A stretch of 46,411 bases of DNA from a virus (taxonomy: Duplodnaviria; Caudoviricetes), in the IMG/VR virus record IMGVR_UViG_3300037461_001781, positions 1-46,411 of that record. One strand, given 5' to 3'. This document shows positions 1-46,411 of this stretch, in pieces. Each line of letters opens with the position of its first letter. Position 1 is the stretch's first letter. Position numbers and translations under genes: made by a program. The notes under the pieces were generated by a model, which was given only the letters and a program-made list of their open reading frames with translations, made no database searches and was not told where the DNA came from.

Positions 1-3000
1 CATAGTTATTGCTCGAAATAAAATATTAAAAAAATTATTTTTTATTTCGACTTTATTTAAATTAAAAGCACGAATCCCTATTTCCTTACCGGCAGTTACC
101 AAGTCTTTTACAGAAAAATAATTACAGTTTATACGTAAATCTTCACACGTACCAGATAAATAAATACCATAGTTATTACAAGCAGTAGCCTCTCTGCCTA
201 AATAAAAATAATTATCCGTTACATTGGAGCCAATTAGACCAGAAGAAGAGAAACAATTTATAGTTGAAGCCGCCACGCTATAAGTATGAAGAATATTATT
301 AGATATAGTATGATTTGTACCATTTAAAGCAATAATTGACCGAGAAGAAGATGCATCTATTGTTTGTTTTACATAATTATTTTTTACAGCCCAATTACTA
401 TTACTAGAATGTGAAGAATTAGTAATTAAGCATGCATTTCCTTCATCCAATATATTACCATCAATAACTATATTACTAACATAATATGAATTTGATCTAG
501 GTCCACAAAAATAGTTGCTATTCATACTACCAGAAAAATCACATCCTATTATACGACACCCCGTATCTAAACGAAAAACAACAGAAGAATCCAAAGAAGA
601 CGCTGAAATTTTAACATCTCTAACCTCACAGTTTGTACCTAATACCCACATCCCTTCGGTTATACCACTACCAGCTAAAGCTACTCTTGCTAAATCAGAA
701 CCAACAACCGTAGAGTACGCGCTTTGTGATATTGGTCTACCAGATATTACCGATGAGTCCCCAACTAAAACAAATAGCCTGTTATTGTCATCCGCGCCAT
801 ATTGCAGGTTTAATGCACTAGACCAAGAGAAAGCTGCCTCTAGATTATCAAAAGCGGCAAGAGTACTTGTATCTTCAAAAGACCCCCTTCTACCACCAAC
901 AGACCATTCATATACATTATTAGACACGTTTCTAGAAACATCTAAAGATAAAGTAATATTCGTTAAATCAGTTACAACATACCATAACGGTACGCCTTTT
1001 TCTACAAACCAAGACTTATCGTTGACATAATCACTGTCCAACAGTGGATCACCAACAAAAGTAGACCCAACCAAATAAGAGATAGCTTTTTGGTATGAAC
1101 TAAATTCTGTACCTATCTCCAAATATTGTAAATTTCCTAAATAATCAACGTAAATCAACAATTGTGAACTAGCCGGAAGTGCAATAGCTGTAGTTTCCTT
1201 TGAAAGCTTCCTTCCTCTACAATAATAATTTCCACCCAAAATAGTAGCCGTCAAACCAGTCGAAGAGAGTTTGAACTCTTTTCCACCTTCTTTATTAAAC
1301 AAAATACCAGATTTATGCAAATCTTTTATATGCCCGTATTCTAGATCCTCTAAAGCATTATCATTAATATTACCGGTACAGAGAGTCCCAAAAACTTTTT
1401 TATCAATAGTATGTCGGACTCCCCCAGAAGGATCGCTAATATCTGTATTCCAACCAAGAGTACCTCGCACAGAATTCCACCAATATACAATAGCACGTAA
1501 GTGTAAATTCTGAGTCATGTCTGGTCTATCATACACAGTAATTGTATCAGTATAAACACCACTTACCGTAGGTAATATAGCATCAGGTAAACTAGCGCCA
1601 GTCCTGTTTACATAAAGATCTATCCAATTTATGTTGTCACTTGAATATAACCTAATTATCTGCCCTTCCGGGTCAGACGGAGGAGAAGTCTTACTTATAA
1701 ATACTGGAACACCACTATTCCAGGTAAACCTTAAAGAAAATGCAGCAACTTCACACTCCAACACAAAAGACCCAGAAGGATGCTCTTCGCTGCTGTCTAC
1801 GATCCAAGTACCTGTAATAGTTCTAGCGCCAGAACCACTAGGATATGGATATTCTGCTCTTAATTTCACAGTTAAAATAGATTCATCGTCAACATACAAA
1901 TCATATAATTTAGCACCATCAGAATTAGTTGGTCCTAAAAAACCAGAAGAAAAATTAGCAGGAGTAAAATAAAAACTTCCAGGGGAAGCAGTATTAGATT
2001 TTTTACCATTAACATAATATAAATCTGAAACAGTAGGTGTTTGTATTAGTAGAGTATCTCCATTAGGTGCTATAGTATTTATAACAACATCAAAAACAGA
2101 CGGGTTACTCTCTCTCCAAATTCCGTTACAGTGCTCTACATCTTGATGCTCATCCAATAAAGAAATAGTCTCACCTGCCAAATCATCAAGAGATAGTCCA
2201 TGCGCATTGTGCTCTGTAATAATCCCAGTCCCGACCTTATTTCTATGTAAATAATCTTCAGCAGACAATCTAGGTATTGACTGATAATATAGATTAACTA
2301 TCTCAAAATTTTCGTTATATACGCCGCTAACTGTAGGTAATTGAGAAACAATAGCTTGTATCTTAACCCACTTTCCAGAACCATCTGTCAAAGTTAACAA
2401 ACTATCCGAAGTAAAAGTAGTATAAGAAGCAGGGTAAGTACTACCAGGAGCCTTCCATTTTATCTTAAGATCCGGGCTTGCTGTATTATCAAACTCTACC
2501 TCAGCCTGCCCTGGATCAACAGAAGGGTCTACTGATAATATAGTAACGCCGACAATGGAAACTAATTGATTTGGATTCGCATATAAAATACTATTATAAT
2601 TTGTTGGTAACTCTATATTTGTTAAGGTTACACCAACACCTTCAGCCTCAACTTTGGCTAGAATAAGACATCTGTCTAGAGCATCATTATCCAAATTATC
2701 GTCAGATGGTGGAATAACTAGAGGATTTTCAAAATCTGTTTCAGAAAAAACTCTAATTCTATAAGAAGCCTTGCTATATGTAGGATAAGTATTTCCATCA
2801 GACTCATGTGGTTGATTATAAGTTTTATCCTCCGTATATACAGCGCAAATAACATTAATAACTCCAGCTACATAATCAGATAAACTAACATTTGAGGTAT
2901 TCACCGTTGAAACAATGTAATCACCTCTTGGCGTAAAACCAGTGAATGCAGCCACATCAACCCTATCTGTATTTATAGGATTAACACTAACTACACCACC

Positions 3001-3126
3001 AGAAATAACGCCACCAGAAGATAAACTAGTTCTGTTTTTCATTATTTGAGCAGACTTAGTATCCTCCACCCGCTTTAAAGCAACTTGATCTATAAGAACG
3101 CCATTCGGAAATATTGAACCTTCCAT
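1..3126 (-). CDS. Large tail fibre/tailspike-like protein, >=1042 aa, 3' end beyond window edge; not in supplied ORF track
   Basis: Manual translation: ATG at 3126 preceded by AGAGGT SD, open to position 1 (MEGSIFPNGVLIDQVALKRVEDTK...NNFFNILFRAITM). C-terminal part has beta-helix-like repeats (NIVIDGNIL, WAVKNNYV, HTISNNIL, NVTDNYFY, VEIKNNFF). Follows baseplate genes. Confidence 0.85.
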   Translation of the reverse strand, partial: MEGSIFPNGVLIDQVALKRVEDTKSAQIMKNRTSLSSGGVISGGVVSVNPINTDRVDVAAFTGFTPRGDYIVSTVNTSNVSLSDYVAGVINVICAVYTEDKTYNQPHESDGNTYPTYSKASYRIRVFSETDFENPLVIPPSDDNLDNDALDRCLILAKVEAEGVGVTLTNIELPTNYNSILYANPNQLVSIVGVTILSVDPSVDPGQAEVEFDNTASPDLKIKWKAPGSTYPASYTTFTSDSLLTLTDGSGKWVKIQAIVSQLPTVSGVYNENFEIVNLYYQSIPRLSAEDYLHRNKVGTGIITEHNAHGLSLDDLAGETISLLDEHQDVEHCNGIWRESNPSVFDVVINTIAPNGDTLLIQTPTVSDLYYVNGKKSNTASPGSFYFTPANFSSGFLGPTNSDGAKLYDLYVDDESILTVKLRAEYPYPSGSGARTITGTWIVDSSEEHPSGSFVLECEVAAFSLRFTWNSGVPVFISKTSPPSDPEGQIIRLYSSDNINWIDLYVNRTGASLPDAILPTVSGVYTDTITVYDRPDMTQNLHLRAIVYWWNSVRGTLGWNTDISDPSGGVRHTIDKKVFGTLCTGNINDNALEDLEYGHIKDLHKSGILFNKEGGKEFKLSSTGLTATILGGNYYCRGRKLSKETTAIALPASSQLLIYVDYLGNLQYLEIGTEFSSYQKAISYLVGSTFVGDPLLDSDYVNDKSWFVEKGVPLWYVVTDLTNITLSLDVSRNVSNNVYEWSVGGRRGSFEDTSTLAAFDNLEAAFSWSSALNLQYGADDNNRLFVLVGDSSVISGRPISQSAYSTVVGSDLARVALAGSGITEGMWVLGTNCEVRDVKISASSLDSSVVFRLDTGCRIIGCDFSGSMNSNYFCGPRSNSYYVSNIVIDGNILDEGNACLITNSSHSSNSNWAVKNNYVKQTIDASSSRSIIALNGTNHTISNNILHTYSVAASTINCFSSSGLIGSNVTDNYFYLGREATACNNYGIYLSGTCEDLRINCNYFSVKDLVTAGKEIGIRAFNLNKVEIKNNFFNILFRAITM

Positions 3127-3163
3127 TTTTACCTCTAAATAGTCAAAAACTACCTAACAAAAC

Positions 3164-3192
3164 ATGCTACCATAGTTTTACATCAATGTCAA
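3164..3192 (-). promoter_or_regulatory. Sigma70-type promoter upstream of the tail fibre gene
   Basis: TTGACA (3192-3187), 17-nt spacer, TGg-TAGCAT (3169-3164) in the 69-bp intergenic gap. Confidence 0.65.
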
Positions 3193-3195
3193 CAA

Positions 3196-6100
3196 TTATC
3201 TTCCCCATACGTTAGTTAAACTAGGAACATAAGGATTAGACCCATGTATCTTCAAACCCTTCAAAACTAATGATCTTATTCTAAAATCTTTCAAACTTCT
3301 AATACCTGAAATAGAAAGCTTCATTTGATGATAACGATGCGGTATTGATTGTATTACAGATACATTAGAATTTTTCTCTGTTTCTTTCCAAGAAGCGGCA
3401 ACACAATCAGCTTCAGTCGGACCAGACCTATGTTCAAAAGTAGCAGTTAATCTGCTACGTTCATAAACCTTTTTTTCTTGGTGATACAGAAGATATTGAC
3501 CGTTCACCATATAGTTTATGTCTATTTCTACCATTTTATCCCCAACAAACCTCCAATTTAATTTTGGCACTTCTCTTCGCTCGTAAGCTTCTTGCACGTA
3601 AAGATAAGAAGTTGTTTTGTCGGCTTTAGAGCTTTTAGTTAAAAACGATCTTCCAGTTTGATAATTAAAAAATAATGGAGTTTCAACATCATAATAACCT
3701 AAGTTTGAATCAAACCTTTCCCATAAAAAATAATCCGCCAACCACATGTAATCCTGAAAATCAGCACCTAAATCGAAAACAGTTGTAGTAACTTGGTATA
3801 ATAAATTATAATCAATTGTAAAAATTGATGATAAATTTAAATCCCCACTTATAAACCAAGAATTAGGAATAGAAATTCTGTTTGGTGCTATAAAACTCCA
3901 CATATTATTCGGAACAGGTATGCCGTTTTCATATAAAATAGCTTCTTCCTGGTCTTCATCAGAATAATATAAAAGTTCTGCCTCTCTATTCAAACCAATC
4001 AAAGATAAAGCTAATCTTTCATTAGTTATTGGAGATTCAAACTCTGGATAAATGTAAGAATACTTAAAAGGAGATGTTGATTGTATTTCGCAATTAACCA
4101 AGCCACAATAAGAAAAATCTTCCTCTGAAATAGAACCAACTAAATTAAGCACATTTCCTGATGAATCATACTCAGAAACATCTAAAATATGCAAATCAGA
4201 ATTAGCTGGAGATATCCTCCTAGTCAACCCTTTATTAATAGTGGAATCTTCGATTAGTACAGCTTTACTCAAAGTATTATAAAAACTATAAGTCGGTAAT
4301 AAACTATAATTTACATCAACAACAATATATGAAGAATCCGGAGCAATTAGTGTATAAGTATCAGAACTAATTATTGGAACCCACCCTAAACCTGGTGCAA
4401 AATTTGTACCAAATGGAACCCATCTAAATTTCCTAGAATCAGTTGAGGGGTTATACTCGTATTCTATAACACCAGAACCTCCAGGTGTGTCAAAACTTAT
4501 AGTTAGAATTCTTAACCCTGCCATAGGTGTTGTTTTGTTTACTGACTTATGTTTCAATCCTAAATATTTTTTTTCATTTAAAACAAGCTCATCCTTTGAC
4601 CACAACCAAACCAATTCTCCCATATACTGAGAGTGCCTACTTCTTGATACAGTAGCATATGACAAATAAGTAGAAGATATATAATCTATAGTAACATTAA
4701 CTGCATCAGCAACTATATCCAAATCCCCAGTAGGTTTATTAAAATTAACACAAACGAGAACTCCAGAATCCGTCCAAGACAGAGGCGGAGTTTCATTATA
4801 GAGAATGTCTGAAGGAATTATTGTTCTAAATTCAACATATGTATAATCGTTATATCCTAATCCGCCAGATGAATTTGTTATAGGATTTGCAATACTAGAA
4901 ACCCATGAATTACCGCCATCAAAAGAAAAACTAAGTGTTACAGTAATAGCTCCTGAATTATTTGATTTAAACCACCCAGACAACTTTGCTGTAAAACCCT
5001 CATAATCATAAAATAATCCACTTCCTTTTTGTGGCCAATTACTACCTCTAGGAGTACCGTCTATTAAAGGAAATTTTTTAACGTGTGAAATCAAGTCTAC
5101 ATTATCAAGTGTTGTATCTTTAAAAGACCAAGACATGGCAGAAGCTTTTTCATTATTGCCAAAAACATTGGAAATAATATCTGACGGATAAAAAATACTT
5201 TCAGACGTAGTCGGTAAATTCGGTGAAATAAACCAATAATTAGGAGATTCTACCATAGAATCTGTAACATCATCATACACGATTACAACATCAGTTTGAC
5301 TACTACTTGGTAAATCACTCTTAATAATATCTACAAAAATGCCACCTACTTGACCTTTTCCTTCAACTGCAAGAGTGTAACTAGGAACTCTAACATAAGA
5401 AGAAACCCCTAATACCTTTGGTAGTTCATCAAAAATTACATATATTTTTAACTCATTTAATAAAGTATCTAATAAATTATAGTAACCGTCCTCTACAACA
5501 TCAACCCAAGGTCCGAAAGCTCCAGAATATGATTTCCAACGCAATTTATGTACGTCTTGATCGCTAACAACACTGTAATCATGTTCTAGTTCTATATTAC
5601 CTATAAACGAGTACACTCCAACAAGACCCAAAAAATTGACCCCTGAAACATTTATACTACAATTAAAACTTAAAGGTATATTTCCAAAAAGTTCTGGACC
5701 AGCGCTATCATATCTTGAAACTATTTTAATATTAGAAATACTACCTGACGGAACAACCACATTAGCAGGAGATTTCAATAACAGTTTTCCGTTATAGTTA
5801 GATGCAAAAGACCCATAAGCTACACCATATCTAATATCTAAACCTAACGCAGTATTTATATCCAAAACTACATCATTAACAGAAGGGTTTGGCAAATTAG
5901 TGGTCAATTGAATATCAATCACGCCCTTATTATCAATATCTAAGGATAATATGTTATTTTTTGACAACCCAGGTCCGGTGCTTATACTATAAATAACTGT
6001 AGATACGTCCCTGCCTATAAGACTTGCAGAAATGTTAGAAATAGGTCCTGGTAAAAATAACTCCCCGTCAGAAGCAAACTTAGGTGCACCCGAGTTACCA

Positions 6101-6891
6101 TCTAAAACCCACGTTAACAAATTATTTGTATGGTCATATTGCAATTCATGTGGAGTTATTGGATTAGAGACTACACCCGCCTCTACTCTTATTAATTCCA
6201 CACCTGTTATATTCCCAGTGCTTGACAAATATGCAGACCTATCTAAAAATCTATAATTACACAACATAGATTGATCTAAAATCCAATTCGGACCCCACTT
6301 TCTTTTGCTATAACCAAAAGGTGGAATTTGTGTAATTTCTGCAACAGACTCCTCCAAGCCCTTAAATGTACCGCCAAAATTCCTAAAAGAAGTCCTTAAC
6401 TCATGTAGTTGATTTCTATATGAAGTTACTCCTTGCCCTATATCATTATAAAAAGATATTGCAGGAGAAAAAACATCAAGTAACCCATCGATATCCGCAG
6501 TCTCTATACAAAGATTATCACGAACTTGATTAAAGTTATTATCAATTTCTTCCAAACAGTCTGCATAAGAAGCCAACCATAGCGCATACTCCCTAACAGT
6601 AATATAAGAAAAAATACGTCTACCATTATTTCTATTATAAAGAATAAGTTCTATTTCACCACGAGGTAACTTCCTTTTTAAAACAATATTACCATTAGAG
6701 TCTGAAATCTCAGTACCGCTAAAAACTTCGTTAAGATAAATACCAAATTCTGTATTTGGAGAACCTGTTTCTACTCTAAAATAAGTATAGCCGGAATTAT
6801 AAGGAACAACTACACCATTATTAGCATAGTAACTACCGCCAATTATAAAATGAATAAGGTCTGCATACCTATCTATTACACCTAAACTCAT
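3196..6891 (-). CDS. Large baseplate wedge / fibre-attachment protein (1231 aa) with multiple accessory beta-domains
   Basis: Downstream of baseplate J. Segment LEEIDNNFNQVRDNLCIETAD...YRNQL...GGTFKGLEESVAEIT resembles P2 gpI/T4 gp7-type wedge core; remainder is beta-rich repeats. Confidence 0.6.
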   Translation of the reverse strand: MSLGVIDRYADLIHFIIGGSYYANNGVVVPYNSGYTYFRVETGSPNTEFGIYLNEVFSGTEISDSNGNIVLKRKLPRGEIELILYNRNNGRRIFSYITVREYALWLASYADCLEEIDNNFNQVRDNLCIETADIDGLLDVFSPAISFYNDIGQGVTSYRNQLHELRTSFRNFGGTFKGLEESVAEITQIPPFGYSKRKWGPNWILDQSMLCNYRFLDRSAYLSSTGNITGVELIRVEAGVVSNPITPHELQYDHTNNLLTWVLDGNSGAPKFASDGELFLPGPISNISASLIGRDVSTVIYSISTGPGLSKNNILSLDIDNKGVIDIQLTTNLPNPSVNDVVLDINTALGLDIRYGVAYGSFASNYNGKLLLKSPANVVVPSGSISNIKIVSRYDSAGPELFGNIPLSFNCSINVSGVNFLGLVGVYSFIGNIELEHDYSVVSDQDVHKLRWKSYSGAFGPWVDVVEDGYYNLLDTLLNELKIYVIFDELPKVLGVSSYVRVPSYTLAVEGKGQVGGIFVDIIKSDLPSSSQTDVVIVYDDVTDSMVESPNYWFISPNLPTTSESIFYPSDIISNVFGNNEKASAMSWSFKDTTLDNVDLISHVKKFPLIDGTPRGSNWPQKGSGLFYDYEGFTAKLSGWFKSNNSGAITVTLSFSFDGGNSWVSSIANPITNSSGGLGYNDYTYVEFRTIIPSDILYNETPPLSWTDSGVLVCVNFNKPTGDLDIVADAVNVTIDYISSTYLSYATVSRSRHSQYMGELVWLWSKDELVLNEKKYLGLKHKSVNKTTPMAGLRILTISFDTPGGSGVIEYEYNPSTDSRKFRWVPFGTNFAPGLGWVPIISSDTYTLIAPDSSYIVVDVNYSLLPTYSFYNTLSKAVLIEDSTINKGLTRRISPANSDLHILDVSEYDSSGNVLNLVGSISEEDFSYCGLVNCEIQSTSPFKYSYIYPEFESPITNERLALSLIGLNREAELLYYSDEDQEEAILYENGIPVPNNMWSFIAPNRISIPNSWFISGDLNLSSIFTIDYNLLYQVTTTVFDLGADFQDYMWLADYFLWERFDSNLGYYDVETPLFFNYQTGRSFLTKSSKADKTTSYLYVQEAYERREVPKLNWRFVGDKMVEIDINYMVNGQYLLYHQEKKVYERSRLTATFEHRSGPTEADCVAASWKETEKNSNVSVIQSIPHRYHQMKLSISGIRSLKDFRIRSLVLKGLKIHGSNPYVPSLTNVWGR

Positions 6892-7886
6892 TTACCACCA
6901 CCAAGACCCTTTCTGCTAGTTACAGGAGTCCTAACAGTACTATCCCCTATCATATTTATTTTAACAGAAGACTTAGTATCGTCAACTAAAATAAGATTGT
7001 CTAAAAAATAATATTCATACGCATCTGGCACTAAAAAAGTTCCATTAGAAACAACTGCGATATTAACCAGACCTGCATAAGCGGCAGCTTGGTCTTTTAA
7101 GTCTAAGCTATAAGGCGTCTGCCCTCTAGCGCGGACGTTACTAACAACTATGAGATCATCAACTACTTGGTTATCAAATGCAACATATGTTTTACTTAAA
7201 ATACTTTCTACAACAACATTAGAAACAGAATATGCTGCAGCGTTATTTAAGGAATAAACTCTAAATTTTGAAGCTCCGGTATAAGCCCTCTCACTCTTAA
7301 ATATCAACGAGCCATTTGCATAAAAATAAATGTCAGAACACCACCGTAACAATTTTAATGTAGACAGCCCAAACGTCCACGGTGCTTCATAGTAATCAAC
7401 TAAAGAACCATTTACATATACACAACATTTTAATTTTAAAGAATTTGACGTAGGTCCAACAACTATTGAAAAATAAGATCGGTTATTATCATCTTTATAC
7501 AAACTAAAATTTAACAGCGATACTTCTGAAGTTGGGTAGGTCGTTAATTTAGGAAGCCTTATTCGTAACTCATACTGTGTATTTATATGCAAATGGTTCA
7601 TTTCTATACCGCACGTAGACCCCGCCACTACTCCAGTACTCAAAACCAAGTGAGATGCCCCAGTTGTTAAAACTCCAGAACCATCAGTAATATTTAACCA
7701 CTTAACAGGGTCTAATATCACACCAGTAAAATCATCATCATACGAAGTAAATTTAAACCCAGCCCCGTTAATGATAAATGATTGCCCTCCGGTAGAAGGA
7801 CCAGACTCTGGATAAATGTCCGACACAAACAGAGTAGACCCATATAAAATAGAAGAACCATATAAAAATGTACTAAATTTAGCCAT
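6888..7886 (-). CDS. Baseplate-associated protein: IPT/TIG Ig-like domain with inserted concanavalin-A/lectin-like domain (332 aa)
   Basis: VSDIYPESGPSTGGQSFIINGAGF is a typical IPT/TIG start and GLVNIAVVSNG...DAYEY a typical end; DDDFTGVILDPVKW begins a ConA/GH16-like insert. Confidence 0.6.
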   Translation of the reverse strand: MAKFSTFLYGSSILYGSTLFVSDIYPESGPSTGGQSFIINGAGFKFTSYDDDFTGVILDPVKWLNITDGSGVLTTGASHLVLSTGVVAGSTCGIEMNHLHINTQYELRIRLPKLTTYPTSEVSLLNFSLYKDDNNRSYFSIVVGPTSNSLKLKCCVYVNGSLVDYYEAPWTFGLSTLKLLRWCSDIYFYANGSLIFKSERAYTGASKFRVYSLNNAAAYSVSNVVVESILSKTYVAFDNQVVDDLIVVSNVRARGQTPYSLDLKDQAAAYAGLVNIAVVSNGTFLVPDAYEYYFLDNLILVDDTKSSVKINMIGDSTVRTPVTSRKGLGGGK

Positions 7887-7898
7887 CTTAACCCCGCT

Positions 7899-9323
7899 TT
7901 AAACCAAATTAATAACCAAATCTGCTTCTTCCAATCTAGCGTGAAAATTTGGAGGCACAATAATGTCTCCAACACCAGACCCATCTTTTATACTTAACTG
8001 ATTATATGTAAAATTATCTACACCATAGATCTTAGAAACAACCCCACTTATATCGAACTCTTCCACACTTTGACCTAACTTTAATGCATTTATATAATTT
8101 AGTATAGCCCCTCTAACCAAATTCAAAATAATTGATGGAGACCCTGACAAAACCTTTAAATCCGCGTCTATTTCTATGTATAAGGGTCCCGCCCATCTAA
8201 ACAATTTATCCACGCCCATAGTGTAGTAAGCAGGCTGATTAAAAAAAGAATTTAAAATATTAATTAATGAGTTATATTTATAAGTAATTATTACATCATC
8301 TCCAATATCGGGATGATTTCCTCCAGGTAGCCATCTTATACCATCGCTTGAATAAGTGCTATAAGCATAAATACCTTCCCCAGTAATAACTTCATAATCT
8401 GTGCCTTCCGAATATTGAGTAGATTTAGCTACAGAATACACCGAGGATACCTCCATTAATGGCTGCTTATCAACTGAATTCAATGTATAAACACCATTAT
8501 AATACGTTGGATATACCCTATCTGAAGCAGACTCCCCCATTACCCAAATATCAACAGCGCCTACATCAAACTGATCTCTTGTCATATATGGATCAGTGCC
8601 ATAAACAATATACGCATCTAAAACTGAACTAAAATTATCCAATATAAAACTTTTTATACCAGAAGGCGTAGCCAATTGCGATCCCTCTATATGCAATAAA
8701 TACCTATTAGCTAATTCTTCATTTGTCTCAATACCTCTGCCACTGGAAGTGGCACTTACATTATAAACCTCGTCAAACTGCTCTAATGGTCGTTTAAACT
8801 CAGTAATAGTATATGGACCAACATTAGCTTCTGTACCTTGGATAACACTAGCAACAGAAACTTGTAATTCATATTTTCCAGTTTCTGCATTATAATAACT
8901 AGACGCCGCAGAAGCATACATAGTCTTAGTTTCTATAGTTCTAAAAACAACAGAGGTCCCCACTGTAGGGTTTACTCTTGTTGAGACAGGAAAATTAACA
9001 GGTACAGTAATATCACTAGTTGGAGCACTAACCCTAGCAAAAGTAACTACGGTTATAACCCGCGACCCAAGCCATCTTACAATATTCTCATTATAAACAA
9101 AGTCATCAACATCATCGGGTACTAAATTATTAGCGTTTTTTAAACTTAACAAATTATTTAGATAAACAGCCCTGTTATTCTGACTTTCTAATACAGATGA
9201 AATTGGATCTATGAAAACATCCCTAATTTCGCTAATTCTAGTATCAAGAGTTTTATCCCTAGAAGCAATCCCTATAGAAATTTGTTCAGCAAAATCATTC
9301 GTCGTTAATTTTTGTATTGGCAT
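7899..9323 (-). CDS. Baseplate J / gp6-like wedge protein (474 aa)
   Basis: Motifs VASVIQGTEANVGPYTIT, VYNVSATSSGRGIETNEELANRY, GAVDIWVMG, YINALKLGQSV; position after gp25-like gene. Confidence 0.9.
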   Translation of the reverse strand: MPIQKLTTNDFAEQISIGIASRDKTLDTRISEIRDVFIDPISSVLESQNNRAVYLNNLLSLKNANNLVPDDVDDFVYNENIVRWLGSRVITVVTFARVSAPTSDITVPVNFPVSTRVNPTVGTSVVFRTIETKTMYASAASSYYNAETGKYELQVSVASVIQGTEANVGPYTITEFKRPLEQFDEVYNVSATSSGRGIETNEELANRYLLHIEGSQLATPSGIKSFILDNFSSVLDAYIVYGTDPYMTRDQFDVGAVDIWVMGESASDRVYPTYYNGVYTLNSVDKQPLMEVSSVYSVAKSTQYSEGTDYEVITGEGIYAYSTYSSDGIRWLPGGNHPDIGDDVIITYKYNSLINILNSFFNQPAYYTMGVDKLFRWAGPLYIEIDADLKVLSGSPSIILNLVRGAILNYINALKLGQSVEEFDISGVVSKIYGVDNFTYNQLSIKDGSGVGDIIVPPNFHARLEEADLVINLV

Positions 9324-9337
9324 TTTATCTACCTTCT

Positions 9338-9778
9338 TTATGAAGAAAAATAACCATTTATGCTAAAATTACCATTACCATCCTGAGTCACTATATCAAT
9401 TCTCCATTTAAAATTTCTTGGGTCTTCAGCAGTTGCCCAAACTATAGCTGGAGAAAAATCGTGAATAAGCTCTTTAGATGTCCTCTGAGCAAATAAATAC
9501 TTTCTCTGCGCATTCTTCAAATTATTTATGCCAGATCTTAATCTATTTTGAAATTCAAAAACAGCAGGATAGGTTGAAAAATCTTCACTGGCAGAAAAAA
9601 TATCATTCCCTAAAACTTCATCTAAACTACAACCTAATCCAGTTGTTTTTCTGATATTAGTAGTTAGTATTCTCTTTACATCCTGCTGCAATTTAGCATT
9701 ATCTTCCACGTAAGTATAACCACTATTATTAAAATTTCTAACAATATCTCCATTTTCAAATTTTAATGACTTAGACAT
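9338..9778 (-). CDS. gp25/GPW-like baseplate wedge protein (sheath initiator)
   Basis: LKFENGDIV...KLQQDVKRILTT...GLGCSL pattern; directly upstream of baseplate J. Confidence 0.7.
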   Translation of the reverse strand: MSKSLKFENGDIVRNFNNSGYTYVEDNAKLQQDVKRILTTNIRKTTGLGCSLDEVLGNDIFSASEDFSTYPAVFEFQNRLRSGINNLKNAQRKYLFAQRTSKELIHDFSPAIVWATAEDPRNFKWRIDIVTQDGNGNFSINGYFSS

Positions 9779-10304
9779 TTCTATCCCTCAACAAATCATC
9801 CGATTCTACCACTAGAGCATTATACAACGCATCATCTATAATATCTAAAGTTAATCTTAATTGCTCTTTAGTCGTTTCCCAATATCTTAATAATGTATTC
9901 AAATGTGCGGTAAATGATAAAAGAGATGAATAACGATTTTTGTAAATCTCAGAAAAAGAAAACCCAGCCTCTAATAGTGCAATAGCAGGGCTTGTAAGAT
10001 ATTCATAAAATTCAGGACAAACGTCTTGTGCTGGACCTAGCTTAGTAATACCCGATAATAATATATTTTTTGCAGCATCAACTGCTTCTTCATATTTATT
10101 CCATGTGTATTTTTCAAATAACAAAACAGGATCTCTACTCGCTATAAAAGCACGTAGAACAAGAATTTGCTGGTCTACTTTTAGAATCATTTTTTCAATA
10201 AAATCTCTAATTATTCGCAAATAAACAGAAGTTTGTTTATAAGCCCAGCTTAAAACGCATTTTGAAATAACAGTTTCAGTCGCACTAAGAGCTTCATGTA
10301 CCAT
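9771..10304 (-). CDS. Hypothetical alpha-helical baseplate-region protein (177 aa)
   Basis: Full ORF coupled between spike and gp25 genes; no recognised motif. Confidence 0.6.
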   Translation of the reverse strand: MVHEALSATETVISKCVLSWAYKQTSVYLRIIRDFIEKMILKVDQQILVLRAFIASRDPVLLFEKYTWNKYEEAVDAAKNILLSGITKLGPAQDVCPEFYEYLTSPAIALLEAGFSFSEIYKNRYSSLLSFTAHLNTLLRYWETTKEQLRLTLDIIDDALYNALVVESDDLLRDRNV

Positions 10305-10305
10305 T

Positions 10306-11586
10306 TTATTCCACCTTAACTTTCTGAGATAAAAACCCGTTTAGCGACGAATTTAAGGATATGCATGACGCAGAAAAAGAAGTAAAAAAAGTAACTAATG
10401 CAGTAAATCCTGGTTTTAATGCTTCTAGTGGCCCAACACAAAGTGGAACTGTACTGCTCATGACCGACCCTGCTGTAACAGCAAAACTAGAAGTATTGGT
10501 TAAAAAAGTAGAAAAAGAATTAACGAATTCAGTACCTTTCAAAACAGAGCTAACTGCAGCATTACCTCCCAACTTTACAAGAATAGAATCAAGTAAAATA
10601 GAAGTTGTAGAAGCTATTTCTGTAGTTAAATTACTTATTTTCCAATTAGCTAATTTTGTATCCCACTCACATAAAATTGCAGTATCACTAGAAAGTGCAT
10701 AGTTACCAATACTATCCACTATCTCTTCATAAGTTGTTATTAACCCAGAGGAATCTGAGGCTTTAAAATATTTTCTAACAGGATTTCCAGATTCTGATCT
10801 CATAATTGACGCAGTAACCCCCGCATCGTCTATAACGTCCCCAATAGACCATAAAGCTATATCAGACCCGCTTGTAGATAGACCTGGACATTTAACGTTT
10901 ATCGTAGCCTCTTGTGCCGTCTCAGGAAACCCAGACATGCTAACTCTATCACAAGCAATATAAGATTCGTCTAAATCAGTAGGCAAGACAAATCTTCGTA
11001 CATCCCCAAATCTCAACTTAGAAACACCAATATTCTCTAAATGCAAAGATGTTGTGACAGTAACATCTTGTGTCGAAGAGCTTAAAACAATAGAGTATGG
11101 TCCCGACGATAGCCTAGCACAATCTCCTAAATACAAATAGCTCTCTCTAGATGATTTAAAATCCCAATCTCCAGGCTTCAAAGATTTACCAGAAGTTTTA
11201 CCCCACCCAATGCCTCCAGTTTCCTCAGTAAGCATATCCGAAACTTCAAAACCTTTATAATACATCGCACTATAACCTAGTGCGTGCAAATTGCCATTAG
11301 CTGAAAATGCAACAAGTAGCATATCTCCAATCTGAGGAATGTATCTACCCCAACTGGAAGATTTCATACTTGTTTCAGCATCACTATTAGCGGGCATTGA
11401 CAGACCAATCAAAGGAATCGTTACTTCCGCGCTATGAGATACAGTCTCCAAAGAAACGTTAACAGTTCCTTTCTCTAAATGTAAATCAGTAACCACTGCC
11501 CTATGAATAGTAGAAAATATTGTAGACTGTAATTTATTCCTACTTGCAAAAGAACTATTATTAGGTATTACTGTATTATATCCCAT
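10306..11586 (-). CDS. Central baseplate spike (gp5/gpV/VgrG OB-fold type, 426 aa)
   Basis: N-terminal OB-fold signature (AVVTDLHLEKGTVNV...WGRYIPQIGDMLLVAF), beta-strand repeats, C-terminal VKLGGNA..VLKG..F and LSQKVKVE typical of gpV-like spikes. Confidence 0.75.
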   Translation of the reverse strand: MGYNTVIPNNSSFASRNKLQSTIFSTIHRAVVTDLHLEKGTVNVSLETVSHSAEVTIPLIGLSMPANSDAETSMKSSSWGRYIPQIGDMLLVAFSANGNLHALGYSAMYYKGFEVSDMLTEETGGIGWGKTSGKSLKPGDWDFKSSRESYLYLGDCARLSSGPYSIVLSSSTQDVTVTTSLHLENIGVSKLRFGDVRRFVLPTDLDESYIACDRVSMSGFPETAQEATINVKCPGLSTSGSDIALWSIGDVIDDAGVTASIMRSESGNPVRKYFKASDSSGLITTYEEIVDSIGNYALSSDTAILCEWDTKLANWKISNLTTEIASTTSILLDSILVKLGGNAAVSSVLKGTEFVNSFSTFLTNTSSFAVTAGSVMSSTVPLCVGPLEALKPGFTALVTFFTSFSASCISLNSSLNGFLSQKVKVE

Positions 11587-11607
11587 TTTTTACCTATAAC
11601 ACCTATA

Positions 11608-14337
11608 CTACTTAACAGGCTTCATGCTATTTAATTCATTTTCAGCTAATGATGCTCTATGCTTCTCTCTTGCTTTTACCAAAATATTTACTAAGTTGAA
11701 TGGTCGATTTGTATCACCAAAATGTTTATATAAGGGATTTCCTCGTTCATCTGATTCCCCAGACCAACCTCTTACATTATTTACATTAATACTGGTAGAT
11801 ACATCGCTATTCCATACAATAGAATGACTCAAACTTACAATATTAGCACAATAATTTCTTCTTTGCCAATGAATAGGTCTATTTACCATCAATCCAAAAT
11901 TGGGCAAAGTCGAAATACCTATATTCCTAGCCTCTGCATTCTTTTTGTTTATCTCCAACGCACAAAAAAGTTCAGCAGCCTCTTTTGTATCAACGTAACC
12001 ATAGAGTAAACCGCCATCAAAGACTCTAACACCTAATGTAGGAATTAAGCTTTTTTCTACAGCATAACAAAACTTTTGTGGAATACCATTAGTAAGCTCG
12101 GAAAGACCTGCAATAATATGAGGTTTTGCCGTATAGACGTTTATCAACCCTTGATCACTCATAGTATTACTATAGCCTAGTTGATCATTTATTTTTATTT
12201 TAAAAGCCTCTTCATAATTGAAAGTCGCTTTTATTGGCGTTATTGCACGTTCATCCTCACTAGAATATACAAAGCTACTTAAACGAAGCAAAGACTCTTG
12301 ATCATACTTTCCATCATAATTTTTATCGAATAACTCATTATAATTTTTAAGAACTAAAGATGTATCTTCGGTAGTATTAGTATCTCTATACCAAAAATCT
12401 TGCGGGTCATAATCGTAAAACGGCATTTCAAAAACAAGGTCACCTTTTGGCGTAGCATAAAATCTCCAATCCATATTTCCAGCAACATCATATAAAAAAG
12501 TAAGCCTATCTTTAAAAATAGAATTCGCCAATGAAACTCCACCAGGAGTTCTGTCTATAAGAACATTACCAACTGCTTCTATTAAACCCGCTGGAGTAAA
12601 ATAAAAAACCCTATTATAGCCAACAGGATAATTTTCAAGGTCTGTTCCAATTTTATAAATTATTTGCTCAGCAGTCAAATGCTGCCGCATGCTTGAGACA
12701 TCAGAATAAGATAGCTTGTTGTCATTACCCTTATCTATATATTCAATACTCCCGTCAACTGACGTATTGTCTATTTTCATAGTTTCTAAGTCATCAGAAG
12801 AAACTCTATGGTGCAATATTTCATTCCATACAAAAAGATTATCAACCCTCTTAGCATTAAATGCTAAATCAGTAGGGCTTGGTTCCCCAAAAACGTAATA
12901 ATGGATACCAATCTTAGAATTTTGCCTTTTAAAAGGAATTCCTCTTGGCTGACGTAATCCTGGCCAATTTAGGTCATTTAACCTCTCTATAACCCCCTCT
13001 GTAAAAGTTTTATGAACTCTTTCTTTTACAAAATTATAAGAATTACTACTACTATGCATAGAAACAAGAGTACCTTTTATTTTATCATAAGCTTCAGAAG
13101 GCTTAACTCCTAAATTATTTATAGAATAGGCTATTAGCTCATCAGCAGATAAAAGTTTCAATAACTCAAATAAGCTTGTAGCCATATACTCTACTAAATT
13201 ACTGGAGGATTCAGAACCAAAAAATAAAACCTCCAAAATTTCAGGAACACTTAACCCCTCAAAAGGTTGTTTTACACCTAACACTCCAATATTAGCAGCA
13301 TTGTCACCTTGTTGATTAGTCAACCCCTCAAAAATCCAATCAATATTAGGATCTAACAATCCAGTATTCATCTGTATTGTTGCATATCTAGCTACTTTAG
13401 TAACATCCGTACAATTTATTATAATTTCAGAATCTAAATTAACCCCTACATTTTCTGTACAGCTATCAACAAATCCTGTAAACATCCAATACCAAACTCT
13501 TGCATCAAACGGATCTCTAAATGCAACCCGAACCGGATCATTGCAATGAAAAATACAGTCACCTTCTTGCATAAAATAATCAAACGCGACTCTGTTTTCC
13601 TGTGTAATAAAAGTATTATCCGATGTAAATTTTTTAAACGTCACAGTATGTGTTAATTTTTTATTTTTTATTTCATCCTTTATATTATAATCAAAACCAT
13701 CCTCTACAAAATTTTGAAAAAAGAATGCATAGTTAGTATCAGAATTAACTTTATATTCTTTTATCTTAGAAGCAATAGCTTGCGCTTCTGATAATGACAA
13801 ATTAGAAAAAGAAGCGCTTAACTTTCGTAATAAATACATAATCTCTTCTGGAGAAGCTTGTGCTAATAGTGGAACAAATTCATTAATAAATTCATTAGAT
13901 AATGAAGGTCCTCCTTTATCTAAAGCTTTCATAACACTAGACTTATTATTTATATAAGCATTTCCAGAACTATCAACCTTTGGTCCGCCTAGAAAAGCAT
14001 TGTAAGAATCATAGCCTGTATTATTAGGTTGATAATAGCTTTCATAAAAAAGATCCCAATCAAGTGCTATCTTTTTCTTACTATTAGTAATATCTATTAT
14101 ATCATCATGCGTCCAAAGATATTTATCAAAGTTGTTAACTAAAGAAATTGAACAAGTGCTAGTAGACCTCTCTAAAGACCCCCCAGAGTGATTTATCCTT
14201 ACTGAGGATACATCGTTAGTTATATCATGACCATAAATAAAAACCCTATAAGAAGGAAAAGCCGCACGATATGAAGAACTATCTACAGTAAGTGCATGAG
14301 TATTACTAACATCTTTACTATTATTAGTTCTAGCCAT
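11608..14337 (-). CDS. Baseplate hub protein (gp27/gpD-like, 909 aa)
   Basis: YRVFIYGHDITNDVSSVRI, CSISLVN, WMFTGFVDS, INCTDVTK, WRFYATPKGDLVFEMPFYD, NIVSLSHSIVW motifs; between tube initiator and spike. Confidence 0.75.
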   Translation of the reverse strand: MARTNNSKDVSNTHALTVDSSSYRAAFPSYRVFIYGHDITNDVSSVRINHSGGSLERSTSTCSISLVNNFDKYLWTHDDIIDITNSKKKIALDWDLFYESYYQPNNTGYDSYNAFLGGPKVDSSGNAYINNKSSVMKALDKGGPSLSNEFINEFVPLLAQASPEEIMYLLRKLSASFSNLSLSEAQAIASKIKEYKVNSDTNYAFFFQNFVEDGFDYNIKDEIKNKKLTHTVTFKKFTSDNTFITQENRVAFDYFMQEGDCIFHCNDPVRVAFRDPFDARVWYWMFTGFVDSCTENVGVNLDSEIIINCTDVTKVARYATIQMNTGLLDPNIDWIFEGLTNQQGDNAANIGVLGVKQPFEGLSVPEILEVLFFGSESSSNLVEYMATSLFELLKLLSADELIAYSINNLGVKPSEAYDKIKGTLVSMHSSSNSYNFVKERVHKTFTEGVIERLNDLNWPGLRQPRGIPFKRQNSKIGIHYYVFGEPSPTDLAFNAKRVDNLFVWNEILHHRVSSDDLETMKIDNTSVDGSIEYIDKGNDNKLSYSDVSSMRQHLTAEQIIYKIGTDLENYPVGYNRVFYFTPAGLIEAVGNVLIDRTPGGVSLANSIFKDRLTFLYDVAGNMDWRFYATPKGDLVFEMPFYDYDPQDFWYRDTNTTEDTSLVLKNYNELFDKNYDGKYDQESLLRLSSFVYSSEDERAITPIKATFNYEEAFKIKINDQLGYSNTMSDQGLINVYTAKPHIIAGLSELTNGIPQKFCYAVEKSLIPTLGVRVFDGGLLYGYVDTKEAAELFCALEINKKNAEARNIGISTLPNFGLMVNRPIHWQRRNYCANIVSLSHSIVWNSDVSTSINVNNVRGWSGESDERGNPLYKHFGDTNRPFNLVNILVKAREKHRASLAENELNSMKPVK

Positions 14338-14345
14338 TTTTTCTC

Positions 14346-15131
14346 CTACAGAGGATTCGTAAATACAGTTCTCAAATTTTCTAATACGTTATTATAAATA
14401 TTATCCAATGATGGAATGGACGCTTGTACCGTAAAGCCAAAGTCATAATCTTTACTAAAAGGATTCTCAGAATCATCAGTAAAGGACATACCTCTACTAA
14501 AAAAACCTATAAAAGTAACAAAAGTATTCCCAAATAATGGACTACTATAACTAATATAGTAATATACAGGAGACCCATCTAAAGGATCAACAACAGGCTC
14601 CCTAGTCAAGGAATATAAATTCCAAAAACTAGCCAACTTTTTAGCTCCAGATACTGTATAATCATTACCTCGTATTTTGACAGAAACAGGATCATCATCA
14701 GAAGAATCAAGTGCATCTTTAGATCTTTGGTTTAACCAATTAAGAGGTCCTCTACCTTGCATTTGTGGTTGAAAATGACTATAAATTCCTCCGGTAATTG
14801 TACCAGTTCTTAAATTAACATTACCCGTTTTACCAACAAACTCCATTTCTAGTATATCATTATTTCTTCCAGCAGAATTTGTCCAATGGTAAAAAACAGC
14901 ACCGCCTTGAGTATTTTTTCTTGTTATCCTTTTTGCACAAGAAAAATTTACGCTAGAAGGATTTATAGCCATAGAAACCCCTGGAATTTTATTTTTTTGT
15001 CGGTAAGACGATGTTAAATAAAAAGGAACTCTCAAATTATGATTACCATAAGGGTTTAAAGCCTTCTGTAATACCATAGCAAAATTAGAAATAGATGTAG
15101 ATGAATTATTTGCCCTCTGAGAAATAGCCAT
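14346..15131 (-). CDS. Tail tube initiator / baseplate gp48-gp54-like protein (261 aa)
   Basis: MAINPSSVNFSCAKRITRKNTQGG..W and FIGFF...SFTDDSENPFSKDYDFGFTV are typical of CIS-tube-like initiators; position after tape measure. Confidence 0.7.
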   Translation of the reverse strand: MAISQRANNSSTSISNFAMVLQKALNPYGNHNLRVPFYLTSSYRQKNKIPGVSMAINPSSVNFSCAKRITRKNTQGGAVFYHWTNSAGRNNDILEMEFVGKTGNVNLRTGTITGGIYSHFQPQMQGRGPLNWLNQRSKDALDSSDDDPVSVKIRGNDYTVSGAKKLASFWNLYSLTREPVVDPLDGSPVYYYISYSSPLFGNTFVTFIGFFSRGMSFTDDSENPFSKDYDFGFTVQASIPSLDNIYNNVLENLRTVFTNPL

Positions 15132-17794
15132 TACTCGCCCCCATGTTTGAGTTCAAACTGCTCGCGATAAAACTTATCTAAAGCTTCTTTATCACGTGCC
15201 TCTTTACCTTTACCCTTAGGTGCATAAAAACGCGCATTATTTATATTAGCAACATTTACTCCAGTTTCTGCAAAATTAGGAAGAGCTTTTGCGTTAGTCC
15301 CATAACCAGCGCCGCCAGTATAATGCAAAAATGAAGTAGCTTCTCCTACTGGATTAGCTATTTTTCCAGCAAATAGATCTTTTACAAAATTATGCAATTT
15401 TTTTTCAACCTCAGACCCAGGCTCAGCTGCCCTAGCCGTTCCATATTGCCTTAAGTAGCCCTGCTTCCCATACCCATGACCAGAAGTTATAACGTCAGTC
15501 AAAGACTTACCTCTATTTTTAGACCTGTTTAAAGCAGTATAAGCAATTCCAGCTATTTCTTTTCTACCCTCTTTCGTAAACAACTTTTTGCCACCTGCTT
15601 CAGAATAAAGCATTCTTGACATAGCCTCAAAATCCTTTTCTGACGCAGTAATTGGGGTGCCTGCGGTAACCTCTTCCTGCATTCCGTTATCTCCGCCATC
15701 CCCAAAAATTAATCCACACTTTGGACAATTACCAACTACTGAAAGATTTATACTGCCGTCCTCATCGACATTCCCCGAAACAATTGTCAAATCTCCTCCA
15801 ACCCAACCAGAATTTCTGTATTCAGTAACTCCCTGCGTAACTGGTTCATAGTATGACCGACTAGGTGTAAACATTTCTTGACTAGAAGCGCCCTTACCTG
15901 AATCAGACATTGGAACATATTGAATTTGTGGTTGTTGAGGTAATGACGCCTGTCTTTCTTTTTTATTTTTTTCATAAATGCCTTTTATAGTTTGAGCAGA
16001 CGAAAACGGGTCTAATGACATCGCCAACTTTATATTTGTTAACGAACTAGCAATAGTAGTGTCTCCAATCTTTTTAGTCGTCTCAATAACTTTATCAAAA
16101 GCGGGCAAAATTTCACGAGTACTTCTCATAAGTCCTGTTTCAAAAAATTTTAAATAAAAAAACAAATCTTTGTTACGCTCTCGTATTCGTTTATCAAATA
16201 AACCTAAGAATATATAAGGCATAATTTTAAAAGAAGCAATCATATAAGCTAACGCGTTCATAGAGGCGTTAAATAAGGCTTTTCCTAATTCAGCAACACT
16301 TTTCAACCATTCATTCATAAATAATTGAAATTCCGTTGTTTTAGCTTTTTCAGTTGTAAAGGAATCTTTCAATTTCTTTAATAATGCTTCTCTATCTTTC
16401 TCAATAACTTCTTTATTTCCAGATTTAAGTGATTGATATAACATATAACCTAATTTAGCCCCTTCATAACCCCAGCCTAATTGATTTTCTACAACATATC
16501 TACTCAACTCTGGATTACCAGACGTAGCGTTCATCAATTTAGTAAAAACAACATCAACCACTTGCTCAATGTCTTTTTCCTCACCCTTACCCTCTATTAT
16601 TCGTAATACTTTATCCTTAAAATTTTGTATTGCCACTATTCCAGTACCATAACCCAGCTCTTCTCCGAGGATCATAGCCCAACTATCAGAAATATTAGCT
16701 AATCCACTAGCAATACCAGATAAACCTAAAGAAACCTGTCTTCCAGCCAAATGTTCTGGAACCCCTAAAGACTCAAAAGCTTTTTGTAATCTCAAAGAAA
16801 TATCAATAATAGAAGTTATATCAAAACCTAACTGGTTCAAACTCCGCCCAGCCTCTTCTATATTTTTAACAAATTGCAGCGTACCAATACCACTAGCTTC
16901 TCCCGCAACTAATAAATCTACCATAGCATTTGCAGCCTCTTTTCCAGACTTTCCATAAAGCGCAGAATACTCTACCATTCTCTTAGCGGTACTGCCAGAA
17001 GATATCTCATATAATTTATCAACACCCAAAGCAAAAGTATTAAGAGTCTTTCCAACTTCACCTAAACTACTACTAAAAGTAGATTGAATCTCAGCTAATC
17101 TATACCCTCCGTTAACCAATGTATCAAACGTCTGCTGAAGACCTTCTCTAGAGATTCCATAAAATATTCTCATTTTTTCTTGTAGTGCGGAAATATTGCT
17201 AACCGTATTTTCAACAATACTTTTTGTCCCACTATCAACCGCTTTTACTGCAATATTTAATACCTCTCCCGCCTCCGCTCGAACCCTTTGCTCATCCATA
17301 ATCCCATATGCCATCATACCAATAGTTCCAGCCAATATATTTCCAGGAGTAGGAATTTTTAACTTATGCGCAAAAGATCGTAAACGCCCCTTCAAAGAAG
17401 AAAACTCAGCTTTAGCATAAGCGCCTGTTGTGCCAACCGCCTTTTTAGCGCCGCGTTGAGCGCTCTTAATATTTTTAAGTTTATCAGAAAATACACTTAA
17501 ATTGTTAAAAGCTTTATTTAGTAAACCACCAAAACTTTGATTAGTTATGTCCTTGGTCATAACCCCAAAATAATTACCGATATCTCCGATATACTCTTTT
17601 AATTTACTAGAGTCAGTATTTAAATCATTAGCCTTCTTACCATCAAATTTTTCCACTAAATCTAAAGTTTTTTTAACACTGTCTTCAATTTCTTTAAAAT
17701 AACCAGTATTAACAATAGATAAATTAGAAATAGTTTCCCCTAATTTTTCAAATTGAGAAATTAAAGTATCTAATTCTGTAGAATCAAAAAACAT
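15131..17794 (-). CDS. Tape-measure-like protein 2 with C-terminal SleB/Hydrolase_2-type cell-wall hydrolase (887 aa)
   Basis: Long helical Ala/Gly/Lys-rich body; C-terminal DFEAMSRMLYSEAGG...AGIAYTALNRS...NPVGEATSF motif (approx. 15224-15633). Confidence 0.75.
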   Translation of the reverse strand: MFFDSTELDTLISQFEKLGETISNLSIVNTGYFKEIEDSVKKTLDLVEKFDGKKANDLNTDSSKLKEYIGDIGNYFGVMTKDITNQSFGGLLNKAFNNLSVFSDKLKNIKSAQRGAKKAVGTTGAYAKAEFSSLKGRLRSFAHKLKIPTPGNILAGTIGMMAYGIMDEQRVRAEAGEVLNIAVKAVDSGTKSIVENTVSNISALQEKMRIFYGISREGLQQTFDTLVNGGYRLAEIQSTFSSSLGEVGKTLNTFALGVDKLYEISSGSTAKRMVEYSALYGKSGKEAANAMVDLLVAGEASGIGTLQFVKNIEEAGRSLNQLGFDITSIIDISLRLQKAFESLGVPEHLAGRQVSLGLSGIASGLANISDSWAMILGEELGYGTGIVAIQNFKDKVLRIIEGKGEEKDIEQVVDVVFTKLMNATSGNPELSRYVVENQLGWGYEGAKLGYMLYQSLKSGNKEVIEKDREALLKKLKDSFTTEKAKTTEFQLFMNEWLKSVAELGKALFNASMNALAYMIASFKIMPYIFLGLFDKRIRERNKDLFFYLKFFETGLMRSTREILPAFDKVIETTKKIGDTTIASSLTNIKLAMSLDPFSSAQTIKGIYEKNKKERQASLPQQPQIQYVPMSDSGKGASSQEMFTPSRSYYEPVTQGVTEYRNSGWVGGDLTIVSGNVDEDGSINLSVVGNCPKCGLIFGDGGDNGMQEEVTAGTPITASEKDFEAMSRMLYSEAGGKKLFTKEGRKEIAGIAYTALNRSKNRGKSLTDVITSGHGYGKQGYLRQYGTARAAEPGSEVEKKLHNFVKDLFAGKIANPVGEATSFLHYTGGAGYGTNAKALPNFAETGVNVANINNARFYAPKGKGKEARDKEALDKFYREQFELKHGGE

Positions 17795-20094
17795 TAGTTA
17801 ACCTGACTATTATTAATTTTGTCATTAGCTTTTTTTGTAGCCTGACTATCAATTTTACCTGTAACATTTACCTTTTCTGGAACAACAGGAAGTTCAAGTT
17901 TTTCTTTTTCTTTTGTAGTGTCATATAAATTTTGATATGCTTTATTTACCTTATCGATAGCATCTTGCTTTATAGAATCGCGTAGAGCTTCTCTTTTTTC
18001 ACCACTAGCGCCCCCAAGTCCTGACGAAAAAAACCTAGACAAAGAAGACATGACACCCCCACTACCCTCTTTCTCTCTGGTAATTCTATCTTCAAGGTCC
18101 TTAAGCTCATTCTCTGCTTCAACAACCTCATCTTTTGCCTTTTCCTCCCTACTTTTTACACCAAAAGGACCAGTTTTAATAGCTTCCAATAAATTATTTG
18201 CTCCTATATCTTTTAGTACGTCACCCAGTGTACCAGTTAACCCAGAAACTCCACTAAAAACATCCCCAACACCATCAACTATAGAAGAATATTGAAGTTC
18301 CATTACTTTTGAAAACTCAGACAAAACATTAACCGCTTCATCCTTTTCCCCACTAAAAAACTTAAACGCGGAATAGGCTATAGTGGGCAAAGACTTAAAC
18401 CCCATAATCAAAACCCCTAAAATACCAGTAAGAATTTTTAATAGACCATCCCCTATCTTAGCTAGGTCCCTAATCAGCTCTCTTTGATTTTTTTGCAAAT
18501 CTGTTAATTGCTTACCTTCCGTTTCAAATGACTTGCCCCATGCATCTAATGTCTTTTGTTCCGCTTCAGAAAGTTTATGCCCTTTTTCTAATTTTTCAGC
18601 AACATCATGAAAGGCAGTAGCTTCTGTATGGCTCATACTGCCCCCTTCTTTAAAGCTGGCAATCATCTTAGCTCGACGTTCTTCCTCAGATCCATAAGAC
18701 CCAGCTCTATCCTTGACAATTTCAAAGTATGCTTTAGCCATATCTATCAAAAAACCTGAACGTGCCCCTTCTGATATTCTAGCCATTCCATCTTGCAGCT
18801 TCTGCATAGCAGAAATAGTTTCCATTTCTGGAAACATTTTTTTAGCGACTAATGCCTTCCAGCCCTCCCCAAGGTTAGCTAATCCGCCAGTAATACCCTT
18901 AGTAGCGGATACTGCAACGTCTCCTGCTTGTTTTTCATCTAAACCCATACCCTCATAATGTCCTTTAATTTTAACTAATAATTGCTCAACATCTTTTACC
19001 TCAATACCATACTGCGCCATAGCAGAAGATCCTGACATAACCCCCTCAATAAACTTACCAATGCCTATTCCAGACTCTTGAGCAGCTAACGCTAATCTTT
19101 TATACTTGGCTCCCGCCGTGTCAATAGATTCACCATATTTGGTTATTAATTCAACAACCCCTTGCATAGATGTACCTGTAGCTAAACCTAAATGTTTATC
19201 CAACGATAAAGTCATATTAACAATATTATTATTGACACTATAAATATCATCATTATACTGTTTTCCGATTGCTTTTGAAGAAAAACCAATATCTACCAAC
19301 TGCTTTACTACAGATTGAACCTCTTTTCTTCCAATAGCAAATTTAAATTGGGCTTCTTCCGCGAATTTTGCCATGTTACTAACAACTTCTTGACCTTTTT
19401 TAGTAAAAACGTCGTTAGTAGCTTCAAAAATATTAAGCATTTCACCACGTTCAGCGCCCAATCTTTGTTTTTCAGTAATACCTAGAACAATCATGGAAAT
19501 AATACTTCCAAAAATACCACCTCCAATAATTCCACCACCACCAATATTTCCAAGAATTCCAGATATTTTTGATTTAGCCCCCCTTACCTCACTATTTATA
19601 ATATCTCCAACCATTTTCTCAAAGGAACCTATCTCACCCACAACCTTTTCTGCTTCCTTTATTGATTTGGCTGCTAACTTTAGCGCCTGCTCAGCTTTTT
19701 GTAGTGCACTAGTAGCAATCTCTTCAGCAGATCTTGAGTCACTTGAGGAAGCCCCCTCCCCAATTTTTTTCTCCAACCCTTCTACGGAACCTCCGCCTAT
19801 TTCAGATGCACTTTTATTAATTGATAATAAGGTTTTATCTATATCAGAAACATATTTCAAGGAAGAGCTTAAACCACTTTTAAAAACAGAAAAAAATTGT
19901 TTAGCTTTTCTGATATTAGTATCTAGGAGGGTATTTATGCTAGTAAGAGTTCTCTCCAACTTAGCAAAATCAGTAGAAATTTTTGAAACATCCCCTATAG
20001 ACTTAGATAAATTTGTAAAACTTTTCTCTAGTTCTTCAACTTGAGAAACAGATTTGGAAAGATCAAAACTAAGAATATAATTATCAATTGCCAT
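17794..20094 (-). CDS. Tape-measure-like protein 1 (766 aa from ATG 20094)
   Basis: Directly follows tail assembly chaperones; helical with Gly-rich hydrophobic segments; paralogous to the next gene. Confidence 0.75.
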   Translation of the reverse strand: MAIDNYILSFDLSKSVSQVEELEKSFTNLSKSIGDVSKISTDFAKLERTLTSINTLLDTNIRKAKQFFSVFKSGLSSSLKYVSDIDKTLLSINKSASEIGGGSVEGLEKKIGEGASSSDSRSAEEIATSALQKAEQALKLAAKSIKEAEKVVGEIGSFEKMVGDIINSEVRGAKSKISGILGNIGGGGIIGGGIFGSIISMIVLGITEKQRLGAERGEMLNIFEATNDVFTKKGQEVVSNMAKFAEEAQFKFAIGRKEVQSVVKQLVDIGFSSKAIGKQYNDDIYSVNNNIVNMTLSLDKHLGLATGTSMQGVVELITKYGESIDTAGAKYKRLALAAQESGIGIGKFIEGVMSGSSAMAQYGIEVKDVEQLLVKIKGHYEGMGLDEKQAGDVAVSATKGITGGLANLGEGWKALVAKKMFPEMETISAMQKLQDGMARISEGARSGFLIDMAKAYFEIVKDRAGSYGSEEERRAKMIASFKEGGSMSHTEATAFHDVAEKLEKGHKLSEAEQKTLDAWGKSFETEGKQLTDLQKNQRELIRDLAKIGDGLLKILTGILGVLIMGFKSLPTIAYSAFKFFSGEKDEAVNVLSEFSKVMELQYSSIVDGVGDVFSGVSGLTGTLGDVLKDIGANNLLEAIKTGPFGVKSREEKAKDEVVEAENELKDLEDRITREKEGSGGVMSSLSRFFSSGLGGASGEKREALRDSIKQDAIDKVNKAYQNLYDTTKEKEKLELPVVPEKVNVTGKIDSQATKKANDKINNSQVN

Positions 20095-20650
20095 CTTCAA
20101 TTACTATTCTAGGTTTACAACTTTTTTTAGTATTTTCCGATAAATTCTCCTCTACATCATCACTAATTGGAGTAACCAATGTGTCTAACAATTTTTTCGT
20201 TTTTGGAGAATTCCAAACTAGATATTTATCTAATTTATCTTGGTCATCTAAAAACTCTGGAATGCCTTCATTTACGTAATCCTCTAATTCTTCTACAGTC
20301 ATATCATCAGATTCACAAAAATCATCAGCTTTTTCTTGATCAAGCAATTCTTTATTTTTTCGTAATAACTCAGATAGCAGTCCTTCGTTACAAGTAAAAA
20401 CGGACATCGGTATATATTCTTCGTCTTTAGCTCTTCTAAATTTAATTACGTTTTCACCTGTTCCTTCTATATAAACCTCCTCTTCAATAGGCATAATATT
20501 TAGACCAAGCATATTTATTAAATCTTTTTTTATAGCTTTATAAGTTTCTGCAAAGTCTTTAATTTTCTTTTCCTCTTCCGCGTATAAACTCTCTAACTCA
20601 AATAACCACTGAGTGCTATTCATCTTTCTAACAGCAGGATCACTAATCAA
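20084..20650 (-). CDS. Tail assembly chaperone, C-terminal (T-like) part, probably made only as a -1 frameshift fusion
   Basis: TTG start lacks a clear SD; its frame is open upstream to the slippery site at 20776-20770. Confidence 0.75.
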   Translation of the reverse strand: MISDPAVRKMNSTQWLFELESLYAEEEKKIKDFAETYKAIKKDLINMLGLNIMPIEEEVYIEGTGENVIKFRRAKDEEYIPMSVFTCNEGLLSELLRKNKELLDQEKADDFCESDDMTVEELEDYVNEGIPEFLDDQDKLDKYLVWNSPKTKKLLDTLVTPISDDVEENLSENTKKSCKPRIVIEDGN

Positions 20651-20697
20651 TACCCGTTTCTTAGAAAGAACTTTAGACTTAACTAATATATCAGCAC

Positions 20698-21219
20698 TTA
20701 TTTTTCTCCAATATGGGAAGACTCGATCATACTCCCGCTCATTATCTTCTCCGAATCTTCCCCTAATGAGTTTTTTAGTTGTTTTTGAGCATTATCCCTC
20801 TTATCCACAAGAGACTGAAAGCTACTATGCAATTCTTGTATAAAAGTCGGCGGAAACTCTTTTAGACGGTCCATTAAAAGCCCTGCATAAACATACTTCT
20901 TAAAATCAAACCCGTACTCCCCTTCCCATCTTTCTATTTGATCATGGGTAGCTATCGCTTTAAAATCATTCTCAAACATAACAGAAATAGGAACGTCATT
21001 AATCTCCCTAATAGAAAGAGCTATTGTAGGTAGCCTTATAGAAAAGCCAATGGACACATTGTTAGAAGTCTTTGCAAACATAAATGTCCAATTTGTCTCT
21101 TCTTCATTTAGAAGTGTCATAAGAAATTTTCTGCCCCTAACAACAAACGTGTCAGAGATCATCTCACCGGCTAGTTCTTTTTGTAGATCTAATAGAATAG
21201 ATTTGGGGTTAGAAACCAT
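20698..21219 (-). CDS. Tail assembly chaperone (G-like), 173 aa from ATG 21219
   Basis: Between tube and tape measure; GGAGGA SD precedes MVSNPK (track start 21231 overlaps the SD); contains the slippery heptamer near its 3' end. Confidence 0.8.
   Translation of the reverse strand: MVSNPKSILLDLQKELAGEMISDTFVVRGRKFLMTLLNEEETNWTFMFAKTSNNVSIGFSIRLPTIALSIREINDVPISVMFENDFKAIATHDQIERWEGEYGFDFKKYVYAGLLMDRLKEFPPTFIQELHSSFQSLVDKRDNAQKQLKNSLGEDSEKIMSGSMIESSHIGEK
20715..20776 (-). other. Programmed -1 ribosomal frameshift signal (A AAA AAC plus 3' stem-loop)
   Basis: In-frame CTA AAA AAC at 20778-20770; 7-nt spacer; GGGAAGAUUCG (20762-20752) pairs with CGAGUCUUCCC (20725-20715); the -1 frame joins the 188-aa ORF with no stop. 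Confidence 0.85.
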
Positions 21220-21288
21220 TGAATCCTCCATTGATAATTGGGTTATGTATTTTTCTCTCCCACCTAAGCGGGGTAACCATAATCAGTA

Positions 21289-21317
21289 ATTATACATAAA
21301 AATTATAAAAATGTCAA
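21289..21317 (-). promoter_or_regulatory. Perfect consensus sigma70 promoter upstream of the tail chaperone gene
   Basis: TTGACA (21317-21312), 17-nt spacer, TATAAT (21294-21289). Confidence 0.8.
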
Positions 21318-21324
21318 CAAAAAA

Positions 21325-21774
21325 TTAAGTTATTCTATCTTTTCTCACATACATCAGAGACGCGTTCACCTTAACAATACGATCACCACTAGCTGAATGT
21401 GTTCTTCCTAACGAAGAAAACCAGCATCCGCTATATCTCCAAGTTTCAGACGAACCATCAGGATTATCCCACCGTTCTATAATCTCAAGTGGTGTAGTTT
21501 GGTCAGTTAGCATTAGTATATTAAAATTTGGACCCCAAGCTTGCTCCATTTTACTAATAAAAAGATCAAGCCTATTAACAGTAATTGTTAATCCGCCAAT
21601 ATTCCCAGGGACATTTTCTACAACTTCACCTGAAGTTGCAGAATTTAATTCGTATACCGGAGTAATGGTTCTATTTTGTTGAGGAGTCCATTCCTGAATT
21701 CTACCTATAGTAAGTCCACCTACGCGAATAGTCAAAGCGTGGTCACTTCTTGTTGCCGTTATCGGTATTGGCAT
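21325..21774 (-). CDS. Tail tube protein (gp19-like, 149 aa)
   Basis: Follows sheath; IGRIQEW...VYELNS..VVENVPG and WRYSGCWFSSLG motifs; GGAGG SD. Confidence 0.85.
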   Translation of the reverse strand: MPIPITATRSDHALTIRVGGLTIGRIQEWTPQQNRTITPVYELNSATSGEVVENVPGNIGGLTITVNRLDLFISKMEQAWGPNFNILMLTDQTTPLEIIERWDNPDGSSETWRYSGCWFSSLGRTHSASGDRIVKVNASLMYVRKDRIT

Positions 21775-21786
21775 AATACCCTCCTA

Positions 21787-24246
21787 TTATCCAATAAAAA
21801 ATGGATTATCTACACTATATTCGCCAAAAAATCTCTTAGCTGGATATTTCAAGTTAAACCAATATTTAAACGTAAATGTTCTAGGATCTGATTGATCTTG
21901 CTTTACTTGGATATCCGTTAGCAAATCTATCTTCCTTATAGACCCATCCCTGCTTCTATAAGGACCAATACTACCATTAGCAATATTCGCTTCAATAGCT
22001 AACGAAATCCAGACTTTTAGATCTGAAATAAAGTCTGCGAGATCAGTCGGTACGATACCTTTAACATTCTGATCTAAAATATTTTCAATGGTCCTTGTTA
22101 CAACATCCGTTTGGGAAGACGCTTGAGGCTCTTCATATTCAATTAATCTGCCTCCACCAGCTTCTGTGGTTATCGGATCAAGCATTTTCAAAGTACCAGC
22201 ATCCAAAGTAATCACATTAACGCCGCTAGACGCCAGAACATGTCGTTCTCCTTGCAAATAAGTTTCAAAAGTACCATCCGTTAAAAATCCTGAAACAAAC
22301 TTGCCCATCAGCGTGTCAGAAGCTCCTGGAAGAGCAGCAAATTGAGCAGCTACACCAGCCGCTAAATAGCTTCCATCTAATTCTAATATTATTTCCCTGC
22401 CATCTTCCAGAGTTACAACCCTAGAAGCCGAACCCGGGGCAATTAAATTAATTCTTCCTCTACCAGGAGAAGTATTACCAGGTTGCAAAACCCTAGTTGC
22501 CCAATATACAAAAGTATCAGGAGTGTCAGGATCACCAACTTCACTACCTCTTTGCATACCAAACCAACCTCTTCTGTACTTTTTCTCAAATAAAGAAGAC
22601 ATAGCAGAAATGTGGTCTCTTAAATGAACCGCCTGTGCTTCTCTTGTATCTATAACAACAACATCTGTAATATTTGACTTATTTTCACAAATATCTATCG
22701 CATTATTAACTTGTGTGGGCGTAGGAGACCCAGGAGATGTACTATCATTTATTAGAGTTAACCATATTGATGATACTCCATTTTCAAAAGCAACTTCTCC
22801 AGCAATAGCAAGTTTATTAACTACATAATTTTCATCTGTTATAGGACTAGTAAAGTCATAAAGATCTGATAAATCAAAAACTCTAACAGGATTTTCATAA
22901 TCACTAGAAGGTCTAGTATAATTATAAGTTACATAAAAAACTGTTCCAAAATCAGGTCTTAACCCAGTACCCCTAACAGAATAAGGCAAACTAGTTGACA
23001 CTATACCAAAAATATCAGTAACACCTGAAGTAGTACCTTGATACAATTCAATAACTGAAGAATATCCTTTTTCTTGGGGGAAATTCACCAGCATAGACGG
23101 TGCCATTAACTTTACTTTAGAACCAACAACAGTAGCAACATGCGCGAATGCGGGACCATATACAACGCTGGCTTTTAGCGCGGCATTAATGTCTGCAGCA
23201 ACATTAGCCGCCGTTGGATTCGGTAGCCCAGAGGTAAGTGTAATTGTAATTGGTGTAAGACCATTAATAGAAATGCGCAAATCAGTACCAGTAGCAGTAA
23301 ACGGTCCATCTACGCTCAAAATAGAAGCTTGACTCCAAGAAGTAGTATCCCAATCAATATTATTGGAAAGTTTCTCATAATCATAATTTTTGTTATAACT
23401 ATGTACCCCAGGATAAGACCCCGCAAAAATAATATCAGACAACGGAGTAGAGGTACCTGCTTGTTCAAGAGTATCAACTAGCAAGTCTACCGACACATAA
23501 TCAATAGTGTAAGCAGCACTTGAACTATAAGCTGAATCTTTCAAAAAAACCTGGCTGCTAGACTGCACAGCAAGAGACGCTGTAGGAGCCCAAGCCCCGT
23601 TACTAATAATAGAAGCAGCATCTGTGGAAATAGACAATAAAACCTTAATATCAGATAAAGTCGATGATACTGGAGAGTCTAACCTCAGTATTTCATTAAC
23701 CACCCCAGCGCTAGAAGAAGCAAAAGAAGAGTAATTGCTACCATAAATAGAAGACGCCACTAATGCAGCATTAATAGCATCTGCAATATCACTAGCTGTA
23801 GCATTTGCAGGGTCTCCACCAAGTGTAGTAATCTCCGCCGCTAGGTCTATTGTTATTGGAAATTTACCGTCAACAGAAACTGTAAAATATTTATTTACCG
23901 AAACATCTACGGATGCCCCTGCCAATTCTACTCCAACCAAAAAAGCTGAAACAAAATCCCAATCGCTTATACCTAGAGATTGCCCATTTCTGTATAATTT
24001 TGCGTTATTCCGGTCCCTATTCGAAATATTCAGCAAGGTAGCTTTATACGGAGACGATGTAGAAAAGGAAACACTTTCACCATAAACTTTTCCACGAACT
24101 ATAGCCTCATCTGTGGATCTTCTAGTTCTTGGAGCAATAGCAACAAGGCATAAAGCCTTATCCGTTGTAACTGTTACAGAACCTGGTTGAGTTCTTCTGT
24201 TAATATAGACTCCCGGATCAACATATCTAGTTATTCCAAAAGGCAT
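21787..24246 (-). CDS. Contractile tail sheath protein with inserted surface domains (819 aa)
   Basis: N-terminal YVDPGVYI; C-terminal IQVKQDQSDPRTFTFKYWFNLKYPAKRF; precedes tube. Confidence 0.9.
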   Translation of the reverse strand: MPFGITRYVDPGVYINRRTQPGSVTVTTDKALCLVAIAPRTRRSTDEAIVRGKVYGESVSFSTSSPYKATLLNISNRDRNNAKLYRNGQSLGISDWDFVSAFLVGVELAGASVDVSVNKYFTVSVDGKFPITIDLAAEITTLGGDPANATASDIADAINAALVASSIYGSNYSSFASSSAGVVNEILRLDSPVSSTLSDIKVLLSISTDAASIISNGAWAPTASLAVQSSSQVFLKDSAYSSSAAYTIDYVSVDLLVDTLEQAGTSTPLSDIIFAGSYPGVHSYNKNYDYEKLSNNIDWDTTSWSQASILSVDGPFTATGTDLRISINGLTPITITLTSGLPNPTAANVAADINAALKASVVYGPAFAHVATVVGSKVKLMAPSMLVNFPQEKGYSSVIELYQGTTSGVTDIFGIVSTSLPYSVRGTGLRPDFGTVFYVTYNYTRPSSDYENPVRVFDLSDLYDFTSPITDENYVVNKLAIAGEVAFENGVSSIWLTLINDSTSPGSPTPTQVNNAIDICENKSNITDVVVIDTREAQAVHLRDHISAMSSLFEKKYRRGWFGMQRGSEVGDPDTPDTFVYWATRVLQPGNTSPGRGRINLIAPGSASRVVTLEDGREIILELDGSYLAAGVAAQFAALPGASDTLMGKFVSGFLTDGTFETYLQGERHVLASSGVNVITLDAGTLKMLDPITTEAGGGRLIEYEEPQASSQTDVVTRTIENILDQNVKGIVPTDLADFISDLKVWISLAIEANIANGSIGPYRSRDGSIRKIDLLTDIQVKQDQSDPRTFTFKYWFNLKYPAKRFFGEYSVDNPFFIG

Positions 24247-24432
24247 TCGTTACTCCTTTTATTCATTTTGCAAGCACATGCAAATAGATTAAAGTTTTAT
24301 ATACTACAGAATATTATAAAGTAAAACATATAGGAAATTTAAAACTAAAAAAGGTTTTCTCAAAAAAACAACAAAAAGAGAACCAAACGTAAAAAATATT
24401 AATTAATACTTATATTTCTAATATAAACACTA

Positions 24433-25602
24433 CTACTTTTTATAAAGATACTTATAGTTATCTTGGTTGTAATCACCATTAGGAAAAGACCCATCATAAC
24501 TAATTCTATCTCTAAGCAACAAATCGCCGTATTTTATATCTTTATCAATAAAATCCTCTATAAAGATAGGAACACTTCCACGAATAGCATAAATATACTC
24601 ATACTGCTCGCCGCCAGGTCTTGGTCTATTAAACTCAGTAGACCAACTAAATTTGTTATCTAATATTATATGAAACCACTCTGGAGGATCCGTCTCCCTT
24701 TCAAAATAACTTCTACCAAAAAATTCAAATTTTCTTTTCTCCATATAAAAAGTAAAAAAATTATAAACTAAATCAGATACTTCTGTTCTGGTATTAAGAT
24801 CATCAGAAACAACATCTATACTAATTACCGCATCACCTGCTATATCATATCTATTTTTTGGCAAGTTAGTAGTACTTAAATAATCATCCGAATCCCCTAT
24901 AGAAAACCCTAAAATATTCAATAATTCTGGAGTTCCATCAACAATTTCAACATAATTTGGAGTTGAATTCGCACAAGGTCCTCCAGTAGAAATCCTCAAT
25001 TTTCCAGAATTGGTAGCTGATAATGTATAGTACAAAGCTTGCGATTTATTTATTTTATCAGAGATTTCTAAAGCCGTTACACTAGAAAGATTAGAAAACA
25101 TAGCAGGTACAAAAGAAAGAATGGACAAAGGCTCTTCTTCGTCCGTACCTAAAGGTCTAGTTTTTATTGTTAAAAACCATAAACTATCCACACTACTAGA
25201 CAAATTAAATGGTCCAGAGTTCCTACCAACAACAGAAGGCGCATACTGAAAAGACCCTACAAAATTAGAGCCTAAACTCATTTTCCGCTCTTTTATAGAT
25301 TGAGAAGTTATTGATATCATCGGAAACTTATCTTTAGTATCACCAAAAGCCATAATAAAATTAACAACAGTTTCCAATGAATTCTGAGAATTAGAAGCCC
25401 CTAAAGCAAATTTTTTAATGTTAGGAAATACTTTTATCTTTTCAATACCGTCATACGTTTTATAGTTAAAAAAGTCAGTAATTTCTTTAGCAAAAACATC
25501 TTTAGCAGTTTCCGATAATTGAGAAAATCTCGGGACGTCAGTAGGATCAAATGGATCAGTTGGTGCAAACTTCCTATCATCCAAATTTTCAAATATAGCC
25601 AT
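24433..25602 (-). CDS. Tail terminator / completion protein with inserted domain (389 aa from ATG 25602)
   Basis: KFPMISIT and ISIDVVSDDLNTRTEVSDLV motifs typical of tail terminators; located between neck and sheath. Confidence 0.65.
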   Translation of the reverse strand: MAIFENLDDRKFAPTDPFDPTDVPRFSQLSETAKDVFAKEITDFFNYKTYDGIEKIKVFPNIKKFALGASNSQNSLETVVNFIMAFGDTKDKFPMISITSQSIKERKMSLGSNFVGSFQYAPSVVGRNSGPFNLSSSVDSLWFLTIKTRPLGTDEEEPLSILSFVPAMFSNLSSVTALEISDKINKSQALYYTLSATNSGKLRISTGGPCANSTPNYVEIVDGTPELLNILGFSIGDSDDYLSTTNLPKNRYDIAGDAVISIDVVSDDLNTRTEVSDLVYNFFTFYMEKRKFEFFGRSYFERETDPPEWFHIILDNKFSWSTEFNRPRPGGEQYEYIYAIRGSVPIFIEDFIDKDIKYGDLLLRDRISYDGSFPNGDYNQDNYKYLYKK

Positions 25603-25603
25603 C

Positions 25604-26635
25604 TTACCAAACCAATGAGAAAGGATCACTAGGATCTACTCTTCTCATACTAAATGTCTGCGTCATTATAACCTGACCTAATGGGTCACTATTTTGCCAA
25701 CTAGTGCACAAATACCTAGTTCCAGATAAAGCCCCATCTATTAACTCAAAAATAATATTTGGACCCTCCAAAAGCTCTTCCTTACTACCAGCTACAATAT
25801 TTGGATCGAAATAACTCAAACCTGAAGTCCAAAAGCTCATACCATCAATAGATGGATAATCACCATATTCAGATTTTAAATAATTTTTAAATGGTTTACT
25901 ATTCAAAATTAAAATCCAAGGACCAAACAAATATGAACCATTATTTGATTCGACTCTCAATGGAACCTTAGAATATCTTGCCCTAACAATTTCAAAATAC
26001 GGTGATAAAATATCTTCGTTATCCCTTAATAACGTAGCCCTAAATCTAATAGTTCCAGAAACAGGATTTAAAACACTTAGTTCGGAAATATCAAACCAAT
26101 TACTTCCAGAATCTAACGAAAATTCTAACACTACAGAAGAATTGTCTTCATACATCAAATATGAAGCTACATCATATTCCCAGAAAGAACCAAAAACTAC
26201 CCTACTAAAAATCTTATCGCCACTTTCAATATATCCTTCTAGAGCCCCTTCAGCTAATGCCACCTTAGAGGATTTAAAATCGTTAACAACCTCAGCATTA
26301 ACTAATGTAACATCGGAATCTACCGGAGACATCCAAAAAGTTTCATATCCAAACTTTAAATAACCAGGAACATAGCCATTTATAACTCCATGACATGTTT
26401 TACATTTTCTATCCGCTTGCGTATTACTTTTTTTATAACAATTGCAAATATTACCACTGTTAACGCCAATCCATAGATTAGTCCTTATCCCGGTGGACAA
26501 TTGATCCTGTAAAAGCGCTCTTTCCTTATTGATAATTTGCTCAGATCTTAACCTTCTAAAAACAGACCTCCCCCAATAGCCAACAGCAGACCTCCCAAGT
26601 CCCTTACATCCATTTTTGTCATCAATACACGTCAC
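25604..26635 (-). CDS. Head-closure/stopper neck protein with Cys4 Zn-like motif (343 aa)
   Basis: CNC...CKTCHG...GY motif as in myovirus neck proteins; position between adaptor and terminator. Confidence 0.6.
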   Translation of the reverse strand: MTCIDDKNGCKGLGRSAVGYWGRSVFRRLRSEQIINKERALLQDQLSTGIRTNLWIGVNSGNICNCYKKSNTQADRKCKTCHGVINGYVPGYLKFGYETFWMSPVDSDVTLVNAEVVNDFKSSKVALAEGALEGYIESGDKIFSRVVFGSFWEYDVASYLMYEDNSSVVLEFSLDSGSNWFDISELSVLNPVSGTIRFRATLLRDNEDILSPYFEIVRARYSKVPLRVESNNGSYLFGPWILILNSKPFKNYLKSEYGDYPSIDGMSFWTSGLSYFDPNIVAGSKEELLEGPNIIFELIDGALSGTRYLCTSWQNSDPLGQVIMTQTFSMRRVDPSDPFSLVW

Positions 26636-26925
26636 TATTCTTTATTCCTGCTATCAAGGTATTCAATATATTTTTCCTGCATCCTCTGTTTTTTCTTAGA
26701 AAGTTTCTTTTGTTTTTTCTTTTTCCCTTTATTTTTATTTTCTAAATCTCCAGTATGTTCATACCACTCAAAAAATTTTCCAAGAATCTTATTGACAGAC
26801 GCTTCATCAGAAGCACTTCTTAATTCATTTATAAATTTATTAAACTCTTGATTCTCCAACATTTTCCAAAAAATATAGTTATCTAAGTTAGCAATATCTG
26901 TCAAATCTATTTCTATTCTCTTCAT
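26635..26925 (-). CDS. Hypothetical protein, Lys-rich C-terminus (96 aa)
   Basis: ORF tightly coupled in the operon. Confidence 0.55.
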   Translation of the reverse strand: MKRIEIDLTDIANLDNYIFWKMLENQEFNKFINELRSASDEASVNKILGKFFEWYEHTGDLENKNKGKKKKQKKLSKKKQRMQEKYIEYLDSRNKE

Positions 26926-26929
26926 TTAC

Positions 26930-27829
26930 TTAAATATTTGAAAAAATGTTTTTAACAAGAGACCCTGGAGGAGTACTAGCTATTGTAAGGTAAAACCCCC
27001 AACCTAATCTGAATTCTGCACCGAGTGAACCAGATGTAACATAATGCATTTTAAATGCCCTAATGTCTCTATCCAATTCATTCGAAAGTGAATCCCTCAA
27101 TGCTTTTATCTGTGGACCATGAGTGATAACAAAAGAATGCCCTTGATCAGCATAAGCTGGAATATCTGTATCAACAGCAAAAAGATATTGAGAATCTAAA
27201 GCCGAAATTAATGAACTCCTCAATAAAATATCTAAACCTCTATCCAAAGGAAATGCATCTAAACTTGACCAACTTGTATAAGGCTGTGCTGCATTAATTC
27301 TAGATAGCCCTATTTTCAGATAAACAATAAGCTGTGGATCACTATACCCCAAGGTACACCAATCTTCAGGAATCAAAACTTTCAAACTTTTATCTAACAT
27401 CAATCGAAAATAAGGCAATAATGATAAAGTTTTAGGTGAAACTACTTCAACTAATTGCGTCCTATAATAATCTTCCGAATTCTCAGTTTGCCTAATATGC
27501 CAGTTAAATAGTAGCCCCTCTTGAAAAGTCGTTTCGTTGTCTCCATCTCCCCATTTTATTTGATATTTTCCAGCACTTGGATGTACAACTCTATTATTTT
27601 GAGACTTTGGAAAGTATGATTCTGAATATAATACTGAACCCCCTACAGTAGTAACTTCAAGATCTAGTTCACCTCTAGGTTCACCGGTAGGTTTAATAGA
27701 TTCATCAATATCTACAGGATTACCACAATTATCTGAAAAAGTTACATCAACAAACTTCTTCCCTGTAGTACGGATTAACTCTACCATATCTAACGTAGAT
27801 GGAGAATTTAACCCTGGTTGAATAATCAT
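26930..27829 (-). CDS. Head-tail adaptor (neck) protein with N-terminal Ig-like domain (299 aa)
   Basis: LRxMLD-like FRLMLDK, YSDPQLIVYLKIGLSRINAAQP, YADQGHSF motifs of adaptor proteins; beta-rich N-terminus. Confidence 0.65.
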   Translation of the reverse strand: MIIQPGLNSPSTLDMVELIRTTGKKFVDVTFSDNCGNPVDIDESIKPTGEPRGELDLEVTTVGGSVLYSESYFPKSQNNRVVHPSAGKYQIKWGDGDNETTFQEGLLFNWHIRQTENSEDYYRTQLVEVVSPKTLSLLPYFRLMLDKSLKVLIPEDWCTLGYSDPQLIVYLKIGLSRINAAQPYTSWSSLDAFPLDRGLDILLRSSLISALDSQYLFAVDTDIPAYADQGHSFVITHGPQIKALRDSLSNELDRDIRAFKMHYVTSGSLGAEFRLGWGFYLTIASTPPGSLVKNIFSNI

Positions 27830-27834
27830 TTTTA

Positions 27835-28215
27835 TTAATCTCCAATAATCATTATTTGTACATTAGCCGTTGAAGAAATTGCCTCAATAACCAACGAAGA
27901 GGAATCCGCCTTATACAAAAGAATAAACCCGTTTTCTGCTAATGAAAACGAATCCGCGTGACCATCAAACGTAACAGAAATTGGCTGATCACTGCCGATA
28001 TACAAAATATTAGCGCCAGAAATAGAACCAAAAGGAACTGTAAAAGGTGCCCCAACAGCGATTTTATATGTATTTGTAGATTGTTCGTTAAATGTCAACG
28101 TTGGTCCACTAGAAGAAGAAGGGTTTATAGCTGGTGCTCCAAAGGTTAACGAAGCATTTGGTCCGCCCACGGAAACAGGGAATGTAATGGTTCCAGAAAT
28201 TGTTGCAGTTGCCAT
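27835..28215 (-). CDS. Small all-beta virion protein (126 aa), possible decoration
   Basis: Thr/Ser/Gly-rich beta composition; GGAG SD; head-neck region. Confidence 0.55.
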   Translation of the reverse strand: MATATISGTITFPVSVGGPNASLTFGAPAINPSSSSGPTLTFNEQSTNTYKIAVGAPFTVPFGSISGANILYIGSDQPISVTFDGHADSFSLAENGFILLYKADSSSLVIEAISSTANVQIMIIGD

Positions 28216-28656
28216 TTATTTGTCTCCTTCCATTTTTTTAAGACGTGAATAATAATCACTTAATTCAGTTAAATGGTCTAATGCTATCTTTTTAGCAATA
28301 TTTGCATCATCTGTATGTTCCATTTCTACTTTTACCCCCTGCTTCAACTCATCTGGATCTACATCATCTTCTGAAATTCCAGCTTCATATGATTTCCCTG
28401 CAAATAAAATGTGAACAAAGTTATACGCCAAAAAATACATCAATTCTTCCACTTCAGAAACATCAAAACCTTCTGACTCAGCCCAATTATGTAATTCAGT
28501 ATCAGATAAAACTTCCTTATCTCGAATAAATTCTATTGTTTTATTAAATATTTCTTGTTTTTTGTCTTCAGAAGAACTATCCTGTTCTTTTTCCTCTTGT
28601 TCTACTACCTTATCCGCTATTTTATCAAATTTAACAAATAAACCATGTATACTCAT
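28216..28656 (-). CDS. DUF5661-like protein (146 aa)
   Basis: ELKQGVKVEMEHTDD...AKKIALDHLTELSDYYSRL matches the GxxVExEH...DHLxExxDYYxxL motif. Confidence 0.75.
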   Translation of the reverse strand: MSIHGLFVKFDKIADKVVEQEEKEQDSSSEDKKQEIFNKTIEFIRDKEVLSDTELHNWAESEGFDVSEVEELMYFLAYNFVHILFAGKSYEAGISEDDVDPDELKQGVKVEMEHTDDANIAKKIALDHLTELSDYYSRLKKMEGDK

Positions 28657-29093
28657 TTTTTATACCCATTATTTAAACCAAAAGCTAACCCTACAGATAA
28701 TAATCCACCAGAAACAATACCCATAACAAAAACAAATGAAGGCGTTTTATACCATTTTATTTTCTCAGAGAGCTTCTCTATCTCAGCATACCTTAACTTC
28801 TCAGAATCTTTAAAAGCGCTTTCCCATTTACCTGCTATTTTTTCTGCTAACTCCAAACTTAGCTTATATTTTTCCAAATTCATTTCTTGCAATCTTATTT
28901 TTGCCTCTAATTGTGGGATTAACTCTGCCTTAATCTTTCTAAGCTCCGCTAAATCTTGTAAAATTTTAGTCCCAGTTTCTTCATCAAAGAAAAATCCAAC
29001 TTTTCCTTTGTATGTAATAATTTCTTTATTCTCATAAGAAAAACAATTAAAGGAAATTAAAAAAATACACAAAAAACATACACACATTCTCAT
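28653..29093 (-). CDS. Signal peptide + coiled coil + C-terminal TM protein (spanin-like candidate), 146 aa from ATG 29093
   Basis: Hydrophobic Cys-rich N-terminus, heptad-like middle, C-terminal FVFVMGIVSGGLLSVGLAFGL. Confidence 0.5.
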   Translation of the reverse strand: MRMCVCFLCIFLISFNCFSYENKEIITYKGKVGFFFDEETGTKILQDLAELRKIKAELIPQLEAKIRLQEMNLEKYKLSLELAEKIAGKWESAFKDSEKLRYAEIEKLSEKIKWYKTPSFVFVMGIVSGGLLSVGLAFGLNNGYKK

Positions 29094-29094
29094 A

Positions 29095-29454
29095 CTAATA
29101 CCCCAGTTCATCAAACTTATCTAACTTTTTAGATAATTCTAACTCAGAAATTTTTTCTCTACTTTCTTGTATATCCTCATATACACTATTTATTTTTTCA
29201 TTTATCTTTTCAATTTCTGCGCTATTTTGGTCAAGATCTAACAGTAGCAACGCTTTTTCAGTTTCTAAATTTGCAACCTCTAGTTCTCTCTTTTTTATAT
29301 TAAATTTATAAGAAGATATCAGCTTATCTAAATAAGAATTTTTTAAAAAATATGTCAATGCAAAAAATATTAATACAGATATACCAAAGATAATATACTT
29401 AGAATACTTTTTAAAAAATAAAAAGAACTTATCTACATAATATTTAATCTTCAC
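29095..29454 (-). CDS. N-terminal TM + coiled-coil protein (i-spanin-like), 119 aa from GTG 29454
   Basis: YIIFGISVLIFFALTYFL TM followed by coiled coil; AAGGAAGG SD before the GTG. Confidence 0.5.
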   Translation of the reverse strand: MKIKYYVDKFFLFFKKYSKYIIFGISVLIFFALTYFLKNSYLDKLISSYKFNIKKRELEVANLETEKALLLLDLDQNSAEIEKINEKINSVYEDIQESREKISELELSKKLDKFDELGY

Positions 29455-29764
29455 TTGACAAACCTTCCTTATCAACAATTGCAGAAGTCTTTGCAAAGGT
29501 AACTGTAACTGCCTTATATAACACGTTGCTTAATGCCCCCAAACCGCCACCAATCAATATACTGTCCTTCCAAGATTCCAAAGGAAGCAAAAACCCTCCA
29601 CAAATACCCAATATTAAAGGAATTACCGGCAATAATCGTACACCGATGTGATGATTCCTAAAAAATTTTACATAAATTTTCAACTTCTGTACAATATAAG
29701 AAATAATAACTGGTAGTCCTATATACGGGCCATATTGTTGAAGTATCCCCAAAAATTCTTCCAT
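29444..29764 (-). CDS. Holin-like membrane protein (106 aa from ATG 29764)
   Basis: Three hydrophobic segments incl. RLLPVIPLILGICGGFLL and ILIGGGLGALSNVLY; charged tail; GGAGGT SD. Confidence 0.6.
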   Translation of the reverse strand: MEEFLGILQQYGPYIGLPVIISYIVQKLKIYVKFFRNHHIGVRLLPVIPLILGICGGFLLPLESWKDSILIGGGLGALSNVLYKAVTVTFAKTSAIVDKEGLSSED

Positions 29765-29778
29765 AACTATACCTCCAT

Positions 29779-30210
29779 TTAAAACGAAGTGGCGATAGTC
29801 TCTAAAATAAATGAGACGCAAATTTTTAAAGCCTTTGCTTTCTTATTCGTCAACTTTAAAACTATAGGTGTTGAAAACCTAACATTAGCTAGATTGTTAG
29901 CCGGTAGTAAAATAAAGTCTTCGAAGACAACAGCCGCAACTTCAGCCGAACCAGAAATCGTGCCAGAACTTTGTGATACCCCACCAGAATGTAACGAACC
30001 TTCCGCATATGGAGTACCCGCCCAACGCCCGCCATAAAACACCTCCCACTCCAAATTTCCAGCTTCAGTTATCACCCCAGATGACGTAACAAAAATAGAA
30101 AGTCCGCGAATAGGAACACTTGTAGGTGCAGACCAAATTCGTACTGAATCACCAGCCACGCCAGAAGCTTCAAGCACAACTTCTCTGTTTGTTTGTATAA
30201 ATTGACCCAT
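29779..30210 (-). CDS. Small all-beta protein (143 aa), possible virion accessory
   Basis: ORF with GGAG SD; beta-rich composition. Confidence 0.55.
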   Translation of the reverse strand: MGQFIQTNREVVLEASGVAGDSVRIWSAPTSVPIRGLSIFVTSSGVITEAGNLEWEVFYGGRWAGTPYAEGSLHSGGVSQSSGTISGSAEVAAVVFEDFILLPANNLANVRFSTPIVLKLTNKKAKALKICVSFILETIATSF

Positions 30211-30245
30211 TTTTTTAGCTCCATATTAAAAAATAGTTAATTTCT

Positions 30246-30273
30246 ATTATAACATAAATTAATAGGAAATCAA
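30246..30273 (-). promoter_or_regulatory. Sigma70-like promoter with extended -10
   Basis: TTGATT (30273-30268), 16-nt spacer, TGt-TATAAT (30251-30246). Confidence 0.55.
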
Positions 30274-30307
30274 TAAAGAAATAAAGAGGGCTGGAAAAAA
30301 ACTAAAA

Positions 30308-31129
30308 TTAGTTATCTGCAGTAAGTTCTAAAATAGCCTGAGCTGCTAAATTCTTTACCTTATCGTAGATACCATTTGATTGAACAAATGACCAATCATG
30401 AATACTCAAATCCGGGCCAAGGCTCTTTAATTCTTCAACAAAATCAAACTCAGAAACACGTTCATCCTCCATTTCAGGCATTGCTAGTGCACATAAGCCA
30501 GTAACCCTAGAATTAATTTCAACCCTTTTTTCAAGATTTTCAAAATTCTCTTTATAAGGCTGCTCATGTTTTACGGGAGTAACCGGATCTCTGACCTTTG
30601 CAGTAAGATTATACAAAAGCTGCTCAGCAGAATCAATTTCCTCCTCTATAGTAGTACCATTAGATGCTGCAGCCCCTTCATAATAATTAATAAAATCTTC
30701 CTCCTCTAACAATACCAAAATTTGAGGTCTTCTCATCAAAAGCTTCCTAAAATCCGTGCTGTACTTAATAGACTCAAACGGTAAATGTGATGTTAGATTA
30801 TAAGGTTTTCTCGTATTGGGTAGTGTTATAAACTCTTTTTGCCCGCCGTTCATAAAACTCAGTGAAATCTGCGTGCCACCAACATTTTGAATAAAAACCT
30901 CTCTTTCAGACTTAAAATAATTTGTAAAATTATTGTACGTATTTTTCCTCTGTGTGATTTTAGCCATGTCGAAACACCTTTCTCCCTCTAATAGTTTGAT
31001 CATAAAGGGGTTTTTGTTAAAAACAAGAGCTTTGCCTTTTTTGATTAAAATCCGAGCTTTGGCGGGATTTGTGCTAGAAATAAACCTGTTATATTGATCT
31101 AAAACAGGAACTAGAACATCTTTAGACAT
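30308..31129 (-). CDS. Protein with N-terminal PLMP/RRXRR (IscB N-terminal-like) domain fused to an unknown domain; 273 aa from ATG 31129
   Basis: VPVLDQYNRFISSTNPAKARILIKKGKALVFNKNPFMIKL matches the VxVLD...P(A)xARxLLKxGKAxV....PFxIxL pattern; GGAGGT SD; no RuvC/HNH motifs downstream. Confidence 0.75.
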   Translation of the reverse strand: MSKDVLVPVLDQYNRFISSTNPAKARILIKKGKALVFNKNPFMIKLLEGERCFDMAKITQRKNTYNNFTNYFKSEREVFIQNVGGTQISLSFMNGGQKEFITLPNTRKPYNLTSHLPFESIKYSTDFRKLLMRRPQILVLLEEEDFINYYEGAAASNGTTIEEEIDSAEQLLYNLTAKVRDPVTPVKHEQPYKENFENLEKRVEINSRVTGLCALAMPEMEDERVSEFDFVEELKSLGPDLSIHDWSFVQSNGIYDKVKNLAAQAILELTADN

Positions 31130-31160
31130 AGCTCTCGCTAACCTCCTCAAAAATAGAGGG

Positions 31161-31198
31161 TAAAAATTAGTAAGGGGTTGTGTGCAACCCCTTACTAA
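31161..31198 (-). terminator. Intrinsic terminator after the major capsid gene
   Basis: Perfect 14-bp inverted repeat TTAGTAAGGGGTTG / CAACCCCTTACTAA (31167-31198), 4-nt loop, then TTTTT on the minus strand. Confidence 0.85.
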
Positions 31199-31208
31199 AA
31201 ATAATTAA

Positions 31209-32387
31209 TTATTTTTGCCCTTTTGCAACAGCTTTAGCATTAGGCAAACCAAAACCGATCATTTCAATGAACGCCCAACCTTTTACGAATTCTTTAACTG
31301 CATACTTATTATAAGGTTCAGATTGAAGCGGGATTCTTTCACCCAATTCGCCCAAATAATCCGGACCTGTAACGGCATAAAAAGTACCAGCAGGGATAAC
31401 TTCTTCCACACCAGTTCCAGCAGATGTAATAATTTGAGCATTAAGAATGTTACCAATATAACCAGCCAACAATAGTTCTCGCTCAGTAACCGGGTCAACC
31501 GCAGAAGACATGGTTTTCACGATGTCGCTAACTTCAGCACGAGAAATTAGGAATTTCTCGACGATCAAACGATGTCTCTCAACTTGAAAACGAACATCCT
31601 CAAATGCCCCAATTTCAAGACTTGCAAAAGAAGTAACGCTATTTACTGCGCTAGAAGCTCTATCTATCAGATTTATACCTGCCCGATCTTCTTGAAGTTC
31701 AATTTCCTGTCTTGCAGTGTCTTGCGCCCTTTCAAGAACATCAAAATTCATTTGATAGATATCCTGAATATCAATTGTCGGCATAGACGAAACTTTAAAC
31801 TCTTCCGGAGTAATCCATGTGGTTTTAATTCTTGCTTCTGGAGTTTGACCATCCTGGCCAATAACATAAGCAACACTTCGAATATCTTTAGGAATCCTAA
31901 AAAGTTCAGCTTGACTAAGTTTTCTAACTCTAAAGACTTTTCGCATAAAACCTTCATAATCAAGAATAACCTTAATCGGAAGCGCTAGTTGCTGACCAAT
32001 GACATGCATGCCATGACCACTTGGGTCTTGCAAAGCCGCCGATAGAACACGTCGTTGCTCATCCCGAGTAAATCTACTATCAGGATTATACATGGACAGT
32101 TTATTTGCATTCTTTTTTGTAGTCGCAAAAAGATGTTGAATTTGTTGAAGAGCGTCTTTTTTGTCATAAGCATTTAGCTCTCCCTTATCATCAAACATCC
32201 TTCGGTCTTCAGCTCTACTAGCTTCTTTCGAAGAAGGAGCATCATAAGCTTGAGGGTTAAATTCGCCGGATTCATCAAAGATAGCTTCGTCTTGCTTTTC
32301 TTCAAGATGCGTCTTAGGTCTTGCAGCCAAGCGTCTTGACGCACTCTGTGCATTGGTTATTTTTCTGTATGGATTTTGATAACTCAT
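31209..32387 (-). CDS. Major capsid protein, HK97 fold (392 aa)
   Basis: IGQQLALPIKVILDYEGFMRKV, PEEFKVSSMPTIDIQDI...DVLERAQDTARQEIELQED motifs; follows protease/scaffold/decoration genes; AGGAG SD; strong terminator after. Confidence 0.85.
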   Translation of the reverse strand: MSYQNPYRKITNAQSASRRLAARPKTHLEEKQDEAIFDESGEFNPQAYDAPSSKEASRAEDRRMFDDKGELNAYDKKDALQQIQHLFATTKKNANKLSMYNPDSRFTRDEQRRVLSAALQDPSGHGMHVIGQQLALPIKVILDYEGFMRKVFRVRKLSQAELFRIPKDIRSVAYVIGQDGQTPEARIKTTWITPEEFKVSSMPTIDIQDIYQMNFDVLERAQDTARQEIELQEDRAGINLIDRASSAVNSVTSFASLEIGAFEDVRFQVERHRLIVEKFLISRAEVSDIVKTMSSAVDPVTERELLLAGYIGNILNAQIITSAGTGVEEVIPAGTFYAVTGPDYLGELGERIPLQSEPYNKYAVKEFVKGWAFIEMIGFGLPNAKAVAKGQK

Positions 32388-32405
32388 TTTTATCTCCTAT
32401 TCTTC

Positions 32406-33146
32406 TTACTTAAAGCTTACGCCCAAAAAAGGATCATCCGGAGTAGGAACTTGAATGACTGTGCCTACTACAGCGCCCGCTCCACCTTTTGTGAACAACC
32501 CGGAAAGACCTGCAGCTGTGGTACCAGCCGTAAGTACATCCCCAATACCATAGGTTTGCGTAGGATCATATGCAGTTACAAAAATAGCAGAAGCAGGAGA
32601 CTCTACTACACTTACCTTATCGCCTTGAATGCTTACATCATCAGAAAAATTCCAAAAATTGTAACCATCTCTGTTTAACTCAGACGGAAGAAGCGCATAC
32701 TGATAATTAACGAATACAAACGCGCCATCAGCAATAGCTCCCGTTGCAACTCTCGTTACCGTACCATTTGTTGGATTAAAGGTGTAATCCGTAGTAACGG
32801 CATAAGGTGCACCAGTAAGAGCTTGCCCTACTCTAATACCGGCTGTTAGCAAACTAGCATGAGCCAACGAAGATGGCACAACTCCGTTCAATTGTATGTA
32901 TTCCCCAACAACTGCAGCATAGAAACTTACTGCTTTATTGTAACGAGAAACTCCAAACACTTTTGTGCCGTCACACCTTACAACATTCCCGTCCGAATCT
33001 TTACTAACCAGCATTCCAGCTTCAAATGTAGCCGTCAATGCTGCAACATGGTGCCCGTAGCATACCAACCATTGAGATCTTTGGTGATCAAAGCCACGAG
33101 CTACATCGCTAATGCGAAGTGCTTCTACTCTTGAATCAAACGTCAT
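32406..33146 (-). CDS. Head decoration/cement protein with inserted domain (246 aa)
   Basis: Directly upstream of MCP; FEAGMLV..., YDPTQTYGIGDVL..., VVGTVIQVPTPDDPFLGV beta-tulip-like motifs. Confidence 0.65.
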   Translation of the reverse strand: MTFDSRVEALRISDVARGFDHQRSQWLVCYGHHVAALTATFEAGMLVSKDSDGNVVRCDGTKVFGVSRYNKAVSFYAAVVGEYIQLNGVVPSSLAHASLLTAGIRVGQALTGAPYAVTTDYTFNPTNGTVTRVATGAIADGAFVFVNYQYALLPSELNRDGYNFWNFSDDVSIQGDKVSVVESPASAIFVTAYDPTQTYGIGDVLTAGTTAAGLSGLFTKGGAGAVVGTVIQVPTPDDPFLGVSFK

Positions 33147-33149
33147 TTT

Positions 33150-35012
33150 TTACGCTCCTTTTCTAGAATTAACATTTAAAAGCCTTTTAGCTCTTTTAGC
33201 CAAAAATGTGTTATTAATAGCTAATTCCGAATCATCAGTGTTATCGCTATTAAACTCGGAGATATCAACTCCAAAATCTGATTTAATTGAAAAATTACCT
33301 TCTTTTGCTACCTTTTTTAATTCTTCACTCCTTTTAGACTTTTTCCTTTGCAAATCAACCTCAACTGGTTTAGTAGAAACATTTTCGAGGTCTGATTCCA
33401 AGTCAACTAAATATTCATCACTCTTTTTCATTAATGAATGAGTTCTCTCTAAAATAAGATTAACAAATGCATCATGACCAATTTGTGCTATCCGCTCTGT
33501 AAGTTCAACTGCGTCTCTCTCCTCCATACCAGCATATTCAACTCCATCTGAAAACCTCAGAGAGTTGTCAACCAATATATCAACAGCAGCAGCTTTAAAT
33601 GGGTGCTCATCATAATTTAGCTCCATCCGCTTAGCCGCCAGTTTAAAAGCTCTAATAAATTTTTTTATAAAAACGTCAACAGCGTCTTTCGCCATCTTTT
33701 CAGCACGGTTAGCATACAATCTCTGATAATAAATAGAAGCTTCTTTAAAGTTTACCTCAGAATCAGAAAGAACATCCTCTTCTTGTTTATCTATTTTCTC
33801 TTCTGTTACAACACCCTCAGCCCCACCAATTGAATCAATAAGTTTCTTTTTCTCTAAAGCAATTTCATCGTCAACATCATCTAACACGCTTTCAGAAGGA
33901 GCATCTGGTTGTTCTTCAGCGCTAATAAACATATCATCAGAAACATCGGATTTAAGATCCTCGATAGGCTCCTTTATTACATCCTCTGCCCACTCAGTCA
34001 CTGGCTTTTTTGCTTCTTCAATTTTTTCATCAAAATTTACAATAACATCAGAATCTGCACCACCAACAAGAGCAGCACCAAATTTTAATGCAGCAGATTT
34101 AAAACCATCATATATAATATGCCCGTAAACCTTATTAGCAAATCTTCTTAAGTTATTTGCACTCTCTCTATCTTTATTTTTTGGAGTAGCAAGAAATACT
34201 AATTTTCCATCATAATAAGCTAAAATATCTTTATTTGCAGTTATTTTAACTTTTACTTTAGCTGCAAGATAAGGCTCTTTAATTCCCATGTTAATATCCA
34301 ACTTTCCTTCATCTAAAGAATCATTTTCAGATAATTTATCTTTCAAGGAAGAAAGATCTTCTTCAAATTCCTCATTAGATTCTTTTTCCAATAAATCCAA
34401 CTTATTATCTAACTTCTTCTTTTCAGGAATAATATCCAACTCTTTTTTTTCTTTTAAATCAACTTTATCTTTTACTTCTGGTTTTTTACCAAAGCCTATT
34501 TCTGGCTTATCTTCTGGTTTTTTACCAAAGCCTATTTCTGGCTTATCTTCTGGTTTTTTATCAAAGCCTATTTCTGGCTTATCTTCTGGTTTTTTATCAA
34601 AGCCCTTTTCTGGCTTATCTTCTGGTTTTTTATCAAAGCCCTTTTCTGGCTTATCCGAAAAAATGTCAGACTTTCCAAAACCATGACTACCAGCAGAATC
34701 ATCCTTTAAATCAACAACATCCGGACCTACAGCACCTAAACCATCCTCTTTATTAGGCAGCACCCCACTATCCTTTAAAAACGATAAAATCATAGAAAAA
34801 GCTTCGTCTGGGTTTTCAGCAGATTTTAATTTTGACAAAAAATCCTCAAAACCTTTCGGAATAGGTTCAGCTTTTTTAGAGGAAAAAGAACTATTTAACA
34901 GAGATCTCGTCTCAGCTTCTATAATATCTTTTTCTTCAGCAGTAAGCGAAAGAGCCCCTTTATTATGAATGTCCATAACTGTTTTAAACAAATCAATTTT
35001 TTCTATTTTCAT
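33150..35012 (-). CDS. Acidic scaffold / head assembly protein (620 aa)
   Basis: D/E/K-rich low-complexity protein between protease and decoration/MCP. Confidence 0.6.
   Translation of the reverse strand: MKIEKIDLFKTVMDIHNKGALSLTAEEKDIIEAETRSLLNSSFSSKKAEPIPKGFEDFLSKLKSAENPDEAFSMILSFLKDSGVLPNKEDGLGAVGPDVVDLKDDSAGSHGFGKSDIFSDKPEKGFDKKPEDKPEKGFDKKPEDKPEIGFDKKPEDKPEIGFGKKPEDKPEIGFGKKPEVKDKVDLKEKKELDIIPEKKKLDNKLDLLEKESNEEFEEDLSSLKDKLSENDSLDEGKLDINMGIKEPYLAAKVKVKITANKDILAYYDGKLVFLATPKNKDRESANNLRRFANKVYGHIIYDGFKSAALKFGAALVGGADSDVIVNFDEKIEEAKKPVTEWAEDVIKEPIEDLKSDVSDDMFISAEEQPDAPSESVLDDVDDEIALEKKKLIDSIGGAEGVVTEEKIDKQEEDVLSDSEVNFKEASIYYQRLYANRAEKMAKDAVDVFIKKFIRAFKLAAKRMELNYDEHPFKAAAVDILVDNSLRFSDGVEYAGMEERDAVELTERIAQIGHDAFVNLILERTHSLMKKSDEYLVDLESDLENVSTKPVEVDLQRKKSKRSEELKKVAKEGNFSIKSDFGVDISEFNSDNTDDSELAINNTFLAKRAKRLLNVNSRKGA
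34476..34655. repeat. Tandem repeat, 5 x 36 bp, in frame (DKPE[K/I]GF[D/G]KKPE)
   Basis: Unit ttctggttttttaycaaagccywtttctggcttatc repeated five times with no spacers. Confidence 0.95.
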
Positions 35013-35928
35013 TAGCTTCCTCTTTTAAAAAGTTATTGACCATTTTAGCCAAACTTACTGGAAATTCTTTTGCATGTTTTATGTAAAAAGATGCTATTTC
35101 ACTTAAATCTGAAGTAGACAACTTATTCTCTGAAGCAGCCTTACTAAAAATCTCCAATATATTATCTTGAATTATTGCTGTTTTATCTGCAGGGTCAGAT
35201 ACAACTGAGAGTTCTTGAAAAATAGTACCATTGCATAGCTCTCCAGCTAACCTATCTAAACCATCCGCCATTTTATAGACACTTCTTTTATGCTTCCCTA
35301 TAATATGTGGGCAAAAATCCCATGATGACCTTGCAACATTTCCACAAATGTTACATGTCGTAGACTCAACATCCGCCCCCATAGAAAAAGTTTTTATTGA
35401 ACCAGATTTATACGCTTGCGCTAATTTAGGATCTTTAGACTGATCTACTGCAAGTATAACCTCTACAAACACATCTTTTGTTGGTTCATGCCCTATAGTC
35501 TGCAAGACTGCTTCTTTAGTAAAATCATCAGCATCATTATCTAAATTTAAATGAGAATCTAAAATTACCCCTCTAGCTACCTCAAACTTACTAGAATTAT
35601 GTTCTACAAAGTGCGGTTTATTATTATATGTAGAATAGGTTCTACAGCCTAACTCTGGTCTAAAATTTGAAATTTCTTTAAAAGTCCAACCATCTAAATT
35701 AGAATTAAATCTACCAACACTATTAGCTCTTGCAGGAATTAATAAATAATTTGAAGGATCTCTGCTAATTTTATAAAAATCAGCTACCGCATCAAGTTTT
35801 TCTTCTAGATTAATAGAAACATCGTTATCTATATAATAAGAATAAATCTTATTATTGGCAGTTTTTCTTTTACTTTCTTTAGAAAAAAAGCCTAATATTT
35901 CAACAGAAGAAATTTTTTTAAAAGGCAT
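34993..35928 (-). CDS. Prohead (capsid maturation) protease, 311 aa from ATG 35928
   Basis: NSNLDGW, PHFVEHN, FSMGADVESTTCNICGN...CPHI, FQELSVVSDPAD motifs; GAGG SD before MPFKK. Confidence 0.8.
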   Translation of the reverse strand: MPFKKISSVEILGFFSKESKRKTANNKIYSYYIDNDVSINLEEKLDAVADFYKISRDPSNYLLIPARANSVGRFNSNLDGWTFKEISNFRPELGCRTYSTYNNKPHFVEHNSSKFEVARGVILDSHLNLDNDADDFTKEAVLQTIGHEPTKDVFVEVILAVDQSKDPKLAQAYKSGSIKTFSMGADVESTTCNICGNVARSSWDFCPHIIGKHKRSVYKMADGLDRLAGELCNGTIFQELSVVSDPADKTAIIQDNILEIFSKAASENKLSTSDLSEIASFYIKHAKEFPVSLAKMVNNFLKEEANENRKN

Positions 35929-36054
35929 TAAGTCCTCTACTTTCAAAAAACAAAAAATTTTGATAAAAATAAAATTTCAGAAATGCATAAAATTATTAAT
36001 AATTTTTCAAACTACTTAAAAAAAGAAGAAACATAGATAGATATAATCTGTATA

Positions 36055-36083
36055 ATTATACCATAAAAAAGAAAAGCTTATAA
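36055..36083 (-). promoter_or_regulatory. Extended -10 promoter upstream of the protease-scaffold-capsid operon
   Basis: TGg-TATAAT (36060-36055) with weak -35 TTATAA 17 nt upstream; AT-rich context lowers specificity. Confidence 0.45.
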
Positions 36084-36107
36084 AAAATACGTAAAAAAAT
36101 TATTTTT

Positions 36108-36416
36108 TTAATTTTTTAAAATTTTTTTAACCAATTCAGAAAAATCTCCCTCAAACAAATATTCAGAAAAAGACCAACTTTCACAACAAGCCCTTTTCAA
36201 AACAATATCTGACCAGGAAGGATTAGTAACATCCAACCGAAAATACCTTAACTCATTGTTAATTTTTCTAAAAACCCCTTTATTAAAATTTACAGAATAG
36301 CAAAAAGCATCATAAAATGCTTTCGACTTAGACTTAATTGAGTATTCGCTCTTCAAATAAGAATGTCCAACAACGGCAACAGGAATCCTACCCTTATTTA
36401 CAATAAAATATTTCAA
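36108..36416 (-). CDS. Hypothetical protein (102 aa)
   Basis: TTG start overlaps the TGA of the upstream 40-aa ORF (TTGA coupling). Confidence 0.55.
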   Translation of the reverse strand: MKYFIVNKGRIPVAVVGHSYLKSEYSIKSKSKAFYDAFCYSVNFNKGVFRKINNELRYFRLDVTNPSWSDIVLKRACCESWSFSEYLFEGDFSELVKKILKN

Positions 36417-36535
36417 GATTGATGGCCCTTTTCCTCTTCTTGGTCGTCATCTTTAAGTTCAGATTCTTTTTTTTCTTCATTTAAATCAACTACAGGACCT
36501 AAAACTTCACCACAATCACCTTGTTTTTTAAACAT
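36413..36535 (-). CDS. Small acidic protein, 40 aa (MFKKQGDCGEVLGPVVDLNEEKKESELKDDDQEEEKGHQS); not in ORF track
   Basis: AAGGTGGG SD before ATG 36535; fills the gap exactly; stop overlaps the next start. Confidence 0.7.
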   Translation of the reverse strand: MFKKQGDCGEVLGPVVDLNEEKKESELKDDDQEEEKGHQS

Positions 36536-36545
36536 TTTACCCACC

Positions 36546-37577
36546 TTATTTTATAAATTCATTATGATCAAGATCATAATATACTCCGTCAAAATTAATA
36601 ACTTTTCTACCGTTAAAATAATAAAAATTATCAGAATTTTTAATAAAATTACAAATATCTAGCTCTAGTGTGCTAAGCCAACTAAATAAAAAATCAATAG
36701 GTCCGTATAAATCTACGTAACCATTATGAATATATAAAGAATCTCCACGCTCTCTTACAAAATTAGAAAAATCAAAAAAACGATCTTCACAAAAATTAAC
36801 AAAAAAAACTTTTTCAATAGAATTATACGAAAAACTATTCAACAGATCATTAAAAACAAAAAACAGCTCATTTGGAACATTAAAAAATGAAACATTATTT
36901 CTATTTACAAATCTTTTTTTATTAATTTCCCCATCAAACACATTAAAAGCTGACCTATTCCTTATAACTGGGAAAAAAATACCACTACTTTCTCCATGCA
37001 TAAAAAAGTTATTATTAGATAAACTAAGAATTAAACCCTCTGTCTTATAAACATTAAAATTATTTGAAGAACACAAGGAGCAACAATCTGATGAATAAAA
37101 CTTAACCTCTAAAAAACCCATATCAAAAAAAGCTTTTAACCTAGCTAAATTACAAACAATACCCAAATCATATTTATTTTTTTCTAAATAATCTACTAGA
37201 TTATAATCATCTAGCTGCAGAATCAAATCTTTTTCTCTAAGAGGTTTTCCAAAATTTCTTTTCGATTTAATTTTTATAAAATCAAATATGTCATAAGCCT
37301 CTTTTTTACTTTTAAAGTAAAGATCACAATAAGATACAACCTTATCTGATTTCTTAGAAAAATCAGACAGATCTTCTTCCATCAAAATCTCGTCCTCGTC
37401 AACTAACAAATTATTTTCTGAAGAAAAAACATTAAAATTGTCCAGTAGCTGCCTAAAGTCATATTGCCTCTTTTTATTTAACAAAGACTTAGACCCTTCA
37501 CCAACAAAAAAAGAATCAAAATTATTAAAATCCTTAGTATCTTCAGAACTTAACATATCTTCAAAAAAAGATTTCAT
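36546..37577 (-). CDS. Hypothetical protein with degenerate MuF/gp7-like minor head motif (343 aa)
   Basis: Immediately after portal (ATGA overlap); DCCSLC...FMHGESSGIFFPV echoes CxxC...HPNCRC..P; very AT-rich. Confidence 0.45.
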   Translation of the reverse strand: MKSFFEDMLSSEDTKDFNNFDSFFVGEGSKSLLNKKRQYDFRQLLDNFNVFSSENNLLVDEDEILMEEDLSDFSKKSDKVVSYCDLYFKSKKEAYDIFDFIKIKSKRNFGKPLREKDLILQLDDYNLVDYLEKNKYDLGIVCNLARLKAFFDMGFLEVKFYSSDCCSLCSSNNFNVYKTEGLILSLSNNNFFMHGESSGIFFPVIRNRSAFNVFDGEINKKRFVNRNNVSFFNVPNELFFVFNDLLNSFSYNSIEKVFFVNFCEDRFFDFSNFVRERGDSLYIHNGYVDLYGPIDFLFSWLSTLELDICNFIKNSDNFYYFNGRKVINFDGVYYDLDHNEFIK

Positions 37578-39328
37578 AAAGAATTACCATCACCTTTAGA
37601 AATTGGCTCTATATCTTCAGAAAGTGGAGTTTTTACAGAATCTGAATTTCCAGGGGGCTTAGAAACAGGTGTTGTACCTGGCTCTGACTTAGTTTTTTGG
37701 GAAGGAGGCTTAGCTCCAGAACCAGGAGCCCCTGGAACTTGTTGAATTGTACGGGCTTCATCTTGCTCAAAAACCCTCTTTCCAACTTCACCCAAAGATT
37801 TTTCTAAAATAGTATCCTTTTCTACAAACTCATACGCTGACTTATTTAACTCATCTCTCCAATCCAAACCTACTGCAGACCCGATAGATTCCTTAGAAAC
37901 TTTAAACCCAAAGTTTCTTAATTGCATATATGCATTTATCAACTCAGTATCAACAGTATAATCTAATTTATTCTTCCATTTAATCTTTGGTGACAAATAA
38001 ACCGAATCTGCTTCATCTGAATTCTTTCTAATCCTAACCCTATGACTTAACTCAGCTTCTGTGCTTTTTTTCCAATCATTAATCTGAATAATTGGATCAA
38101 AAAACTTAGGTTGTATCCAGTAACTTTCAAAAAACTGCCTCAAAGACAATAGTCTTCTTAAAAAAACCTGCAAACCAGACTTCGCACTAGCAAAACTTAT
38201 TTCTCCTGATAAAAAAGACTTAGAAAGCCCTAACCCTGCCAATTTAACTTTCTCTATAGTATCATGCTCCCGCGATAAAGTTACGGCTCTGTCATTCGTC
38301 CCCCAAGCTTCAAAGTTAATAGCATAATTATACACTAAATATGCATTTGGGTCCATTTCAGCTTGAGATAACATATATAACAGTCTTTGCTCAGAGTCTC
38401 TAGACGGGATAAAACCTGTATTTGGGTCTCCAAGCTTAACCACTTTTAATGGAGCTGCATTTCTTCTAAATGTTGCTATTGTACTATTGTAAACAGCATC
38501 TTCCACCATCCAAATTCGCCACAACCTACTACCTAAAGAAGTACCGCGCAAATCATAAGGATGTAATTTTCTTGGAATAAATGAACAATTCACGGGACTA
38601 ATTCTAATTTTTTGATTAGACAAAACTTTAGAAATAAACGAAGAAGGTAACCTTTTTCTAATCTCAAAAGACTCAGGTGTATTAGAATTTAGTAAATCTT
38701 TCAATTCTTGATCTGGAATATAATTTATAATTGGGTCCATATCTACAACAGGAGAATCTATAACTTCAATATTATCCGGATTATGAAACCCTATGTACGA
38801 CCAAATTCCAAGAGATTCATCAAAAAAATTGTGCGGAAAAGCCTCTCCTAAAACCAAAAACTCCCTTACAAGTGTTTGAACTCTATCCAAAAATAAAGTT
38901 CTCTCACACATATCCATAAGTTTATTTTTTATGGTTTCATCAACGCCATTCTCCAAGGATATGTCAAACTCTCCAAACATCATAGTACTATACATATCCA
39001 TAGCAGTACCAAACACAGGATCAGCTTTATAAAAAAGTCTCCAATAAGAATTAGCCTCTTTTAAACTTTTAGGGAAAAATTGCCGATCAGGTGAATCAAA
39101 TTCTGGCATATAAGGTCTTTGCGTATGAAAGACATTATTCCCACCGCCAAAAAAAGAAGTACTAGCCCAAGGTGTAGCTGTAAAATTCGCAGATTTACTA
39201 TACAAAGAAGCACCATCAGGTAAAACACCTCTAACTAATTCCTCCTGGTCATAGCTAGAAGCATTTACTAATTTTGGTTTATAATTTTTTAATTTATTCT
39301 TTTTTTTAAATCCTGAAAAATTTTCCAT
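37574..39328 (-). CDS. Portal protein (584 aa)
   Basis: YWRLFYKADPVFGTAMDMYS, REFLVLGEAF, NPDNIEV, PYDLRGTS, PLKVVKLG, GEISFASA motifs; upstream of protease/capsid. Confidence 0.85.
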   Translation of the reverse strand: MENFSGFKKKNKLKNYKPKLVNASSYDQEELVRGVLPDGASLYSKSANFTATPWASTSFFGGGNNVFHTQRPYMPEFDSPDRQFFPKSLKEANSYWRLFYKADPVFGTAMDMYSTMMFGEFDISLENGVDETIKNKLMDMCERTLFLDRVQTLVREFLVLGEAFPHNFFDESLGIWSYIGFHNPDNIEVIDSPVVDMDPIINYIPDQELKDLLNSNTPESFEIRKRLPSSFISKVLSNQKIRISPVNCSFIPRKLHPYDLRGTSLGSRLWRIWMVEDAVYNSTIATFRRNAAPLKVVKLGDPNTGFIPSRDSEQRLLYMLSQAEMDPNAYLVYNYAINFEAWGTNDRAVTLSREHDTIEKVKLAGLGLSKSFLSGEISFASAKSGLQVFLRRLLSLRQFFESYWIQPKFFDPIIQINDWKKSTEAELSHRVRIRKNSDEADSVYLSPKIKWKNKLDYTVDTELINAYMQLRNFGFKVSKESIGSAVGLDWRDELNKSAYEFVEKDTILEKSLGEVGKRVFEQDEARTIQQVPGAPGSGAKPPSQKTKSEPGTTPVSKPPGNSDSVKTPLSEDIEPISKGDGNSL

Positions 39329-39792
39329 TAATTTTCTTCATCTTCTACAAACTTGTAAAGAATGTCAAAAACCTCTACTGGAATTTTAGAGGTTTCCTCT
39401 AAATCGGACACTGAAAACTTATAAACTTTCACATCCGCCTCTTCAAGCAATAAACTATTAAAATCAGAAACCTTTTTATTAAATTTTTCAATATTTTCTT
39501 TATATTTTTGTTCCAGACTGTCCAGTTCCAATTTCAGCATTGATTCATCGCTTGTACCATCATCCTTAACACAAGATTTTTTCAACGCTTCTCTTTTTCC
39601 AACATACTCTTTAATAACAACGTCTTCTTTTAGATCTTTTTCCATTTCTACAATAGACTCGTACAAATCATTAAAAGACCTCTTATTTCTTTGAAGTGCC
39701 AAATTAGCCCTAACACTCAAAGATACGCTGTTTAGAACTTTTGCATTTATAATATTAACAAAACTTATTATATCTGCATTAATGATCTTCAT
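39328..39792 (-). CDS. Helical DUF1617-like protein, possible fibre assembly chaperone (154 aa from ATG 39792)
   Basis: GGAGGT SD before MKIINAD (track start lies inside the promoter); pattern resembles small helical proteins that follow phage fibre genes. Confidence 0.5.
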   Translation of the reverse strand: MKIINADIISFVNIINAKVLNSVSLSVRANLALQRNKRSFNDLYESIVEMEKDLKEDVVIKEYVGKREALKKSCVKDDGTSDESMLKLELDSLEQKYKENIEKFNKKVSDFNSLLLEEADVKVYKFSVSDLEETSKIPVEVFDILYKFVEDEEN

Positions 39793-39834
39793 AAAAACCT
39801 CCATATTTTTTAATAAAAAATTTCTACTGAATAA

Positions 39835-39862
39835 ATTATACCACAATCGCGGTATTTGTCAA
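39835..39862 (-). promoter_or_regulatory. Near-consensus sigma70 promoter upstream of the 154-aa and portal genes
   Basis: TTGACA (39862-39857), 16-nt spacer, TGg-TATAAT (39840-39835). Confidence 0.75.
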
Positions 39863-39908
39863 CAAATATTTTAAAAATTTACCATTAAAAACTTAACAAA
39901 TACTACAT

Positions 39909-40454
39909 TTAGCCTTCCAAATATCGTGAAAGATAATAACGACACCTTGCTAACTGCCCAGGACTGTTATTTTCATTTTTTAGTGGAGAATTACTTTCAA
40001 GTCTAATTGTCATATAATTAGCCTTTGTATCGCCTTGATATGTTCCAGTAGACGACCATAAAACAACTTTTTGAGCAAAATTAATAATATAAATATGTAC
40101 GTCATGCGTAACATTGTTACCTACAGCACAACTATGATCTACCTTTTCTATCCGATCCGCCCTACAAATAAAAGACCGCCTACCATTATATGTAATGACT
40201 CTTAATGGATCTTCTGAATCAAGGTCAGACCACAACTCTATAATTAAATTGGTATTCATTACAACATCAGAACTCATAAACACTCTAACATCAATTATCT
40301 CAAAAAGCTCTCCGCTATAAGGTTGAACTTTCCAAATACTTGTCTTATTTTCATTCTCGTCTATAGGCCAATCTGTATCATCACAAAAGTCATGCGATGT
40401 TATAGTATCAAAACATTTAAAAGTAAGACCACTTGCATTAAAAGTCATAGACAC
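39909..40454 (-). CDS. Hypothetical beta-rich protein (181 aa; start may be ATG 40448)
   Basis: Full ORF in the operon; GAGAGGTG SD-like sequence. Confidence 0.6.
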   Translation of the reverse strand: MSMTFNASGLTFKCFDTITSHDFCDDTDWPIDENENKTSIWKVQPYSGELFEIIDVRVFMSSDVVMNTNLIIELWSDLDSEDPLRVITYNGRRSFICRADRIEKVDHSCAVGNNVTHDVHIYIINFAQKVVLWSSTGTYQGDTKANYMTIRLESNSPLKNENNSPGQLARCRYYLSRYLEG

Positions 40455-40459
40455 CTCTC

Positions 40460-40903
40460 TTATTTTTCAACTTCCCAGTCAAACGCTACAATCGACATAC
40501 CTCTTTTATGCTCATTTGCCGAACATGACACACTAAATTCAAACCCACTCTTACTAATTTTTGTTATAGTAAATTCTCCAGCACAATCCATAATCAGATT
40601 TAAAATTTTTATGTTATTTGGCAAAAATGACAGCTTTGAAACAAATTGAACACTACCAGAATGTCTTACCCATCTATCACCTTTCGGCAACATCTCAAAA
40701 ACATGACTGCCTGCCAAAATTTCATTTGTCACAGGATGTCCTACTATCATAAATTTTAAATTCGATACGTCCGTTGCTTGATTGTAACACATAGGGCAGT
40801 ATAATACCTCTGAGTTATCTTCTTCTACTATGTCACTCCAATCTGAACACTCAGAACACCAAACTCTATAGTGTCTTTTTAGTACCGGCACTGTTTCCTC
40901 CAA
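40460..40903 (-). CDS. Hypothetical protein with N-terminal zinc ribbon (147 aa)
   Basis: CSEC...CPMC motif; beta-rich C-terminal half. Confidence 0.6.
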   Translation of the reverse strand: MEETVPVLKRHYRVWCSECSDWSDIVEEDNSEVLYCPMCYNQATDVSNLKFMIVGHPVTNEILAGSHVFEMLPKGDRWVRHSGSVQFVSKLSFLPNNIKILNLIMDCAGEFTITKISKSGFEFSVSCSANEHKRGMSIVAFDWEVEK

Positions 40904-40906
40904 AAA

Positions 40907-41716
40907 TTAATAAAGTCTTACACTATAAATATAAACATAATCCAAAAAAACATCCCTAACAGAAATTCCAGCAGTTCTAGCAACTTGAGCGCGATAATAC
41001 ATAATAGTAGACGGTATATTTGTAGCATGCGTAGCTACTACATTATTATCAATTTTAAATACTACACTAGATGATGACATATCTAACAAAAAATGATGAA
41101 AAGAAGTATCTAATGATACAGATGTTTGATTCTCAGTATGATTACCATCAGAAGATGTTACTGTGTGCCAATACCCTGTAGACGTATCAGCTCTAAACTC
41201 AACCTTATTGGAATAATTATCATAAAAACCAATATATGCCACTAAATCTGAAACATGACCTAATTTAAATCCAGATTTCATAATTAAATTATCAGAAATA
41301 GTAAATGACTTAATAGCATTAGATAATGTACAATAATCTCCCTCATTTTCACCACTTCTTATCCTAATAATACCAAAATTATCTTCAATAGCGGTTAATG
41401 AGGAATTACCAACTTTTATATTTGTCCATATATACCAATTTAAATCTACCCCTATAAAATCATCAAAAATAATAGCAGAAGTATCTAAATCTATAGATTT
41501 TATAACACTGCCAGATACTACTTCCTCCCACAAAGTACCCGACCATAATTTTAATTTATTTTCAGTAGTATTAAAATAAAGCATCCCTACTTCGGGATTA
41601 CCTTGACCATCTTTGGTAGTATCAAACTTATTTCCTCTAATAAATGTAAGAGCCGACGAAGCGTCAACGTGCTCCCCCATATAATGGTTATATCTATAAG
41701 GTAATTTAAAGGACAT
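40907..41716 (-). CDS. Fibre/spike paralog A: shared N-terminal anchor + ConA/LamG-like lectin domain (269 aa)
   Basis: GMLYFNTTENKLKLWSG..W fibre motif; FDDFIG...FHHFLLDM...VVFKIDNNVVATH lectin-like pattern. Confidence 0.65.
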   Translation of the reverse strand: MSFKLPYRYNHYMGEHVDASSALTFIRGNKFDTTKDGQGNPEVGMLYFNTTENKLKLWSGTLWEEVVSGSVIKSIDLDTSAIIFDDFIGVDLNWYIWTNIKVGNSSLTAIEDNFGIIRIRSGENEGDYCTLSNAIKSFTISDNLIMKSGFKLGHVSDLVAYIGFYDNYSNKVEFRADTSTGYWHTVTSSDGNHTENQTSVSLDTSFHHFLLDMSSSSVVFKIDNNVVATHATNIPSTIMYYRAQVARTAGISVRDVFLDYVYIYSVRLY

Positions 41717-41958
41717 ACAAACTCCAGATCATGGTTAATTGCCTTATATCTAAAAAAATAAAGGATTTTAACATTTACTCACAAACTTTATAAAATCTAT
41801 ATTTATATTTTTAATCATCTTTTAATAATCTCATATTTTTAATAAAAAGTCAACTAAAAACTCACCAATAATATTAAAATACTACGATTTCTTTTTCGTA
41901 AATAATCGCCTTATACAAATAAAATACCTTAAAATATAAATAAACACACAAATATTCA

Positions 41959-43005
41959 CTAAAAAAGCTCTTTAATATCTAAAAGTACTCTGTTATTTGA
42001 AAGCAAAAACCCAACTCTATATCGATCATCTGAAGTATAAACTACACCATTTGAAGTATAAATCCCTAAAATATTACTGTCAAACTGACCAACTAAACCT
42101 ACCAAAACCTTATTTGAGTAGTTTACATCAAAACCTTCACCAGAAACTACTCCAGGATTTTTAGACTGAATACCTATTAATTGATCTCCAGTATGGTAAT
42201 CCCTCACCTTACTGGTAGAAAGATTTAAACCTATTAAAGCTCCATCTGTAATTTCTTCTTCATCACCTACTATAAAATATTCAGCGTAATCCCAACCATT
42301 AGAATAGAAAGTACCGTCGGCATAACAATCCCCATTTCCTTTTATTAACAACTTACAAGAACCATTGTTTTGCACAGCAAAAATATTTTCAGTATCCGAT
42401 AATGCAACAGCGCTTGTTCCTGATTTTTTATAACCAACTATTGTAAGATTACCATAAGCAGAAGAATCAGTTAAAGAAGAAGGAGTAGATGTATAATATC
42501 TACATTCAGATGCAACAGTACCCTCTGTAAATAAATATTCTTGAATTCCTCCAAGAGCATTTCTTTGTGTTATTTTATAATATGTATCAGTCTCAGCGAT
42601 AGAAGTCATACCATGATCAACATCACCACCTTTAAAAGACATAGCGCTCCCATATGAGGTTAAGTATAAGCACAAGCCTCCAGAGTCAACGTCAGGAGAA
42701 GTTTCTCCACCAGTAGAAAAAGTTCCACTACTATAATACAAAGACGCCCCACCAAACGAGCCACCGTTATTATATTGAATCTGACCGTCTGACCCCGCAA
42801 GTATGCTTATAGATTTCCAAGAAGCGCCAGACCAAAACTTAATTAAATTCAACGTAGTATCATAATAAAGCATTCCAACTTCCGGGTTACCTTGACCATC
42901 TTTAGTTGTATCAAACTTACTACCCCTAATAAATGTCAAAGCGGACGAATCGTCAGCATGCTCGCCCATATAATGATTGTATCTATAAGGTAATTTAAAT
43001 GACAT
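41959..43005 (-). CDS. Fibre/spike paralog B: shared N-terminal anchor + C-terminal peptidase-G2-like intramolecular chaperone (348 aa)
   Basis: GSDGQIQYNNGGSFGG fibre motif; DYAEYF...IGIQSKNPG...VGLVGQ autocleavage domain pattern. Confidence 0.65.
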   Translation of the reverse strand: MSFKLPYRYNHYMGEHADDSSALTFIRGSKFDTTKDGQGNPEVGMLYYDTTLNLIKFWSGASWKSISILAGSDGQIQYNNGGSFGGASLYYSSGTFSTGGETSPDVDSGGLCLYLTSYGSAMSFKGGDVDHGMTSIAETDTYYKITQRNALGGIQEYLFTEGTVASECRYYTSTPSSLTDSSAYGNLTIVGYKKSGTSAVALSDTENIFAVQNNGSCKLLIKGNGDCYADGTFYSNGWDYAEYFIVGDEEEITDGALIGLNLSTSKVRDYHTGDQLIGIQSKNPGVVSGEGFDVNYSNKVLVGLVGQFDSNILGIYTSNGVVYTSDDRYRVGFLLSNNRVLLDIKELF

Positions 43006-43016
43006 AGATACTCCAA

Positions 43017-43058
43017 GAAAGAAAAAGATCCCCCACCACCAAGGGTGGCAGGGGATCT
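43017..43058 (-). terminator. Intrinsic terminator after the large fibre gene
   Basis: AGATCCCCTGCCACC-CTT-GGTGGTGGGGGATCT stem (two G-U pairs) followed by TTTTCTTTC. Confidence 0.85.
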
Positions 43059-43070
43059 AAACCTAACTAA

Positions 43071-46000
43071 TTACAGAACAACCCAACCAGTATTAGCGCC
43101 AGTTACATTAACATAAGGAATATCATTAGTAGTATCAACATAAAGATCACCAACTGCACCAGAAACAACACCATTAGGATTGCCATCGCCAGAACTTCTC
43201 TTTGAGGGATTCTTTGTATTCAAATCTTCTAAACAACCTTCAACCGTAGTAGAAGCGCCAAGATTTGTTTTAGAATCTGTACCAATAAGCGAAGCACCTT
43301 CCGAACCGCCAGTAGTACTTCCTAGTTCAGTCTCAGTGTAATAAATATTATTGTGAATATGTCGAGAACTTCCTACTTCACTACCATCAACGACAGAATC
43401 CAAATTAGCAGCAGTAACACTAGCTCCTACAGCAGTACCGTTGATCTTAAAGAGAGATGGAACTCCAACAACTTTCAAACCATTTAGATCAACATCAAGA
43501 GTATCAGGTGTATCATTAATCTTAATCTGAATGCCGCTTCCAGACCCAATTTCAAGACCGCCAGTACTTTCAAGTTTTGCAGCCACGGCATCGGCGCTAA
43601 CTGTAATACCTGAACCTTCACCAACATTTAGTGTATTGCCATCTTTTGTAAGACCATTACCAGCATTAATCTGACCAGCACCTGTAAACTGAACCCAAGC
43701 ACTACCGTTATATGTATAACCAGAATTTTCATAAATACTACTATCACCATTTATAAGAAGAGCATCATTTTCAGCAACTTGTTCAAATGACCAAGAATCG
43801 CCAGACGCACTATAAGTGGCAATATCATTTTCATAACCAGCAAAAGAACCAGCAGCACTTGCACCGATAACAACAGCTCTCGTACCATCTGGTGGCTCTC
43901 CGCCTGAATTAGCAACAATAACAACCCACGCAGTCCCGCTCCATTCTATTATATCACCATCATTATAAATTCCGCCCCAGTTATTAACGACCCAAGCTTC
44001 ACCAGCGGAACCCGCAGTAGGAGGGGTTTCACTCTGATCTGCATCAGACTTAATTTTAAGTACTACAGCAGGATTTTTCCAGCTAAGCCCGCTAATAGCA
44101 GAGTCTAACTGACCTTTGTTAACCGCGTCATTTGCATCAGAACCATCAGCCAAATTGGTAATCTTAAAGCTACCCATACTTTGATTGCCGCTAAAAGCTC
44201 TAGTTCCAGCAACCAGAATGTATTGGGTGTGATCGTCGTCGCCAAGACCAGTAAGAGCAAGACCATGATCTAGTGTACCACCACCAGCGTTATCTTGGTG
44301 ATCATGTGTGGCATTAGTAAAATCTGCAATTGTTGGAGTTGTAAGAGTTTTGTTAGAAAGAGTCTGCTCGTCAGAGGTTCCAACTACACTACCTGTTACA
44401 CCATGAACGCTAGAAGAAGCCGAGGTATGATCATTAAATTCATCATAGCGAACTGCGTCGCCAGAAGCAGTAGCAGCCGCCAAATTGGTAAGCTTAAAGC
44501 CACCAACGCTTTGATTGCCAGAGAAAGCTCTTGTTCCAGCAACCAGAATGTATTGAGTGTGGTCGTCATCACTAAGACCGCTCAAATTACCATGATCTGA
44601 ATAGGTAGAAACATCAGAAGCTACTTCATCGATAGCATCTTGATAATTAATGGCGGACAGTCCACTAGAAGTATTGTCATATTCTGCTGGAGTTTTTGGT
44701 TGCTTAGTTGTTGCATTTAAATACTGAATATAACTACCACTAGAAAGGTTAGTTATCTTAACTTCATTATTAATATCAGCAAAAGACGCCGTATCAGCAA
44801 CTTCATCAGAAACTTGAACTTCTACAGTATTCCCGGTACCAATAAAATTAAAATTATCAAAAACTCTATACCTATTACCGCCAAGATTTAAAGCGGTTGT
44901 ATTATCCTTAAACCTAATATAATTAGTTCCGACCCCTAATCCAAAAATAAATTCACTACATTTTGTCCCCAACGCAAGAACGTTAGAATCAAACATACAG
45001 TTATTACCAATAGCAAATGTAGCAAAATCATTAGAATCAAGAGCAACACTCTGATTAGAAATTCTTGTAGTATCTAAACGAACATTAGAGTTTCTAGAAG
45101 CTCTAAAACCAGCACTTGTATCGTTACCGCCAATTACTGAACCAGAAAAATTAACAATTTTACTGTCAATAGCATACGAAAATCCAGAAGAAGAAGATAA
45201 ATAACTATAACATCTATAAAAATATACGTAATTAGATGATATATTTACTTGAAAATCTAAAGAACTGCAATTTTGAAAAGTAACATACGAATCTGTGCTA
45301 AAAACATTTAATGATTTATTAATTGCTTGAGCGCCAGTAAAATCCAAATTCTTTATAGTAACCGAAGGAAGATTTATATTATCTAGCCTAAAGATACTAA
45401 TATTTATCAAAGTATTAGGATCAGCAACAGTAGCAGATTTCAATAATGGAACGCTAACAATCTTAAAAACAGTAGACGTACTAATATCTGGAATACCTAT
45501 CGTTTGAAGCGTTGTAGCCGAGTTACTTAAAATAGGATAAAGTGCCGTAGAACTAGGACTAGCGGTAAACTGAATAAACTTGCCTTTATACTCATCTACT
45601 GTCCAGCTCGCACCACTTACAGTAACATAACTATGATAAGTATCATTAGTTACAGTATTATCATAACCAGTTACTGTCTGGCTTGTAATTACATCAGAAG
45701 TCGCACCGTTAAGAGTAATACTACCAGATCCATAAAAACCATCAAGAGTTGTATGCCTACTTGACGTTTTAGCAAGCACTGTGCCGCTAACTTCTACCGT
45801 TACCGCTGCATTGATTTCTCTTGGAAGTGCATCAGCGTCACCAGAATACAAGAAAGCAAGCGTTTTCTTAGCTGTTCCAGGTGTCAAACCGTCATCAGCA
45901 TCATCACCAGAATCGCCATCAACATAATATGTAACAGCAGATGTAATCGAGCCTCCAAGTTGCACTTCATGATTTGTACCAGCGCCATCCTGGAAATAAA

Positions 46001-46411
46001 GTTTATTGTCAGATTGAGTCCAAATCTTACCATAGTCAGCGTCTGCCGTAGGCGCAGAAGCTTCGGCAATTGTAAGAATACCGTCTGCTATTGTAAGATC
46101 ACCGGCATTTGTTGGTGCTGAAGTTCCACCAGCAACTACCTGATCGTCCAACTTAATAAGACCCTTAGTCTCATTTGAAGTCGATTGAATCAAAAGACCA
46201 TCACTGGCACCAGTACCACCAATAAGAGTCTGACCGCCAGAGCGACCAGCAAGCAGCGCATACTGTGTGTGATCGTCATCACTTAGACCAGTAAGCGCCA
46301 AGCCGTGATCTAGTGTACCACCACCAGCGTTATCTTGATGATCATGTGTAGCATTAGTAAAATCTGCAATTGTTGGAGTTGTAAGAGTTTTGTTAGAAAG
46401 AGTCTGCTCGT
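43071..46411 (-). CDS. Large mosaic fibre/spike protein, 5' end beyond window (>1110 aa)
   Basis: Frame stays open upstream of the track's TTG to the window end (DEQTLSNKTLTTPTIADF...). Contains DDDHTQY repeats, a beta-helix, YadA-neck-like motifs, a DUF2793-like segment and shaft repeats. Confidence 0.85.
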   Translation of the reverse strand, partial: EQTLSNKTLTTPTIADFTNATHDHQDNAGGGTLDHGLALTGLSDDDHTQYALLAGRSGGQTLIGGTGASDGLLIQSTSNETKGLIKLDDQVVAGGTSAPTNAGDLTIADGILTIAEASAPTADADYGKIWTQSDNKLYFQDGAGTNHEVQLGGSITSAVTYYVDGDSGDDADDGLTPGTAKKTLAFLYSGDADALPREINAAVTVEVSGTVLAKTSSRHTTLDGFYGSGSITLNGATSDVITSQTVTGYDNTVTNDTYHSYVTVSGASWTVDEYKGKFIQFTASPSSTALYPILSNSATTLQTIGIPDISTSTVFKIVSVPLLKSATVADPNTLINISIFRLDNINLPSVTIKNLDFTGAQAINKSLNVFSTDSYVTFQNCSSLDFQVNISSNYVYFYRCYSYLSSSSGFSYAIDSKIVNFSGSVIGGNDTSAGFRASRNSNVRLDTTRISNQSVALDSNDFATFAIGNNCMFDSNVLALGTKCSEFIFGLGVGTNYIRFKDNTTALNLGGNRYRVFDNFNFIGTGNTVEVQVSDEVADTASFADINNEVKITNLSSGSYIQYLNATTKQPKTPAEYDNTSSGLSAINYQDAIDEVASDVSTYSDHGNLSGLSDDDHTQYILVAGTRAFSGNQSVGGFKLTNLAAATASGDAVRYDEFNDHTSASSSVHGVTGSVVGTSDEQTLSNKTLTTPTIADFTNATHDHQDNAGGGTLDHGLALTGLGDDDHTQYILVAGTRAFSGNQSMGSFKITNLADGSDANDAVNKGQLDSAISGLSWKNPAVVLKIKSDADQSETPPTAGSAGEAWVVNNWGGIYNDGDIIEWSGTAWVVIVANSGGEPPDGTRAVVIGASAAGSFAGYENDIATYSASGDSWSFEQVAENDALLINGDSSIYENSGYTYNGSAWVQFTGAGQINAGNGLTKDGNTLNVGEGSGITVSADAVAAKLESTGGLEIGSGSGIQIKINDTPDTLDVDLNGLKVVGVPSLFKINGTAVGASVTAANLDSVVDGSEVGSSRHIHNNIYYTETELGSTTGGSEGASLIGTDSKTNLGASTTVEGCLEDLNTKNPSKRSSGDGNPNGVVSGAVGDLYVDTTNDIPYVNVTGANTGWVVL
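44221..44371. repeat. Intragenic direct repeat, copy 1 (copy 2 at 46261-46411)
   Basis: 44266-44371 vs 46306-46411: 2 mismatches in 106 nt; offset 2040 bp. Confidence 0.95.
46261..46411. repeat. Intragenic direct repeat, copy 2, running into the window end
   Basis: Last 61 nt of the window are identical to 44311-44371. Confidence 0.95.

Follow-up and report, generated by a model that had tools for sequence, protein, structure and literature searches.

A nuclease-free PLMP domain kept in a phage gene behind the major capsid gene, and a conserved hairpin that may serve as its translational operator

The closest described relatives of the domain considered here belong to the OMEGA nucleases IscB and IsrB. 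According to the passages of PMC9640706 that deal with the domain, the contacts of PLMP with its hairpin are mainly sequence-independent, while the PLMP motif touches the RuvC domain, on which the PLMP domain packs. For IsrB, the corresponding part of PMC9581776 describes a PLMP domain that stabilises the base of the terminal, Shine-Dalgarno (SD)-containing hairpin of the omegaRNA, and notes a likeness of PLMP to the N-terminal domain of IF3. A review, in its passage on the last omegaRNA loop, names PLMP as possibly involved in termination there (PMC10734217).

The PLMP domain and the gene that carries it

The window analysed here, i.e., the whole stretch of DNA, is a 46-kb virus record that is about 26% complete and contains a single RRXRR match; all features described below lie on its minus strand. 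The match falls in a gene directly after the major head gene. The latter (31209..32387; 392 aa; phrog_2522, E 4.5e-60) is upstream and codirectional, its stop being separated from the ATG of the PLMP-bearing gene by only 79 nt, and its product shows 57% identity to the capsid protein of Virus Rctr197k and 25-32% to those of PaBG, RSL1, Motura and phage G. From its ATG the PLMP-bearing gene (30308..31129) specifies a 273-aa long isoform, beginning MSKDVL, in which the PLMP domain is followed by a linker and a two-domain phage protein. A TTG further upstream, at 31150, was dismissed as the start because it lies inside hairpin A (see below) and homologues align from the ATG. Behind the gene, a sigma70-like promoter match for the next gene (30246..30273; 10/12 with TG, a consensus match only) means that downstream genes may not need read-through in the window, though such a site is present in only 10 of 48 loci. 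The 620-aa gene between the protease and the capsid region encodes tandem KPEDKPE-type peptide repeats (34400-34600 of the window, minus strand) and is scaffold-like by position. The sequencing runs best covering the stretch are wetland metagenomes; an RNA run (X5, share 0.06) contributes a single 151-nt contig, within the capsid gene only, and a search of GTDB genomes with a narrow alignment found no relative.

The original prediction had assigned the N-terminus to the PLMP (RRXRR) family from a peptide that corresponds to residues 7-46 (30992..31111). This assignment is borne out by the profile search, in which residues 7-49 match PF14239 with an E value of 4.5e-8 and scores of 33.6 and 37.3 bits against a cut-off of 25, the match covering only profile positions 1-43 of 174. 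It is likewise borne out by structure prediction: in the AlphaFold model of the 273-aa protein (mean pLDDT 79.5), VIA-align places residues 5-59 onto residues 1-51 of TbaIscB with a Z of 8.2, an rmsd of 1.5 Å and 45% identity, the top four rows being IscB/IsrB and the structural overlap stopping at residue 60. The nine best rows of a Foldseek search against the PDB are also IscB/IsrB, none of them at E≤0.001, and IF3 is weakly present in the same list at ranks 10, 19 and 27. As had been claimed, RuvC, HNH and bridge-helix regions were found by none of the Pfam, sequence or fold searches, and a Pfam HNH match is absent both from the protein and from 34 aligned short forms of the family. The literal P-L-M-P residues are indeed replaced, aligning here to F-I-S-S; across 41 loci F-L-S-Y is the commonest form at this position, and partial proline-bearing forms occur in L023 and L135. 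This decay of the motif may reflect the absence of its RuvC contact partner. The basic helix of the domain is kept, with R26 present in 41/41 loci. The gene belongs to the PLMP domain family without being an IscB, IsrB, IshB or OMEGA system.

All 15 near homologues (the protein itself included) among 625 candidates are full-length and carry PF14239. In a wider search, with PLMP called at 20 bits or more, at least 87 clusters have the domain and at least 57 lack it among the 150 listed of 154 50%-clusters. The 57 database proteins without PLMP were not taken as true losses, since some arise through start calling: P0090, called as lacking the domain, maps to a locus that holds it in frame, and P0018, called likewise, clusters with a 283-aa member. 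Counted by distinct related phage loci, 47 of 50 have an in-frame PLMP domain and three (L061, L152 and L154) are PLMP-less. The fetched set comprised 62 rows, two of which start inside the gene, and the domain is in frame in 59 of the other 60, duplicates included; of 42 further loci, the 13 analysed were those on new contigs together with one repeat of L061. Over 16 disjoint pairs, pN/pS is 0.24 for the PLMP domain and 0.25 for the next domain as opposed to 0.57 for the linker, and the corresponding mean identities (41 loci) are 0.50, 0.50 and 0.20. Since the PLMP domain is under purifying selection, it is probably translated and maintained. The domain's in-frame presence across these loci and its selection like that of the next domain led to the rejection of a one-off IscB scar, and retention of PLMP without nuclease, and probably without transposon, is supported across a phage family; in the window, a record only 26% complete, there was no transposase among 28 ORFs (Pfam) and 34 (PHROGs). 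Synteny around the PLMP-bearing gene is conserved. When a tree is built from the C-terminal part, one of the PLMP-less loci branches off outside all others on a long branch and the other two are placed among PLMP-bearing loci at an unresolved fork, a topology that would fit a single gain of PLMP followed by later losses without proving them.

Hairpins between the capsid gene and the first start

The perfect 14-bp hairpin that had been predicted about 40 nt upstream of the gene is present 37 nt from the ATG, as an intrinsic-terminator-like hairpin (14 bp, loop of 4) with a U tract (31162..31198); the hairpin with its U tail at 31198-31167 has a z of -7.86 (0/200 shuffles). It had been cast as the omegaRNA-like partner of the domain, a role that comparison does not support, as its stems differ in sequence among relatives and a terminator-like hairpin also stands behind the capsid gene in the PLMP-less L061, L152 and L154. 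The terminator hairpin is probably not the PLMP target. Further, a conserved site transcribed before the termination point, as an antiterminator would use, was not found, the conserved element of these leaders lying 3' of the U-tract, where transcription would reach it only by reading through the terminator.

In nine loci of this clade (L001:4916, L003:1066, L007:2616, L009:576, L010:1450, L012:2898, L015:1610, L016:2911 and L018:2035) the terminator loop carries the anti-SD word CCTCCTTT, which is absent from the window and could pair with the SD or with the hairpin 3' arm; L004 (1095-1600) has a 559-nt gap after the capsid gene with a tRNA-like stretch and the same word. Rfam models run over the window gave nothing at gathering score and no HEARO at E≤10, and the best weak match, L20_leader (25.6 bits vs 58.7), was rejected as being driven by the terminator.

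What tracks the PLMP domain, on the comparison of leader sequences, is hairpin A, which is absent along with the domain in 3/3 PLMP-less loci, three having been found. It has the form AC-stem-AG, stands just 3' of the U-tract and is usually followed by a second hairpin. The original prediction mentions neither these two smaller hairpins nor the internal start and the internal hairpin copy described below. In this phage hairpin A, the putative operator 1 (31143..31161), consists of AC at 31161-60, a stem of only 4 bp at 31159-56/31148-45 and AG at 31144-43, its 3' arm overlapping the SD of the first start; hairpin B (31129..31140), of 4 bp with a GNRA-type loop, ends on the A of the start codon and shows covariation at 2/4 pairs in 11 leaders. 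The original descriptor of the pair, derived from these leaders, retrieves A+B in 28/38 leaders vs 4/219 other genes and 1.7% of shuffles. Applied unchanged to nine held-out PLMP-bearing loci, it retrieves A in seven and A+B in four, and it matches 0/3 PLMP-less loci. With a strict descriptor tuned afterwards (200 nt, C-G closing pair), which like the first was derived from these data, hairpin A is found in 39/47 PLMP-bearing leaders and missing from 8/47, and it is found in 0/3 PLMP-less loci, 0/4 outgroup loci and 7/281 other genes. Over 24 model-aligned matches, three of them outside leaders, 86% of the cells are paired and 42 show two-sided change (0/500 shuffles), in an alignment that is biased towards the model. 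The flanking AC and AG, both unpaired, are conserved as well. Folded on their own, the small hairpins A and B of this phage (z -0.70 and -0.05) do no better than shuffles.

In most loci hairpin A lies 43-98 nt past the capsid stop, its distance to the start ranging from 6 to 141 nt, with 99-141 nt in four L045-type loci; among the 15 loci of this phage's clade that have the leader hairpin, all but one place the AG 13-20 nt ahead of the first start. Where genes have come to lie between the capsid and PLMP genes, as in L048, L053, L135 and L149, hairpin A stays with the PLMP gene. In L034 (806-2500) about 1.6 kb of extra genes separate hairpins A+B, beside the terminator, from the PLMP gene, which keeps its internal hairpin. 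The leaders of L045, L047, L048, L049, L053 and L055 are longer and have four or five hairpins, one of them a second bulged hairpin that ends in AG-GU; these leaders may preserve more of an omegaRNA-like 3' end.

Two starts, an internal hairpin copy and their possible regulation

An internal SD-like site with an in-frame ATG at 30967 (Met55; 30965..30980) would give a short isoform of 219 aa (30308..30967), made up of a beta-rich domain, a helical linker and a small helical bundle, and matching the outgroup proteins in size. An in-frame ATG is found in the linker of 38/38 distinct loci tested (13.2 expected) and a linker methionine in 82/87 proteins (35 expected). Pairing with the anti-SD averages -8.3 kcal/mol for the internal start as compared with -5.6 for the first and -3.2 for coding controls, the best-scoring candidate start being taken each time.

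As to what the short form may do, Pfam yields no family common to more than 2/34 of its members. Sequence searches gave no solved relative, Foldseek no match and the Atlas no usable match; the best VIA Z is 6.5, on generic helical bundles that barely cover the beta-rich part. From gene position only, a role in head assembly or as a virion accessory seems the likeliest. The 14 virion bands at Coomassie level given in section 3.2 and Table 1 of PMC7412058 do not include its distant homologue PaBG gp154, which may still be a minor virion protein. L109 (Erwinia phage Y3 gp225), a protein of 588 aa annotated as 'inverse autotransporter beta-barrel domain', starts with the short form's beta-rich domain, which may be an anchoring module.

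A second copy of hairpin A, the putative operator 2 (30982..31011; AC 31011-10, stem 31009-03/30990-84, AG 30983-82), lies within the last codons of the PLMP domain, 14 nt before the internal ATG. Over both strands of the whole window the strict descriptor has four matches, two of which are those before the two starts. With a relaxed internal descriptor (at least 5 pairs) devised after the window's internal match had been seen, the copy is found in 15/44 loci vs 4.0 expected from synonymous recoding, as compared with 3/200 coding windows and 0/19 IscB controls. All 15 loci belong to this phage's clade, which is supported in the C-terminal tree except that L020, outside that tree, was added by similarity. 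Taking one locus per near-identical set, the copy is present in 12/13 vs 2.8 expected, a count inflated by shared descent. Its covariation is modest, with 81% paired, 5/500 shuffles and three two-sided changes in a set of eight in-register sequences that leaves out the window and two other offset loci. The AG stands 14-17 nt before the internal start, a spacing that matches the first start, and the 3' arm could be a spare SD. The SD proper is outside the internal hairpin and is predicted to be more open than the first SD in 35/48 loci. In L143 and L144 (as also in P0073 and P0112) two PLMP-like domains stand in tandem before the internal start, scoring 35.4 and 19.3 bits in L143 and 35.8 and a partial 12.9 bits in L144, and neither of these two loci has a strict hairpin A.

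These sequence patterns make hairpin-linked control of the gene's own translation, one of the options of the original prediction, probable, and in this clade a conserved hairpin is found at the regulated ribosome-binding site, as would be expected of an autorepressor. The more specific reading, to which we give about an even chance, is that the long PLMP-bearing product binds the AC-stem-AG hairpin before each start and represses both products at the level of translation. An mRNA with two in-frame starts would arise by read-through of the capsid terminator, and the short form, with the stronger SD, would be its bulk product. The minor long form would grip the base of each hairpin, as the IsrB PLMP does on the terminal omegaRNA hairpin, and there hinder 30S loading and lower initiation, the sign of the regulation being assumed. 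Such negative feedback would limit how much post-capsid protein a very abundant late mRNA could yield. A tentative extension, which we doubt more than we believe, is that PLMP and AC-stem-AG form a portable, self-contained module for translational feedback, possibly predating its use by IscB/IsrB, that these phages employ it as an isoform switch in which the minor, N-terminally extended product governs both starts, and that one clade carries a second operator in the codons of the domain itself.

Several other readings bear on the same observations. One, which we regard as unlikely, is that the long form serves as a tether, docking on the read-through mRNA so that the protein is localised or co-assembled, or the RNA is protected or brought into the head. 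A fusion would suit a tether better than pure repression, and the hairpin's usual distance from the capsid stop, set beside its wide range of distances to the start, together with its having stayed by the terminator in L034, speaks for a site placed relative to the capsid gene. However, the internal start is preceded by the second copy at the same spacing, and in the four loci with intervening genes hairpin A goes with the PLMP gene.

It is quite improbable that the sign of regulation is positive, the SDs being freed when the hairpins are opened by binding or by ribosomes coming from the first start, with PLMP perhaps touching the 30S subunit. The weak IF3 rows in Foldseek and the IF3 likeness noted in the relevant part of PMC9581776 would agree with this, but the same part has the IsrB domain stabilising the hairpin base. 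Similarly, hairpin A covers the first SD in this phage and ribosomes coming from upstream would run into the internal hairpin, yet the internal SD is outside that hairpin and the more open of the two in most loci.

We think it very improbable that the domain is a relic, i.e., a protein module that no longer binds RNA, with the hairpins dampening initiation in cis only. Weak hairpins near starts are common attenuators, and the PLMP motif itself has been replaced; against this stand the conservation of the AC/AG flanks and of R26 in 41/41 loci, and the joint absence of domain and hairpin in 3/3 loci. Finally, the model first put forward, in which binding of the domain to the hairpin of the capsid terminator adjusts read-through downstream, can be given hardly any credence, for adjacency in most loci and the possible termination role mentioned in the review passage (PMC10734217) are countered by terminator-like hairpins of varying sequence in 3/3 loci without PLMP, by a conserved, co-varying element that lies past the U-tract and by the promoter-like site of the next gene in this phage (10/48 loci).

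Relation to omegaRNA systems and other regulators

The leader hairpins were compared with the 3' end of omegaRNA. A PLMP pattern retrieved 38 loci, from which length and motifs singled out 17 distinct IscB/IsrB loci with sufficient upstream sequence. A strict AC-stem-AG within 100 nt occurs in 4/17 of these leaders vs 4/281 controls, and is missing from the other 13/17. HEARO was found eight times among 20 pattern-match loci scanned, its model ending just before the terminal hairpins, and in one IscB/IsrB locus the AC-stem-AG starts where the Rfam HEARO model ends. A covariance model built from the phage leaders gave 12 non-significant matches over 28 loci, five of them just upstream of IscB starts, with E values of 0.34-7.8 on IscB loci. 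Homology of the phage hairpins to the omegaRNA 3' end is thus likely, if short of proof, as the same layout recurs in 4/17 leaders but the model matches are non-significant. Weak leader-like matches of the model (11 bits, not significant) also fall inside an IscB coding region, at L065:1968-2013 and L077:1035-1080. In a tree of 41 residues IscB/IsrB stand apart from the phage PLMPs with a support of 0.81; because this tree is unrooted and the IscB set was chosen by motif, no direction of origin is claimed, for or against the pre-IscB context that the original prediction offered as an alternative.

The literature searched, mostly outside subscription papers, contained no paper on a nuclease-free PLMP fusion or on its second hairpin, and this reuse of PLMP is real and conserved, and apparently undescribed. 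In parting the domain from its nuclease, the phage family suggests a minimal partnership between a hairpin of about 20-35 nt with AC/AG flanks and a 40-aa domain, which makes the idea of autoregulation directly testable. If true, an OMEGA part would have been domesticated as an mRNA regulator and could supply a very small protein-RNA tether pair, while control of two isoforms by one gene, through an operator duplicated within its coding sequence, would be unusual.

With IscB/IsrB and omegaRNA the phage locus shares the PLMP fold and sequence pattern and, apparently, tandem hairpins directly before the start. It differs in that the gene has no RuvC, bridge helix, HNH, guide or omegaRNA body, and in that its protein has the PLMP residues replaced, a fusion partner with an internal start and a second hairpin in the coding sequence. 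IshB, as outlined in the review (PMC10734217), combines PLMP with HNH and likewise has PLMP without RuvC, whereas the phage protein has no HNH match and its partner is a vertically kept phage gene. The TldR proteins, which the passages concerned in PMC13565253 present as domesticated TnpB repressors, are comparable in keeping an OMEGA component for regulation without cleavage; however, TldR retains the whole protein and guide RNA and acts on DNA, whereas the phage retains only a 40-aa domain and a short hairpin, with its own mRNA as the predicted target. The phrog_17686 proteins (PaBG gp154, Erwinia Y3 gp226, RSL1 ORF299 and Motura) are distant homologues of the short form but have PLMP or the hairpin in 0/4 cases and are not beside the capsid gene, those of PaBG and Y3 being near primase/resolvase genes. 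MS2 coat protein, T4 gp43 and gp32 and the proteins acting on ribosomal-protein leaders are translational autorepressors on hairpin operators. The predicted logic here is that of these examples, a protein on a hairpin near the ribosome-binding site; the fold is unrelated to theirs, and the part of repressor would fall to a minor isoform, extended at its N-terminus, of the very gene that is regulated.
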